Shown here: in pieces, positions 1 through 49,968 of the stretch
How the letters are laid out: every line of letters begins with the position of its first letter
Position numbering within the stretch: the stretch's first letter is position 1
From: Chloroflexota bacterium
GTDB taxonomy: Bacteria > Chloroflexota > Dehalococcoidia > E44-bin15
DNA: 49,968 nt
Reading direction: 5' to 3'
NCBI GenBank assembly: GCA_030626475.1
Contig: DAOUOW010000004.1
Coordinates: 1-49,968 of the forward strand
Notes under the pieces: generated by a model
Database searches by the model: none
Seen by the model: only the letters and a program-made list of their open reading frames with translations
What the model was told of the DNA's origin: nothing
Made by a program: the position numbers and the translations under genes

Positions 1-1
1 C

Positions 2-118
2 CTCCCCTTATACCATCTGATATATGCAAGCAAACACTGGCGTGGAAAGGATTTTTGGGATAAGATAAGCCAGAAATCGTCTACCGGCCAGTTGAGACTC
101 AAATTACGAGAGGGATAA
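2..118 (+). CDS. C-terminal fragment (5'-truncated by the window) of a probable three-Cys-motif partner protein (TcmP-like, methyltransferase-like)
   Basis: Own translation of frame 2: LPLYHLIYASKHWRGKDFWDKISQKSSTGQLRLKLREG*. LYHLIYASKH-x-x-G-x-x-FW resembles TcmP C-termini. Stop is 6 nt before the radical SAM ATG. Confidence 0.6.
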   Translation, partial: LPLYHLIYASKHWRGKDFWDKISQKSSTGQLRLKLREG

Positions 119-124
119 GAACGA

Positions 125-1087
125 ATGGCGAGCCCAAAGGTTGCCGCTTGGGAATATCCGTTGCTTGACGGCTCTAGGAGAACCCTAGTTAAAAAGATAG
201 GGGATGGCTCAATCATAACCAGGTTTGAAAAGACACCTCCTCCCATCAAACCTACAGATGTAGTCTGTCCCCACTTTCTGGAACTGAAGTGGGGCACTGG
301 CTGTCTCTTTCACTGCGCATGGTGCTACCTAAATGGCACTCTAAGGTTTGCTCCCAGGAAGACCAAGCCATACGTCAAGGACTATGGCAAGATCGAGCAG
401 CACGTAAGGGCATTTCTGCAAAATGCCGACGGGTACCGAGAATTGCTGAATACCGGCGAGCTTTCGGATTCTCTAATGTGGGAAAGAAACGGCAACCCGT
501 TTTCAAAATTCATACTTTCGCTTTTTGGGGAACAAGAAAGACACAAAGTCCTTTTCCTCACAAAAGACAAATATATTAATAACCTCATCGAAAGCGAACA
601 CAAGAGCCAAGCAATCGTTAGCTTCAGCCTAAACGCTGATGAAGCTGCTAAGAGATTTGAAAACGGTGCTCCGCCAGTGGCAGAACGCATAGAGGCAGCT
701 GATAAAGTGAGCAAAGCTGGATATGAGGTCAGGATTCGCATTGACCCTATGGTGCCAATTCCAAATTGGGAGGACGGCTACAAGAGCCTCATTGACCAAA
801 TCTTCTCCAAATTTGCCCCCTCACGCATTACCCTTGGCTCTCTCAGGGGGCTTCAAAGCACCATAAATCAGGCCACCGACAAATCATGGGTGCATTACCT
901 CTCCGAGAGGTCAAGCTGGGGCAAAAGAATCGCGTTCGACACAAGATACTTGATGTACCGCAAGGTCATAGACTATTTGAAACAAAAGTACGCTTATACC
1001 GACATTGGACTCTGCAAGGAAACCCTGCAAATTTGGGACAAGCTTGGAATGGATTATCGCAGGATCAAGTGCAATTGCACTTTGTAG
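125..1087 (+). CDS. Radical SAM protein, spore photoproduct lyase (SplB)-like family
   Basis: GCLFHCAWCYL (CxxxCxxC), NTGELSDSL, LFLTK, SFSLN, RIRIDPMVP, C-terminal LCKE. Confidence 0.8.
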   Translation: MASPKVAAWEYPLLDGSRRTLVKKIGDGSIITRFEKTPPPIKPTDVVCPHFLELKWGTGCLFHCAWCYLNGTLRFAPRKTKPYVKDYGKIEQHVRAFLQNADGYRELLNTGELSDSLMWERNGNPFSKFILSLFGEQERHKVLFLTKDKYINNLIESEHKSQAIVSFSLNADEAAKRFENGAPPVAERIEAADKVSKAGYEVRIRIDPMVPIPNWEDGYKSLIDQIFSKFAPSRITLGSLRGLQSTINQATDKSWVHYLSERSSWGKRIAFDTRYLMYRKVIDYLKQKYAYTDIGLCKETLQIWDKLGMDYRRIKCNCTL

Positions 1088-1207
1088 GCTGTTAGCTATC
1101 GACTCCCTTCAATAATAAAATAGCACCCCACCAAAAGCGGAGTGCCATTTCCCAAAAGCAAAAATATATGCTTGATCGCCTCAAAGACCTGCTTTATCCC
1201 GCTCGAC

Positions 1208-1351
1208 CTAATCGGAGGATGGAAGCTGTTTGGCCTGCTGCAGCTGCATCTCCTTATCACAGCACATAACCGCGCCTTCTCCCGCTTTCACACACAATGT
1301 CTCACTGCCACATACCTCGCAGCGATATCTCTTACCTAATTGATTTGGCAT
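1208..1351 (-). CDS. Desulforedoxin-like small metal-binding protein, 47 aa, with LPSSD tail
   Basis: Own translation: MPNQLGKRYRCEVCGSETLCVKAGEGAVMCCDKEMQLQQAKQLPSSD*. CxxC...CC motif; G-rich RBS upstream. Not in the ORF track. Confidence 0.85.
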   Translation of the reverse strand: MPNQLGKRYRCEVCGSETLCVKAGEGAVMCCDKEMQLQQAKQLPSSD

Positions 1352-1399
1352 TCGCCGACACCCCCTGTTTCTGACTTAGCAGCTTATGGAAGAGCACCT

Positions 1400-1519
1400 C
1401 TACTTCTTCAGGGCCATGGGCTGACCACAGCACTGGATCGTGCCCTCCCCTCCCTTAGTAACGATCATTTCAGAGCCGCACTTCTCACAGTAATATCTCT
1501 TCCCCATCTGGTTAGCCAA
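1400..1519 (-). CDS. Desulforedoxin-like small protein, 39 aa (TTG start)
   Basis: Own translation: MANQMGKRYYCEKCGSEMIVTKGGEGTIQCCGQPMALKK*. YxCxxCG...CCGQPM signature; RBS-like AGGAAGGTGG. Confidence 0.85.
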   Translation of the reverse strand: MANQMGKRYYCEKCGSEMIVTKGGEGTIQCCGQPMALKK

Positions 1520-1560
1520 TTCCGGCACCACCTTCCTATGAAGCTTCTTTGCCTACAATA

Positions 1561-1589
1561 ATTATAGCTTCCTTGCAAATCTCGGTCAA
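1561..1589 (-). promoter_or_regulatory. Sigma70-type promoter for the two desulforedoxin-like genes
   Basis: TTGACC-17 nt-TATAAT on the minus strand. Confidence 0.7.
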
Positions 1590-1643
1590 CACCTACTGAA
1601 TAGAGAGACGGCAGATTCCAGCCCTTCACCATGAAAAAGCATT

Positions 1644-1672
1644 TTGACCTGGGGCAAGCAAGGTGATAGAAT
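1644..1672 (+). promoter_or_regulatory. Sigma70-type promoter for yebC-ruvC-ruvA
   Basis: TTGACC-17 nt-TAGAAT with extended TG. Confidence 0.65.
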
Positions 1673-1709
1673 TTGGGGGTCAAGGGCAATCACAGGCGGG
1701 AGGAAGGAA

Positions 1710-2459
1710 ATGTCAGGTCATTCCAAATGGTCACAGATCAAGCGCCAGAAAGGGGTGGCAGACGCCAGGAGGGGGCAGCTTTTCACCAAGCTAGGTAGAG
1801 AGATCGCGGTCGCAGCCCGCCAGGGTGGCAGCAATCCAGAGACGAACTTCCGCCTCCGACTGGCAGTGCAGAAAGCCCGCGATAACAATATGCCGCTGGA
1901 CAACATCGAAAGGGCGATCAGGCGAGGAGCTGGGGGCAGCGAAGGGGCAAGCCTGGTTGAGACCATCTACGAAGGCTATGGCCCCGGCGGTGCAGCGCTA
2001 CTGCTTGAGGCAATGACCGACAATCGCAACCGCACCACCGCCGAGGTCCGCAACCTTTTCTCTCGAGGCAATGGCAACTTGGGGGAAAGCGGATGTGTCA
2101 CCTGGCTTTTCGAGCCCAGGGGAGTGATCACTGTAGAGGCAGCTGACGCTGAGGAACTGGCGCTACAGCTTATCGATGCCGGCGCCGAAGATATAAAGAT
2201 TATCAATGGCTCGCTTGAGGTTCACGTCAAGTCTGAAGATCTGGAAGGAATGAGAAAGGCCTTAGAGGAGCAGAACCTAGCGATAGTCTCCGCCGAGGTG
2301 TTGATGGTGCCCAAGAGCACGGTGATGCTGGAGGAAAAGGTGGCGCTTCAGACCCTGAGGCTCCTGGACAAGCTGGAGGAGCTCGATGAGGTGCAGCGCG
2401 TGTTCACCAACGCCGACTTCCCCGATGAAGCACTGGAGAAGTATCGCAGCCAAGGCTAA
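1710..2459 (+). CDS. yebC: YebC/PmpR family protein
   Basis: MSGHSKWSQIKRQKG, YEGYGPGG, TDNRNRT; ATG 1710 after a GGAGGAAGG RBS. Confidence 0.97.
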   Translation: MSGHSKWSQIKRQKGVADARRGQLFTKLGREIAVAARQGGSNPETNFRLRLAVQKARDNNMPLDNIERAIRRGAGGSEGASLVETIYEGYGPGGAALLLEAMTDNRNRTTAEVRNLFSRGNGNLGESGCVTWLFEPRGVITVEAADAEELALQLIDAGAEDIKIINGSLEVHVKSEDLEGMRKALEEQNLAIVSAEVLMVPKSTVMLEEKVALQTLRLLDKLEELDEVQRVFTNADFPDEALEKYRSQG

Positions 2460-2468
2460 AGGACAAAT

Positions 2469-2972
2469 ATGCGGATCCTAGGCATTGACCCCGGCACGGT
2501 AACCATGGGCTACGGCGTGGTTGAAGAGCAAGAGGATGAGCTTAGCTTAATGGATTGTGGGGCTTTGACCACCTCCCCCAAGACGCCTTTGCCACAGCGG
2601 CTCCACACTTTATACCTGGGGCTGCTCAATATCATTGCCCGCTATCAGCCCTCAGAGATAGCCATTGAAGAGCCCTTTGTCGCCAAGAACGTTCGCTCAG
2701 CACTAGCGATGGGACAGGCGATAGGGATGGCTATGATTGCCGCAGCGGGAAAAGGCATCCCCATCCATCAATATACCCCAACGCAGGTGAAGCAGGCAGT
2801 ATCAAGCTACGGGCACAGCGGAAAGGAGCAGGTGCAGGAGATGGTGAGAATACAACTGCGTCTCTCCTCCCTCCCCCAGCCCAGCGATGCCGCCGATGCC
2901 CTGGCAGTGGCGTTATGCCATATCCAGGAGATGCACCTGGCCAGAATAGTGGGAGATAGAGAAGGGACATGA
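2469..2972 (+). CDS. ruvC: Holliday junction endodeoxyribonuclease RuvC
   Basis: ILGIDPG, AIEE, YTPTQVKQAV, DAADALAVALCH. Confidence 0.97.
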   Translation: MRILGIDPGTVTMGYGVVEEQEDELSLMDCGALTTSPKTPLPQRLHTLYLGLLNIIARYQPSEIAIEEPFVAKNVRSALAMGQAIGMAMIAAAGKGIPIHQYTPTQVKQAVSSYGHSGKEQVQEMVRIQLRLSSLPQPSDAADALAVALCHIQEMHLARIVGDREGT

Positions 2973-3547
2973 TCGCCGGCTTGCACGGAACCTTAGAATC
3001 CCGCGGCGCTAACTGGGCTATCATTAAGGTCGGTGGCGTCAGCATTCAGGTCTATATGCCGGCCTCAACTCTAAGCACACTGGGTGCCATCGGGGAGGAG
3101 GTGCACCTCCATACCCACCTCCACTTCAAGGAGGATAACCTGGCGCTCTATGGCTTTGCCTCACAACAGGAGCTGGAGCTATTCCAGATGCTCATCGGCG
3201 TCAGCGGCGTGGGACCCAAGGCTTCCCTGGCCATGCTCTCGGCAATGAATGCCAACGACCTGGCCCTGGCCATTGCCACCGGGAATGTCGACCTCCTGTC
3301 TCAGGTGCCGGGCATAGGCAAGAAGATGTCCAGCCGCCTCGTCCTGGAGCTCAAGGGGAAGCTGGAAAGCATTTGGGTTGGTGCCGCCGTCCTGGGAGAA
3401 GCCAACGCCGAGGTCATCGCTGCGCTGGTCAGCCTGGGCTACAGCCCGTCCGAGGCTGCCTCCGCTGTCGCCGCCATCGCCGATTCCCCAGACCTGGCCC
3501 TCGAGGACAAGATAAGGCTTGCCCTTCAGCACTTCGCCGCCCGCTAA
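2969..3547 (+). CDS. ruvA: Holliday junction branch migration protein RuvA
   Basis: MIAGLHG, LYGF, VSGVGPK, VPGIGKK, ALVSLGY; ATGA overlap with ruvC. Confidence 0.97.
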   Translation: MIAGLHGTLESRGANWAIIKVGGVSIQVYMPASTLSTLGAIGEEVHLHTHLHFKEDNLALYGFASQQELELFQMLIGVSGVGPKASLAMLSAMNANDLALAIATGNVDLLSQVPGIGKKMSSRLVLELKGKLESIWVGAAVLGEANAEVIAALVSLGYSPSEAASAVAAIADSPDLALEDKIRLALQHFAAR

Positions 3548-3596
3548 AGATTGAAACCGTGAGGCCACTGCGCCCAGTTCGAAAAGAGCGAAAAGG

Positions 3597-4592
3597 GTGA
3601 AAAAAGAGCTGCTCGACCTTCTGGCCTGCCCCGAGTGCGGCTCGGTGGAGCTGGTGCTGAACCATTCTGCCGAGGAATCCCTGACTTGCGCCCGCTGTAA
3701 CGCTTGCTATCCTGTCCGCAACGGCATACCACAGATGTTGCCCAACCCACTGGCTACCAGCCTCCAGCTCACAGAGACCTATAGGGAGAAATTGAGGGCT
3801 TCCATACTCCAGGGCGAAGCTGAAGCGAGGCCCGAACCGCCCAATCCAGAGGTCGACCGCTTCATGTGGGAGCAGGAGCTCTACTGCTGGGGCAAAGAGG
3901 TCATCTATAAGGATTCCAAGGCGGCAGAGATATTTTCTTCCTATTCAGAGCAGGGGGCGAGACGGCTGTGCCAGTTCATTATCGCCAGGGCGAACGGCGT
4001 TCAAGGCAAGAGCCTGCTTTATGTGGGCAGCGGGAACGACCGCCTGGTGACGCTTCCCCTGGAGGAGGAGGGAGCCTTTGTGGTGAACCTCGATATTGCC
4101 CCAGAGCCCCTTGAGGACCTGATGCAGGCAGGAGCAAAAAGCTGCGTCTGCGGCGATGCCCGCCGGCTCCCCTTCCGCGCCGATGCCTTCGATGTGGTAT
4201 TCTCCAAGGGCTCCATCCACCATTCCCACCCCATAGACCAGCCCCTGCGCGCAATGGCCCGGGTGGCGAAGAGCGGGGGGCATATCATCGTTGCCGAGCC
4301 GGGCAAACACGTGCTCTCCCGCCCTCCCCGTGTGCTCTCGCCTTCTGGCTTGGGATACCCGACACCCTATGAGGACGCCATCTCAACCCGCGAGGTGATC
4401 GACATCCTGAATAACGAGGGCATCTCACAGCTTGAGGTGGCAGCCCTTACCCACGCCCCTCCCGGGGTTACGCCATTGATAGCCCGCCTGTGGGAGAGCC
4501 TGGGCAAGGCCATGCCCTGGCTTTTTCGCCGCTTTGCCTTCGAGTTCATCGTTTATGGGCGAAAAGGGGGGCCGACCCGTGCTATACTATAA
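3597..4592 (+). CDS. Trm112-like Zn-ribbon fused to a class I SAM-dependent methyltransferase
   Basis: LLDLLACPECG...LTCARC...YPVRNGIPQML; LLYVGSG, CGDARRLPFRADAFDVV, RVAKSGG. Confidence 0.8.
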   Translation: MKKELLDLLACPECGSVELVLNHSAEESLTCARCNACYPVRNGIPQMLPNPLATSLQLTETYREKLRASILQGEAEARPEPPNPEVDRFMWEQELYCWGKEVIYKDSKAAEIFSSYSEQGARRLCQFIIARANGVQGKSLLYVGSGNDRLVTLPLEEEGAFVVNLDIAPEPLEDLMQAGAKSCVCGDARRLPFRADAFDVVFSKGSIHHSHPIDQPLRAMARVAKSGGHIIVAEPGKHVLSRPPRVLSPSGLGYPTPYEDAISTREVIDILNNEGISQLEVAALTHAPPGVTPLIARLWESLGKAMPWLFRRFAFEFIVYGRKGGPTRAIL

Positions 4593-4601
4593 GGGGGTAT
4601 T

Positions 4602-5090
4602 ATGGAGACCTTTGTCTATGTGATTTTATCTCTGGTCATCGTTGGTCTGCTGGCAATCGTCCTTGCTCTGACGCTGAGGCCGAGGCGGGTTGAGCTTCCC
4701 GATATCGAAGGCTTGGCGGAGAAGCTGCGCTTCGCCCTGGCATCCGAGGCCTCGGTGAGGGAGATACAGGATATGCTGAGAAGCCTGCCCCACGATGTCC
4801 TGGAGTCGATAACCAGGAGCCTGGGCAAGAGGACGGGGCGGCTCAACGAGCTGCTGGCAACCTTCGAGCTGACCCAGTATGACCGCCTCTTCTATCTGGG
4901 GGAGCCTATCGACTTCGTCGGCATCAAGTATGATGAGGGGGTGGACTTCATCGAGGTCAAGACGGGCAAATTCCGCCTCAGCGCCGACGAAATGAAGCTC
5001 AGGGAGCTAATCGAAGCGGGGAAGGTGAACTACGTGCCCCTCACCGTGGAGAAGATAGGCATCGTGGAAGAGGTGGACACGGGGGAGTAG
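4602..5090 (+). CDS. Membrane-anchored PD-(D/E)xK endonuclease related to archaeal Holliday junction resolvase (Endonuc_Holl-like)
   Basis: N-terminal TM helix; FYLGEPIDFV, FIEVKTG, LSADEMKLRELIEAGKV. Confidence 0.75.
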   Translation: METFVYVILSLVIVGLLAIVLALTLRPRRVELPDIEGLAEKLRFALASEASVREIQDMLRSLPHDVLESITRSLGKRTGRLNELLATFELTQYDRLFYLGEPIDFVGIKYDEGVDFIEVKTGKFRLSADEMKLRELIEAGKVNYVPLTVEKIGIVEEVDTGE

Positions 5091-5133
5091 GGGAACGGTG
5101 GGCTTGGGCGCCTGCTACGCTAGCTTGGGCTGA

Positions 5134-6153
5134 TCATGACAGGGAAAGTCCTGTCAAATCAGCGAAATCGTTAATGGCCTTTTGCAACTCTTGCAGCTTT
5201 TTGATCCTAGCCGAGTCGCCATCTCGAACAGCGCGGATTTCACTTGCTGGCGCGTCGTGAAGCTTCTCGATAGTGCGGTCTATGGATTTGTAAAGGACAG
5301 CACCTAGCTCTGGTTGACCCTCAGTAAGCACATGCCACGCTACGTCATATCCGCTTTCTTCCAGGGCGGCGAGGGCTTCGGGGTTGGCTACAATTTTGGG
5401 GAGGTCACGCACCTGAACGCCCTTACTCAGCTTGCCATCCCTTACCCACCGCACAAACCTGTCCTCCCAAGGCCCAGCAGCTTCTTTCTTTTTGAAGGCC
5501 TTGTAGAACTCCTCGAAGTAGGACCACTTGTAGACGTCCTTACGGTCCGTCGAATCCTTCAAGAATTGTTCTTTCATGAGTTGGTAGGCCCACAACCGCT
5601 TGTTTACCCAGGCCTTGTTCTTGCGCAGGTGCTGAGAGAGATCTTCTACCGTGTAGCTGTAGTCATGAGCCATCCCGTACAAATACGCTGCCTGTTCGTA
5701 AGCGTCCCATTCAATCTTCCCAGCCACATGAAGCTCACCGAGGATATAGGCGATTTCCCTCTCGGTGATGTCCTCAGGCAAAGTACTGGCCGGGATTTTT
5801 GCCCATCGCTCATCTTCCTCATCCTGGTATAGCTTCCTATAGACCACAGTGCGGCAGTTACCCTCAGCTATTGTTCCATCGGCTCTGACGATAATACGCT
5901 CCAAGAGCCCCTGGTTCTGTTTGATGGAGTGGTAAAGCTGTTTGACATCATCTTCATGCCAAAGCTTTTCCGCAATCTCTTCCTCTGTAAGCTCGCGCCC
6001 CAAGAGGGAGAGAATGAACTGGACACGCTGGTTCCTCGGGTCGAGGTGCACCTCGTATATGGGAAGGTTAGTGTACTGTAACCTGACGATCCTGCCCGCC
6101 ACTGTGATCTCCTCAACCATAGTGACAGCTTCTGCTCGCTCCATAGAACTCAT
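5134..6153 (-). CDS. ParB/Srx-like N-terminal domain protein
   Basis: LDPRNQRV, SIKQNQGLLERIIV, IAEGNCR, LHVAGKIEWDAYEQA; ATG 6153 follows GGAGGTG. Confidence 0.75.
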   Translation of the reverse strand: MSSMERAEAVTMVEEITVAGRIVRLQYTNLPIYEVHLDPRNQRVQFILSLLGRELTEEEIAEKLWHEDDVKQLYHSIKQNQGLLERIIVRADGTIAEGNCRTVVYRKLYQDEEDERWAKIPASTLPEDITEREIAYILGELHVAGKIEWDAYEQAAYLYGMAHDYSYTVEDLSQHLRKNKAWVNKRLWAYQLMKEQFLKDSTDRKDVYKWSYFEEFYKAFKKKEAAGPWEDRFVRWVRDGKLSKGVQVRDLPKIVANPEALAALEESGYDVAWHVLTEGQPELGAVLYKSIDRTIEKLHDAPASEIRAVRDGDSARIKKLQELQKAINDFADLTGLSLS

Positions 6154-6225
6154 TATTTTCACCTCCTATAGAATTTTTGCAGCGAGCAAGCGCCCAAATT
6201 CCCACTGCTTCAGTTGTTAAAGTGC

Positions 6226-6408
6226 TTAGGGTTTGCCAGCTACAAAGCTAGCGAACTCACCTCGCGGCATCTGCCGGATGAGCCTATCGATTTCCTCCAG
6301 AGTTTCGATCTCAGGAAAGCGCAGGCCTGGCTCCCAACCTGGCGGCATCAAGCTCCGGAGATAATCCTTTTCCCGCTCAGTTTTCAAAAGGTCCCAAAAT
6401 CGAAACAT
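6226..6408 (-). CDS. Small hypothetical protein (60 aa) upstream of the ParB-like gene
   Basis: ATG with GAGG/AAGG upstream; lies between a minus-strand promoter and the ParB-like gene. Confidence 0.55.
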   Translation of the reverse strand: MFRFWDLLKTEREKDYLRSLMPPGWEPGLRFPEIETLEEIDRLIRQMPRGEFASFVAGKP

Positions 6409-6428
6409 ACCTTCGTCCTCGCTGTACT

Positions 6429-6522
6429 ACATTATCACACTCCATCCATTTTGTCAAGTTTTTTTAAAAAAAGATGCAAAAGATAACCATGTATTGACAA
6501 AAGATAAAGTTTGAGTTATAAT
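6429..6522. promoter_or_regulatory. Back-to-back sigma70 promoters with CAAAAGATAA direct repeats
   Basis: Plus strand: TTGACA (6494)-17-TATAAT (6517). Minus strand: TTGACA (6457-6452)-17-TAATGT. CAAAAGATAA at 6477-6486 and 6498-6507. Confidence 0.75.
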
Positions 6523-6557
6523 TCAAAATAAGATTTTAAGTTTAGCTTTATTTTGCC

Positions 6558-6803
6558 ATGGATACCGGAGAGCTGGTCAGTGCCTTAGGGGTTTCATTTC
6601 CCCGCCAGGAACTGTATTATTTAGAGTCCCAGGGGTTTTTGCGTCCTCAGAAGCGCCGAGTGGGAAAGACCTTGAAGCGGGACTGGCCTGCGGAAATCAT
6701 CCCAACGCTAAGAGTATATTGGGAACTCCGTGAACAGGGATTCCCGCCCAGAGTGGCGTGGGAAAAGGCAGAAATTCCTGCTCTCCCTGAGAAGGAGGAT
6801 TAG
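6558..6803 (+). CDS. MerR-like helix-turn-helix protein
   Basis: TGELVSALGVS...LYYLESQGFLRP..R pattern; stop 2 nt before the next gene. Confidence 0.65.
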   Translation: MDTGELVSALGVSFPRQELYYLESQGFLRPQKRRVGKTLKRDWPAEIIPTLRVYWELREQGFPPRVAWEKAEIPALPEKED

Positions 6804-6805
6804 CT

Positions 6806-7942
6806 ATGCATGTGCTGCTAGTGGAGCCTCCCTACTACACACGTTACCCGCCACTAGGCTTACTGAAGCTGGCCACCTACCATAAAATGCTTGGCGACAC
6901 GGTGGAACACATCAGGGGCTACGCACCCGCTGAGCGTCAGCCTGATCGGATTTATGTAACGAGCCTGTTCACTTATGCATGGCGCCCAGTACATCAGGCA
7001 GTCGCATTCTGCAAAGCTCTGTACCCTCAGGCGCCAATTACACTTGGGGGTATCTACGCCACGCTAATGCGTGACCATGCAGAGCGTTCTGGCGCTGAAG
7101 TTTTTACAGGCCTCAGCATGGACATTGAGCAGCTATTGCCTGATTACTCTTTAGTACCTCAATTTGACACAAGCCTCCTATTTTCATCAAGAGGTTGCAT
7201 TAGGCGGTGCCCCTTCTGCGCCGCCCCTATCCTTGAGCCATTCGACCCCGGCGAAACGGGCCTCAAAAGCATAAGCCATCTCATAGAGCCTAGCTTCAGA
7301 AAAGTAGTGTTCTGGGACAATAATTTCCTCGCTAACCCTCACTGTCGCGACATAGTCGGGGAGCTCAAAGAAAGAGGCCTGGAAGTAGACTTCAACCAAG
7401 GGATTGATGCTAGGCTTATCACTGAAGCAGTCGCAAGGGAGTTCCAAGGCCTGAAGCTTCAGCCGATCCGAATGGCATACGATACCCCAAGCCAGAAGGC
7501 ACCGCTGGAAAGGGCGGCCTCTCTGCTTGCAGAAGCGGGCTTCGACAGGCGAAGGATGCTCATCTACCTGATGTACAATTATGAGGATACCCCGGAAGAG
7601 TTCCTCGGAAGATTGCGTGAGGTACTCGATTTGGGTCTGGTGGCCTACCCTATGCGATATGAGCCAATCGGTGCCTATGATGCAGAGGGCAATCCCCTGA
7701 GCAAGAATTCATTCATATCAGAGTATTGGAGCGCTGAGCAATTGGAGATGTTGGCAAGAGCGCGTAGAGTGATAGGCTATGGGGGCGCCTTTCCCCCTTA
7801 TGAGGGCCTTAAAAAGAAGATAGGTAACGCTAGGACATTTGAAGAGGCGTTTGCACTAAGGGAACCGTCACGAACCAAATTGCGACAAGAGCTAAGGAAA
7901 GTTCTGGGTTCAAAGGTGCCCCGCCTCCCCCTGATGCCCTGA
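6806..7942 (+). CDS. Radical SAM protein with a B12-binding-like N-terminal domain
   Basis: LLVEP...YPPLGLLKLATYHK, ITLGGIYATL, SRGCIRRCPFC, WDNNF, VDFNQGIDARL. Confidence 0.85.
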   Translation: MHVLLVEPPYYTRYPPLGLLKLATYHKMLGDTVEHIRGYAPAERQPDRIYVTSLFTYAWRPVHQAVAFCKALYPQAPITLGGIYATLMRDHAERSGAEVFTGLSMDIEQLLPDYSLVPQFDTSLLFSSRGCIRRCPFCAAPILEPFDPGETGLKSISHLIEPSFRKVVFWDNNFLANPHCRDIVGELKERGLEVDFNQGIDARLITEAVAREFQGLKLQPIRMAYDTPSQKAPLERAASLLAEAGFDRRRMLIYLMYNYEDTPEEFLGRLREVLDLGLVAYPMRYEPIGAYDAEGNPLSKNSFISEYWSAEQLEMLARARRVIGYGGAFPPYEGLKKKIGNARTFEEAFALREPSRTKLRQELRKVLGSKVPRLPLMP

Positions 7943-8007
7943 GGCTATAAGACACAGCCTCCATTTGTTTCCACGACCGTGCTATACTATTTATAGAGTA
8001 GTTCGCC

Positions 8008-9975
8008 ATGCCCAACTTCAAGATCGTCTCAGATTTCGGGCCTACCGGGGACCAGCCCCAGGCGGTGGATAAGCTGGTTGAGGGGCTTGAGCGCGGCTTT
8101 AAGCACCAGACCCTCCTCGGCGTCACCGGCAGCGGCAAGACCTTCACCATGGCCAACATCATCGAGAGGGTAAACCACCCCACCCTGGTCATGTCCCACA
8201 ACAAGACCCTCGCCGCACAGCTCGCCACCGAGCTAAAGGAGTTCTTCCCCGATAACGCCGTGGAATACTTCGTCAGCTACTACGACTACTACCAGCCAGA
8301 GGCATATATCCCCCGCACCGATACCTACATCGAGAAGGAGACCGATATCAACGAGGAGATCGATAAGATGCGCCACGCCTCGACCAGGGCGCTGTTCACC
8401 AGGAGGGATGTCATCATCGTGGCCTCGGTCTCGTGCATCTATGGTCTCGGCTCCCCCGAGGAGTACCACGCCTTCGTGGTCAGCCTCCAGAAGGGCGAGA
8501 TGCGGAAGCGGGACAGGATCGTGCGCCAGCTTGTGGACATGCAGTACGAGAGAAACGACATCGACTTCACCAGGGGCCGCTTCCGCATCAGGGGCGATAC
8601 CCTGGAGATTCAGCCCGCCTACGAGGAGGTGGCGGTGAGGGTGGAGTTCTTTGGCGATGAGATCGAGCGCATCGTGGAGGTCGACCCCCTGACCGGCGAG
8701 CTTCTGGCGGAGAGGGAATCCATAGACATCTATCCGGCAAAGCACTTCGTAACCTCCCACGATAAGCTCATCGCCGCCATCGTTGACATCGAGGAGGAGC
8801 TTGAGCACAGGCTGAAGGAGTTCAAGGCACAGGGGAAGCTCCTTGAGGCGGCCAGGCTTGAGGCCAGGACCAACTACGATATCGAGATGCTGCGTGAGGC
8901 GGGATTTTGCGCCGGTGTGGAAAACTACTCCCGCCACCTGTCACGGAGAGCGCCGGGGAGCCCGCCGTGGACGCTGCTCGACTACTTCCCCGAAGACTTC
9001 CTCGTGTTCGTCGATGAGTCCCACATGACGCTGCCCCAGGTGCGAGGGATGTATCACGGCGACCGCTCGCGAAAGGAGACCCTAGTGGAGTACGGGTTTC
9101 GCCTGCCATCGGCGCTGGACAACCGCCCGCTCAACTTCTCCGAGTTCGAGGAGCACGTAGACCAGGCAATATATGTCTCGGCAACCCCAGGCCCCTATGA
9201 ATATGAGCACAGCGAGCAGATAGCGGAGCAACTCATCAGGCCCACGGGGCTACTGGAGCCCTCAATCGAGGTCAAGCCCACCGGGGGCCAGATCGATGAC
9301 CTTATGGAGCAGATAAAGAAGCGCGTTGAGCGGGGGGAGCGCTGCCTGGTGACCACCATGACCAAGAGGATGGCTGAGGAGCTTGCCGATTACCTCAAGG
9401 AAATGGGAACAAAGACCCACTACCTCCACTCCGAGATCGACACCCTGGAGCGGGTGGAGATATTGCGCGACCTCAGGCTGGGGGTCTACGATGTGGTTGT
9501 GGGCATCAATTTGCTTCGCGAGGGGCTTGACCTTCCCGAGGTGAGCCTGGTCGCCATCCTCGACGCTGATAAGGAAGGCTTTCTCAGGTCGCGCGACTCA
9601 TTGATCCAGACCATGGGCCGTGCCACCCGCCACGTCGATGGACAGGCGATCATGTACGCCGACACCATCACCGGCTCGATGCAGGCCGCCATCGATGAGG
9701 TGCTGCGCCGCCGCAATATCCAGACGGCCTATAACCAGGCGCATGGCATCACCCCTCAGGGGATCAAAAAGGCAATCAAGGACATCACCGACCGGGTGCG
9801 GGTGGTGGCCGAGACCCGCGCCCCCTACACCGTTGCCCCCCTTCCCAAGGATGAGATGCTGCGCCTGATCAAGGACCTGGAATCGCAGATGAAGACAGCG
9901 GCGAGGAACCTTGAGTTCGAGAAGGCAGCCCTGCTCAGAGACCGCATCATCGAGCTGAGAAGGGATATGGAATAA
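8008..9975 (+). CDS. uvrB: Excinuclease ABC subunit B
   Basis: [45 protein letters not shown]-terminal UVR domain. Confidence 0.99.
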
Positions 9976-9976
9976 G

Positions 9977-11290
9977 TTGAAGATATCCATTATTTCTACA
10001 AACCGGGAGCAATTCCCCCAGGTCGCCATCCCCATCGGTCCCGCCTGCATTGCAGCGGCACTGAGGGAGCAGGGACACCAGGTCGAGATCCTCGACCTCT
10101 GCTTTGAACCAAAGATAGAGGAAGCGGTCATCACCCACCTGGAAAGGTATGCCCCAGAACTGGTCGGCATCTCCCTGCGGAACACAGAAAACAATGAACT
10201 CTTTCACTGCCTCTCCTATCTCGAGGATACCAAGAGCATCGTGGAAACAGTCAAAAAGCATAGCCAGGCAGAGATAGTCATCGGGGGCGCCGCCTTCGCC
10301 CTTTCCCCCGAGGAGCTCATGAGATACCTTGAGCTGCCCTACGGGATTGCCGGAGATGGTGAAACTGCCTTCCCGCTCTTCATCCGATATCTTCAAGGCG
10401 AAGGGGAGCTGGGCTCCATTCCCGGAATTTGCTATTGGGGCGACAAGAAGGTGGTAGTAAGCCCCGCAGCCAAGATCAGGGATTTTGCCCGGTTGCCCTT
10501 CCCCGCCTATGACCTCCTGGACCTTCAGCGGTATCTGGCTGCGGTCCCCGCCCTTCCAATAGAGGGCAAGAGGGGCTGCGACCTGGCTTGCTCCTTCTGC
10601 CCCGATGGAGCCGACAAGGAGGGATGCCGGCCGAGAGCCCCCAAGCTGGTGGTTGATGAAATGGAGTTCATGGCAAAAGAGCACGGTATCCGGAGATTCT
10701 TTTTCACCGATGGCGTGTTCAACTTCCCCCCAGACCATGCCCTGGCAATATGCCGGGAACTCAGAGAAAGAAAGCTCGACGTAAGATGGGCGGCAGATAT
10801 TAACCCGGTGGCCGTTTCCCAGGCACTGGTTGCCGCTATGAAAGAGACAGGTTGCCGAAACATCGCCCTCGGCATTGACACCGCCTCAGCAAAGATGCTC
10901 CGGGGCTACCGCAAGGGCTTTGACAAGGAGGCCATCGTCAGAGCAGCCAAACTACTCACCGATGCCGATATTCGCTTCGCCTACTGGATCCTTTTCGGCG
11001 GCCCTGGAGAAAACATGGACACCGCCCAGGAGACCATTGATTTTCTTCAAGACGTGCCCCAGCCGGTCTTCTTTCGCGCCGGGATCAGGGTCTTCAAAGG
11101 CACCGAGCTGGAGAGGCAGGCAAGAGAGGAAGGGGTGCTCCCAGAGAACCACGATATGCTCTCGACAACCTTCTACCTCTCCAAAGACCTGGGGGAAGAC
11201 TTCGCGGAGTGGCTGGACAGGCAATGTGAGCCCCATGAGAACTGGTTTACCATCACCAAACTGGCGAGGCTAGGGTTGGTGCCCCCCTGA
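9977..11290 (+). CDS. B12-binding domain / radical SAM protein
   Basis: PIGPACIAAAL..GHQVEILD, VIGG, KRGCDLACSFC, FFTDGVFN; TTG start right after uvrB. Confidence 0.85.
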   Translation: MKISIISTNREQFPQVAIPIGPACIAAALREQGHQVEILDLCFEPKIEEAVITHLERYAPELVGISLRNTENNELFHCLSYLEDTKSIVETVKKHSQAEIVIGGAAFALSPEELMRYLELPYGIAGDGETAFPLFIRYLQGEGELGSIPGICYWGDKKVVVSPAAKIRDFARLPFPAYDLLDLQRYLAAVPALPIEGKRGCDLACSFCPDGADKEGCRPRAPKLVVDEMEFMAKEHGIRRFFFTDGVFNFPPDHALAICRELRERKLDVRWAADINPVAVSQALVAAMKETGCRNIALGIDTASAKMLRGYRKGFDKEAIVRAAKLLTDADIRFAYWILFGGPGENMDTAQETIDFLQDVPQPVFFRAGIRVFKGTELERQAREEGVLPENHDMLSTTFYLSKDLGEDFAEWLDRQCEPHENWFTITKLARLGLVPP

Positions 11291-11314
11291 AACGACCTCA
11301 TTCAGCGTTAGCGG

Positions 11315-11343
11315 TTGACACCACATCTGCAGAATGCTAGTCT
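11315..11343 (+). promoter_or_regulatory. Sigma70-type promoter for the beta-propeller triplet
   Basis: TTGACA-17-TAGTCT with extended TG. Confidence 0.6.
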
Positions 11344-11381
11344 CTTGCTACCTGCTCGGCCAAGAAATGAAGAGGTGATGT

Positions 11382-12260
11382 ATGCAAGCTAAAGCAATTG
11401 TGACGGTCATCCTTTTGTGCATCGTTGCATTGTCAGGTTTTGCCTGCTGCGGAGGCGGCGGAGAAGAGGAGAAGATCGCCTTTGCCTCCGACCGCGACGG
11501 CGACTATGAGGTCTACGTGATGGACGCTGACGGCTCCAACCAGACCAGGCTCACCAACAACCCCGCTACCGACGTGTACCCCACGTGGTCGCCGGACGGG
11601 AGCAAGATCGCGTTCTACTCCAACCGTGACGACAACTATGACGTCTATGTGATGGACGCCGATGGCTCCAACCAGACCAACCTCACCAGCAACCCGGCTT
11701 CCGATGGGTTTCCGTCATGGTCGCCGGACGGAAGCATGATCGCCTTTGTCTCTAACCGTGACGACAATGATGAAATCTACGTGATGGACGCCGACGGCTC
11801 CGACCAGACTCGCCTCACCAGCAATCCGGCTCGCGATTGGGGCCCCTCATGGGCACCAGACGGAAGAAAGGTCGCCTTTTGCTCGTTCCGTGACGGCAAC
11901 CCTGAGATCTACGTCATGGACGCCGATGGCTCCAACCAGACTCGCCTCACCAGCAACAACGCTACCGACGTGCACCCCGTGTGGTCGCCGGACGGGAGCA
12001 GGATCGCGTTCTACTCCGACCGTGACGGCAACTTTGAAATCTACGCCATGGACGGCGACGGCTCTAACCAGACTCGCCTTACCACCAATCCTCCGGCTCG
12101 CGATTGGAGCCCATCATGGTCGCCAGACGGAAGCAGAATCGCCTTCGTCTCTGACCGTGACGGCAACCCTGAAATCTACGTGATGGACACCGACGGCTCC
12201 AACCAGACCAACCTTACCAATAACCCGGCTGACGATGACATGCCATCGTGGTCGCCATAG
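11382..12260 (+). CDS. TolB-like PD40 beta-propeller lipoprotein, 6 repeats
   Basis: Signal peptide with SGFAC lipobox; ~44-aa repeats [42 protein letters not shown]. Confidence 0.85.
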
Positions 12261-13354
12261 GCTGCGGGGGAGCAATGAGGAGGTGATGTGTGCCAGCTAG
12301 AGCAATTGCCACGGTCATCCTTTTGTGCACCGTTGCGTTGTCAGGTTTTGCCTGCGGAGGCGGCGGAGAAGAGGAAGCGGCGCCAGCAAAGGGTGAGCTC
12401 GCCTTTGTCTCTGACCGCGACGGCAACTATGACATCTACGTGATGAACGGCGACGGCTCCAACCAGACCCGCCTCACCAACAACCCGGCTTGGGATGAAG
12501 ACCCATCGTGGTCGCCGGATGGAAGCAAGATCGCCTTTACCTCTAGGCGCGACGGCAACTCCGAGATCTACGTGATGGACGCCGACGGCTCTAACCAGAC
12601 TCGCCTCATCAACAATCCGGCCCCAGATTGGGGCCCATTCTGGTCGCCAGATGGGAGCAGGATCGCCTTTATCTCTGGCCGTGACGGCAACTGGGAAGTC
12701 TACGTGATGGACGCCAATGGCTCCAACCAGACCAACCTCACCAACAACCCGGCTCGGGATACGGCACCCTCGTGGTCGCCGGACGGGAGCAGGATCGCCT
12801 TCCAATCTTTCCGTGACGGCAACCGGGAGGTCTACGTGGTGGAGGCCGACGGCTCCAACCTGACCCGCCTCACCAATAACCCGGCTTGCGACTGGGGCCC
12901 ACCATCCTGGTCGCCGGACGGGAGCAGGATCGCCTTTTACTCGATCCGTGACGGCGACAAGGAAATCTATGTGATGGACGCCGACGGCTCCAACCAGACC
13001 AACCTCACTAACAACCCTACTGGCGATTGGCTCCCATCCTGGTCGCCAGCCGGGAGTAAGATCGCCTTTGTCTCTACCCGTGACGCTAACTTTGAGATTT
13101 GCGTGATCGATGCCGACGGCTCCAACCAGACTCGCCTCACCAGCAATCCGGCTGGGGATGAGGAGCCCTCGTGGTCACCAGACGGGAGCATGATCGCCTT
13201 CCAATCTGACCGTGACGGCAACCTTGAGATCTACGTGATGGACAGCGACGGCTCCAACCTGACCCGCCTCACCAACAACCCGGCTGATGATTGGGACGCC
13301 TCGTGGTCGCCATAGGCTGCGGGGGAGCAATGAGGAGGTGATGTGTGCCAGCTA
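12246..13354 (+). repeat. 54-bp identical gene-junction direct repeat (12246-12299 and 13301-13354)
   Basis: TCGTGGTCGCCATAGGCTGCGGGGGAGCAATGAGGAGGTGATGTGTGCCAGCTA occurs twice; TAGGCTGCG recurs at 14341. Confidence 0.9.
12290..13315 (+). CDS. TolB-like PD40 beta-propeller lipoprotein, 7 repeats
   Basis: Same architecture; GTG start after GAGGAGGTG. Confidence 0.85.
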
Positions 13355-14343
13355 AAGCAATTGCCACGGTCATCCTCTTGTGCACTGTTGCGTTGTCAGG
13401 TTTTGCCTGCTGCGGCGGCGGAGCGTCACCACAGGGTAATATCGTCTTTGTCTCTTACCGTGACGGCAACCCTGAGGTCTACACTATGCAGGCCGACGGC
13501 TCCAACCAGATCAACCTCACCAACAACCCGCTTAGCGATTTGATCCCATCATGGTCGCCGGATGGCACCAAGATCGCCTTCCAAACTAGCCGTGATGGCC
13601 AGTCTGAAATCTACGTCATGGACACCGACGGCTCCAACCCAACCAACCTCACCAGAAACCCGGCCAGGGAGTTTCAGCTATCGTGGTCGCCGGACGGGAG
13701 CAGGATTGCCTTTGTCTCCAACCGTGATGGCAATGATGAAATCTACGTGATGGACGCCGATGGCTCCAACCAGACCAACCTCACCAACAACCCGGCTTAC
13801 GATGGATCACCGTCGTGGTCGCCGGACGGGAGCAGGATCGCCTTTGTCTCCAAGCGTGACGGCAACTCGGAGGTCTACGTGGTGGACGACGACGGCTCTG
13901 ACCAGACCAACCTCACCAACAACCCGGCCAGCGATTTGACCCCCTCATGGTCACCGGACGACAGCAAGATCGCCTTCCACTCCGACCGTGATGGCAACTT
14001 TGAAATCTACGTGATGGACGCCGACGGCTCCAACCCAACCAACCTCACCAACAACCCGGCTAGCGAAGCATCCCCCTCTTGGTCACCAGATGGGAGCAGG
14101 ATTGCCTTCCTCTCTCTGAATGAAATCTACGTGATGGACGGCGACGGCTCTAACCAGACCAACCTCACCAACAGCCCAGGCAGGGAGTTTCAGCCATCGT
14201 GGTCGCCGGACGGGAGCAGGATCGCCTTTGTCTCTGAGCGTGATGGCAACGCTGAAATCTACGTGATGGACGCCGATGGCTCCAACCCAACCAACCTCAC
14301 CAACAACCCGGCTGACGATCGGCACCCCTTGTGGTCGCCCTAG
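13345..14343 (+). CDS. TolB-like PD40 beta-propeller lipoprotein, 7 repeats
   Basis: Same architecture; one repeat lacks the RDG loop (AFLSLNEIY). Confidence 0.85.
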   Translation: MPAKAIATVILLCTVALSGFACCGGGASPQGNIVFVSYRDGNPEVYTMQADGSNQINLTNNPLSDLIPSWSPDGTKIAFQTSRDGQSEIYVMDTDGSNPTNLTRNPAREFQLSWSPDGSRIAFVSNRDGNDEIYVMDADGSNQTNLTNNPAYDGSPSWSPDGSRIAFVSKRDGNSEVYVVDDDGSDQTNLTNNPASDLTPSWSPDDSKIAFHSDRDGNFEIYVMDADGSNPTNLTNNPASEASPSWSPDGSRIAFLSLNEIYVMDGDGSNQTNLTNSPGREFQPSWSPDGSRIAFVSERDGNAEIYVMDADGSNPTNLTNNPADDRHPLWSP

Positions 14344-14374
14344 GCTGCGTATCCGAGCTGATGAGAGGAGAAAT

Positions 14375-16219
14375 TCATTCCTTGCTTTCGGGCGGCTCCG
14401 AAGAGGGTTCCTCCTTCTCCATGGGAACCTCCACCGCCCTGGAGGGCAGGAATTCCTTCAGCTCCTCAAGCCTGCCGGAGAGATATTCTTGAATTTGAGC
14501 CCCCTCCCTGGAGATGGCCACCCTAATGCGGGAGCTGTAGCGCCCCATGTGGCGAAACTTGTGATAGCGATCCCTGACCAGGGTGCGAGGGTGCAGCCTT
14601 TGAATTTGCACCAGCTCATCGAGGATGAACCTTTTGAGCAGACGCGCTGCCTCATCAGGGTCGGCGTGGGCCCCTCCCTTGGGCTCAGGCACCACTACAT
14701 CCACCACACCCAGTTGCTTGCAGTCTTGAGCCGTGATCCTCAACGCCGGGGCAACCTCCTCCGCCTTGTTCACATCGCGATAGAGAAGCATAGCAGCCCT
14801 CTCCGGAGGGATCACAGAGAAGATGGCATTCTCCAGCATCAGGTTGCGGTTGGCAACCCCGAGAGCAAGTGCCCCCTCGCTTCCTCCCTCACCAATGATG
14901 ACCGAGATTATGGGCACCGGCAGGTCTGACATCAGAGCCAGACACTGGGCGATGGCGTTCCCCACCCCTCTTTCCTCAGCCTCAAGCCCGGGGTATGCCC
15001 CTGGGGTATCGATAAACGTGATTACCGGCAGCTTGTATTTTGCCGCCAGTTTCAGCGCCCGCTGCGCCTTGCGGAAGCCCTCAGGGTAGGCTCGACCCAA
15101 ATTTCGCCCATCCTCACCACCATGGCCCCGCTCCTGGGCCACGATCATCACCGTCTCCCCACCAATATCCCCGATACCACATATCACAGCACCGTCGTCG
15201 CCACAAAAACGGTCGCCGTGGAGCTCGACGAAATTGGAGGTCATCCTGACAATATAGTCCAGGGAGGTAGGTCGCCGCTCGTGGCGTGTCAACTGGACGC
15301 TTTGCCATGCCGCTTCACGGCGGGCGAGGGGCACCTCACGGCGCAATATCCTCCTCATTCGGGTCAACCGATATTCATAGCTCAGCAATGCAAGAAGAAT
15401 AGAGAGCAGGGCGCGATGCTGGGTGCGCTCCACCACACAGTCGATCATCCCATGCTCCAGATGGGATTCAGCGCTATGTGCCTTCTCTGGTAGGGGCTTG
15501 CCCTCAGTCTGCTCCACTACCTTAAGCGGGGCAAAGCCGATAAGGGCACCAGGTTCGGAGATAATGATATCGGCAAGGTTTGCAAAGCTGGCATAGACCC
15601 CACCGGTGGTCGGGTTTGTGAGCACGCAGATAAAAGGAAGGCCAGCATCATGAAGGCGCTTGGCCACAGCCGCGGTCTTGGCCATCTGCATCAGAGAAAG
15701 CACCCCCTCCTGCACTCGAGCCCCGCCACTGCCGACCACGGCAATCACGGGCAGCCTGCGCTCGAGGGCAAGCTCGAAGGCAAGAGCAACCTTCTCCCCG
15801 ACAACACAGCCCATGCTGCCCCCCAAAAAGCCGAAGTCCAGTACCACAAGCACTGCGGGGTTGCCCTCAATATGACCAAGCCCGGTGACCACCGCCTCGG
15901 GGAGACCGGTCCTTTTCTGGGCATCGAAGATGCGCTTCTTATAGGAAGCTTCCCCGGAGAAGGAAAGAGGGTCGAGAGAAGCCAGGGAACGGTTCGTCTC
16001 AATAAAGCTGTCCTCATCGACCAAAAGCTCTATCCGAACTCCTGCTGGCAGAGCGTAATGAAAGCCGCATGTGGGGCACACGCGATAGCGTTGAAATAGC
16101 TCAGAAGAGAAAAGGTCGGCGCCGCAATAGAGACAACTCTCCAGCTCCTCAAAAACCTCTCTCTCTATTTCTTCTTCCTTGGGCCGACTAATAAGCCGTT
16201 CGAAAAATCTTCTCACCAT
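14375..16219 (-). CDS. accDA: Acetyl-CoA carboxylase carboxyltransferase beta-alpha fusion (AccD-AccA)
   Basis: Zn finger CLYC...CPTC, GGSMG, GGARVQEG, PTTGGV; then RPTSLDY, IDTPGAYPG, GEGGSEGALA. Confidence 0.93.
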   Translation of the reverse strand: MVRRFFERLISRPKEEEIEREVFEELESCLYCGADLFSSELFQRYRVCPTCGFHYALPAGVRIELLVDEDSFIETNRSLASLDPLSFSGEASYKKRIFDAQKRTGLPEAVVTGLGHIEGNPAVLVVLDFGFLGGSMGCVVGEKVALAFELALERRLPVIAVVGSGGARVQEGVLSLMQMAKTAAVAKRLHDAGLPFICVLTNPTTGGVYASFANLADIIISEPGALIGFAPLKVVEQTEGKPLPEKAHSAESHLEHGMIDCVVERTQHRALLSILLALLSYEYRLTRMRRILRREVPLARREAAWQSVQLTRHERRPTSLDYIVRMTSNFVELHGDRFCGDDGAVICGIGDIGGETVMIVAQERGHGGEDGRNLGRAYPEGFRKAQRALKLAAKYKLPVITFIDTPGAYPGLEAEERGVGNAIAQCLALMSDLPVPIISVIIGEGGSEGALALGVANRNLMLENAIFSVIPPERAAMLLYRDVNKAEEVAPALRITAQDCKQLGVVDVVVPEPKGGAHADPDEAARLLKRFILDELVQIQRLHPRTLVRDRYHKFRHMGRYSSRIRVAISREGAQIQEYLSGRLEELKEFLPSRAVEVPMEKEEPSSEPPESKE

Positions 16220-16225
16220 TTTCCC

Positions 16226-18541
16226 TCAGCCTCCCTTCTCTCCTTGCACCTGTCGAGACTTCCCCGGCTCCCCTGGGGCGACAATGCCCTGTTCTTCCAG
16301 CAGGTCCATAATCCGGGCTGCCCTGGGATAGCCGATGCCCAATCGTCTCTGCAAGAAGGATGTGGAAATACGGCTGTGTTCCAAGGCAAGACGCCTCGCC
16401 TGCTCCAAAAGGGGATCCCCAGTGGAGACGGCGGAGGGAACAGACGCCTTAGCCATGTCTTCAGCCAGTTGCGACACATAGGCTGGCTGTCCCCGCTGGC
16501 TGATCCAGAAGCTCACCAACCTCTCGATCTCAGGCTCAGAGATGAAACTCCCCTGGAGGCGCTTTGGCCTGGCGGCATCGGGGGGCAGAAAGAGCATGTC
16601 CCCCTGGCCCAGGAGCTTCTCGGCACCACCTGAATCAAGGATGGTGCGTGAGTCCACCTGGGAGGCCACAGCAAAACTGATGCGAGCGGGGAAGTTGGCT
16701 TTTATCAGGCCGGTAACCACGTCCACTGAGGGGCGCTGGGTGGCAACAACGAGATGAATGCCTGTAGCCCGCGACAACTGGGCCAGGCGGCAGAGTCTGC
16801 GTTCCACCTCATCGGGGGCGGCCGCCATCAGGTCGGCAAGCTCATCGATGATGAGCACCAGATAGGAGAGGGGCTCCTGCGCCCTGGGATTTTTATTGTA
16901 GGCTTCGATGTCGCGCGCCCCCACGGCAGCCAGTTTGTCATAGCGATGGTCCATCTCGCGGTCGAGCCACTTCAATGTCGCCACTGCCTTGTCACGATCA
17001 ACAACCACCGGCGATACCAGATGGGGTACGCTGCTGAAGTCCACCATCTCCACCCTCTTGGGGTCGAGCAAGAGCAAGCGCACCTCCTCAGGGGTAGCGC
17101 GGAGCAAGAAGGTGGCGACCATCGATTTTAGGCAGATGCTCTTGCCACTCCCCGTGGCCCCGGCGATGAGGAGGTGGGGCATCCTGGTCAGGTCAGCAAC
17201 CACGGTCTCGCCCGAGACCCCCTTGCCCAAGGCCAGAGGAAGTTTAGACTTCGACCTGAGTTTTTGAAACTGCGCGCTCTCATGAACGCTACGCAAGCTG
17301 ACCAGAGCCGCCGTTGTATTGGGCACCTCAATCCCCACTATGGACTTTCCCGGTACCGGGGACTCGATCTTGATGCTGGAGGCAGCGAGGGCTAAGGCGA
17401 GGTCGTTGGCTAAAGAGTTGATGCGCTCTACCTTAACCCTGGTCTTGGATATCTCCTCCAGCCTGACCTTGATATTGCCATCTCTGTCCCTCTCCTTGAT
17501 CTCCCGATACTTGCGATCCCACCCCGGCTCGACACCGAACTGGGTAACAGTAGGACCCACGTTTATCTGAACCACCTTGGCTTCAACGCCATAGCTGGCC
17601 AGGGCTTCCTCAATAAGCCTCGCCCTCCGCTCGGTATCTATTTGCCCCATCTCGACCTCAGGGGCTCGTTCCAGGAGGGAGATGGAGGGCAACTCCCATT
17701 CCCCTCTCCTTTCCTCAGCTACAAGGGGGGTCAATTCCGCTACCTCAGGTTCGTGGGGTTCAGGCGCCACTTCAGGTTCAGGCATCACCCTCGGCTGAAC
17801 CACTACCGGGGGTTCGCGCTCCAGCAGGTCGACGCGTTCAGCCGGCTCCACCACAGGCTTGGGGGGACGCCTCAGCCGCCTCAGCCGAGAGATAAGGATT
17901 CGGTGAACGGGATAGCGGCGATATAGACCCCAGAGCCAAACCAGCGAGAACCAAAGATAACGATGAAGTGGATAGCGTTGATATAGATTTGCTACCGCCA
18001 GGGCGTAGGTTGAAAAACGGCGCCAGGTCCTCCGCGGGGCGACCAAGAAGAAACCAGCAAGACATATCACCGCCAGCCTCAGACCACCAAGGGCATCAGG
18101 GGCACCAATGACCGCCTTGCCCAGGTTTCCGCCCCAGGTGTGCTCACTGGGAATGCCCTCCCCTGGCTTGAAGAAGGCGAGGGCTCCGAAAAGGGCGAAG
18201 AAAAAGACAATGACGCCCAGCCATCGGTTCCAGCTACTGAGAAAGCGCGGAGTCCGCCACCGCCACACCAGCCATATCAGGAGTAAAATCACCATCGCCA
18301 GCAGGACGAGGCCACCCCCAAAGGTCTCGATCAGGCTGTCGCGGGCAGTTTCAAGCGCCGAGATCAACGGTGCGCTAAAGTAGAATAGCAGCGCCAGAAA
18401 GAGCACAAATAGGAAAAAGTACCGCATCGGGCGGGAGAAGAAAATGCGTGAAAAGCGCCCCAACAGCGAGGGATTTCTCCTGGACGTCTTGCGGCTACCC
18501 CCCTTTGCTACCCTGCGCGCCCTTCGTCGACCCTTGGCCAT
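16226..18541 (-). CDS. ftsK: DNA translocase FtsK/SpoIIIE
   Basis: N-terminal TM helices, MPHLLIAGATGSGKS, IIDELADLM, ATQRPSVDV, gamma domain LQRRLGIGYPRAARIMD. Confidence 0.96.
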   Translation of the reverse strand: MAKGRRRARRVAKGGSRKTSRRNPSLLGRFSRIFFSRPMRYFFLFVLFLALLFYFSAPLISALETARDSLIETFGGGLVLLAMVILLLIWLVWRWRTPRFLSSWNRWLGVIVFFFALFGALAFFKPGEGIPSEHTWGGNLGKAVIGAPDALGGLRLAVICLAGFFLVAPRRTWRRFSTYALAVANLYQRYPLHRYLWFSLVWLWGLYRRYPVHRILISRLRRLRRPPKPVVEPAERVDLLEREPPVVVQPRVMPEPEVAPEPHEPEVAELTPLVAEERRGEWELPSISLLERAPEVEMGQIDTERRARLIEEALASYGVEAKVVQINVGPTVTQFGVEPGWDRKYREIKERDRDGNIKVRLEEISKTRVKVERINSLANDLALALAASSIKIESPVPGKSIVGIEVPNTTAALVSLRSVHESAQFQKLRSKSKLPLALGKGVSGETVVADLTRMPHLLIAGATGSGKSICLKSMVATFLLRATPEEVRLLLLDPKRVEMVDFSSVPHLVSPVVVDRDKAVATLKWLDREMDHRYDKLAAVGARDIEAYNKNPRAQEPLSYLVLIIDELADLMAAAPDEVERRLCRLAQLSRATGIHLVVATQRPSVDVVTGLIKANFPARISFAVASQVDSRTILDSGGAEKLLGQGDMLFLPPDAARPKRLQGSFISEPEIERLVSFWISQRGQPAYVSQLAEDMAKASVPSAVSTGDPLLEQARRLALEHSRISTSFLQRRLGIGYPRAARIMDLLEEQGIVAPGEPGKSRQVQGEKGG

Positions 18542-18553
18542 GATCCTCAACCT

Positions 18554-19150
18554 CTAGAACATAGATAGCTGCTTGGCTTCAGGCTCCGCTTCCTCGACCT
18601 CCCCTGCTTCAGCCAGCAAGGAGGGTATCCTGAGCATGTCTTCCTCGATAATGCGGCGCAAACTCTGCTGGTGCAGGGCGGCGGCGGGATGATACATTGC
18701 ATAGTAGATCATCCCCTGCTTCTTGCGTGCTGTGCCCCGCACCTTGCCTATGGCATCGCTGGGGAAGAACTGAGCCAATGAATAGCGCCCCAGGGTTACG
18801 AGCATCTTGGGCTTAATGATCTCAATCTGGCGGTCGAGCCACTTTCGGCAAGCCTTCATCTCCGAAGGCAGGGGGTCCCGGTTTGAGGGGGGCCTGCATT
18901 TCACCACGTTTGCGATATAGACGTCCTTCCTACTCAGTCCAATGGAGGCCAGAAGTTCATCGAGGAAATGACCGGCAGGTCCGACAAAGGGGCGCCCCTG
19001 CTGATCCTCATGCCAGCCCGGGGCCTCGCCAACGAAGAGAATGGCTGCCTTCTCCGCCCCCTCGCCGGGCACCACCCGATTGCGATTCTGCGCCAGAGCG
19101 CAATCCTGACAGCGGGCTATCTCCTCATTAAGCTGGCTCAGTAGTGACAA
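18554..19150 (-). CDS. udg: Uracil-DNA glycosylase family 4
   Basis: CQDC, VGEAPG, GRPFVGPAG, NVVKCRPP, YHPAA; C-terminal QLSMF clamp-like motif. Confidence 0.93.
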   Translation of the reverse strand: MSLLSQLNEEIARCQDCALAQNRNRVVPGEGAEKAAILFVGEAPGWHEDQQGRPFVGPAGHFLDELLASIGLSRKDVYIANVVKCRPPSNRDPLPSEMKACRKWLDRQIEIIKPKMLVTLGRYSLAQFFPSDAIGKVRGTARKKQGMIYYAMYHPAAALHQQSLRRIIEEDMLRIPSLLAEAGEVEEAEPEAKQLSMF

Positions 19151-19174
19151 CTCTCTGCTCCCAAACGCAAATTT

Positions 19175-19564
19175 CTAATCCCGGCCCAGCCATTTCCGCC
19201 ACCAGGGCAAATCCCCGGCCACCATATAGATACCCAACACAATTATTATGCCACCCAAGATTTGGCGCAGCACCGAAGCACAAATCCAGTCCGCCACCGT
19301 GCCCCCAAGAAAGCTGAATAGAATCGCCGCCGGGGCGATCCACAGCGCCACCCTGAGCCTGACATTCCCCTGACGATAATGGGTGATGGCACCCACTAGT
19401 ACCGTCACCGCAATCACAGCCAGAGAGACCCCCTGCGCTGTGTGCTGCTCCACGTCCATCAACAGGACCATGCCCGGGATCAGTATCACACCGCCACCAA
19501 TGCCCAGCACCCCGGCGAGTATTCCCGCCACTAAACCGACCCCAATTCCGATAGCTATATCCAA
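19175..19564 (-). CDS. Half-size TauE/SafE sulfite-exporter family protein
   Basis: GVLGIGGGVILIP, QHTAQGVSL; TTG start after GGAG. Confidence 0.85.
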   Translation of the reverse strand: MDIAIGIGVGLVAGILAGVLGIGGGVILIPGMVLLMDVEQHTAQGVSLAVIAVTVLVGAITHYRQGNVRLRVALWIAPAAILFSFLGGTVADWICASVLRQILGGIIIVLGIYMVAGDLPWWRKWLGRD

Positions 19565-19582
19565 AACTCTCTCCAGCTATAA

Positions 19583-19945
19583 CTAGACACCAATGACCAT
19601 GAGAATGCCAAGGACCACTATCAAGGTGCTGAAGAGCCAGCGTAAGTGCCTGGCGCGCATCCTCATCATCAGCTTGGCCCCCAAAACCACCCCCACCAAG
19701 CTGCCGGTAGCCAGCACCACAACGAACACCCAGTCGATATTGCCCTGGATAGCATAGGCGATAAGGCCAGCAACACCGATAGGAAAGATCACGGCAAGAG
19801 AGGTGCCATGGGCCTGATGCTGCTCCAGAAGTAAAACCCCTGCCAGCAACGGCACCAGCAGCATCCCACCGCCAATGCCGGTGAGTCCAGCGATCATCCC
19901 CGCAACAGCTCCGATCACCACTGATATGATTATGTTTCTTCTCAA
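19583..19945 (-). CDS. Half-size TauE/SafE sulfite-exporter family protein
   Basis: GLTGIGGGMLLVP, QHQAHGTSL. Confidence 0.85.
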   Translation of the reverse strand: MRRNIIISVVIGAVAGMIAGLTGIGGGMLLVPLLAGVLLLEQHQAHGTSLAVIFPIGVAGLIAYAIQGNIDWVFVVVLATGSLVGVVLGAKLMMRMRARHLRWLFSTLIVVLGILMVIGV

Positions 19946-19972
19946 GCACTGACCTCACCCTGCTTTCCGAGG

Positions 19973-20067
19973 ATGATAGCACACCTACGTAGTCAAGTCA
20001 ATTGAGCTTTATTCATAATTCATAGCTTAGGAAAGGATTGACATTTTGCCGAGATTATGTGTAGTAT
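19973..20067. promoter_or_regulatory. Divergent promoters (TauE pair on minus; Ntn-hydrolase gene on plus)
   Basis: Minus strand: TTGACT (20001-19996)-17-TATCAT. Plus strand: TTGACA (20038)-18-TAGTAT. Confidence 0.55.
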
Positions 20068-20092
20068 TGTTAAGCCACTAATTGGGGGCACC

Positions 20093-20881
20093 ATGACTGT
20101 TGGCATTGCTGTCCTTTGCAACAACGCTAAGGAAGTGGCTGTAGCGTGCGACCGCATGATAACAGCTACTTACCCACCTATTGAGTTCGAACATGGGATA
20201 CCCAAGCTTGATAAGATTGGTGAAACATGTGTCGTTCTCACAGCAGGAGATGCCTTAGCACATGCAGAGATATGCAGAGAGGTACAAGCGAGAATTAGTG
20301 TCCTAACTCGTCCAAGAGTAGCGGGGATAACAGAGGAAATTAGAGCAACCTATGTTTTACAGAGACAAAAAACAATTATTCAACGTTTCCTTGAGCCTAG
20401 AGGCTGGACTCTCCAGCAATTCTATGAAGAACACGCTCGCAGATTACACCCGGATTTGTTTTTGAAAATAGATAATGATATAGCAACTTATGATTACGGG
20501 TTGTCACTTATAGTTGCTGGCGTCGATCCAGACGAAGCTCACATATATGGCATTAGGCACCCAGGGGAAGTAGATTGCTATGATTCCCTTGGGTATCATT
20601 CTATTGGCATAGGACTTATGCATGCTGTGTCGAGCCTAGTTGCAAACGGGTGTGAACCTACTGTTAGTAGCAAGATGGCTGCTTACTTAGTATATGAGGC
20701 GAAGAGAAACGCAGAGAATGCACCCGGCGTAGGACAATACACCGATATGGCTATAATACGTGAGGGCGAAATCCATATTATAACTAATGAGGAGATTTCT
20801 CTTCTTCAGCAAATATACGATACAAGACGTATCCCTCTGACAGAAGAGTTTAAAAAAACCATTGATAGCCTACCATTCTAA
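20093..20881 (+). CDS. Proteasome beta-subunit-like N-terminal-nucleophile (Thr1) hydrolase
   Basis: M-TVGIAV, VACDRMIT, PKLDKI, LTAGD, LIVAGVD...HIY, YHSIGIG, EAKRNAE.APGVG; ATG 20093 after GGGGG. Confidence 0.75.
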   Translation: MTVGIAVLCNNAKEVAVACDRMITATYPPIEFEHGIPKLDKIGETCVVLTAGDALAHAEICREVQARISVLTRPRVAGITEEIRATYVLQRQKTIIQRFLEPRGWTLQQFYEEHARRLHPDLFLKIDNDIATYDYGLSLIVAGVDPDEAHIYGIRHPGEVDCYDSLGYHSIGIGLMHAVSSLVANGCEPTVSSKMAAYLVYEAKRNAENAPGVGQYTDMAIIREGEIHIITNEEISLLQQIYDTRRIPLTEEFKKTIDSLPF

Positions 20882-20892
20882 ATAGGAGATTA

Positions 20893-21075
20893 ATGATGGT
20901 TATGATTGATATTAATGATGACGATAATGAAGGTAAGGCTGAGACTGAGTATGATTACGAGCAGCATCACTCTATCGGATTAGCTGAAGCAAGGATAAAG
21001 CAAGCACTGCTCAGATACGAAGTGGCAGTAAGGAAGAGTTCTCCACCTACCCCGGAAGAAAAGGTGCGCTTGTAA
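20893..21075 (+). CDS. Small protein (60 aa) with an acidic N-terminus
   Basis: AGGAG RBS; starts 11 nt after the Ntn gene. Confidence 0.55.
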   Translation: MMVMIDINDDDNEGKAETEYDYEQHHSIGLAEARIKQALLRYEVAVRKSSPPTPEEKVRL

Positions 21076-21097
21076 TACTACATTGACAGAAACTTGA

Positions 21098-21313
21098 TTA
21101 AACCACTTTTCTCACAAGTCCCCCATTGCCGGTAGATAATACCTGCGCTTGATATACTATGATTGACATCAAGCAGTGAACAGTCACCTTGCGGATACCA
21201 CGTACCCGAATGCTGTTTAGCTTCCGATGTCCCTTTAGCCTCCCGAACAACCGCTCTGCACTGGTACGGCGATTATAGATAAGCTGCCAATCAGCAGTTT
21301 CGAGATAGTCGTC
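21098..21313 (-). mobile_element. 3' remnant of a DDE transposase (IS1182/IS5/IS4-like)
   Basis: Own translation: DDYLETADWQLIYNRRTSAERLFGRLKGHRKLNSIRVRGIRKVTVHCLMSIIV...*. Y-x-x-R-x-x-x-E-R-x-F-x-x-L-K (YREK) and RVRG..KV motifs; no start codon upstream before the in-frame stop at 21356-21358. Confidence 0.8.
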
Positions 21314-21330
21314 AATTGAAGCGCTTCCTA

Positions 21331-21359
21331 TTGCAATTCCTGCCCTTATGTAGTATTAT
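21331..21359 (+). promoter_or_regulatory. Promoter of the TPP riboswitch-thiC operon
   Basis: TTGCAA-17-TATTAT about 6 nt before the riboswitch. Confidence 0.6.
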
Positions 21360-21364
21360 TTAAT

Positions 21365-21452
21365 CACCGCGGGGGTGCTCACGGGCTGAGAGTCCGAAAA
21401 GCGGACAACCCCTGGAACCTGACCTCGGTAATGCGAGCGTAGGGAAGCGGAG
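21365..21452 (+). ncRNA. TPP riboswitch
   Basis: GGGGTGC...GCTGAGA...ACCC..GAACCTGA...GTAATGC.AGCGTAGGGAA; P1 CCGC/GCGG; upstream of thiC. Confidence 0.95.
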
Positions 21453-21457
21453 TTTGA

Positions 21458-21503
21458 GGCCAAGAGCCCGACCCGAAACCTAGGCTCTTGGGCTTTTGTT
21501 TTT
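21458..21503 (+). terminator. Intrinsic terminator (riboswitch expression platform)
   Basis: CCAAGAGCC...GGCTCTTGG stem followed by TTTTGTTTTT. Confidence 0.85.
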
Positions 21504-21588
21504 GAACGGCACTGAAAAGGGAAACAATCCGAAAGCGGCTAGGAATTTTACTGGAGCTGGCAAATAGTTCGAAAAGAAGGGGGCAGAG

Positions 21589-22884
21589 GTGACACAGCTA
21601 GAATTGGCCAGAGGCGGAATCGTATCCCCAGAGATGAAGCTTGTTGCCCAGGAGGAAGGGATAGACCCAGAGCTTATTCGGCATGGGGTGGCCGAGGGGA
21701 CCATTGTAATCCCAGCCAACACAAAGCACAAACTCGGCTGCTACTGTGGTATAGGTAAGGGACTGAGGACCAAGGTAAATGCCAATATCGGCACCTCCTC
21801 CGATTACAGCGACATCGACACCGAGCTGGAGAAGCTCAGGGTTGCCGTAGAATATAAGGCAGATACGGTGATGGACCTGAGCACCGGAGGCGACATCGGC
21901 GCTATTCGCCGCGCCATCCTCAGCCAGAGCCCTATCCCTCTGGGAACGGTGCCCATCTACCAGGCGGGCATCGAGGCTATCGAGAGGAAAGAGGCCATCG
22001 TAAAGATGACCGCCGACGAGCTCTTTTCGGTGATCGAAGAGCAGGCCGAGGAGGGAGTGGACTTTGTGACGGTACACTGCGGGGTCACCCAGTCAGCGAT
22101 CGCAAGGCTGAAACGCCAGGGAAGAGTGACCGATATCGTGTCCCGCGGCGGCGCCTTCCTCTTCGGCTGGATCATTTACAACGAGCAGGAAAATCCACTA
22201 TATGAGCAATACGACCGCCTGCTCGAGATAGCTCGAAGATTCGATGTCACCCTCAGCCTCGGCGACGGGCTGCGCCCGGGAAGCCTGGCCGATGCCACCG
22301 ATAGGGCTCAGGTGGAGGAGCTGCTCATCCTCGGGGAGCTGGTGGAGCGTGCCTGGGAGGCAGGGGTGCAGGTGATGGTGGAGGGCCCGGGGCACCTGCC
22401 CCTGGATCAGATCACCACCAATGTGCAGCTAGAGAAGAGCCTGTGCAAGGGAGCGCCCTTCTATGTGCTAGGGCCGCTGGTCACCGACATCGCTGCTGGC
22501 TATGACCATATCTGCGGCGCCATCGGCGGCGCCATTGCCGCAGCGGCGGGCGCTGATTTTCTGTGCTATGTAACCCCCTCCGAGCACCTGGGGCTTCCCG
22601 ACCCCGATGATGTCAAAGAGGGAGTCATCGCCTCCAGAATTGCGGCCCATGCCGCAGATATCGTCAAGGGGGTGAAGGGGGCCCAGGAATGGGACAGGAA
22701 GATGTCCCTGGCGCGCAAGAACCTGGATTGGGGGGAGCAGGTGAGGCTATGCCTTGACCCTTCAAGAGCGCAAAGGGTGCACGCCCAGCATACCACCACA
22801 GGGGTTGCCTGCAGCATGTGCGGCGATTTCTGTGCCCTGCAACTGGTATCAAGCTTCCTCGGCACCTCACCACAAAAGTGCTAA
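21589..22884 (+). CDS. thiC: Phosphomethylpyrimidine synthase ThiC
   Basis: [50 protein letters not shown]; TPP riboswitch upstream. Confidence 0.96.
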
Positions 22885-22907
22885 TTCGTTTAAAAAGGAG
22901 AAGCCGA

Positions 22908-23702
22908 ATGACCATCTTCCATCCCACTTCAGAAAAGGATGTCACCAGGGCTATCGTATCGAGCTTTCTGCGCCAGTTCGAAGATTATGTTGACAGCGAT
23001 GTAATCATCGTGGGCGGAGGGCCCAGCGGGCTCATGGCGGGAAGGGAGCTGGCCGATAGCGGGCTCAAGGTCCTCATCGTGGAGCGCAACAATTATCTGG
23101 GGGGCGGATTTTGGATCGGGGGCTATTTCATGAACAAGCTCACCCTGAGATTCCCGGCACAGCAGCTCCTGGATGAGCTCGGGGTCCCATATGAAAAGGC
23201 AAATGAGGGGCTATATGTTGCCGACGCTCCCCATGCCTGCTCCAAGCTAATCGCTGCCACCTGCGATGCAGGGGCAAAATTTGCCAGCCTCACCATGCTC
23301 GAAGATGTGATACTGCGGGAGGGGAACCGGGTGGCGGGAGTGGTGGTTAACTGGAGCCCCATCATTCACCTCCCCAGAGAAATCGCCGCCCTAGATCCCG
23401 TGCCCCTGGAATCGAAGGTGGTGATCGACGCCACCGGGCATGACGCCAGCGTAGTAAAAAAGCTGGAGCAGCGGGATTTGATCACGACAAAGGGCGAGGG
23501 GGGGCTCTGGATCGAGAAGTCCGAGGATGCAGTGGTAGAGCATACCGGTGAGGTTCACCCCGGGCTGGTGGTCGCCGGCATGGCTGTAGCCACCGTTTAC
23601 GGCCTCCCTCGCATGGGCCCCACCTTCGGCGCCATGCTCCTCTCAGGGAAGAGGGCGGCACAGGTCGCCGGTCAAATAATCCAAAAACCGGCGAGAACAT
23701 AA
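22908..23702 (+). CDS. thi4: Thi4-family thiazole synthase
   Basis: [36 protein letters not shown]; ATG 22908 after AAGGAG. Confidence 0.93.
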
Positions 23703-23712
23703 TGGGTGAGAA

Positions 23713-24723
23713 ATGAACAGGCGAGGGGTCAACGCTTTTGTCCTGCTGTTTCTCATAATCGCGATTGCTTTGACTGCGATAAGCTGCGGTTCAAGTTCAA
23801 TATCAGCACCATCCGTTGGTGAGGAGTTCGCTTTTTGCACCCACCCCGCCGACCAGGACCATCCCGCCATCTCAGGGGACATCCTGGTATGGCAGGACGA
23901 ACGCAGCGGCAACTATGACATCTACGGCTACAACATTTCCAAAGGAAAGGAGTTCCCTATCTGTACCGAAGAGAACGAACATGGGGATATTATTCCAGCC
24001 ACCTCAGAGGAGTTCGTGGTCTGGACTGATGCGCGTAACTACGGCATCCATGACTGGGAAGTCTTCGGCTACGACCTCGCCACCAAAACTGAGTTCCCTA
24101 TCTGCACTAATCCAACTTGGCAGTATGCGCCTGCCATTTCAGGGGATATCGTGGTATGGGGGGACTACCGCCGCCGTGACTATGACATCTATGGCTACAA
24201 CCTGGCCACCGATACCGAGTTCCCCATCTGCACCGAACCAGCTATCCAAAGGAATCCCACCATTTCCGAGGACATCGTGGTGTGGGTAGATAAGCGCAAC
24301 GGCAACGAGGACATCTATGGCTACAACCTGACCACCGATATCGAGTTCCCCATCTGCACCGACCCAGCCCACCAAGACGACCCCGTCATCTCAGGGGGCA
24401 TTGTAGTGTGGGAGGACTACCGCAACGGCAACGAGGACATCTATGCCTATGATCTAGCCACCGAAACCGAGTTCCCCATCTGCACCGACCCAGCCCGCCA
24501 GCGGAAGCCCGCCATCTCAGGAGACATCGTTGTCTGGTGGGACGACCGCAACGGCAATTATGACATCTATGGCTACAACCTTGCCGCCGATATCGAGTTC
24601 CCTATCTGCACCGACTCAGCAGCCCAGTGGCTGCCCGCCATTTCAGGGGATATCGTCGTCTGGCAGGACTACCGCAACAGAAACTGGGACATCTATGGCA
24701 CCAAGCTAGCGCTAGAGGAGTAG
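23713..24723 (+). CDS. Beta-propeller repeat lipoprotein (Methanosarcina-type repeats, about 7)
   Basis: Lipobox-like TAISC; ~42-aa repeats PAISGDIVVWxDxRNGNxDIYGYNLxTxxEFPICT. Confidence 0.8.
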   Translation: MNRRGVNAFVLLFLIIAIALTAISCGSSSISAPSVGEEFAFCTHPADQDHPAISGDILVWQDERSGNYDIYGYNISKGKEFPICTEENEHGDIIPATSEEFVVWTDARNYGIHDWEVFGYDLATKTEFPICTNPTWQYAPAISGDIVVWGDYRRRDYDIYGYNLATDTEFPICTEPAIQRNPTISEDIVVWVDKRNGNEDIYGYNLTTDIEFPICTDPAHQDDPVISGGIVVWEDYRNGNEDIYAYDLATETEFPICTDPARQRKPAISGDIVVWWDDRNGNYDIYGYNLAADIEFPICTDSAAQWLPAISGDIVVWQDYRNRNWDIYGTKLALEE

Positions 24724-24724
24724 G

Positions 24725-25957
24725 ATGAGAGCCGAAATCATCTCCATCGGCACCGAGCTCCTGCTAGGGCAAATAACAGATACCAATGCCTCTTATATCG
24801 CCTCCCAATTGCCGTTACTGGGTATCGACCTCTACTGGGTGACCCAGGTGGGCGATAACCTTGAGCGGATGAAAGAATGCCTGGAGCGTGCCTGGGGGCG
24901 CTCTGATCTGGTCCTGACCACCGGCGGCCTAGGACCCACCGAGGATGACCTCACCCGAGAGGCCATCGCTGCCATGCTAGGCGAGGAGCTGAGGGTTGAC
25001 CCCGAGCTGGAGCGGCAGATTCGTGAGTTTTTCTCCCGCCGCGGTATCGAGATGCCGGAGCGCAATATCAAGCAGGCAACGCTCATCCCCTCAGCCGAGG
25101 CGATCCCAAACCCCCGAGGCACTGCCCCAGGCTGGTGGGTGGAGCGAGGGGGAGAGCTCATCATCGCCATGCCCGGTCCCCCTAGCGAGATGCAGCGCAT
25201 GTGGGAGAAGGAGGTCTCCCCCAGGCTGCGGCAGAGGCTGGGGCATGAAATCATCCTCTCGCGGACGCTAAAGACCTTCGGCCACTCCGAAGCGGCGGTA
25301 GATGAGATAGTGAGCCCACTGCTCTCAGCCACCAATCCCACCCTTGCTGTCTATGCCAAGCCGGATGGCATCCACCTTCGCATCACCGCCAAGGCAAAGC
25401 AGCGGGAGGAGGCAGAGGAGATGATCGCTCACAGGGAAGTGGAGGTCCGCTCCCTCTTTGGGGAAAGCATCTGGGGCTGCGATGAGGAAACGCTGGAGGC
25501 TGTGGTGGGCACTCTTCTCAGCGAGAAAGGGCTCAGCCTGGCCACCATGGAATCCTGCACCGGGGGGCTATTGGCTAATTTGATAACTGATGTCCCCGGC
25601 AGCTCGGCATACTTTAAAGGGGGGGTGGTTGCTTATACTGATGAGGCCAAGATTTCCCACGGCGTTGACCCTAAACTCATCGCCCGCCACGGCTCCATAA
25701 GCCCCGAGGCGGCGGAGGCGATGGCTGAGGCAGCAAGAGCCGGGCTGGGGGCTGACATCGGGGTGGGGATCACCGGAGTGGCTGGTCCGGAAGAGGTGGA
25801 AGGAAAGCCCATCGGCAGTGCCCATATTGCCATAGTTGACGGCAAAAGCAAGAGGGTGATCCGTGGCAGCTACCCCCCACTACGCCCTGAGGTCAAGCGC
25901 CGCGCCGCCAATCACGCCCTCTTTGAACTCAGGCGCACCCTGCTCTCCAGCAAATAA
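24725..25957 (+). CDS. cinA: Competence/damage-inducible protein CinA (PncC domain)
   Basis: IGTELLLG..DTN, TGGLGPTEDDLT, ESCTGG, GITGVAGP. Confidence 0.95.
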   Translation: MRAEIISIGTELLLGQITDTNASYIASQLPLLGIDLYWVTQVGDNLERMKECLERAWGRSDLVLTTGGLGPTEDDLTREAIAAMLGEELRVDPELERQIREFFSRRGIEMPERNIKQATLIPSAEAIPNPRGTAPGWWVERGGELIIAMPGPPSEMQRMWEKEVSPRLRQRLGHEIILSRTLKTFGHSEAAVDEIVSPLLSATNPTLAVYAKPDGIHLRITAKAKQREEAEEMIAHREVEVRSLFGESIWGCDEETLEAVVGTLLSEKGLSLATMESCTGGLLANLITDVPGSSAYFKGGVVAYTDEAKISHGVDPKLIARHGSISPEAAEAMAEAARAGLGADIGVGITGVAGPEEVEGKPIGSAHIAIVDGKSKRVIRGSYPPLRPEVKRRAANHALFELRRTLLSSK

Positions 25958-26094
25958 TGCCTCCCGCTAAGGTTAATTCAAGCACACGCTAAAGTTTTTT
26001 GTTTTCCGCACTAATAGGCTTTAAAAAATTGCTGCGCTTTTATCCGATCACAGCGCCCATTTGACCACAGCCCAAAGTTCGAAAAGGAAAAGTA

Positions 26095-26151
26095 TTGCAT
26101 TGTGCGCCAAAGTGTGCTATCATGCGCCAAAATTAGGTGCGCCTTTGGCGC
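26095..26151 (+). promoter_or_regulatory. Promoter overlapped by TGCGCCAAA operator-like repeats
   Basis: TTGCAT-17-TATCAT; TGCGCCAAA at 26103 and 26123, TGCGCC at 26138, inverted TTTGGCGC at 26144. Confidence 0.65.
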
Positions 26152-26173
26152 TTGAGGGGGGGATTGGTTCTTT

Positions 26174-26368
26174 GTGGATGAAGGCGAATTATTGTCCGTG
26201 GAGGAGATGACCAAAATCCTGAAGGTGAGCAAGCCCACCATACAAAGGTGGTGCCGCGACAGGAAGCTCCCAGCGGCAAAGATCGGGAAAGCCTATCGCA
26301 TCCGAAAAGAGGACCTTGACCGGTGGTATGAGGGGAAGCTCCTTGAGAGAACAGGGGCTGAGCGGTAA
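26174..26368 (+). CDS. Excisionase-like HTH_17 DNA-binding protein
   Basis: LLSVEEMTKILKVSKPTIQRWCRDRKLPAAKIGKAYRIRKEDLDRW. Confidence 0.88.
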   Translation: MDEGELLSVEEMTKILKVSKPTIQRWCRDRKLPAAKIGKAYRIRKEDLDRWYEGKLLERTGAER

Positions 26369-26491
26369 GCTTCCTAGATAAAATCTAGGGCTTGAAAACA
26401 AATAAATTCCAGTTCTCTGTCAAATTTAATTGAAAGTTTGCCAGGGGAGTGGGTTTATTTGTGTCAACTGCAAAAGAAAGGGGGTTGATAG

Positions 26492-26875
26492 ATGCACCTC
26501 ATTATCGATGGTTTTGGGAGCAATCCAAAATTGCTAGAAAGCGAGGAGCTGCTTTACCAGCTCCTGGATGATTACCCGGCACAGATCGGGATGACCAAGG
26601 TGGCCCCTCCCCACGTTTTCAGGTACGTAGGCTCAAAGCCAGAGGATTGGGGGATATCGGGCTTCGTCCTTATCGCTGAGAGCCATATCAGCATCCACAC
26701 CTTCCCTGAAAGACGTTATGTCAACATCGATATCTTCTCGTGCAAGGACTTTGACTCCGAGCGAGCTATTAAGATATTCCAGCTTCAACTTCATCTAGGC
26801 AAGCTCAGGAGTCATATCATCAACCGCCCCGAATCAAGTCTGGGAGAAAAAGTTGATGCGCTTGTCAATCGATGA
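26492..26875 (+). CDS. speD: Pyruvoyl-dependent S-adenosylmethionine decarboxylase proenzyme (SpeD/SpeH family)
   Basis: MHLIIDG, GISGFVLIAESHISIHTFPE, IDIFSC. Confidence 0.88.
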   Translation: MHLIIDGFGSNPKLLESEELLYQLLDDYPAQIGMTKVAPPHVFRYVGSKPEDWGISGFVLIAESHISIHTFPERRYVNIDIFSCKDFDSERAIKIFQLQLHLGKLRSHIINRPESSLGEKVDALVNR

Positions 26876-27980
26876 TCCTGATCGCCTATATAAAAGTATT
26901 AAGCGCTTCGCGCAAGTGAAGGAAACCCCTTTTCTTATTATAGATAGACAGGCAATTCAACAAAGATTGGAGGAATTTCAAAAAGCGATCGGCTACGCCA
27001 AAGTCTTTTATGCCCTTAAAGCCAATCCCCATAAGCGCATTACAGCATTCTTGCAACAACGTGGTGTCGGTTTCGAGATCTCCTCAGAGCAGGAACTGCG
27101 TTCCTTGCTTCGCCACAGGGTCCCGCCACAGAGAATCATTTCCAGCAACCCGGTAAAAAGCAACACTTTCATTAAGGGGGCCTATTCTGCTGGCGTAAGG
27201 CTTTTCGCTTTTGACTCCTATAGCGAAATTGAAAAACTATCGGAGTTTGCCCCCAACAGCAAGGTCTACGCACGCATTTCTGTATCCAATGAGGGGAGCC
27301 AGTGGCCGTTGGCCAAGAAATTTGGTGTTGACATAGAGGATGCAGTGGACCTGCTGGCACGGGCGTCAGAAATGCATCTTGAACCATATGGCATCACCTT
27401 CCATGTTGGCTCGCAATGTACGGATCCTGTAACTTGGGTAAAAGCAATCGAAAAGAGCAGAATAGTTTGGGAATTGGCAAAAAACCGGGGTATAGAACTG
27501 CAAATGTTGAATATAGGTGGCGGCTTTCCCATCCGATATACAGAATCTGTGCCATCCATCTCCCGGCTTGCCCATGTGGTCAGGGACGCCATAGAGAATA
27601 GCTTCCCTAAAGGCGTGGAAATTTTTGTCGAGCCCGGAAGAGCCCTTGTAGGTGAGGCTGGCATATTGGTGACTACCGTAATAGGAAAAGCTGTGCGAAA
27701 CGGGCAAAGGTGGCTCTATTTAGATGCCGGTGTGTTCCATGGCTTGATGGAAAGCATAGGTGGCATTCGTTACCCCATAGGTACAGTGAAGAACGGCCCA
27801 GCAAGCGAATGGGTGTTGGCAGGGCCTTCCTGTGATAGCTTTGATGTAATCTCTGCTGATGTAGAGCTTTCAGAGCCAGAAATAGGAGACCAGGTCTATA
27901 TAATGTCGGCAGGCGCTTATACTACTAGTTACGCCTCTCGGTTTAACGGCTTTCCCATCCCAAGAACATATTTTGTATAG
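26856..27980 (+). CDS. Fold-type III PLP ornithine/lysine decarboxylase
   Basis: FYALKAN, KKFG, FHVGSQ, NIGGGFP, EPGR, AGPSCDSFD, GAYT. Confidence 0.9.
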   Translation: MRLSIDDPDRLYKSIKRFAQVKETPFLIIDRQAIQQRLEEFQKAIGYAKVFYALKANPHKRITAFLQQRGVGFEISSEQELRSLLRHRVPPQRIISSNPVKSNTFIKGAYSAGVRLFAFDSYSEIEKLSEFAPNSKVYARISVSNEGSQWPLAKKFGVDIEDAVDLLARASEMHLEPYGITFHVGSQCTDPVTWVKAIEKSRIVWELAKNRGIELQMLNIGGGFPIRYTESVPSISRLAHVVRDAIENSFPKGVEIFVEPGRALVGEAGILVTTVIGKAVRNGQRWLYLDAGVFHGLMESIGGIRYPIGTVKNGPASEWVLAGPSCDSFDVISADVELSEPEIGDQVYIMSAGAYTTSYASRFNGFPIPRTYFV

Positions 27981-27995
27981 GCGAGTACCTAGCAC

Positions 27996-28450
27996 ATGGA
28001 CTGCTCTGACATTGCTCTATGGGTGACGGCATTTTTTACCGGGGTGCTCGGCAATAGCGGCACCAGGAGCTTTCCTTCTTGCATGGCGTCAGTTACGTAG
28101 TATGCGTAATGCCAGCCGCAGCCAAGCCTATTCAGAGCATTACAGCCGACCTCCATGCCCTTGATCAGCTTTTTATAGAGCATCCCGAACTCGACTTGTT
28201 GCTCGACGATAAATCCCCAACAGGCGACTGTAAGATCAAGCAAAAATGGCTCGTATCCTGGTATCTGGATCTGTATGAGAATATTCACTACCAGCATAAC
28301 AAAGGTGTAATAGCGGAGGAACTATGGACAGGTTGGGAACAAGAAATCAAACAAACTTCTAACCGCCCAGGTTTTAGAGAGCAATACAAGGCTTTGAAAA
28401 GGTACTACAACGAAGACTTCCAAAAATTCATTAAACGCCTCTTTGTTTAA
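27996..28450 (+). pseudogene. Membrane-anchored helical protein broken by two +1 frameshifts (possibly DUF4760/DUF6082-like)
   Basis: Removing one G at 28050-51 and one T at 28131-32 gives one 150-aa ORF: MDCSDIALWVTAFFTGVLAIAAPGAFLLAWRQLRSMRNASRSQAYQSITADLH...FIKRLFV*. Confidence 0.7.
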
Positions 28451-28512
28451 GTTCAGTCTCATGCGCCTTCCTCGCCGCCAAACTGGCCTATAAGCTCATC
28501 GGTTTTTCGACC

Positions 28513-28596
28513 TTTTCGTCCTAATCCCCTGTGGTAGAGAAGCCTGTTTCCGCTTTTTCGACCTAATCCCCTGTGGTGGAGAGGCCTGTTTCCGCT
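28513..28596. repeat. Tandem 2 x 42-bp direct repeat (3 mismatches)
   Basis: TTTTCG(T/A)CCTAATCCCCTGTGGT(A/G)GAGA(A/G)GCCTGTTTCCGCT at 28513-28554 and 28555-28596. Confidence 0.9.
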
Positions 28597-28627
28597 ATCG
28601 AGACCACTGTGCCTTAAGCTGGCCTCA

Positions 28628-28656
28628 TTGACACCAGCTATCCATTAATGTAATGT
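28628..28656 (+). promoter_or_regulatory. Sigma70-type promoter for the site-2 protease gene
   Basis: TTGACA-17-TAATGT. Confidence 0.55.
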
Positions 28657-28687
28657 GAATGGATAGAGAGCGCGATCAAGGTCAAAA

Positions 28688-29806
28688 ATGGGTAGAGGGC
28701 TTCAATTAGGCAAGATATTCGGCATCCCTTTCCGTATTGACTACAGCTGGTTTGTCATCTTCCTGCTCATAACCACATCCCTCTCTCTTTTCATTTTCCC
28801 TGACGCCTATCCCGATTGGGGTGCAGCGCAGTACTGGATTGTGGGCATTGCCACCAGTCTCCTCTTCTTTGCCTCGGTGGTGGCCCACGAACTGGCACAT
28901 AGCGCTGTTAGCATCAGGAGCGGCATCCCGGTAAAGAGCATCACCCTCTTCATTTTCGGCGGCGTGGCCCACATAGCCCGCGAGGTAACACACCCCGCAA
29001 GCGAACTAAAAATGGCTGCCGCTGGACCCCTATGCAGCATAGCACTCTGCGGCTTATTTAGTGGTTTATGGTGGGTGAGCCGGGACTTCAGCGTTCACCT
29101 GTCCGCTCTAGCCTGGTACCTGGCGATAATTAACGGCATGCTCGCCGTCTTCAATATGATACCGGGCTTCCCCCTGGACGGAGGCAGGGTGCTGCGCTCC
29201 ATCCTGTGGATGATTACATCAAACTACCGGCGGGCTACCCGCATCGCCACCATGACCGGCTATGGCACCTCCTATCTATTTATCCTCGGCGGCATCGCCA
29301 TCTTTTTCTTTTTCGGCTTGCTTAACGGGCTGTGGCTGGTGTTTATTGGCTTTTTCCTTAATAGCGCAGCTAGATCGAGCTACCGCCAGTCTATGGTCCG
29401 CGATGCCCTCAAGGGGTTCGTGGCGAGGGATGTGATGACCAAGGGCTTGCCCTCGATTCCCCGCAACCTCACCATCAAGGAACTGGTTCAAAGTCAGCTT
29501 CTCATCAGCAGCAGTCCCTGCTTTCTGGTTGCCGATGGGGAAAGATTGGAGGGGGTTTTGACCCTGCACCAAATAAAGGAATTGCCCAGGGAGGATTGGG
29601 ACATTACCACTGTGGGGCAGGCGATGACCCCGGTGGAAAAACTGAAGGCAGTCAAGCCTAGCGATGACGTTATCAGCATGCTGGAGCGAATGGAGGAGGG
29701 GACTCTAAACCTGGTAACAGTGGTAGAGGAGGGGAGGATGTTGGGGCTCATCTTGCGCGAAAATGTGATCCAGTTTGCCTACAGGCTGCAAGAGTTACGG
29801 ACTTAA
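28688..29806 (+). CDS. Site-2 protease (M50) with CBS domain pair
   Basis: [24 protein letters not shown]-terminal CBS repeats. Confidence 0.93.
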
Positions 29807-29864
29807 GAGTGCTTCGGCGGGAAACAAATTCTCCTGGTCTGTAATACGCCGATATTTCTCAAGG

Positions 29865-31043
29865 ATGGGAACCTTGGACAGAAAAAAATTAAAGGCCACG
29901 GTAGCACAAGAGGTGGAGGCTCGCCAGGAGGAGCTTATCAAGCTCAGCCTCAAGATTCACCAAAACCCGGAACTAGGGTTCCAAGAGAAAAAGGCATCCC
30001 AATGGCTAACTTCCTACCTTAAACGAAACGGCTTTAAGGTCGAAAAAGGGATTTGCCAGCTGGCCACAGCCTTCAAAGGGGAATATGGCTCGGGGAAACC
30101 GAGGATAGCGCTGCTTGCTGAATATGATGCCCTGCCCCAGATGGGACATGCCTGCGGTCACAATATAATAGCTGCCATCGCTGTCGGTGCTGGCATTGCC
30201 TCAAGAGACGCCATTGACCAACTGGGAGGCACTGTTTTGGTTATCGGCACCCCCGCTGAAGAGCTTCATGGGGGCAAGGGAATCATGGTCAACAGGGGCG
30301 CTTTCGATGATGTGGATGCCGCCCTGATAGTGCATCCCAGCGTGCTCGACACTGCCAGCTCCCGGGCCCTGGCCTGCATCGGCCTGGAGGTGGAATTCTG
30401 GGGCAAAGCAGCTCATGCCGCAGCCCGCCCCGAGGAGGGGATCAATGCCCTGGAGGCCATGATCCAGTCCTTCAACGGGATCAACTCCCTGAGGCAACAC
30501 ATTAGGGATCGGGCCCGCATCCATGGTATCATCACCCGTGGGGGAGAGGCAGCAAATATCGTCCCCTCCTATACTGCGGGGAGCTTCCTTGTGCGCGCTG
30601 AGGATGAGGCCTATCTTGATGCATTAAAGGGAAAGGTGCTAAACTGTTTCCAAGCAGCTTCCCTAGCTAGCGGGGCTCGCCTGGAGTATAAGTGGTCGGA
30701 GGTATATTACGCCCCGATGCGTATCAACCATGCTCTGGCAGAGTTGTTCACCAAAAATATGGAGGCTTTGGGGCGCAAGGTGGCACCACCCATGAGGCGG
30801 GCTTTCGGCAGCACCGACATGGGTAATGTCAGCGCCGTGGTGCCCAGCATTCATCCTATGATAGCCATAGCCCCTATCGAGGTTCTAGCCCATTCGCCGG
30901 AGTTTGCCTCCGCCGCTGCTTCGGAAGCAGGACATCGGGGGCTTATAGACGGAGCGAAGGCTTTGGCCATGACCGTGGTCGACCTGATCGCCCAGCCTGA
31001 GGCCATGGACAAGGTCAGGGAGGAATTCCTCGCTTCGGAATAA
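29865..31043 (+). CDS. M20 family amidohydrolase (ACY1L2/AbgB-like)
   Basis: IHQNPELG, AEYDALP, HACGHN, GTPAEE, GSTDMGNVS; start approximate. Confidence 0.9.
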   Translation: MGTLDRKKLKATVAQEVEARQEELIKLSLKIHQNPELGFQEKKASQWLTSYLKRNGFKVEKGICQLATAFKGEYGSGKPRIALLAEYDALPQMGHACGHNIIAAIAVGAGIASRDAIDQLGGTVLVIGTPAEELHGGKGIMVNRGAFDDVDAALIVHPSVLDTASSRALACIGLEVEFWGKAAHAAARPEEGINALEAMIQSFNGINSLRQHIRDRARIHGIITRGGEAANIVPSYTAGSFLVRAEDEAYLDALKGKVLNCFQAASLASGARLEYKWSEVYYAPMRINHALAELFTKNMEALGRKVAPPMRRAFGSTDMGNVSAVVPSIHPMIAIAPIEVLAHSPEFASAAASEAGHRGLIDGAKALAMTVVDLIAQPEAMDKVREEFLASE

Positions 31044-31068
31044 ATGGGTAAGGCAGGGGACACAAGTG

Positions 31069-32034
31069 ATGGAGGTCTACCTCGGTATCGATGTTGGCTC
31101 GGTGACCACCAAACTTGCTGTGCTGGACAAAGAGGACCAGCTTATCGATGCTCTCTATCTGCGCACCGCGGGTAAGCCAATCGCTGTGGTGCAGGAGGGT
31201 CTGAGAGAGATTGCCCGGCGATTATCATCAGATGTCCAGATCAAGGGTGTGGGCACCACAGGGAGCGCCCGCTACCTGGCGGGTGTGATTGTCAGCGCCG
31301 ATGTAATTAAGAACGAGGTCACTTGCCAGGCTGTGGCCGCGCTTCAATACTTCCCCGAGGTGCAAACAGTGATCGAGATCGGGGGGCAGGATAGCAAGAT
31401 CATCATAATCCGCAACGGTATCATTACCGACTTTGGCATGAACACAGTGTGCGCTGCGGGCACAGGAAGCTTCCTCGACCAGCAGGCATCACGGCTGAAC
31501 ATGAGGATCGAGGATTTTGGGGAGAGAGCGCTTGAGAGCAAAAAGCCGGTGCGCATCACCGGGCGGTGCACCGTTTTTGCTGAGTCAGACATGATCCACA
31601 AGCAGCAAATGGGGCACCGCATTGAGGATATCATCTACGGGCTTTGCCAGGCACTGGTGCGAAACTACCTGAACAACGTCGGTTTGGGGAAGGAAATTCT
31701 AGCCCCCATAGTGTTTCAGGGGGGCGTTGCCTTTAACCAAGGCATTGTCAGGGCCCTGGAGGAAATCCTAGAGGCCAAGGTCACTGTCCTCCCCCACCAT
31801 GAGGTGATGGGGGCCATTGGGGCAGCGCTCCTGGTCCACGAGGAGATGGCGGCGCGCGGCGACGGCACCAAGTTCAAGGGGTTTGGAGTAGCTGACGCCC
31901 ATTTCCGCACCTCCTCCTTCGAATGCAAAGCCTGCCCCAGTATGTGTGAGGTCGCCCAGCTCTTCCTCGATGGCAAGGTGCTCGCCCGATGGGGAGGACG
32001 CTGCGATATATGGGATATAATGACATGCACCTGA
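31069..32034 (+). CDS. Acyl-CoA dehydratase activase (HgdC/BadF-G ASKHA ATPase)
   Basis: GIDVGSVTTK, EIGGQDSK, MNTVCAAGTGSFL, RCTVFAESD, FQGGVA. Confidence 0.9.
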   Translation: MEVYLGIDVGSVTTKLAVLDKEDQLIDALYLRTAGKPIAVVQEGLREIARRLSSDVQIKGVGTTGSARYLAGVIVSADVIKNEVTCQAVAALQYFPEVQTVIEIGGQDSKIIIIRNGIITDFGMNTVCAAGTGSFLDQQASRLNMRIEDFGERALESKKPVRITGRCTVFAESDMIHKQQMGHRIEDIIYGLCQALVRNYLNNVGLGKEILAPIVFQGGVAFNQGIVRALEEILEAKVTVLPHHEVMGAIGAALLVHEEMAARGDGTKFKGFGVADAHFRTSSFECKACPSMCEVAQLFLDGKVLARWGGRCDIWDIMTCT

Positions 32035-32041
32035 GGAGAAG

Positions 32042-33025
32042 ATGAGAATCGCTGTTGACGCTATGGGGGGTGAGCATGCTCCCCAAGAGGTGGTGAGGGG
32101 GGCAATGATGGCGTGCCGCGATCATTGTGGAGAAATAGTGCTGGTGGGCAAGGAGAGCACCCTCCGCTCTGAACTGGCAAACTACCACCCCAGAGACTTA
32201 GACCTCTCCATTGTTGACGCCAATGAAGTGGTCGAGTTGCATGAGCATCCGGCACAGGCAGTGCGGCAAAAGCAGGACTCATCCATTGTCGTGGCCATGA
32301 ACCTGCTCAAGAAGGGCGATGTCTCTGCCTTCGTCTCCGCCGGTAATAGCGGGGCGGTGATGGCGGCAGCACTCCTTATCCTGGGCAGCATCGAGGGGAT
32401 CGAGCGCCCCGCCCTAGGGTTCCTGTTCTCCGCTCCTGAGCATCCCGTTCTTCTGCTGGATGTGGGGGCCAATGCCGATTGCAAACCAAGCTTTCTGGTT
32501 CAGTTTGCTCAAATGGGCAGCGTCTATATGGAGCGGGTGTTCGCTTTGGAGCGCCCCAAAATTGGACTCCTCAGCAATGGGGAGGAGGAAAACAAGGGGA
32601 ACCAGCTAGTGCGGGAGTGCCACCAGCTGCTCAAAAACACCAGCCTAAACTTTATTGGCAATGTGGAAGGCAATGACGTAGTCACCGGGAAGGCAGATGT
32701 GGTGGTCACCGATGGCTTCACCGGCAATGTGATGATCAAGGAAGGCGAAGGCCTGGGCGAGCTGGTGCTCCATTCGCTGCGGCGAACGCTAGCGGGGAGA
32801 CCTCGCCTCAGGATTGCAGCCTTCTTTTTTGGGTCTGCTCTGCGCCACGCCATCAAGGGCTTGGACTATTCCGAACACGGCGGGGCGCCCCTGCTGGGGG
32901 TGAATGGAAATGTGATCATTGCTCATGGAAGAAGCAACGCCAAGGCAATCAGAAACGCCGTCTTCATGGCCAAACAGGCGGTGGAACAGGGAGTTTTGGA
33001 GGCACTGAGAACAGGGATAAAATGA
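32042..33025 (+). CDS. plsX: Phosphate acyltransferase PlsX
   Basis: IAVDAMGG, SAGNSGA, LDVGAN, VTDGFTGN, GGAPLLG, AHGRS. Confidence 0.96.
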   Translation: MRIAVDAMGGEHAPQEVVRGAMMACRDHCGEIVLVGKESTLRSELANYHPRDLDLSIVDANEVVELHEHPAQAVRQKQDSSIVVAMNLLKKGDVSAFVSAGNSGAVMAAALLILGSIEGIERPALGFLFSAPEHPVLLLDVGANADCKPSFLVQFAQMGSVYMERVFALERPKIGLLSNGEEENKGNQLVRECHQLLKNTSLNFIGNVEGNDVVTGKADVVVTDGFTGNVMIKEGEGLGELVLHSLRRTLAGRPRLRIAAFFFGSALRHAIKGLDYSEHGGAPLLGVNGNVIIAHGRSNAKAIRNAVFMAKQAVEQGVLEALRTGIK

Positions 33026-33040
33026 AGAGAAGGAGCGATT

Positions 33041-33367
33041 ATGGCAAATTCGGTCACTGTTACTGAAGAAAACTTCGACCAAATGGTGCTTAAGGCAAAA
33101 ACACCAGTGCTGGTGGATTTTTGGGCCCCATGGTGCGCCCCTTGCGTGGCGGTGGCCCCGATACTGGAGGAGCTCGCCGCAGAGTATGAGGGGAAAATAG
33201 GCATTGCCAGGCTCAATGTTGATGACGCCCCCACACTTGCCTCAAGGTATGGCATTTCCGCCATCCCCAACCTCATCATCTTTAATGGGGGAAAGCCCGT
33301 TTCGCAGATCGTGGGCTACCGGCCCAAAGCTGAGCTGAAGAAGGCTCTGGACCAGACCCTCACCTAA
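33041..33367 (+). CDS. trxA: Thioredoxin
   Basis: VDFWAPWCAPC, GISAIP. Confidence 0.93.
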   Translation: MANSVTVTEENFDQMVLKAKTPVLVDFWAPWCAPCVAVAPILEELAAEYEGKIGIARLNVDDAPTLASRYGISAIPNLIIFNGGKPVSQIVGYRPKAELKKALDQTLT

Positions 33368-33393
33368 TCCCCACGGCAGGAGGGAGGTTTGCT

Positions 33394-34317
33394 ATGGATA
33401 GGGCCTACGATGTGATCGTCATCGGGGGAGGGCCAGCGGGCTTGAGCGCCGGGCTATATGCTGCCAGAGCCAGCCTGAGCACGCTGCTTATTGAAAAGGG
33501 CATCCTCGGCGGTCAGATCGCCAATGTAGGGCATGTGGAGAACTATCCCGGCTTTCCTGAGGGCATCTCCGGCTTTGAGCTTGGTCAAGCAATGCACCAG
33601 CAGGCGACCAAATACGGACTGGAGACAGTTGCCGCCGCAGTCACCGCTATCGAGCTGACGGAGAAAGGCAAGGTGGTAAAGACCACAGAAGGCGAATACC
33701 TGGCGAAGGCATTGATCCTGGCCACAGGCGCTGAGCCCAACAGGCTGGGCGTGCCTGGAGAGGAGAGATTATTGGGCCACGGGGTCTCTTACTGCGCCAC
33801 CTGCGATGGCCCGCTGTTCAGAGATAAGGTTGTAGCGGTAATCGGGGGTGGGGACTCAGCGGTGGAGGAGGGACTAATACTCACCAGATTTGCTTCCAAG
33901 GTGATTTTGATTCACCGTCGTGACCAGCTTCGCGCGAGCAAGCTCCCTCAGCAAAGGGCCTTTGCCAACAAGAAAATGGAGTTCCTGTGGGACACGGTGG
34001 TGGAGGAAATCACTGGCGACGATAAGGTTAAAGGGCTCAGCCTGCGCAATGTAAAAACGGGACAGAGATCAACCCTGGAGGTATCAGGGGTCTTTATCTA
34101 CGTCGGGCTGCATCCCAACACTGAGTTTCTTAGAGGGCTTCTACGCCTCGATGCCCAGGGGCACGTGGTCACAAATGAGGAGATGGAAACAGAAATCGCC
34201 GGCATTTTTGCTGCTGGCGATATTCGCCAAAATTCGCCGAGACAGGCCATCACCGCAGCGGGGGATGGGGCTACCGCTGCCCTCTCCGCAGAGAAGTTTC
34301 TCAGCGAACAAAAATAA
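33394..34317 (+). CDS. trxB: Thioredoxin reductase
   Basis: GGGPAG, ENYPG, SYCATCDG, GGGDSA, HRRD, FAAGD. Confidence 0.96.
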   Translation: MDRAYDVIVIGGGPAGLSAGLYAARASLSTLLIEKGILGGQIANVGHVENYPGFPEGISGFELGQAMHQQATKYGLETVAAAVTAIELTEKGKVVKTTEGEYLAKALILATGAEPNRLGVPGEERLLGHGVSYCATCDGPLFRDKVVAVIGGGDSAVEEGLILTRFASKVILIHRRDQLRASKLPQQRAFANKKMEFLWDTVVEEITGDDKVKGLSLRNVKTGQRSTLEVSGVFIYVGLHPNTEFLRGLLRLDAQGHVVTNEEMETEIAGIFAAGDIRQNSPRQAITAAGDGATAALSAEKFLSEQK

Positions 34318-34358
34318 AAAATTAGGGATTGCTTCTGTTCAGCCCTGGTCTTTTTTAG

Positions 34359-34619
34359 CTACTCGTCCTCTATTCCCCTCTCCTTAAGATAGTCAATGGC
34401 GTCCTGAAGCGTCTTTAACCCTTCTGCTTCCTCATCAGATATTCGTAGCTCCCTGTTGTCGTTGCTGAACTCCTCCTCTATGGCCATGACCAGCTCCACC
34501 AGGTCCAGGGAGTCAGCGTTCAGGTCATCGGTGAAAGAGGTAGAGGGAACTACCTGCTCCTCCTCCGCTCCCAATTGATCGATAACGATCTTCTTCAACC
34601 TCTCGAAGACGGTCGTCAA
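34359..34619 (-). CDS. acpP: Acyl carrier protein
   Basis: [21 protein letters not shown] followed by a short insertion. Confidence 0.95.
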
Positions 34620-34637
34620 CTTGCACCCCCCTTCCTT

Positions 34638-35045
34638 CTATCTATTGGCTTGAGCACTAACCGTGCCCAGAACTCCGTTGATGAACTTTGGGGAATTATC
34701 ACTGCCAAAGGTCTTGGCCAGCTCCACTGCTTCATTGATGGCAGCTTTCACCGGAACCTTATTATTCAACAAAATCTCAAAGATGGCAAGCCTCAAAATG
34801 TTTCTATCGATAGTAGCCAGTTGTGCCACAGGCCAGGCCGGGGCATAGGTTTGAATCATATTATCAATTCTCTCCTTGTTTGTCAAAACCCCGCTCACCA
34901 GCTCCCGGGCAAAGCTCGCCCCCGCTTCAGGCAAAGAGGCCTCAGCCAATAATCGCTCCAGGGCTTCCTCGGCATCGTGTGCTACCGAGTCGCCCTCAAA
35001 AAGGGCCTGAAGCGCTATCGTTCTCGCCCTTCTCCTTACCCCCAT
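34638..35045 (-). CDS. nusB: Transcription antitermination factor NusB
   Basis: RRRAR..ALQALF, IDRNILRLA, AINEAVELAK, FINGVLG. Confidence 0.96.
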   Translation of the reverse strand: MGVRRRARTIALQALFEGDSVAHDAEEALERLLAEASLPEAGASFARELVSGVLTNKERIDNMIQTYAPAWPVAQLATIDRNILRLAIFEILLNNKVPVKAAINEAVELAKTFGSDNSPKFINGVLGTVSAQANR

Positions 35046-35075
35046 TTTTTCGCCCTTTTTCGCCCCTTTTCGCCC
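35046..35075. repeat. 3 x 10-bp tandem repeat abutting the nusB start codon
   Basis: TTTTTCGCCC TTTTTCGCCC CTTTTCGCCC. Confidence 0.8.
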
Positions 35076-35138
35076 TATTTGCTGATTTTATACTAGCTGT
35101 TTTTCCTGTCGTTATCTTCTCATGGCAGTCAAGCCCGC

Positions 35139-36278
35139 TCAGTAGTCCCGAAGCAGATGAAGGTTTCCGATCCTCACCCTTTTAAGCCCCGCTTCTTTTG
35201 CCACTTCAAGGCACTCAGAGGCAACCCGCCGCGAGGTGGTGGGCAGATCGCCCATAAAAAATTGGGGATGGAATGCGAGAAGGCTATAGGGAATATCGGG
35301 ATTGAGGGCGGCGATAAACGAGGCGAGCCTCGCCACTTCCTCCCTATCGATATATCCCGGGATGAGCAGGGTGCTGGCCGCCAAGAAGGGTGGCGATGGC
35401 CTCTCTCTGGTATACTGGGCCAGGAGCTGAAAATTCTCCAGCGTCCTCTTGTTGCTCACACCGCAGAGGGCGATGTTAAGCTCCTCGCTCCAGGCCTTGA
35501 GGTCAACTTTGATGCAGCCTCCCGATTCCAGAGAAAGCTCGGCGGCTTGCCTCAGCAGCGCTGGATGCATCGAGCCATTGGTCTCCCAGCAGATGCGCAG
35601 GATTCTGCCCTTATTTCGCTCCAGGGCAAGGCGAGAGGCGCGAAGGGAATGAGGAAGCTGTGGCGTAGGGTCACCGCCAAAGTAGCAAATACAAGAGGTT
35701 TTTTCGTCCACCTGGTCGGCGAGCTCAGAAGCCGTTATCCTCGCCTCCTTGCTTGCCTCCAGGCGGTAGTGCCAATTCTGGCAAAAGAGGCAATCAAAAG
35801 AGCAGGCGTGGTAAAAAACAGCCAGGTTTTTGTAGCCGTGTTCGGGTCCCTCTCTATAAGCAAAATGGGGGTAGCCGGCCCCCGTCCCCCCAGGGCAGAC
35901 CCAATCGGCGACGCAGTTGGTGGGCAGGGGATCATAATACCAGCTGACGTTCCCCTTATCGGCGCTGGCTCCGATGAATCTGCCCTCCCTATTTTGGCGC
36001 AGTCCGCAGTAGCTTTTCCGACCTTGACCAATAAGGCACTCATTGACGCAAAGGTTGCATTGCTTTCCCCCTTCATCTTTGGGGGGCGTTGGTGGCAGAT
36101 CGAAAGGGTTTCTCGCCTCGAGGTGCGCCTTCTCGATATAGGGCAGAGCGGCTTCGAAATCGGAACGGATACAATCAGGGCAAAGCTCCAGGGCCTGGGA
36201 GATAAGAAATGACTCCCGGCCACAGACCAGGCACTTGACAGTGGTTTTAGCTGATAGGTCTTGGCGTGGCAGCATCAT
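35139..36278 (-). CDS. Radical SAM protein, PFL-activase/AmmeMemoRadiSam-like, Cys-rich N-terminus
   Basis: CNLCVNEC, DPLPTNC, ACSFDCLFCQNW, YFGGDP, WETNG, VDLK; start uncertain. Confidence 0.82.
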   Translation of the reverse strand: MMLPRQDLSAKTTVKCLVCGRESFLISQALELCPDCIRSDFEAALPYIEKAHLEARNPFDLPPTPPKDEGGKQCNLCVNECLIGQGRKSYCGLRQNREGRFIGASADKGNVSWYYDPLPTNCVADWVCPGGTGAGYPHFAYREGPEHGYKNLAVFYHACSFDCLFCQNWHYRLEASKEARITASELADQVDEKTSCICYFGGDPTPQLPHSLRASRLALERNKGRILRICWETNGSMHPALLRQAAELSLESGGCIKVDLKAWSEELNIALCGVSNKRTLENFQLLAQYTRERPSPPFLAASTLLIPGYIDREEVARLASFIAALNPDIPYSLLAFHPQFFMGDLPTTSRRVASECLEVAKEAGLKRVRIGNLHLLRDY

Positions 36279-36384
36279 CTCAAACTGAGCCCATAGATAA
36301 GATTGGGGGCAGAAATAGTTTCTCTTCCTCCACCGGCCCCTCATCACCTCAAGGGAACCAGGTCACGTCAACAGAGGCAAAAAA

Positions 36385-37314
36385 TTAGATGCTCATCTCT
36401 CTTACAGAGCTAGCATCTTCGAGATTCAAAATCTGTGCTTCGGTGTTAATCCTCTTAATGAGACCGCTCAATACCTGCCCCGGACCGATCTCAATGAAGG
36501 TGTCGACGCCAGCGTCCACCATGTACTCCACGCTCTTTTGCCACTGAACGCAGTGCAAGAGCTGGCGCAGGAGTTCCTCCTTTACTTCATCAGCTGTGGT
36601 AACTGGCTGGGCAGTGCTATTCACCACAATAGGGGTGGAGGGGTGGCGAAAGTCGAGCTCGGAGATGGCGTTAGCTATTCCCTCAGCGGCAGGCTGCATC
36701 AGGGGAGAATGAAAGGCGCCGCTCACATTGAGCGGTACGGTGCGGCGCGCCCCCATTGCCCGAGCCAGGTCCAGGGCCCGAACCATGGCCTCCCTGGTGC
36801 CGCTGACCACGATCTGCCCCGGTGAGTTGAGGTTGGCGGTCTGGGCACCGGTCTCCTGACAAACCTGCTCCACGGAGACGTCGTCGAGGCCAATGATGGC
36901 TACCATGCCTCCAGGCACCCTGTCCCCTGCCTCCTGCATCAACCTTCCCCTCTCCCGGGTAAGCCGAACCGCATCCACGAAGTCAAGCACCTGGGCAGCA
37001 ACCAGCGCCGTATACTCGCCAAGACTATGCCCCGCCATAAAGGCAGGGCATACCATTCGACCAGCTACTTGGGAAAGGGCCTTGAGGCAGGCAAAGCTTA
37101 CGGTGAGGATCGCTGGTTGGGCATTGACCGTCTGGGCAAGTTCCTCCTCAGGTCCCTCAAAGCAAAGGCGCGAGAGGGGGAATCCCAGAGCATCATCGGC
37201 CTCCTCAAATACCTCTCTTGCTGAGGAAAAGTTATGATAAAGATCGCGCCCCATGCCTACCTGCTGTGAACCCTGGCCCGGGAAGACATAGGCCAATCTT
37301 CCTTGTTCAGCCAT
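36385..37314 (-). CDS. fabD: Malonyl-CoA:ACP transacylase
   Basis: FPGQGSQ, AGHSLGEY, VSGAFHS, EIGPG. Confidence 0.96.
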   Translation of the reverse strand: MAEQGRLAYVFPGQGSQQVGMGRDLYHNFSSAREVFEEADDALGFPLSRLCFEGPEEELAQTVNAQPAILTVSFACLKALSQVAGRMVCPAFMAGHSLGEYTALVAAQVLDFVDAVRLTRERGRLMQEAGDRVPGGMVAIIGLDDVSVEQVCQETGAQTANLNSPGQIVVSGTREAMVRALDLARAMGARRTVPLNVSGAFHSPLMQPAAEGIANAISELDFRHPSTPIVVNSTAQPVTTADEVKEELLRQLLHCVQWQKSVEYMVDAGVDTFIEIGPGQVLSGLIKRINTEAQILNLEDASSVREMSI

Positions 37315-38263
37315 GTCGAACTCCTACATAAGAATTGCTCAATCTGGCAATTATGCTCTCAGCCTGGTCAACGATTTCCTTGATGATGACCGCCGCCGGC
37401 TTTATCTCACCTATCAGCCCAGCGATCTGCCCCGCCATCACCGAGCCTTCCTCGGTATCGCCCTCGAGGGCGGCTAACTCTAGCTTGCCCTGGCCAAGGA
37501 GCTCCAGCTCCTCCACTGAGGCACCTCCCTTCTCCAGGGCCTGAAACTGACGCGTTAGCCTATTCTCAATACAGCGTACCGGATGCCCGGTAGCATGTCC
37601 AGTGGCCACCGTGGACCGGTCGCGCGCCTCGAGGACCTTCCGCTTGAAATTGGGATGAGCCACGCACTCCTCAGCACAGACAAAGCGGGTGCCAAGCTGC
37701 ACACCTTGCGCTCCTAAACAGAGGGCAGCAGCAAGGCCTCGCCCATCGCCAATCCCGCCCGCAGCCACTACCGGTATTGTAACGCCATCCACCACTTGGG
37801 GCACCAGGGCCATGGTAGCAGTCTCCCCGATATGTCCCCCCGACTCCAGCCCCTCAGCTATCAGGGCATCAGCCCCCGCTCGCTCCAGGCGTTTGGCCAG
37901 GGCAACACTGGAGACCACCGGCATCACCTTTATCCCCGCCTCCTTAAAAGTGGGGATATAGACTCCCGGATTCCCACCACCGGTAGTGACAATAGAAACC
38001 CCCTCCTCAAGGACAACCTGAATAACTTCCTCAAGAAAGGGGGTCATGAGCATGATATTCAGCGCAAAGGGTTTTGAGGTCCGCTCCCTGGTAGCACGAA
38101 TCTGCTCCCGTACCCAGCTCGGGGGGGCATTACCGGCACCAATAATCCCCAGCCCACCACCATTGGAGACGGCAGAGGCAAGCTCAGCGGTGCCGAGCCA
38201 GGCCATCCCCCCCTGCATCACAGGGTACTCAATGCCAAAAAGGTCACAGATCACAGTGCGCAT
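37307..38263 (-). CDS. fabK: Enoyl-ACP reductase II
   Basis: YPVMQGGMAW, EGLESGGHIG, AAGGIGDGRG, MAGQIAG. Confidence 0.9.
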   Translation of the reverse strand: MRTVICDLFGIEYPVMQGGMAWLGTAELASAVSNGGGLGIIGAGNAPPSWVREQIRATRERTSKPFALNIMLMTPFLEEVIQVVLEEGVSIVTTGGGNPGVYIPTFKEAGIKVMPVVSSVALAKRLERAGADALIAEGLESGGHIGETATMALVPQVVDGVTIPVVAAGGIGDGRGLAAALCLGAQGVQLGTRFVCAEECVAHPNFKRKVLEARDRSTVATGHATGHPVRCIENRLTRQFQALEKGGASVEELELLGQGKLELAALEGDTEEGSVMAGQIAGLIGEIKPAAVIIKEIVDQAESIIARLSNSYVGVRHG

Positions 38264-38272
38264 CTTAGCCTA

Positions 38273-38467
38273 TTACCCTTTTTCCCTCTCCGGCTTAACC
38301 TCCATCACTTGCCTTCCCCCATAGCTTCCGCATGTAGGACAAACGTGGTGCGCCAGTTTAGGGCTGTGGCATTGGGGGCAATAATCGATGGCAGGCAGAG
38401 ATAAAGCCATGTGACTACGCCTCTCTCCCTTGCGCGCCTTGGAGACCTTTCTCTTAGGTACTGCCAT
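38273..38467 (-). CDS. rpmF: 50S ribosomal protein L32
   Basis: MAVPKRKVSK, CPQC...HHVCPTCG. Confidence 0.97.
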   Translation of the reverse strand: MAVPKRKVSKARKGERRSHMALSLPAIDYCPQCHSPKLAHHVCPTCGSYGGRQVMEVKPEREKG

Positions 38468-38470
38468 CGC

Positions 38471-38995
38471 CTACCCGTCCTTTCCCTCACCGGTAACTAG
38501 CTTTTTCAGCGGAGCCAACCTGGGGTCAATAGGAGCAGCGCAACTACAGGGACCCAGATTGAGGTTGTGACCACAGGTGGGGCACAGCCCGGCGCAATCC
38601 TCACGGCAAAGGGGCTTCATCGGCAGGGCCAGCAGCGCATACTGCCTCACTGCCTCACCGAGGTCGAACTCTTGTTTGTCATTGATGATGAAAGCGCCCT
38701 CTTCCTCCGGCCAGGACAGGGGGGCCCCAGTTGAGGAGTCCACTGTAGGCAAAAGCTCTTCCTCTATCTTGAGGGTCAAGGGCTGGTGGAAGGTGCCAAG
38801 GCAGCGACTACACATCGCTTCGACCCTGGTGTTCAGGACGCCGGTAACCAAAATGCCCCGCTCGGTGCGGGTCAGACTGATCTCCCCCTGGAGAGGGAAA
38901 TCTGCCTCATCCTGGGAATTGCCACTGCGGCCAAAACTGTAGTGGCGCGTGGAACCTATTCGCTCCTTAAGCTGCTCACAAACGTCAATTACCAT
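38471..38995 (-). CDS. yceD: DUF177 / YceD family protein
   Basis: CSRCL, LPMKPLCREDCAGLCPTCG, DPRLAPL; upstream of rpmF. Confidence 0.92.
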   Translation of the reverse strand: MVIDVCEQLKERIGSTRHYSFGRSGNSQDEADFPLQGEISLTRTERGILVTGVLNTRVEAMCSRCLGTFHQPLTLKIEEELLPTVDSSTGAPLSWPEEEGAFIINDKQEFDLGEAVRQYALLALPMKPLCREDCAGLCPTCGHNLNLGPCSCAAPIDPRLAPLKKLVTGEGKDG

Positions 38996-39025
38996 CGCAT
39001 TTCCGTGGCGATGAATAGATTATTC

Positions 39026-39129
39026 ATTATAGGTACAGTTTTGCTTCCTGTCAAGACCAAGGCACCACCCTTCCTTTGCTCCCACGGGGAACAAATCCTA
39101 TTGCAAACCAACTGTAGATATGCTAACAT
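39026..39129. promoter_or_regulatory. Divergent promoters (yceD-rpmF-fab operon on minus; synthase gene on plus)
   Basis: Minus strand: TTGACA (39054-39049)-17-TATAAT. Plus strand: TTGCAA (39101)-17-TAACAT. Confidence 0.7.
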
Positions 39130-39174
39130 AATGCATTGCCCCATTGCAAGGCGGGGTCATGGGGGTGGTTAAAG

Positions 39175-40401
39175 ATGGCTAAGATCTATTTTATCGATGT
39201 CACCAATCGGGATGCAGTGCAAACCTCGCGAATCATAATGTCCAAGCTGCAAAAGACGATGGTCAATCTGTATCTCGCTGAGATGGGCATCCATCAATCG
39301 GAGTTCACCTTCCCCTACGTAAAACACGAGCGAAATTATATCCAGGCCAATTTGGAGCTCAAGGAGCTCGGGGCTATGGGAAATCTGGTCCTCGAGGGCT
39401 GGTGCCGTGCCATCGTTGGCGATGTGGCCGAGTCCCTTCCCACCGGGGTGCGGGACTTCAATATCTCCATCTCCACCTCGGACCAGATGATCACCCACAA
39501 GTTCATGGGCAAGCTAGATAGGGAAAAGGTGATCGGGGAGATGGTGGAGGCAGCAACCTATGCCAAAAAGGGAGGGGCTAACACCTTAGGGGTGAATGCC
39601 GAGGATGCCTCGCGTACCGACATGGGCTACCTCATCGCCTTCGCCCAGGCAGCCAAAGGAGCAGGTGCGGACCGAATAAGGTATTGCGACACCCTGGGCT
39701 ACGACACCCCGATGAGCATCTATGAGCGGGTAAAAACCCTGGCCGAAACGATTGGGCTCCCGGTAGAACTTCACTGCCATAATGACCTCAGTATGGCGGT
39801 GGCTAACTCCATCGCTGGTGCCAAGGGAGCCATCGATGGCGGCGTTGACGCCTATATCAATACTTCAGTAAACGGGATTGGCGAGCGAGCGGGGCAGGCA
39901 GACCTCCTGAGCTGCATCCTCGGCCTCGGTTTTGCTCGGGATATGGCCGCCTATGAGATCGCAGACCCCATCAACCTCAAGGTAGCCACCAAGCTGGCCA
40001 AGTATGTCTCCTATGCCTTTAGCATCCCGATCCCTATCAACCAGCCCGGGGTGGGGGCAAATGTCTTTGCCCACGAGGCCGGGATTCACGCCGATGGCGC
40101 CCTCAAGGACCGAAGAAATTACGAGCTCTTCGACTACGAGCTCCTGGAGCTGGACGAGGATGTGGAGCATGTTCCTCCGCGCCGGGTGATCACCACCGGT
40201 GAATTCGGTGGGCTTGCCGGGTTCAGGCATGTATATAGCACCCTGGGCATTACCTTTGCTGACAACACCGAGGCGCAACGCATTCTGGAGCTGGTGCAAG
40301 TGGCTAATGCCCACACCCAGAAGCCCCTTACTGATGATGAGCTGCGCTTCATCGCCAGGTATCCGGAGCAAGCAACGAAGATCTTTACCTTAACCCCCTG
40401 A
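39175..40401 (+). CDS. Homocitrate-synthase-family (DRE-TIM) enzyme, probably Dehalococcoides-type Re-citrate synthase
   Basis: IDVTNRDAVQT, VNAEDASRT, YCDTLGYD, HCHND, GIGERAG, IPINQPGVG, HEAGIHADG; resembles the Dehalococcoides enzyme as recalled. Confidence 0.75.
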   Translation: MAKIYFIDVTNRDAVQTSRIIMSKLQKTMVNLYLAEMGIHQSEFTFPYVKHERNYIQANLELKELGAMGNLVLEGWCRAIVGDVAESLPTGVRDFNISISTSDQMITHKFMGKLDREKVIGEMVEAATYAKKGGANTLGVNAEDASRTDMGYLIAFAQAAKGAGADRIRYCDTLGYDTPMSIYERVKTLAETIGLPVELHCHNDLSMAVANSIAGAKGAIDGGVDAYINTSVNGIGERAGQADLLSCILGLGFARDMAAYEIADPINLKVATKLAKYVSYAFSIPIPINQPGVGANVFAHEAGIHADGALKDRRNYELFDYELLELDEDVEHVPPRRVITTGEFGGLAGFRHVYSTLGITFADNTEAQRILELVQVANAHTQKPLTDDELRFIARYPEQATKIFTLTP

Positions 40402-40425
40402 AACCATAAAGAGATTGGTAGCAAA

Positions 40426-40451
40426 GGGAAGGCCGGGAAACCGGCCTTCTC
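40426..40451 (+). terminator. GC-rich hairpin with GAAA loop after the synthase gene (no clear U-tract)
   Basis: GGGAAGGCCGG-GAAA-CCGGCCTTCTC. Confidence 0.45.
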
Positions 40452-40473
40452 CATCTCACGCAGAATAAGGAAG

Positions 40474-40941
40474 TTGGCTGTGGAGAAATCAATGCCAGAG
40501 CTAGTTTTGAAACCCATCGGGATAGTGAGAAATGAGGTTAAGGAGCCTGTAAGGCGAGATTGGCAGGAGGTGGTCTCGGAAATCATGATTGACGAGGGCC
40601 TGGAGGAGTGCCTGGAAGGGCTGGAGGAATTCTCCCACATCATAGTAGTCTACTGGATGCACCGAGCCCCCTCCTGGGGGCAGCCCCCACCTAAGATCCA
40701 CCCCATGGGGAGAGCAGACTTGCCCCTGGTGGGGCTATTCGCCACCTGCACCCCCCATCGGCCTAACCCCCTGGGGGTGACTGTGGCCAGGCTTCTGGAG
40801 CGCAGGGGGAACGTACTTAAGGTTGAGGGGCTGGATGCCATCGATGGCACCCCGGTGATCGACATCAAGCCCTATTTTCCTCCTCGCGCTGTCTCGCCCG
40901 ATAATCTCCAGATGCCAGACTGGGGAAAAAGACCGAGGTGA
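40474..40941 (+). CDS. trmO: tRNA (t6A37)-N6-methyltransferase TrmO/TsaA family
   Basis: KPIG, GLEEFSHI, GLFATCTPHRPNPLG, GLDAIDGTPVIDIKPY. Confidence 0.88.
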   Translation: MAVEKSMPELVLKPIGIVRNEVKEPVRRDWQEVVSEIMIDEGLEECLEGLEEFSHIIVVYWMHRAPSWGQPPPKIHPMGRADLPLVGLFATCTPHRPNPLGVTVARLLERRGNVLKVEGLDAIDGTPVIDIKPYFPPRAVSPDNLQMPDWGKRPR

Positions 40942-41591
40942 GCGCAATCGGCGACGCCCTGCTCGAAATTTACCACCGCCTCCTTTCCCACTACGGGCCC
41001 CAACACTGGTGGCCTGCCGAGGACCCCTTCGAGGTAATCCTAGGCGCAATCCTTACCCAGGCGACGGCATGGACCAATGTGGAACAGGCCCTTTCCAATC
41101 TCAAGGCAGAAACAGCGCTCACGCCGGCGGCGCTTCGCGACCTCCCACGCGATAGGCTCGCTGCCCTGATTCGCCCCTGTGGCTACTACAATGCCAAGGC
41201 AGTGAAGGTCAAGGCCTTCGTAGAGCGACTGGGGGCGCGCTACGGCGATGACCTGGGCCAGCTTTTTGCCCTGGAAATTGTTGACCTGCGCCGCGAACTG
41301 CTCTCCATTCACGGTGTGGGGGAAGAGACTGCGGATTCCATAATCCTTTACGCCGCCAAGAAGCCTGTCTTCGTCATCGATGCTTACACCAGGCGCATCA
41401 TTCGCCGCCTCGGTCTCGCCCCCGAGGGCGATAGCTACGGCGCTTTCCAGGCCCTGTTCACAAAAAAACTCCCCCCAGAGGAAAAGCTCTATAATGAATA
41501 TCACGCCCTCCTCGTCCGCCACGGTAAGGAGGTCTGCCGCAAGGCGCCCCGGTGCCAAAACTGCTGCCTGAGGCCCCTTTGTCCCTATTAA
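40938..41591 (+). CDS. Endonuclease III-related HhH-GPD protein
   Basis: GPQHWWP, GAILTQ, HGVGEETADSI, FVIDAYTRR, C-terminal Fe-S cysteines. Confidence 0.9.
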   Translation: MSAIGDALLEIYHRLLSHYGPQHWWPAEDPFEVILGAILTQATAWTNVEQALSNLKAETALTPAALRDLPRDRLAALIRPCGYYNAKAVKVKAFVERLGARYGDDLGQLFALEIVDLRRELLSIHGVGEETADSIILYAAKKPVFVIDAYTRRIIRRLGLAPEGDSYGAFQALFTKKLPPEEKLYNEYHALLVRHGKEVCRKAPRCQNCCLRPLCPY

Positions 41592-41594
41592 AAG

Positions 41595-42770
41595 CTACCC
41601 TATGGCGCCCTCTTTCTTCAGCTCCTCGATGCTCTCCTTGCTATATCCCAGCTCAAGCAGGACCTCCTCGGTATGCTGACCCAGCATGGGACCAAAGCTC
41701 CTGATTGAGCCCGGGGTCTGAGAAAGCTTTATCGAGATGCCGGGTTGCCTTACTTTGCCAAATTTGGGGTGATCCAGTTCCAGGATCATCTTGCGATGAA
41801 CAAGCTGAGGGTCTGTGGCAAGCTCGTCAAACTCATAGACCTTGCCCACGCATATATCCCACTGGCTCAGGTAATCGAACCACTCATCCCTGGTTCTGGT
41901 GCGGAAAATTTCCCTAAATTCGGAGAATATCTCCTCCCTCTTTTCACCGCTAGCCCCTTGATGAGGAATAAGGTCCTCCCTGCCCAGGGCTCGGCACAGG
42001 TTCTCATAGAACCACGGCTCCAGGCAGCCGATGCTGAGATATTTCCCATCCTTAGTTTCATAGACGCTGTAAAACGGCACCCCCCCGGTGAGAAGCTCGT
42101 TTCCCCTCTGCGGCACCACACCACTCCCAAAGTAACCGCTTAGAGCGAAGGACAGGAGTGAGACTACCCCATCAGCCATACCTATGTCCGCATATTGCCC
42201 TTTGCCTGTCTTTTCCCTGGCCATGAGAGCGGCAAGGATGGCAATGGTGGCGTTCATGCCCCCGGCGGCGAAGTCAGCGAGCAAATTGCTCGGTATTGCG
42301 GGAGCACCGCCGGGAATGCCAATGATGCCCAGGGCACCACCGATGGATATGTAGTTTATGTCATGTCCCACCATGTTGTGATAAGGCCCATCCTGCCCGT
42401 AGCCGCTGAGGGAACAGTAAATGAGCCTGGGGTTTATTTCCTTGATGGTGTCGTAGTCCACCCCCAGGCGTTTCACCACCCCCGGTCTAAAGCCCTCGAC
42501 AATCACGTCTGCCCTTTCGGCGAGCTGATAGAAGATTTTGCGCGCCGGCTCAGCCTTCAGATTGAGGACGATGCTCCTCTTATTGCGCTCCACAGCATTA
42601 TGGACGATGGCTCTTTCCTCAGCGGACACCACCACCGCCAGGCGGCCTTCTCGCGGCCCCTCAACCTTGAGGATGTCGGCTCCCAGGTCGCCCAGGATCA
42701 TAGTGCAAAACGGTCCCGGAGCCAACCGGGATAAGTCCAAAACCTTTATTCCCTCCAGTGGCGTGGTCAT
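41595..42770 (-). CDS. CaiB/BaiF family III CoA-transferase
   Basis: PLEGIKVLDLS..APGP, RNKRS, EGFRPGV, SGYGQDGP, GHDINY. Confidence 0.93.
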   Translation of the reverse strand: MTTPLEGIKVLDLSRLAPGPFCTMILGDLGADILKVEGPREGRLAVVVSAEERAIVHNAVERNKRSIVLNLKAEPARKIFYQLAERADVIVEGFRPGVVKRLGVDYDTIKEINPRLIYCSLSGYGQDGPYHNMVGHDINYISIGGALGIIGIPGGAPAIPSNLLADFAAGGMNATIAILAALMAREKTGKGQYADIGMADGVVSLLSFALSGYFGSGVVPQRGNELLTGGVPFYSVYETKDGKYLSIGCLEPWFYENLCRALGREDLIPHQGASGEKREEIFSEFREIFRTRTRDEWFDYLSQWDICVGKVYEFDELATDPQLVHRKMILELDHPKFGKVRQPGISIKLSQTPGSIRSFGPMLGQHTEEVLLELGYSKESIEELKKEGAIG

Positions 42771-42839
42771 AGCTTTTCCTCCTAGCAAAGATTTTTGGCA
42801 CGGATAATAGTACAATATCCTCCATTGTGGAGTAAAACC

Positions 42840-43889
42840 CTACTGACCATCCCTCATTACCACCTTTCTTCTCTTAGCCTGCAAAAAATGCCACAAGGTG
42901 AAAATGAGCAGCCCAACAGCGATGATGCTCAAGAAGGAGATGGTGCGGTCGACGAAAGCAATCGACCAAGCATCATTTCGGGCAACGGAGATGGTCAACA
43001 GCCCGGCGATCCCGGCCTCCACCACGCCCAGCCCCCCAGGGGTGAACGGTATGGCGACGAGCAAGGCATTGGCGAGGGCGACAAAGAGGATGAGGGAAAG
43101 CCCGATAGAAAAGCCCAGGGCCTCAGTAACCAAGAGCAGGCGACCTGCCTCCAGCAGCCAGATCCCGACGCTCAGGGAAACAAGGATTGGGAGCCGGTCA
43201 AAGCTGCCCAGGGTCCCCTCACGGAAAAGGATGAATGCCCGTCTTATCCTCGTCGGTAAGCGTCGCTCCACCACGCTGCCAAAATGCCCCATGACCCCGA
43301 GGAGGATGGCGATAGCAACAAGCATGGCGACTCCAGCACCCAAAACAACTGTTACCACGACCATGCCCTTGCCCCCCACGAGGCCAAACACAGCCACCCC
43401 GAGGAGAAGAAATATGATGACGACATCCAAAACTCGCTCGGCAAGGACGGTGCCAATAGTCTTAGAGAAGCTGACATCAGCATTCTCCTTGAGAAGGTAA
43501 CCGCGGTAGGCATCGCCCAACCTGGCATAGAGGATGCAGTTGGCAAACCAATTGATGAGCAAGATCTGGGTCAGACCGCCAAGGGAGGGTAAGTTCACCC
43601 CCTGTTCCTTGCGAAAGCCCACGTTGTGCAGCAGCACTCGCCACCGCCAAGCGCGCAACGGGAAGGTAATATAATAGCAGATAAAGGCCAAAGCATAGTA
43701 CAGCGGATTGCAGCCTGTGATCATGCCCCAGACAGAACTGAAGTCTATATCCAGCCTTTCAACAGCGACTACGAGAAGGGCAATGGCAACGACGAAGGAG
43801 AGCAGGGTCCGAATATTGAGGAACCGCCTCCTAAGGGAGATCTTCTCTCCTTCCACAGGGGCGACATCTTTGTTGGAGTTATCAGCCAC
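42840..43889 (-). CDS. Lysylphosphatidylglycerol synthase TM / flippase-like membrane protein (UPF0104)
   Basis: LRAWRWRVLL, ARLGDAYR, ERVLD, TPGGLGVVEA. Confidence 0.85.
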   Translation of the reverse strand: MADNSNKDVAPVEGEKISLRRRFLNIRTLLSFVVAIALLVVAVERLDIDFSSVWGMITGCNPLYYALAFICYYITFPLRAWRWRVLLHNVGFRKEQGVNLPSLGGLTQILLINWFANCILYARLGDAYRGYLLKENADVSFSKTIGTVLAERVLDVVIIFLLLGVAVFGLVGGKGMVVVTVVLGAGVAMLVAIAILLGVMGHFGSVVERRLPTRIRRAFILFREGTLGSFDRLPILVSLSVGIWLLEAGRLLLVTEALGFSIGLSLILFVALANALLVAIPFTPGGLGVVEAGIAGLLTISVARNDAWSIAFVDRTISFLSIIAVGLLIFTLWHFLQAKRRKVVMRDGQ

Positions 43890-43907
43890 AGAACTTCCTT
43901 TGTCTCA

Positions 43908-44624
43908 TTAGCCCTTTAATGGACGCTTAGTTGGGATCCCAACACGCCGCGGGTAGCCATTGGGAGTGGCGCTGAGCTTATCAATGATAACCAGGGCGCG
44001 TTCCTCCCCCAGCTCCTCCAGCGTGAACCTCATCACCTCCCTCAGCCTGCCCCCCATAACAGTGATAGCCGTTGTCGCTTGCTCTACCTCGGCCTCGATT
44101 TCACCCTTCTTCTGGGCGATAAATGAGCCCCCCAGGGCGCAGAAGGGCATCGCCAGCTCGACGAGGGTTGGTAGTCGCGCCACCGCCCTTGAGAGGACGA
44201 GAGCAAATTGCTCTCGATAGTTCCCCTCTCGAGCCAGGTCCTCAGCCCTGGCGGTCAAAACCTCAACCCGCTCAAGTCCAAGCCTGGCCACCAGATGACT
44301 CAAAAAGCCCGTCTTTTTCCCCATAGAGTCAAGCAAAACCAAATGAATGCTGGGGAAAAGGATCTTCAGGGGAACGCCAGGGAGGCCGGCGCCGGCACCC
44401 AGATCAAGGAGGCGCAAAGGGCGAGACATATCCTTCACCGCAAGGACTATGGTAAGGGAATCGAGGAAGTGCTTCACCTGCACCTCCTCATAATCGACAA
44501 TGGCGGTAAGGTTCACTCTCCTATTCCAAAGCATAAGCTCTTGATAATAGGTCTCAAACTGCTCCACCTGCTCGGAGGCGAGGTAAAGCCCTAAACTTTT
44601 AGCACCAGCGATAAGCCTCTCCAT
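43908..44624 (-). CDS. rsmG: 16S rRNA m7G527 methyltransferase
   Basis: WNRRVNLTAI, KHFLDSL, DLGAGAGLPG, SRAVA, YPRRVG.P. Confidence 0.96.
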   Translation of the reverse strand: MERLIAGAKSLGLYLASEQVEQFETYYQELMLWNRRVNLTAIVDYEEVQVKHFLDSLTIVLAVKDMSRPLRLLDLGAGAGLPGVPLKILFPSIHLVLLDSMGKKTGFLSHLVARLGLERVEVLTARAEDLAREGNYREQFALVLSRAVARLPTLVELAMPFCALGGSFIAQKKGEIEAEVEQATTAITVMGGRLREVMRFTLEELGEERALVIIDKLSATPNGYPRRVGIPTKRPLKG

Positions 44625-44733
44625 GCCAATGTCAACGGACTCCCCGGAGTCGCTACCGTTGTTGAATTATAGCACTACACCTAACCCACGCCAAGGCGTC
44701 AAATAAGGCTCGATTCTGGCAAGTGTTTCGTGG

Positions 44734-44762
44734 TTGACTTTGCTCGCCAAAGAAAATAAAAT
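44734..44762 (+). promoter_or_regulatory. Sigma70-type promoter for the Lrp/AsnC-domain gene
   Basis: TTGACT-17-TAAAAT. Confidence 0.6.
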
Positions 44763-44809
44763 ACGGTCGCCGCCAAGATAAAGCAGGAAAGAGCAAAGGA
44801 GGTGAGCTG

Positions 44810-45049
44810 ATGACAGCGAAGGCTTTCGTGCTCATTGAGGTCGCGGTAGGCAAGACCAAGGATGTGGTCGCTACGCTGCAGAAGGTGGAGGGGGTAAAGT
44901 CGGTGGAAGCGGTGACCGGCCCCTATGACATTATCGCCGTGGTGGAAATGCCAGACGTGAATGCCATTGGCGACTTGGTGACAAGAAACATTCATTCAGT
45001 TGGCGGCATCGCCAGAACAGTAACCTGCCTTACGGTGCAGCTCACCTAG
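44810..45049 (+). CDS. Stand-alone Lrp/AsnC ligand-binding domain protein
   Basis: AFVLIEV..GK, VTGPYDIIA, GIARTVT; AAGGAGGTG RBS. Confidence 0.9.
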   Translation: MTAKAFVLIEVAVGKTKDVVATLQKVEGVKSVEAVTGPYDIIAVVEMPDVNAIGDLVTRNIHSVGGIARTVTCLTVQLT

Positions 45050-45125
45050 GCCGAGGACTTGTTATCAATAGCGGTAAAAACCTTGGTTTCATACCACCAA
45101 TCGAGGGCTGAGTTTTTTGTCATTA

Positions 45126-45153
45126 TTGACTCACCCCGTAAATTGGATATAAT
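45126..45153 (+). promoter_or_regulatory. Sigma70-type promoter of the acyl-CoA dehydrogenase operon
   Basis: TTGACT-16-TATAAT. Confidence 0.65.
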
Positions 45154-45169
45154 GGGTGCGCTGTAGCGG

Positions 45170-45192
45170 AGCCTCGCTCCTCAGGGTGGGGA
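45170..45192 (+). mobile_element. Degenerate IS200/IS605-like end hairpin
   Basis: AGCCTCGCTCCTCAGGGTGGGGA resembles the GCC(T/C)CGCCCTT(C/T)AGGGCGGGG subterminal hairpin. Confidence 0.4.
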
Positions 45193-45235
45193 TATAAATG
45201 GAGCAATAGCTTGAAGCTCTTTATTCCCATCAGGA

Positions 45236-45277
45236 AACATTACAGCCTGGACAGGTTTAGGACTGCCCAAAACATAA
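45236..45277 (+). pseudogene. 3'-end scar of a deleted acyl-CoA dehydrogenase paralog
   Basis: Reads NITAWTGLGLPKT* versus NLVAWTGLELPRA* at the end of 45294-46517; GCCTGGACAGGTTTAG identical at 45245-45260 and 46485-46500. Confidence 0.7.
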
Positions 45278-45293
45278 AAAGGAGATAGACAGG

Positions 45294-46517
45294 ATGGACT
45301 TTGAACCAATTGCAGGAACAGAGGAGCTGAAAAAGGAGTTTGAGGACTTCTTCAGGGAGGTGATGAAGGACGCCCCACCGGGATGGGAAAACTCACCCGA
45401 GGACCTCGAGACTGAGGAAGGCTGGGCCTTCCACAAAAAGGTGCAACGTGAGATGGGGAAAAGGGGATGGTTGGCCTTAGCCTGGCCCAAGAAGTATGGG
45501 GGGCTGGGAAAATCCATCTTCGAGCAGCTTACTTACAATGAGGTGAGGGCTTACTACCGAGCACCCGGGTGGGACCTCCAGGGGGTGGGAATGCTTGCCC
45601 CCACCCTGCTTGCCATGGGGACTGAGGAACAAAGAGAGGAGTTCCTCCCGCCTATCGCCAGGGGGGAAGTAATCTGGGCCCAGCTTTGGTCTGAGCCAGA
45701 GGCCGGCTCCGACCTAGCCAATCTCCAAACGATGGCGGTCAGGGACGGGGATGACTACATACTCAACGGACAGAAGGTCTGGACCACCGGTGCTCACCGT
45801 GCTGACTGGGCCTTTGCTTTGGTGAGGACAAGCAAGGAGCTAACCAGAAGCCGAGGGCTTACCTACCTCCTTTTTGACCTCAAGAGCCCTGGGGTCGATG
45901 TTCGCCCCCTGCCAACGATGTCTAGCCATTCCCGACAGGTGGAGTCGCATTTCAACGAGGTCTTCCTAGATGATGTGCGAGTGCCATTGAAGAACAGGGT
46001 CGGGGAGGAAAACCAGGGCTGGGCTATTACCCGAGCTACGATGAACTTCGAGAGGTCCGGGCTTGCGGGGTTTGGGGCGCTGAGGCACTCCTTAGACGAG
46101 CTGATAGAGTTTTGCAAGGAGACCAAATGGAGGGGCAAGCCCTTGTCTGAAGACCCTCTGGTTCGATACCGCCTGGCTGAAATTGCCGTGTGTATCGAGG
46201 CAGGGCACGCTACAGGCCGGCATCTCCTCTGGGGACAGCACAAGGTAGAAATGGGAGGAGCGCCAGGTATGGGGATGGTTCCCCGGGCTTCTTCGATGAA
46301 GTACTTTGCAAGTGAACTAAGTCAGCGCTTCGCCTATGTCGGAAGCCAGATTATGGGGCTCTATGGTCAGTTGAAGTCGCAGTCAAAATGGGCACCCATG
46401 TCGGGGAGGTTTGAGAGGGCATATCAGGCTGCCCCCGGTGGCAATATGGCTGGCGGCACTACCGAGATCCAGAAAAACCTCGTCGCCTGGACAGGTTTAG
46501 AATTGCCCAGGGCGTAA
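45294..46517 (+). CDS. Acyl-CoA dehydrogenase, catalytic-type subunit of a heteromeric ACAD
   Basis: WSEPEAGSDLA, NGQKVWT, FNEVFLDDV, MNFER, AGGTTEIQKN. Confidence 0.92.
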   Translation: MDFEPIAGTEELKKEFEDFFREVMKDAPPGWENSPEDLETEEGWAFHKKVQREMGKRGWLALAWPKKYGGLGKSIFEQLTYNEVRAYYRAPGWDLQGVGMLAPTLLAMGTEEQREEFLPPIARGEVIWAQLWSEPEAGSDLANLQTMAVRDGDDYILNGQKVWTTGAHRADWAFALVRTSKELTRSRGLTYLLFDLKSPGVDVRPLPTMSSHSRQVESHFNEVFLDDVRVPLKNRVGEENQGWAITRATMNFERSGLAGFGALRHSLDELIEFCKETKWRGKPLSEDPLVRYRLAEIAVCIEAGHATGRHLLWGQHKVEMGGAPGMGMVPRASSMKYFASELSQRFAYVGSQIMGLYGQLKSQSKWAPMSGRFERAYQAAPGGNMAGGTTEIQKNLVAWTGLELPRA

Positions 46518-46547
46518 CAAAGAATTTGGCTAGAGGAGAAAGGGAAA

Positions 46548-47678
46548 ATGAACCTCGATTTCACCGAAGAGCAAGAAATGTTAAGAACAATGGCTCGGGA
46601 CTTCCTGCAAACGGAGTGCCCCAAGACCTTGATCAGGGAGCTGGAGGAAAGTGACCTGGGTTACTCTCCGGAGTTGTGGAAAAAGATAGCAGAGCTGGGG
46701 TGGCAAGGGTTGGCCTTCCCCGAGGAATATGGTGGCACTGAGATGACCTTCTTTGAGCTGGCGCTCCTTGTCGAGGAAATGGGGCGTAATATCCTTCCTG
46801 GACCCTTCATTTCCACACAAGTGTGTGGACTGACCATTCTGAAAACAGGGACAGAGGAGCAGAAAAAGGAATTCCTCCCCAAAGTAGCTGCGGGGGAGAT
46901 GATCCTCACTCTGGCTTTGACCGAACCCAGTGCGAGCTGGAAGCCTGAGCATATCTCCGTTGGAGCTGTCGCCAGCAATGAGGAGTATGTGATCAACGGA
47001 ACCAAGCTCTTTGTGCCTGATGCCCATGTTGCTGATTACCTCCTGGTTGTCGCCAGAACCAAGGATGGCTCCTCTCCCGAGGAGGGGATTACCGTTTTCT
47101 TGGTGGATGCCAAGAGTCCTGGTATCCAGTGCGAGCCCCAGCTTACCATGGGTCTAGATAATAAAGCCGAGGTGGTGTTTAAGGATGTAAAGGTGCCCAA
47201 GAAGAACATCCTGGGGGAGCTGGACCAGGGCTGGAAAGTGGTACAGGTCGCCATGACCAAAGGGACGGCGTTGAAAATTGCTGAGATGAGCGGCGGGTGC
47301 CAGGCGAGCTTAGAGATGGCCAATACCTATGTCAAGGAGAGAGTACAATATGGACGACCTATCGGCCTCTTTCAGGTTATCCAGCACTACCTGGCAGATG
47401 CATGGGGGAAGACGGATAGGACCACCAATATCGCCTGGGAAATCTGCTGGAAGGTAGACGCAGGCGTGGCTACTCCCTTCGAGGTAGCGACAGCCAAGGC
47501 GTGGACAAACGAAGCCTATAAGTGGGTTACAGAGAAGTGTGTCCAGTGTCACGGGGCTATCGGCACCACCAGAGACCATGATATGGGGCTATACTATCGT
47601 CGCGCCAAGGTGGGAGAGCTAGACTATGGGGATACCGATTTCCAGATGGAGATCGTTGCTCAAGAACTAGGCCTGTAA
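46548..47678 (+). CDS. Acyl-CoA dehydrogenase, partner-type subunit
   Basis: MNLDFTEEQ, ALTEP, NGTKLFV, RVQYGRPIG.FQ, QCHGAIG, LYYRRAK; no GGT(T/S)E tail. Confidence 0.9.
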   Translation: MNLDFTEEQEMLRTMARDFLQTECPKTLIRELEESDLGYSPELWKKIAELGWQGLAFPEEYGGTEMTFFELALLVEEMGRNILPGPFISTQVCGLTILKTGTEEQKKEFLPKVAAGEMILTLALTEPSASWKPEHISVGAVASNEEYVINGTKLFVPDAHVADYLLVVARTKDGSSPEEGITVFLVDAKSPGIQCEPQLTMGLDNKAEVVFKDVKVPKKNILGELDQGWKVVQVAMTKGTALKIAEMSGGCQASLEMANTYVKERVQYGRPIGLFQVIQHYLADAWGKTDRTTNIAWEICWKVDAGVATPFEVATAKAWTNEAYKWVTEKCVQCHGAIGTTRDHDMGLYYRRAKVGELDYGDTDFQMEIVAQELGL

Positions 47679-47767
47679 ACCGATGCAACCTGACCAAGAC
47701 GAGGGATAAGAAAGCCAACAGCCTTTCATCAAACACAGCAATTGGGTCGAAAAAGAAAGGAGGAGAT

Positions 47768-48901
47768 TTGGACTTAGGTTTTAGCGAAGAGCAGGAAATG
47801 TTGAGAACAGCAGCTCGCGATTTTCTCACCAATGAATGTCCCCCTGACTTGGTAAAGGAGATGGCCGAGGATGAGAGGGGCTATACCCCGGAGCTGTGGA
47901 AGAAGATGGCTGAACTGGGTTGGATGGGGCTGACATTTCCTGAGGAATATGACGGCATGGGGATGACTTTCCTCGACCTGGTCATTCTCCTTGAGGAGAC
48001 GGGGCGAGCCTGCCTCCCCGGCCCATTGTTCTCCACGGTGGTCCTCGCTGGCTATACCATCCTGGAGGCGGGGAGTGAGGAGCAGAAAAAGGAACTCCTG
48101 CCCAAGATCTCGAACGGGGAGCTGATCCTTACCCTGGCCCTCACCGAGCCCAGCGCTAGTTATGAGCCCGGTGGGATCAAGATTAAAGCCAGCCCCAAAA
48201 ACGGTGATTATGTGATCAATGGCACCAAACTTTTCGTTCCTGATGCCAATGTAGCCGACTATATGATATGCGTCGCCAGGACCAAGGATGGCGCCAAGCC
48301 AGAGGAGGGGATTACCCTCTTCCTCGTCGATACCAAGAGCCCTGGGATCAGCACCACGCTGTTGAAGACCATAGCTGGCGATAAGCAATGCGAGGTCATC
48401 TTCGATGATGTCAGGGTGCCCAAAGAGAACATCCTGGGCGATCTGGACAAGGGCTGGCCGGTGGTGGAGAAGGTATTGGAGAAGGCTACGGTGGGGCTTT
48501 GCGCCCAGATGGTGGGCGGTGCTCAAAAAGCGCTGGAGATGAGCATCGATTATGCCAAGGAGAGGGTCCAGTTTGGGCGGCCCATCGGCAGCTTCCAATC
48601 GATCCAGAACTACTGCGCCGACATGGTCACCGATGTCGATGGATCGAAATACATCACCTACGAGGCGGCGTTGAAGCTCTCAGATGGACTTCCTGCTGCC
48701 ATGGAGGTGTCGATGGCAAAGGCCTGGGTCAGCGAGGCCTGCTGCCGGGTAACCGCTTTGGGGCACCAGATTCATGGCGCTATCGGCTTCATGGCTGACC
48801 ACGATTTGCCCCTCTACTTCAAGCAGGCCAAGGCAGGAGAGGCTACCTTTGGCGACGCCGATTTTCACCGCGAGCTGGTAGCCAAGCATCTGGGACTTTA
48901 A
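47768..48901 (+). CDS. Acyl-CoA dehydrogenase, partner-type subunit
   Basis: Close paralog of the previous gene; RVQFGRPIGSFQ, QIHGAIG, LYFKQAK; TTG start after AAGGAGGAG. Confidence 0.9.
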   Translation: MDLGFSEEQEMLRTAARDFLTNECPPDLVKEMAEDERGYTPELWKKMAELGWMGLTFPEEYDGMGMTFLDLVILLEETGRACLPGPLFSTVVLAGYTILEAGSEEQKKELLPKISNGELILTLALTEPSASYEPGGIKIKASPKNGDYVINGTKLFVPDANVADYMICVARTKDGAKPEEGITLFLVDTKSPGISTTLLKTIAGDKQCEVIFDDVRVPKENILGDLDKGWPVVEKVLEKATVGLCAQMVGGAQKALEMSIDYAKERVQFGRPIGSFQSIQNYCADMVTDVDGSKYITYEAALKLSDGLPAAMEVSMAKAWVSEACCRVTALGHQIHGAIGFMADHDLPLYFKQAKAGEATFGDADFHRELVAKHLGL

Positions 48902-48918
48902 TAGAGCGGTGAAAAAGG

Positions 48919-49016
48919 AGAGCCAAGAGAGGTGAAGCCTCACTGGCAGGGGTCTGGGGGTGTCCCCCAGTTATATTTCCTCCCCCTCTCCTCAAGGAGA
49001 GGGGGCCGGGGGTGAG
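48919..49016. repeat. REP/MITE-like multi-hairpin intergenic element
   Basis: GAGG-TGAAG-CCTC; CTGGGGG-TGT-CCCCCAG (48954-48970); CCCCCTCTCCT-CA-AGGAGAGGGGG (48982-49005), then CCGGGGGTGAGG. Confidence 0.65.
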
Positions 49017-49361
49017 GTGAACAAAGATTGCATCTTTTGTCGCATCATAAGCGGCGAGATCCAAAGTGATATCCTTTACCAGGATGAAGAGGTCATCGCC
49101 ATCCGCGATATCAACCCCCAGGCACCAACCCACCTCCTGGTGCTGCCCAGATCCCACATTTCATCCCTGGCCGATGTCGGCGCTGACCAGAAGCAGCTTT
49201 TAGGGCATCTTGTCCATGTCGCCAACGAGCTGGCGAAAAGGGAGGGCATTGCCGACAAAGGCTACCGCCTGGTGATAAACTGCGGTGTTGAGGCCGGTCA
49301 GGAGGTACCTCATCTCCACCTCCACCTCCTCGGCGGCAGGTCGCTAGGAAAGCTGGGCTAG
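49017..49361 (+). CDS. hinT: Histidine triad (HIT) nucleotide-binding protein
   Basis: DCIFCRI, DINPQAPTHLLV, GQEVPHLHLHLLGGR; GTG start. Confidence 0.93.
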   Translation: MNKDCIFCRIISGEIQSDILYQDEEVIAIRDINPQAPTHLLVLPRSHISSLADVGADQKQLLGHLVHVANELAKREGIADKGYRLVINCGVEAGQEVPHLHLHLLGGRSLGKLG

Positions 49362-49387
49362 AATCCTCTAAACCTCGCTAAATATAA

Positions 49388-49422
49388 GGGGTGCCGAAAG
49401 CCTGCGGCACCCCGCCTTTTTT
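49388..49422 (+). terminator. Intrinsic terminator after the HIT gene
   Basis: GGGGTGCCG-8 nt-CGGCACCCC then GCCTTTTTT. Confidence 0.8.
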
Positions 49423-49445
49423 CGGCTGAAGGCTATCGATACGAG

Positions 49446-49484
49446 ACAAAAGAGAGTAGGGGCATCAAGTTGATGCCCCTACTC
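49446..49484 (-). terminator. Intrinsic terminator of the last gene
   Basis: Perfect GAGTAGGGGCATCAA-G-TTGATGCCCCTACTC; TCTTTTGT follows on the minus strand. Confidence 0.8.
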
Positions 49485-49508
49485 AGAATGCTGGCATTGT
49501 CCAACGGA

Positions 49509-49967
49509 CTACTCTGGCGGGACGACCCTGACAAAATCGCCTCCCGTGATTGGCACATCGTCATAGGTGTAGGCGGTCAAGACGAGTTCGGTAGTCGTGT
49601 CAGTCAATACACCTTCTTCAACCAGCTGCTGTACTCCGAAGAAGGCAACCAAATCCATATAGCCATCCTCGTTTACATCCTCGTACGAGTATGCCAGTTT
49701 CGGAGCCTTTGCTGGCCCACGGGTCGCGAGGGTTATACCTCCGATTTCGATGGTACCAGGATCTATTGTGGAAACATCGAAATCCTCAGTGCCGAGAATG
49801 GCTACTGGCAGCACGCCTCGGTCACCCAGGTTGATGCTGTTGGGGTCGCTGCCGGGCTTGATGTCGATCTCCACCTCAATGACCGGGCAGATCATCGTCA
49901 CGCTGACTGTCACCGAGCCGCCGTTATTCCACCATTCGTATCCGTCTTGAAGCCCGAAAAACAGCCT
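49509..49967 (-). CDS. C-terminal part of a probably secreted protein (start lies beyond the window)
   Basis: Frame is open to the window edge (RLFFGLQDGYEWWNNGGSV...); IDIKPGSDPNSIN...VAILG...EDVNEDGYMDL tail domain with a Ca-binding-like loop. Confidence 0.7.
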   Translation of the reverse strand, partial: RLFFGLQDGYEWWNNGGSVTVSVTMICPVIEVEIDIKPGSDPNSINLGDRGVLPVAILGTEDFDVSTIDPGTIEIGGITLATRGPAKAPKLAYSYEDVNEDGYMDLVAFFGVQQLVEEGVLTDTTTELVLTAYTYDDVPITGGDFVRVVPPE

Positions 49968-49968
49968 C

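Follow-up and report, generated by a model that had tools for sequence, protein, structure and literature searches.

A compact cassette in which a ParB-like protein is encoded divergently from a radical SAM (rSAM) protein raises the question of what the two would do together, and on which substrate. The cassette lies in a 49,968-nucleotide stretch of DNA from a Chloroflexota bacterium (contig DAOUOW010000004.1, assembly GCA_030626475.1), hereafter the window. The initial annotation had proposed four genes, arranged as two divergent units with an AT-rich control region between them, acquired horizontally and inserted before uvrB, as a candidate for a new DNA modification or defence system. The layout and the place of insertion hold: every open reading frame was recovered exactly (Table 1), and uvrB starts at position 8008 (Pfam UvrB_inter, 1.7e-33). 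The reading favoured here takes the cassette to be the smallest form of a DNA-modification module that is widespread, defence-associated and without a name; on this reading the cassette probably puts a chemical mark on DNA.

Table 1. Features of the cassette and of the segment that contains it (window coordinates)
Position	Strand	Feature	Basis
5096..7991	.	Variable inserted segment between the Endonuc_Holl-like gene and uvrB	blastn against G001, G003 and G004
5134..6162	-	ParB/Srx-superfamily protein, 342 aa: N-terminal ParB-like domain with EGNCR, HTH, helical C-terminal domain	ORF, AF2, Foldseek
6226..6408	-	Conserved 60-aa protein, encoded upstream of the ParB-like gene and in the same direction	Same-position ORFs elsewhere
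6409..6557	.	AT-rich divergent control region	GC 0.43, promoter, direct repeat
6558..6803	+	Conserved 81-aa protein; stop 2 nt before the rSAM start	Same-position ORFs elsewhere
6806..7942	+	B12-binding-like Rossmann domain and radical SAM core, 378 aa	AF2, VIA-align, phrog_9298, invariant residues

The insertion slot

Homology with three relatives (G001, G003 and G004; blastn) stops at window positions 5086-5095 and restarts at 7992-8007. In these genomes the same slot carries 1.5-3.2 kb of unrelated DNA, whose content is a DpnII restriction-modification (R-M) pair, GmrSD_N with HEPN, or a GHKL ATPase. The genes flanking the slot on both sides are core and conserved in relatives, and a check for defence-island context, suggested with the initial annotation, gave a positive answer: with other defence genes in all three relatives, the slot is a defence hotspot. 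The possibility that the cassette is itself core was not borne out, since the ParB-like gene was found in none of the 40 relatives searched and an rSAM of the same family (40% identity) in two of them. This rarity, together with the homology breakpoints at both ends of the insert, supports horizontal acquisition. GC content is 0.50-0.55 in the cassette versus 0.57-0.64 in the flanks. The Endonuc_Holl gene was considered as a further cassette member and rejected, as it is kept in relatives at 80-91% nucleotide identity. Candidate terminal repeats or att-like sites at the insert edges were also rejected (short two-copy matches only, chance-like).

The annotation was also right that neither parA nor an integrase is adjacent; the nearest genes encode a methyltransferase, Endonuc_Holl and UvrB. 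The core enzymes DndACDE, DpdA and PbeABCD were found neither within 5134-7942 nor among its neighbours, and the cassette encodes no obvious nuclease or helicase, so that the restriction half of R-M logic is missing here.

The radical SAM protein

A radical SAM enzyme with a B12-binding-like domain had been predicted, and both the fold of the AF2 model (pLDDT 87.6) and an invariant CX3CX2C motif agree with this. The cluster motif (C131-x3-C135-x2-C138) is present in 180/180 distinct family sequences, and D171-N-N and D195-F-N-Q-G-x-D-x-R are further motifs of the family. Pfam matches stay under the cut-offs, both for Radical_SAM (PF04055; 6.6e-4, 20.3 bits versus 29.5) and for B12-binding (5e-3, 17.1 bits versus 32.1). 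With the cluster motif and, in the model, the partial TIM-barrel core fold, the enzyme is assigned to the radical SAM superfamily. Structural alignment (VIA-align) gave AprD4 as the top match (Z 25.1, 332 residues, rmsd 3.2), followed by TsrM (22.4) and MgmA (21.6), and the model also aligns with MiaB; residues 1-106 alone align with corrinoid proteins at Z 10-12. AprD4 carries a B12-type domain but is not known to use cobalamin. A MiaB-like methylthiotransferase identity was rejected because the N-domain cysteines are absent from the family-wide invariants.

A PDB sequence-profile search with the family alignment (A1) returned no solved relative at E<=0.01, a BFVD fold search returned generic phage rSAM or COG1032 proteins only, and an NCBIfam search of the cassette proteins gave sub-threshold noise only. 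The enzyme is distinct from a second rSAM encoded after uvrB, as had been noted (25% identity over 171 residues); the latter is core, the stretch 7992-12257 being 88.6% identical to G001 at the nucleotide level.

The ParB-like protein

The AF2 model of the ParB-like protein (pLDDT 90) matches Noc (7ol9, 2.4e-6), ParB-CDP (7bnk) and KorB (8qa9) in Foldseek with probability 1.0, the E-values for the N-domain and HTH of Noc, ParB and KorB ranging from 2e-6 to 1e-4. The modelled structure places the ParB N-domain and HTH fold in this protein. Pfam ParB_N gives a weak match under the cut-off (E 0.022), and PADLOC PDC-M38A a partial one (7.8e-8; residues 72-223 on profile positions 60-224 of 715); a literature text search found no paper naming PDC-M38.

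The GERR consensus of partition-type ParB is an arginine motif for CTP binding. As the initial annotation had pointed out, EGNCR stands in its place (E100-R104), and it is invariant across the 26 rows of alignment A2. When compared with ParABS partition proteins, the window protein thus has the fold but neither the GERR motif nor an adjacent parA. A catalytic role for the EGNCR cysteine was considered and rejected, as paralogues carry EGNRR or EGNSR at this position. EGNCR also falls in the DGQHR column of alignment A5, and no DndB or DpdB profile of Pfam or PADLOC matches the window protein; the two are therefore related branches of a superfamily, not one family.

Co-occurrence and partner genes

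Both large proteins are members of large families without a name. The rSAM family comprises 591 clusters (50% identity) at E<=1e-30, rising to 2412 at E<=1e-10, with members in bacteria, archaea and viruses; the ParB-like protein has 441 homologues at E<=1e-3. The co-occurrence of the two, on which the initial proposal depended, is clear: of the 27 ParB-anchored metagenome loci whose flanks reach 3.5 kb or more on each side, 23 contain the rSAM, and the other four end in a GHKL gene, which normally adjoins it. Among 80 rSAM-anchored genome loci, 19 contain the ParB-like protein, 63 have some partner class within 5 kb and 17 have no recognised partner. One to three ParB paralogues are found per rSAM, and the pair occurs together in bacteria, archaea and viruses, regardless of mobile context.

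Elsewhere the rSAM has as neighbours (i) DndB/DpdB-like proteins with or without PbeABCD, (ii) HerA and NurA, as in Marinitoga camini virus 1, (iii) type IIG enzymes and (iv) GHKL and SNF2 proteins. Profile scores for these partners reach 1.7e-18 for DndB (Pfam), 2.6e-12 and 2.1e-14 for DpdB (PADLOC; the latter nearly full length), 8e-229 for PbeA and 5e-132 for PbeC, and the SNF2 partner of larger relatives matches the DpdE and ZorD models. PbeA, PbeC and PbeD adjoin the rSAM in 12/80 genome loci, usually with a DndB-like DGQHR protein. The tree indicates that partners change within rSAM clades. The claim of a new system stands in so far as no PADLOC system model matches the rSAM; it does not stand as a claim of a one-off, the cassette being the minimal form of a larger modular family.

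Phage homologues and methylase fusions

The rSAM matches phrog_9298 at 3.8e-65, a phage clade of its family. Members of phrog_9298 have SSB, Erf, NinB, DnaB, PAPS-reductase and Dam genes around them, and a phage ParB-like nuclease-domain protein is also present in 25/79 viral loci. A C5-cytosine DNA methylase domain (PF00145) is fused to the rSAM in 5 of the 17 long family members scanned; the rSAM half of one Dcm-fused protein (P0277) shares 36% identity with the window enzyme across 339 residues. In four loci a Dcm-like gene lies <=13 bp from the rSAM gene. A Dcm-like neighbour was found in none of 80 ParB-anchored loci, fusion and adjacency being confined to other clades, and no PF00145 gene was found in the host MAG (68% complete). 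For these reasons 5mC is an unlikely substrate of the window enzyme. That DNA is the rSAM substrate, as initially suggested, is backed by the Dcm fusions, the phage DNA-metabolism modules and the DndB/DpdB, PbeABCD, type IIG and HerA-NurA partners; for the window clade it would follow by extension.

Comparison with known systems

In the Dpd system a DNA-modifying enzyme, the DpdA transglycosylase, is likewise paired with a ParB-superfamily protein, the ParB-like ATPase DpdB, whose ATPase activity is needed for DpdA action on DNA (PMC10164549). In the larger relatives of the cassette the DndB-like partner matches DpdB and the SNF2 partner DpdE, which belongs to the restriction part of Dpd. However, the cassette has neither a TGT-like DpdA nor the preQ0 pathway, its enzyme being a radical SAM protein, and the window ParB-like protein itself matches neither the DpdB nor the DndB model.

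A second parallel is 5mYOX, a T-dioxygenase activated on dsDNA by a phage ParB homologue in post-replicative base modification (PMC13229309). The rSAM family is also common in phages and is tied to C5-pyrimidine chemistry through the Dcm fusions. The chemistry would differ: the TET/JBP-like 5mYOX is an Fe(II)/2-oxoglutarate, O2-dependent dioxygenase, whereas the cassette enzyme is predicted to be of the oxygen-sensitive [4Fe-4S]/SAM type. The window ParB-like protein keeps an HTH, unlike the 5mYOX-associated ParBs, which that report (PMC13229309) describes as having no evident DNA-binding domain.

With DndCDEA-PbeABCD the likeness is one of position, the rSAM standing beside PbeA, PbeC and PbeD where DndCDEA normally supplies the mark, and with DndB it is the alignment of EGNCR with DGQHR. 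Unlike Dnd phosphorothioation loci, the window cassette has no DndA, C, D, E or Pbe genes and no sign of sulfur chemistry. The two-domain fold is shared with cobalamin-dependent radical SAM enzymes (class B) and with relatives of these that have a B12 domain (TsrM, MgmA, CysS, TokK, OxsB and AprD4); the window enzyme is shorter, has its own DNN and DFNQGxDxR motifs and a DNA-centred context, and has no solved relative by profile search. Finally, gp53 of phage M6, an SPL-like rSAM isomerase in thymidine hypermodification, is described by its authors as the first rSAM demonstrated to introduce a modification into DNA (PMC8989533). The cassette enzyme would resemble it in acting on a base in polymer DNA, but gp53 is similar to spore photoproduct lyase and lacks a B12-like domain, and its 5-hmdU/aGPT-Pplase pathway is absent from the cassette.

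Alternative explanations

The rSAM might instead be an effector that either produces a nucleotide, toxic or chain-terminating, or depletes one, and is switched on when the ParB-like protein senses invading DNA; phage replication would be blocked and host DNA left unmarked. Viperins, single-domain rSAM enzymes acting on NTPs, make such nucleotides, and prokaryotic viperins (pVip) act in defence. Viperin structures do align with the rSAM core (Z 10.6-11.0), well under the two-domain enzymes and with the core only, but the PADLOC models without a match to the rSAM include those for viperins. A self-contained effector would account for the small size of a cassette without nuclease, ParB-superfamily proteins bind NTPs (as in the ParB-CDP structures matched), and rSAM enzymes of other kinds act in defence, Ophion being one example (bioRxiv 10.1101/2025.09.30.679545). 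It would, however, be odd for phages to carry an anti-replication toxin in their own replication or modification modules; fusion to a complete C5-cytosine DNA methyltransferase indicates polymer DNA, not free nucleotides, and the association with PbeABCD and type IIG enzymes suits a marking role better. We consider the effector explanation unlikely.

Less probable still is that the rSAM modifies a protein, a tRNA or a small molecule, with the ParB-like and 81-aa proteins acting only as transcriptional regulators of an accessory metabolic gene. The top structural matches (AprD4, TsrM, MgmA and MiaB) all act on such substrates, with no solved DNA-acting rSAM among them; the ParB-like protein contains an HTH and is matched weakly by the Sta1 regulator family (E 0.022), and DndB is reported as a transcriptional regulator (PMC10853773). 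Against this, the conserved neighbours over 239 loci encode NTPases, nucleases and methylases directed at DNA rather than metabolic functions; the Dcm fusions and the defence-hotspot location also argue otherwise, and up to three ParB paralogues per rSAM would be excessive for a simple regulator. A ParB-like protein serving a small mobile island in partition, silencing or addiction, with the rSAM as cargo, is very improbable: the ParB fold, the horizontal acquisition and, next to the rSAM, IS1595 transposases (L017, L018, L030 and L180) and an integrase (L099) would suit it, but parA, integrase, transposase and terminal repeats are absent in and beside the window cassette, GERR is replaced, and the pair is kept across bacteria, archaea and viruses in any mobile context.

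Proposed mechanism and implications

We return to DNA modification, and put at about even the chance that the cassette is a DNA-modification module in which a radical SAM enzyme works with an activator or loader of the ParB superfamily, in the manner of DpdA/DpdB and 5mYOX/ParB. The 378-aa enzyme would hold a [4Fe-4S] cluster through C131, C135 and C138 and cleave SAM to initiate a radical change on DNA, its favoured target being pyrimidine C5 or a 5-methyl group; cobalamin for methyl transfer may sit in the N-terminal Rossmann domain. The ParB/Srx and HTH protein would be its obligate DNA-handling partner, presumably an NTP-dependent loader or activator presenting double-stranded DNA, in the way of DpdB for DpdA and of phage ParB for 5mYOX176; a reader or nuclease for unmarked DNA is a less likely role. 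Since the larger relatives link this core to restriction-type machines, the mark would there serve as 'self', and in phages it would act as anti-restriction.

More tentatively, the rSAM family might be the oxygen-independent radical counterpart of TET/JBP (5mYOX), functionalising pyrimidine C5 or 5-methyl groups in dsDNA with a ParB-superfamily activator. Its substrate would be 5mC in Dcm-fused or adjacent forms and thymine or cytosine in window-like forms, and its product an undescribed DNA base, used as a self or anti-restriction mark in anaerobic bacteria, archaea and phages and feeding PbeABCD, type IIG, HerA-NurA and GHKL/SNF2 restriction modules.

The full-text literature searched, as distinct from subscription journals and supplementary tables, where an earlier mention is possible, held no description of a ParB-like and B12-like rSAM system or of an rSAM-Dcm fusion. 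If DNA modification is correct, DNA-acting radical SAM enzymes would gain a second class, unrelated in structure and with a far wider distribution than the lone case of phage M6, and the finding would extend an emerging pattern in which DNA-modifying enzymes are assisted by proteins of the ParB superfamily (DpdB, DndB, 5mYOX-ParB). It would supply a biochemical partner for 'orphan' PbeABCD, HerA-NurA and GHKL/SNF2 modules without a known marking enzyme. Undescribed DNA marks in anaerobes and gut phages would affect sequencing, cloning and phage-host prediction, and the four-gene form of the window, at <3 kb the smallest version, would be a handy construct for finding the modification.

Small open reading frames and the control region

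Counterparts of the 60-aa ORF, 49-63% identical and at the same position, are found in three loci (L093, L094 and L095), and counterparts of the 81-aa ORF (46-73% identical) lie directly upstream of the rSAM in five (L093-L097); on this conservation both small ORFs are taken as real genes. The 60-aa protein has no match in Pfam (even at E 10), PADLOC, NCBIfam or PHROG. The HTH label initially given to the 81-aa protein was not confirmed: Pfam is empty at E 10, and a PDB profile search gave only E>0.3, to eS25. Its neighbours in a language-model atlas carry MerR_1 (score 0.93, 193 shared features), so that it is possibly a small MerR-like DNA-binding regulator, which we take as a lead only.

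Around the control region GC dips to 0.43-0.44 (across 6201-6800), and a consensus sigma-70 promoter (TTGACA-17-TATAAT, 12/12 positions) is found at 6494-6522(+), with a shuffled expectation of 1.9 sites over the whole 3.1 kb. From this promoter the 81-aa protein would probably autoregulate the rSAM operon. The direct repeat CAAAAGATAA occurs at 6477-6486 and again at 6498-6507, where it overlaps the -35 box; it is a putative operator.

Gene organization and control region of the cassette

The coordinates of the four ORFs found in the cassette region (see the table) agree with the two divergent units proposed in the initial annotation. The AT-rich DNA described between these units is a stretch of 149 bp with a GC content of about 0.43; the cassette overall has 0.50–0.55 versus 0.57–0.64 in its flanks. 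A promoter predicted by a perfect sequence match lies ahead of the 81-aa ORF, and the second copy of a 10-nt direct repeat overlaps its -35 box (shuffling of the whole 3.1-kb region gave a mean of 1.9 promoter-like sites). Homologues of the 60-aa ORF (49–63% identity in compared loci L093–L095) and of the 81-aa ORF (46–73% identity in L093–L097) occupy the same place relative to their large neighbours. Since both small ORFs recur at conserved identity and position in related loci, sequence conservation indicates that they are real genes.

Features of the cassette and of neighbouring DNA (window positions)
Feature	Position	Strand	Basis
Trm112p-like zinc-ribbon/class I methyltransferase fusion	3597–4592	+	
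Endonuc_Holl gene (archaeal Holliday-junction-resolvase-like)	4602–5090	+	
342-aa ParB-like protein	5134–6162	-	ORF
60-aa ORF, precedes the ParB-like gene	6226–6408	-	ORF and conservation
10-nt direct repeat, two copies	6477–6486, 6498–6507		
Promoter, TTGACA-17-TATAAT	6494–6522	+	predicted, sequence match
81-aa ORF, stop two bases before the 378-aa ORF	6558–6803	+	ORF and conservation
378-aa radical SAM protein	6806–7942	+	ORF
Second B12-binding radical SAM gene, one base after uvrB	9977–11290	+	
Paralogous genes, three in tandem (292, 341 and 332 aa), made of a 132-nt (44-aa) repeat	11382–14343	+	
132-nt repeat, 14 copies	11468–13311		
132-nt repeat, 6.6 copies	13457–14312		

Acquisition of the cassette

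The host is a 1.12-Mb MAG, 68% complete. Among the 40 relatives searched, the ParB-like gene was found in none and a radical SAM gene of the cassette family (40% identity) in two, so that the cassette is not core; the eight other matches were weak (E 1e-4 to 1e-6) and correspond to other radical SAM proteins. The flanking genes are conserved in three relatives' genomes, G001, G003 and G004 (nucleotide identity of 80–91% for the Endonuc_Holl-like gene and 88–90% for uvrB), and the DNA between them is unrelated among the window and these three genomes. In G004 this slot contains GmrSD_N and, separately, a RiboL-PSP HEPN protein; in G003 it encodes a DpnII endonuclease together with a DNA methylase and a Na/Ca exchanger. 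The cassette is thus acquired and sits in a defence hotspot; its horizontal origin, initially proposed from sequence, is upheld by the absence of the ParB-like gene from the relatives searched and by the unrelated slot DNA. As noted earlier for parA and integrase genes, neither these nor a transposase or convincing terminal repeats were found at the flanks of the cassette.

The methyltransferase fusion and the Endonuc_Holl gene, just upstream, are outside the insert because they are conserved in relatives. The slot of G001, the closest relative and a member of the same genus, holds a 496-aa GHKL (HATPase_c_3) ATPase (positions 4740–6230 of locus L179); GHKL ATPases are the commonest partner class of the radical SAM family elsewhere (23 of 80 genome loci).

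Folds and motifs of the two large proteins

Pfam matches of the 378-aa protein (Radical_SAM, E 6.6e-4; B12-binding, E 5e-3) and of the 342-aa protein (ParB_N, E 0.022) are under the curated cut-offs; both folds are settled by structure prediction. The radical SAM model (pLDDT 87.6) aligned over most of its length with AprD4 (Z 25.1), TsrM (22.4) and MgmA (21.6), further matches being MtaB/MiaB (Z about 20), CysS and OxsB, and its residues 1–106 alone matched corrinoid-binding proteins at Z 10–12. A profile search returned no solved structure related to it by sequence, and no PADLOC or NCBIfam model covers it. All 180 distinct family sequences keep the cluster motif C131-x3-C135-x2-C138 unchanged, and the same holds for two motifs specific to the family, D171-N-N and D195-F-N-Q-G-x-D-x-R.

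The ParB-like model (pLDDT 90) matched the N-domain plus HTH structures of Noc, CDP-bound ParB, KorB and pNOB8 ParB with a Foldseek probability of 1.0. The EGNCR motif singled out in the initial annotation is indeed present, and is invariant across the close family. The same column reads EGNRR or EGNSR in paralogues, and DGQHR or DCQHR in DndB-like proteins; because of this variation, its cysteine was rejected as a general catalytic residue.

Genomic partners of the radical SAM family

At E ≤ 1e-3, relatives numbered 2398 among 8000 candidates scored for the radical SAM protein and 441 among 6712 for the ParB-like protein. When 1.84 billion cluster representatives were searched with a radical SAM profile, 4836, 2412 and 591 of them matched at E ≤ 1e-3, 1e-10 and 1e-30, respectively.

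Co-occurrence of the two large proteins, suggested earlier as a check, is found in ParB-anchored loci from metagenomes: the radical SAM gene is present in 45 out of 80, and in 23 of the 27 with at least 3.5 kb on either side of the ParB block, the remaining 4 ending in the GHKL gene that usually adjoins it. The nearest ParB-like relatives (44–63% identity) are associated one-to-one with a radical SAM gene, in divergent or convergent orientation. A larger layout occurs in 53 of the 80 loci, where a GHKL - radical SAM - DndB/DpdB-like block diverges from a second one composed of three tandem ParB-like paralogues, a protein of about 145 aa and a SNF2 helicase. The conserved protein between the paralogues and SNF2 (136–145 aa in L013, L060, L157 and others) accompanies multi-ParB/SNF2 forms in 11/80 genome loci and 51/80 metagenome loci, and has no Pfam or PADLOC match.

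In 80 radical SAM-anchored loci from species genomes, partners were counted within 5 kb, with classes overlapping per locus. A recognised class was found in 63 loci and none in 17: GHKL (23), DndB-like (20), ParB-like (19), SNF2 (13), PbeA (12), HerA-like (8) and Type IIG enzyme (4). PADLOC scores support the assignment of PbeA (8e-229), PbeC (5e-132), the type IIG enzyme (1177 bits) and DpdB (2.6e-12 to 2.1e-14), and a Pfam score that of DndB (1.7e-18). The hosts include Dehalococcoidia, Acidobacteriota, Omnitrophota, Planctomycetota, Bacillota, Bathyarchaeia and methanogens, among others. A quick, unrooted FastTree tree of 192 sequences contains a short cellular clade (to which the window enzyme belongs), a phage clade of about 300 aa and a long cellular clade, and partner types switch repeatedly inside its groups.

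Close one-to-one relatives lie beside IS1595 transposases (L017, L018, L030 and L180), an integrase (L099) or restriction-modification genes (L102). In the nearest relatives of the cassette, the stretches 1412–3276 of L093, 3102–4922 of L096 and 5677–7044 of L097 show an extra, more canonical ParB_N (+HTH_ParB) protein, with L093 and L096 also encoding a protein of about 275 aa without family match. Neither gene is in the window, whose version of the cassette may therefore be reduced.

Phage relatives and methyltransferase fusions

Viral contigs yielded at least 508 confirmed radical SAM relatives from at least 566 pattern matches, and the window enzyme matches phrog_9298 ('radical SAM domain protein') over the full length (3.8e-65). 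Across the 79 viral loci retained, the neighbours are SSB, Erf, NinB, DnaB-helicase and terminase genes, and a phage ParB-like nuclease-domain protein is also present in 25. Among annotated phages, the copy of Marinitoga camini virus 1 is 48.6% identical and adjoins HerA and a NurA-type nuclease, whereas that of Bacteroides LoVEphage is close to genes for PAPS reductase and Dam.

Of the 150 top-scoring cluster representatives, 17 were chosen for being unusually long or matching off-centre. A C5-cytosine DNA methyltransferase domain is fused before or after the radical SAM part in five (P0277, P0365, P0378, P0312 and P0325), and five others have intein, LAGLIDADG or HNH inserts inside the gene (P0270, P0286, P0294, P0304 and P0290). 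In P0277, the radical SAM half keeps all family motifs and shares 36% identity with the window enzyme across 339 residues. Of 239 loci examined, 10 have a Dcm-like gene near the radical SAM gene (7 viral and 3 genomic, but none of the 80 ParB-anchored ones); in 4 loci the two are within 13 bp. Since no C5-methyltransferase gene was found in the host MAG (68% complete), 5mC is unlikely as the substrate here; thymine, cytosine or something else is indicated.

Possible function

Taken together, several lines link the radical SAM family with polymer DNA and with self/non-self marking: (i) constant pairing with ParB-superfamily DNA-binding proteins, (ii) modular wiring to restriction-type machines, (iii) occurrence in phage DNA-metabolism modules, (iv) fusion to a DNA methyltransferase and (v) position in a defence hotspot. 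There are published precedents for ParB-superfamily helpers: DpdB is required by the DNA-modifying enzyme DpdA (PMC10164549), and a phage ParB by a thymine dioxygenase acting on dsDNA (PMC13229309). One phage radical SAM enzyme, of a different fold class, installs a DNA modification (PMC8989533). Because of these lines and the helper precedents, we favour, at about an even chance of being right, a radical SAM DNA-modification module in which the ParB-like protein would act as loader or activator. Against this reading, however, the structural neighbours of the enzyme are non-DNA enzymes, the cassette lacks a nuclease or helicase of its own and the host MAG, at 68% completeness, shows no C5-methyltransferase gene.

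Searches of full texts outside subscription journals and supplements turned up no description of the system or of the fusion of the radical SAM protein to Dcm. The cassette would belong with known modification-based conflict systems in which the accessory protein is of the ParB superfamily. Should its chemistry prove to functionalise pyrimidines of DNA by a radical route, it could be categorically new.

Other features of the window

The second B12-binding radical SAM gene (Pfam Radical_SAM, 1.3e-20; B12-binding, 1.1e-17) is a core gene unrelated to the cassette, since it is conserved together with uvrB in G001. Its product is 25% identical to the cassette enzyme over 171 residues, in keeping with the distinction originally drawn between the two. 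Further downstream, the 44-aa unit of the tandem paralogous genes may be a TolB-type PD40 beta-propeller repeat; G001 and G003 have the 132-nt array as well.
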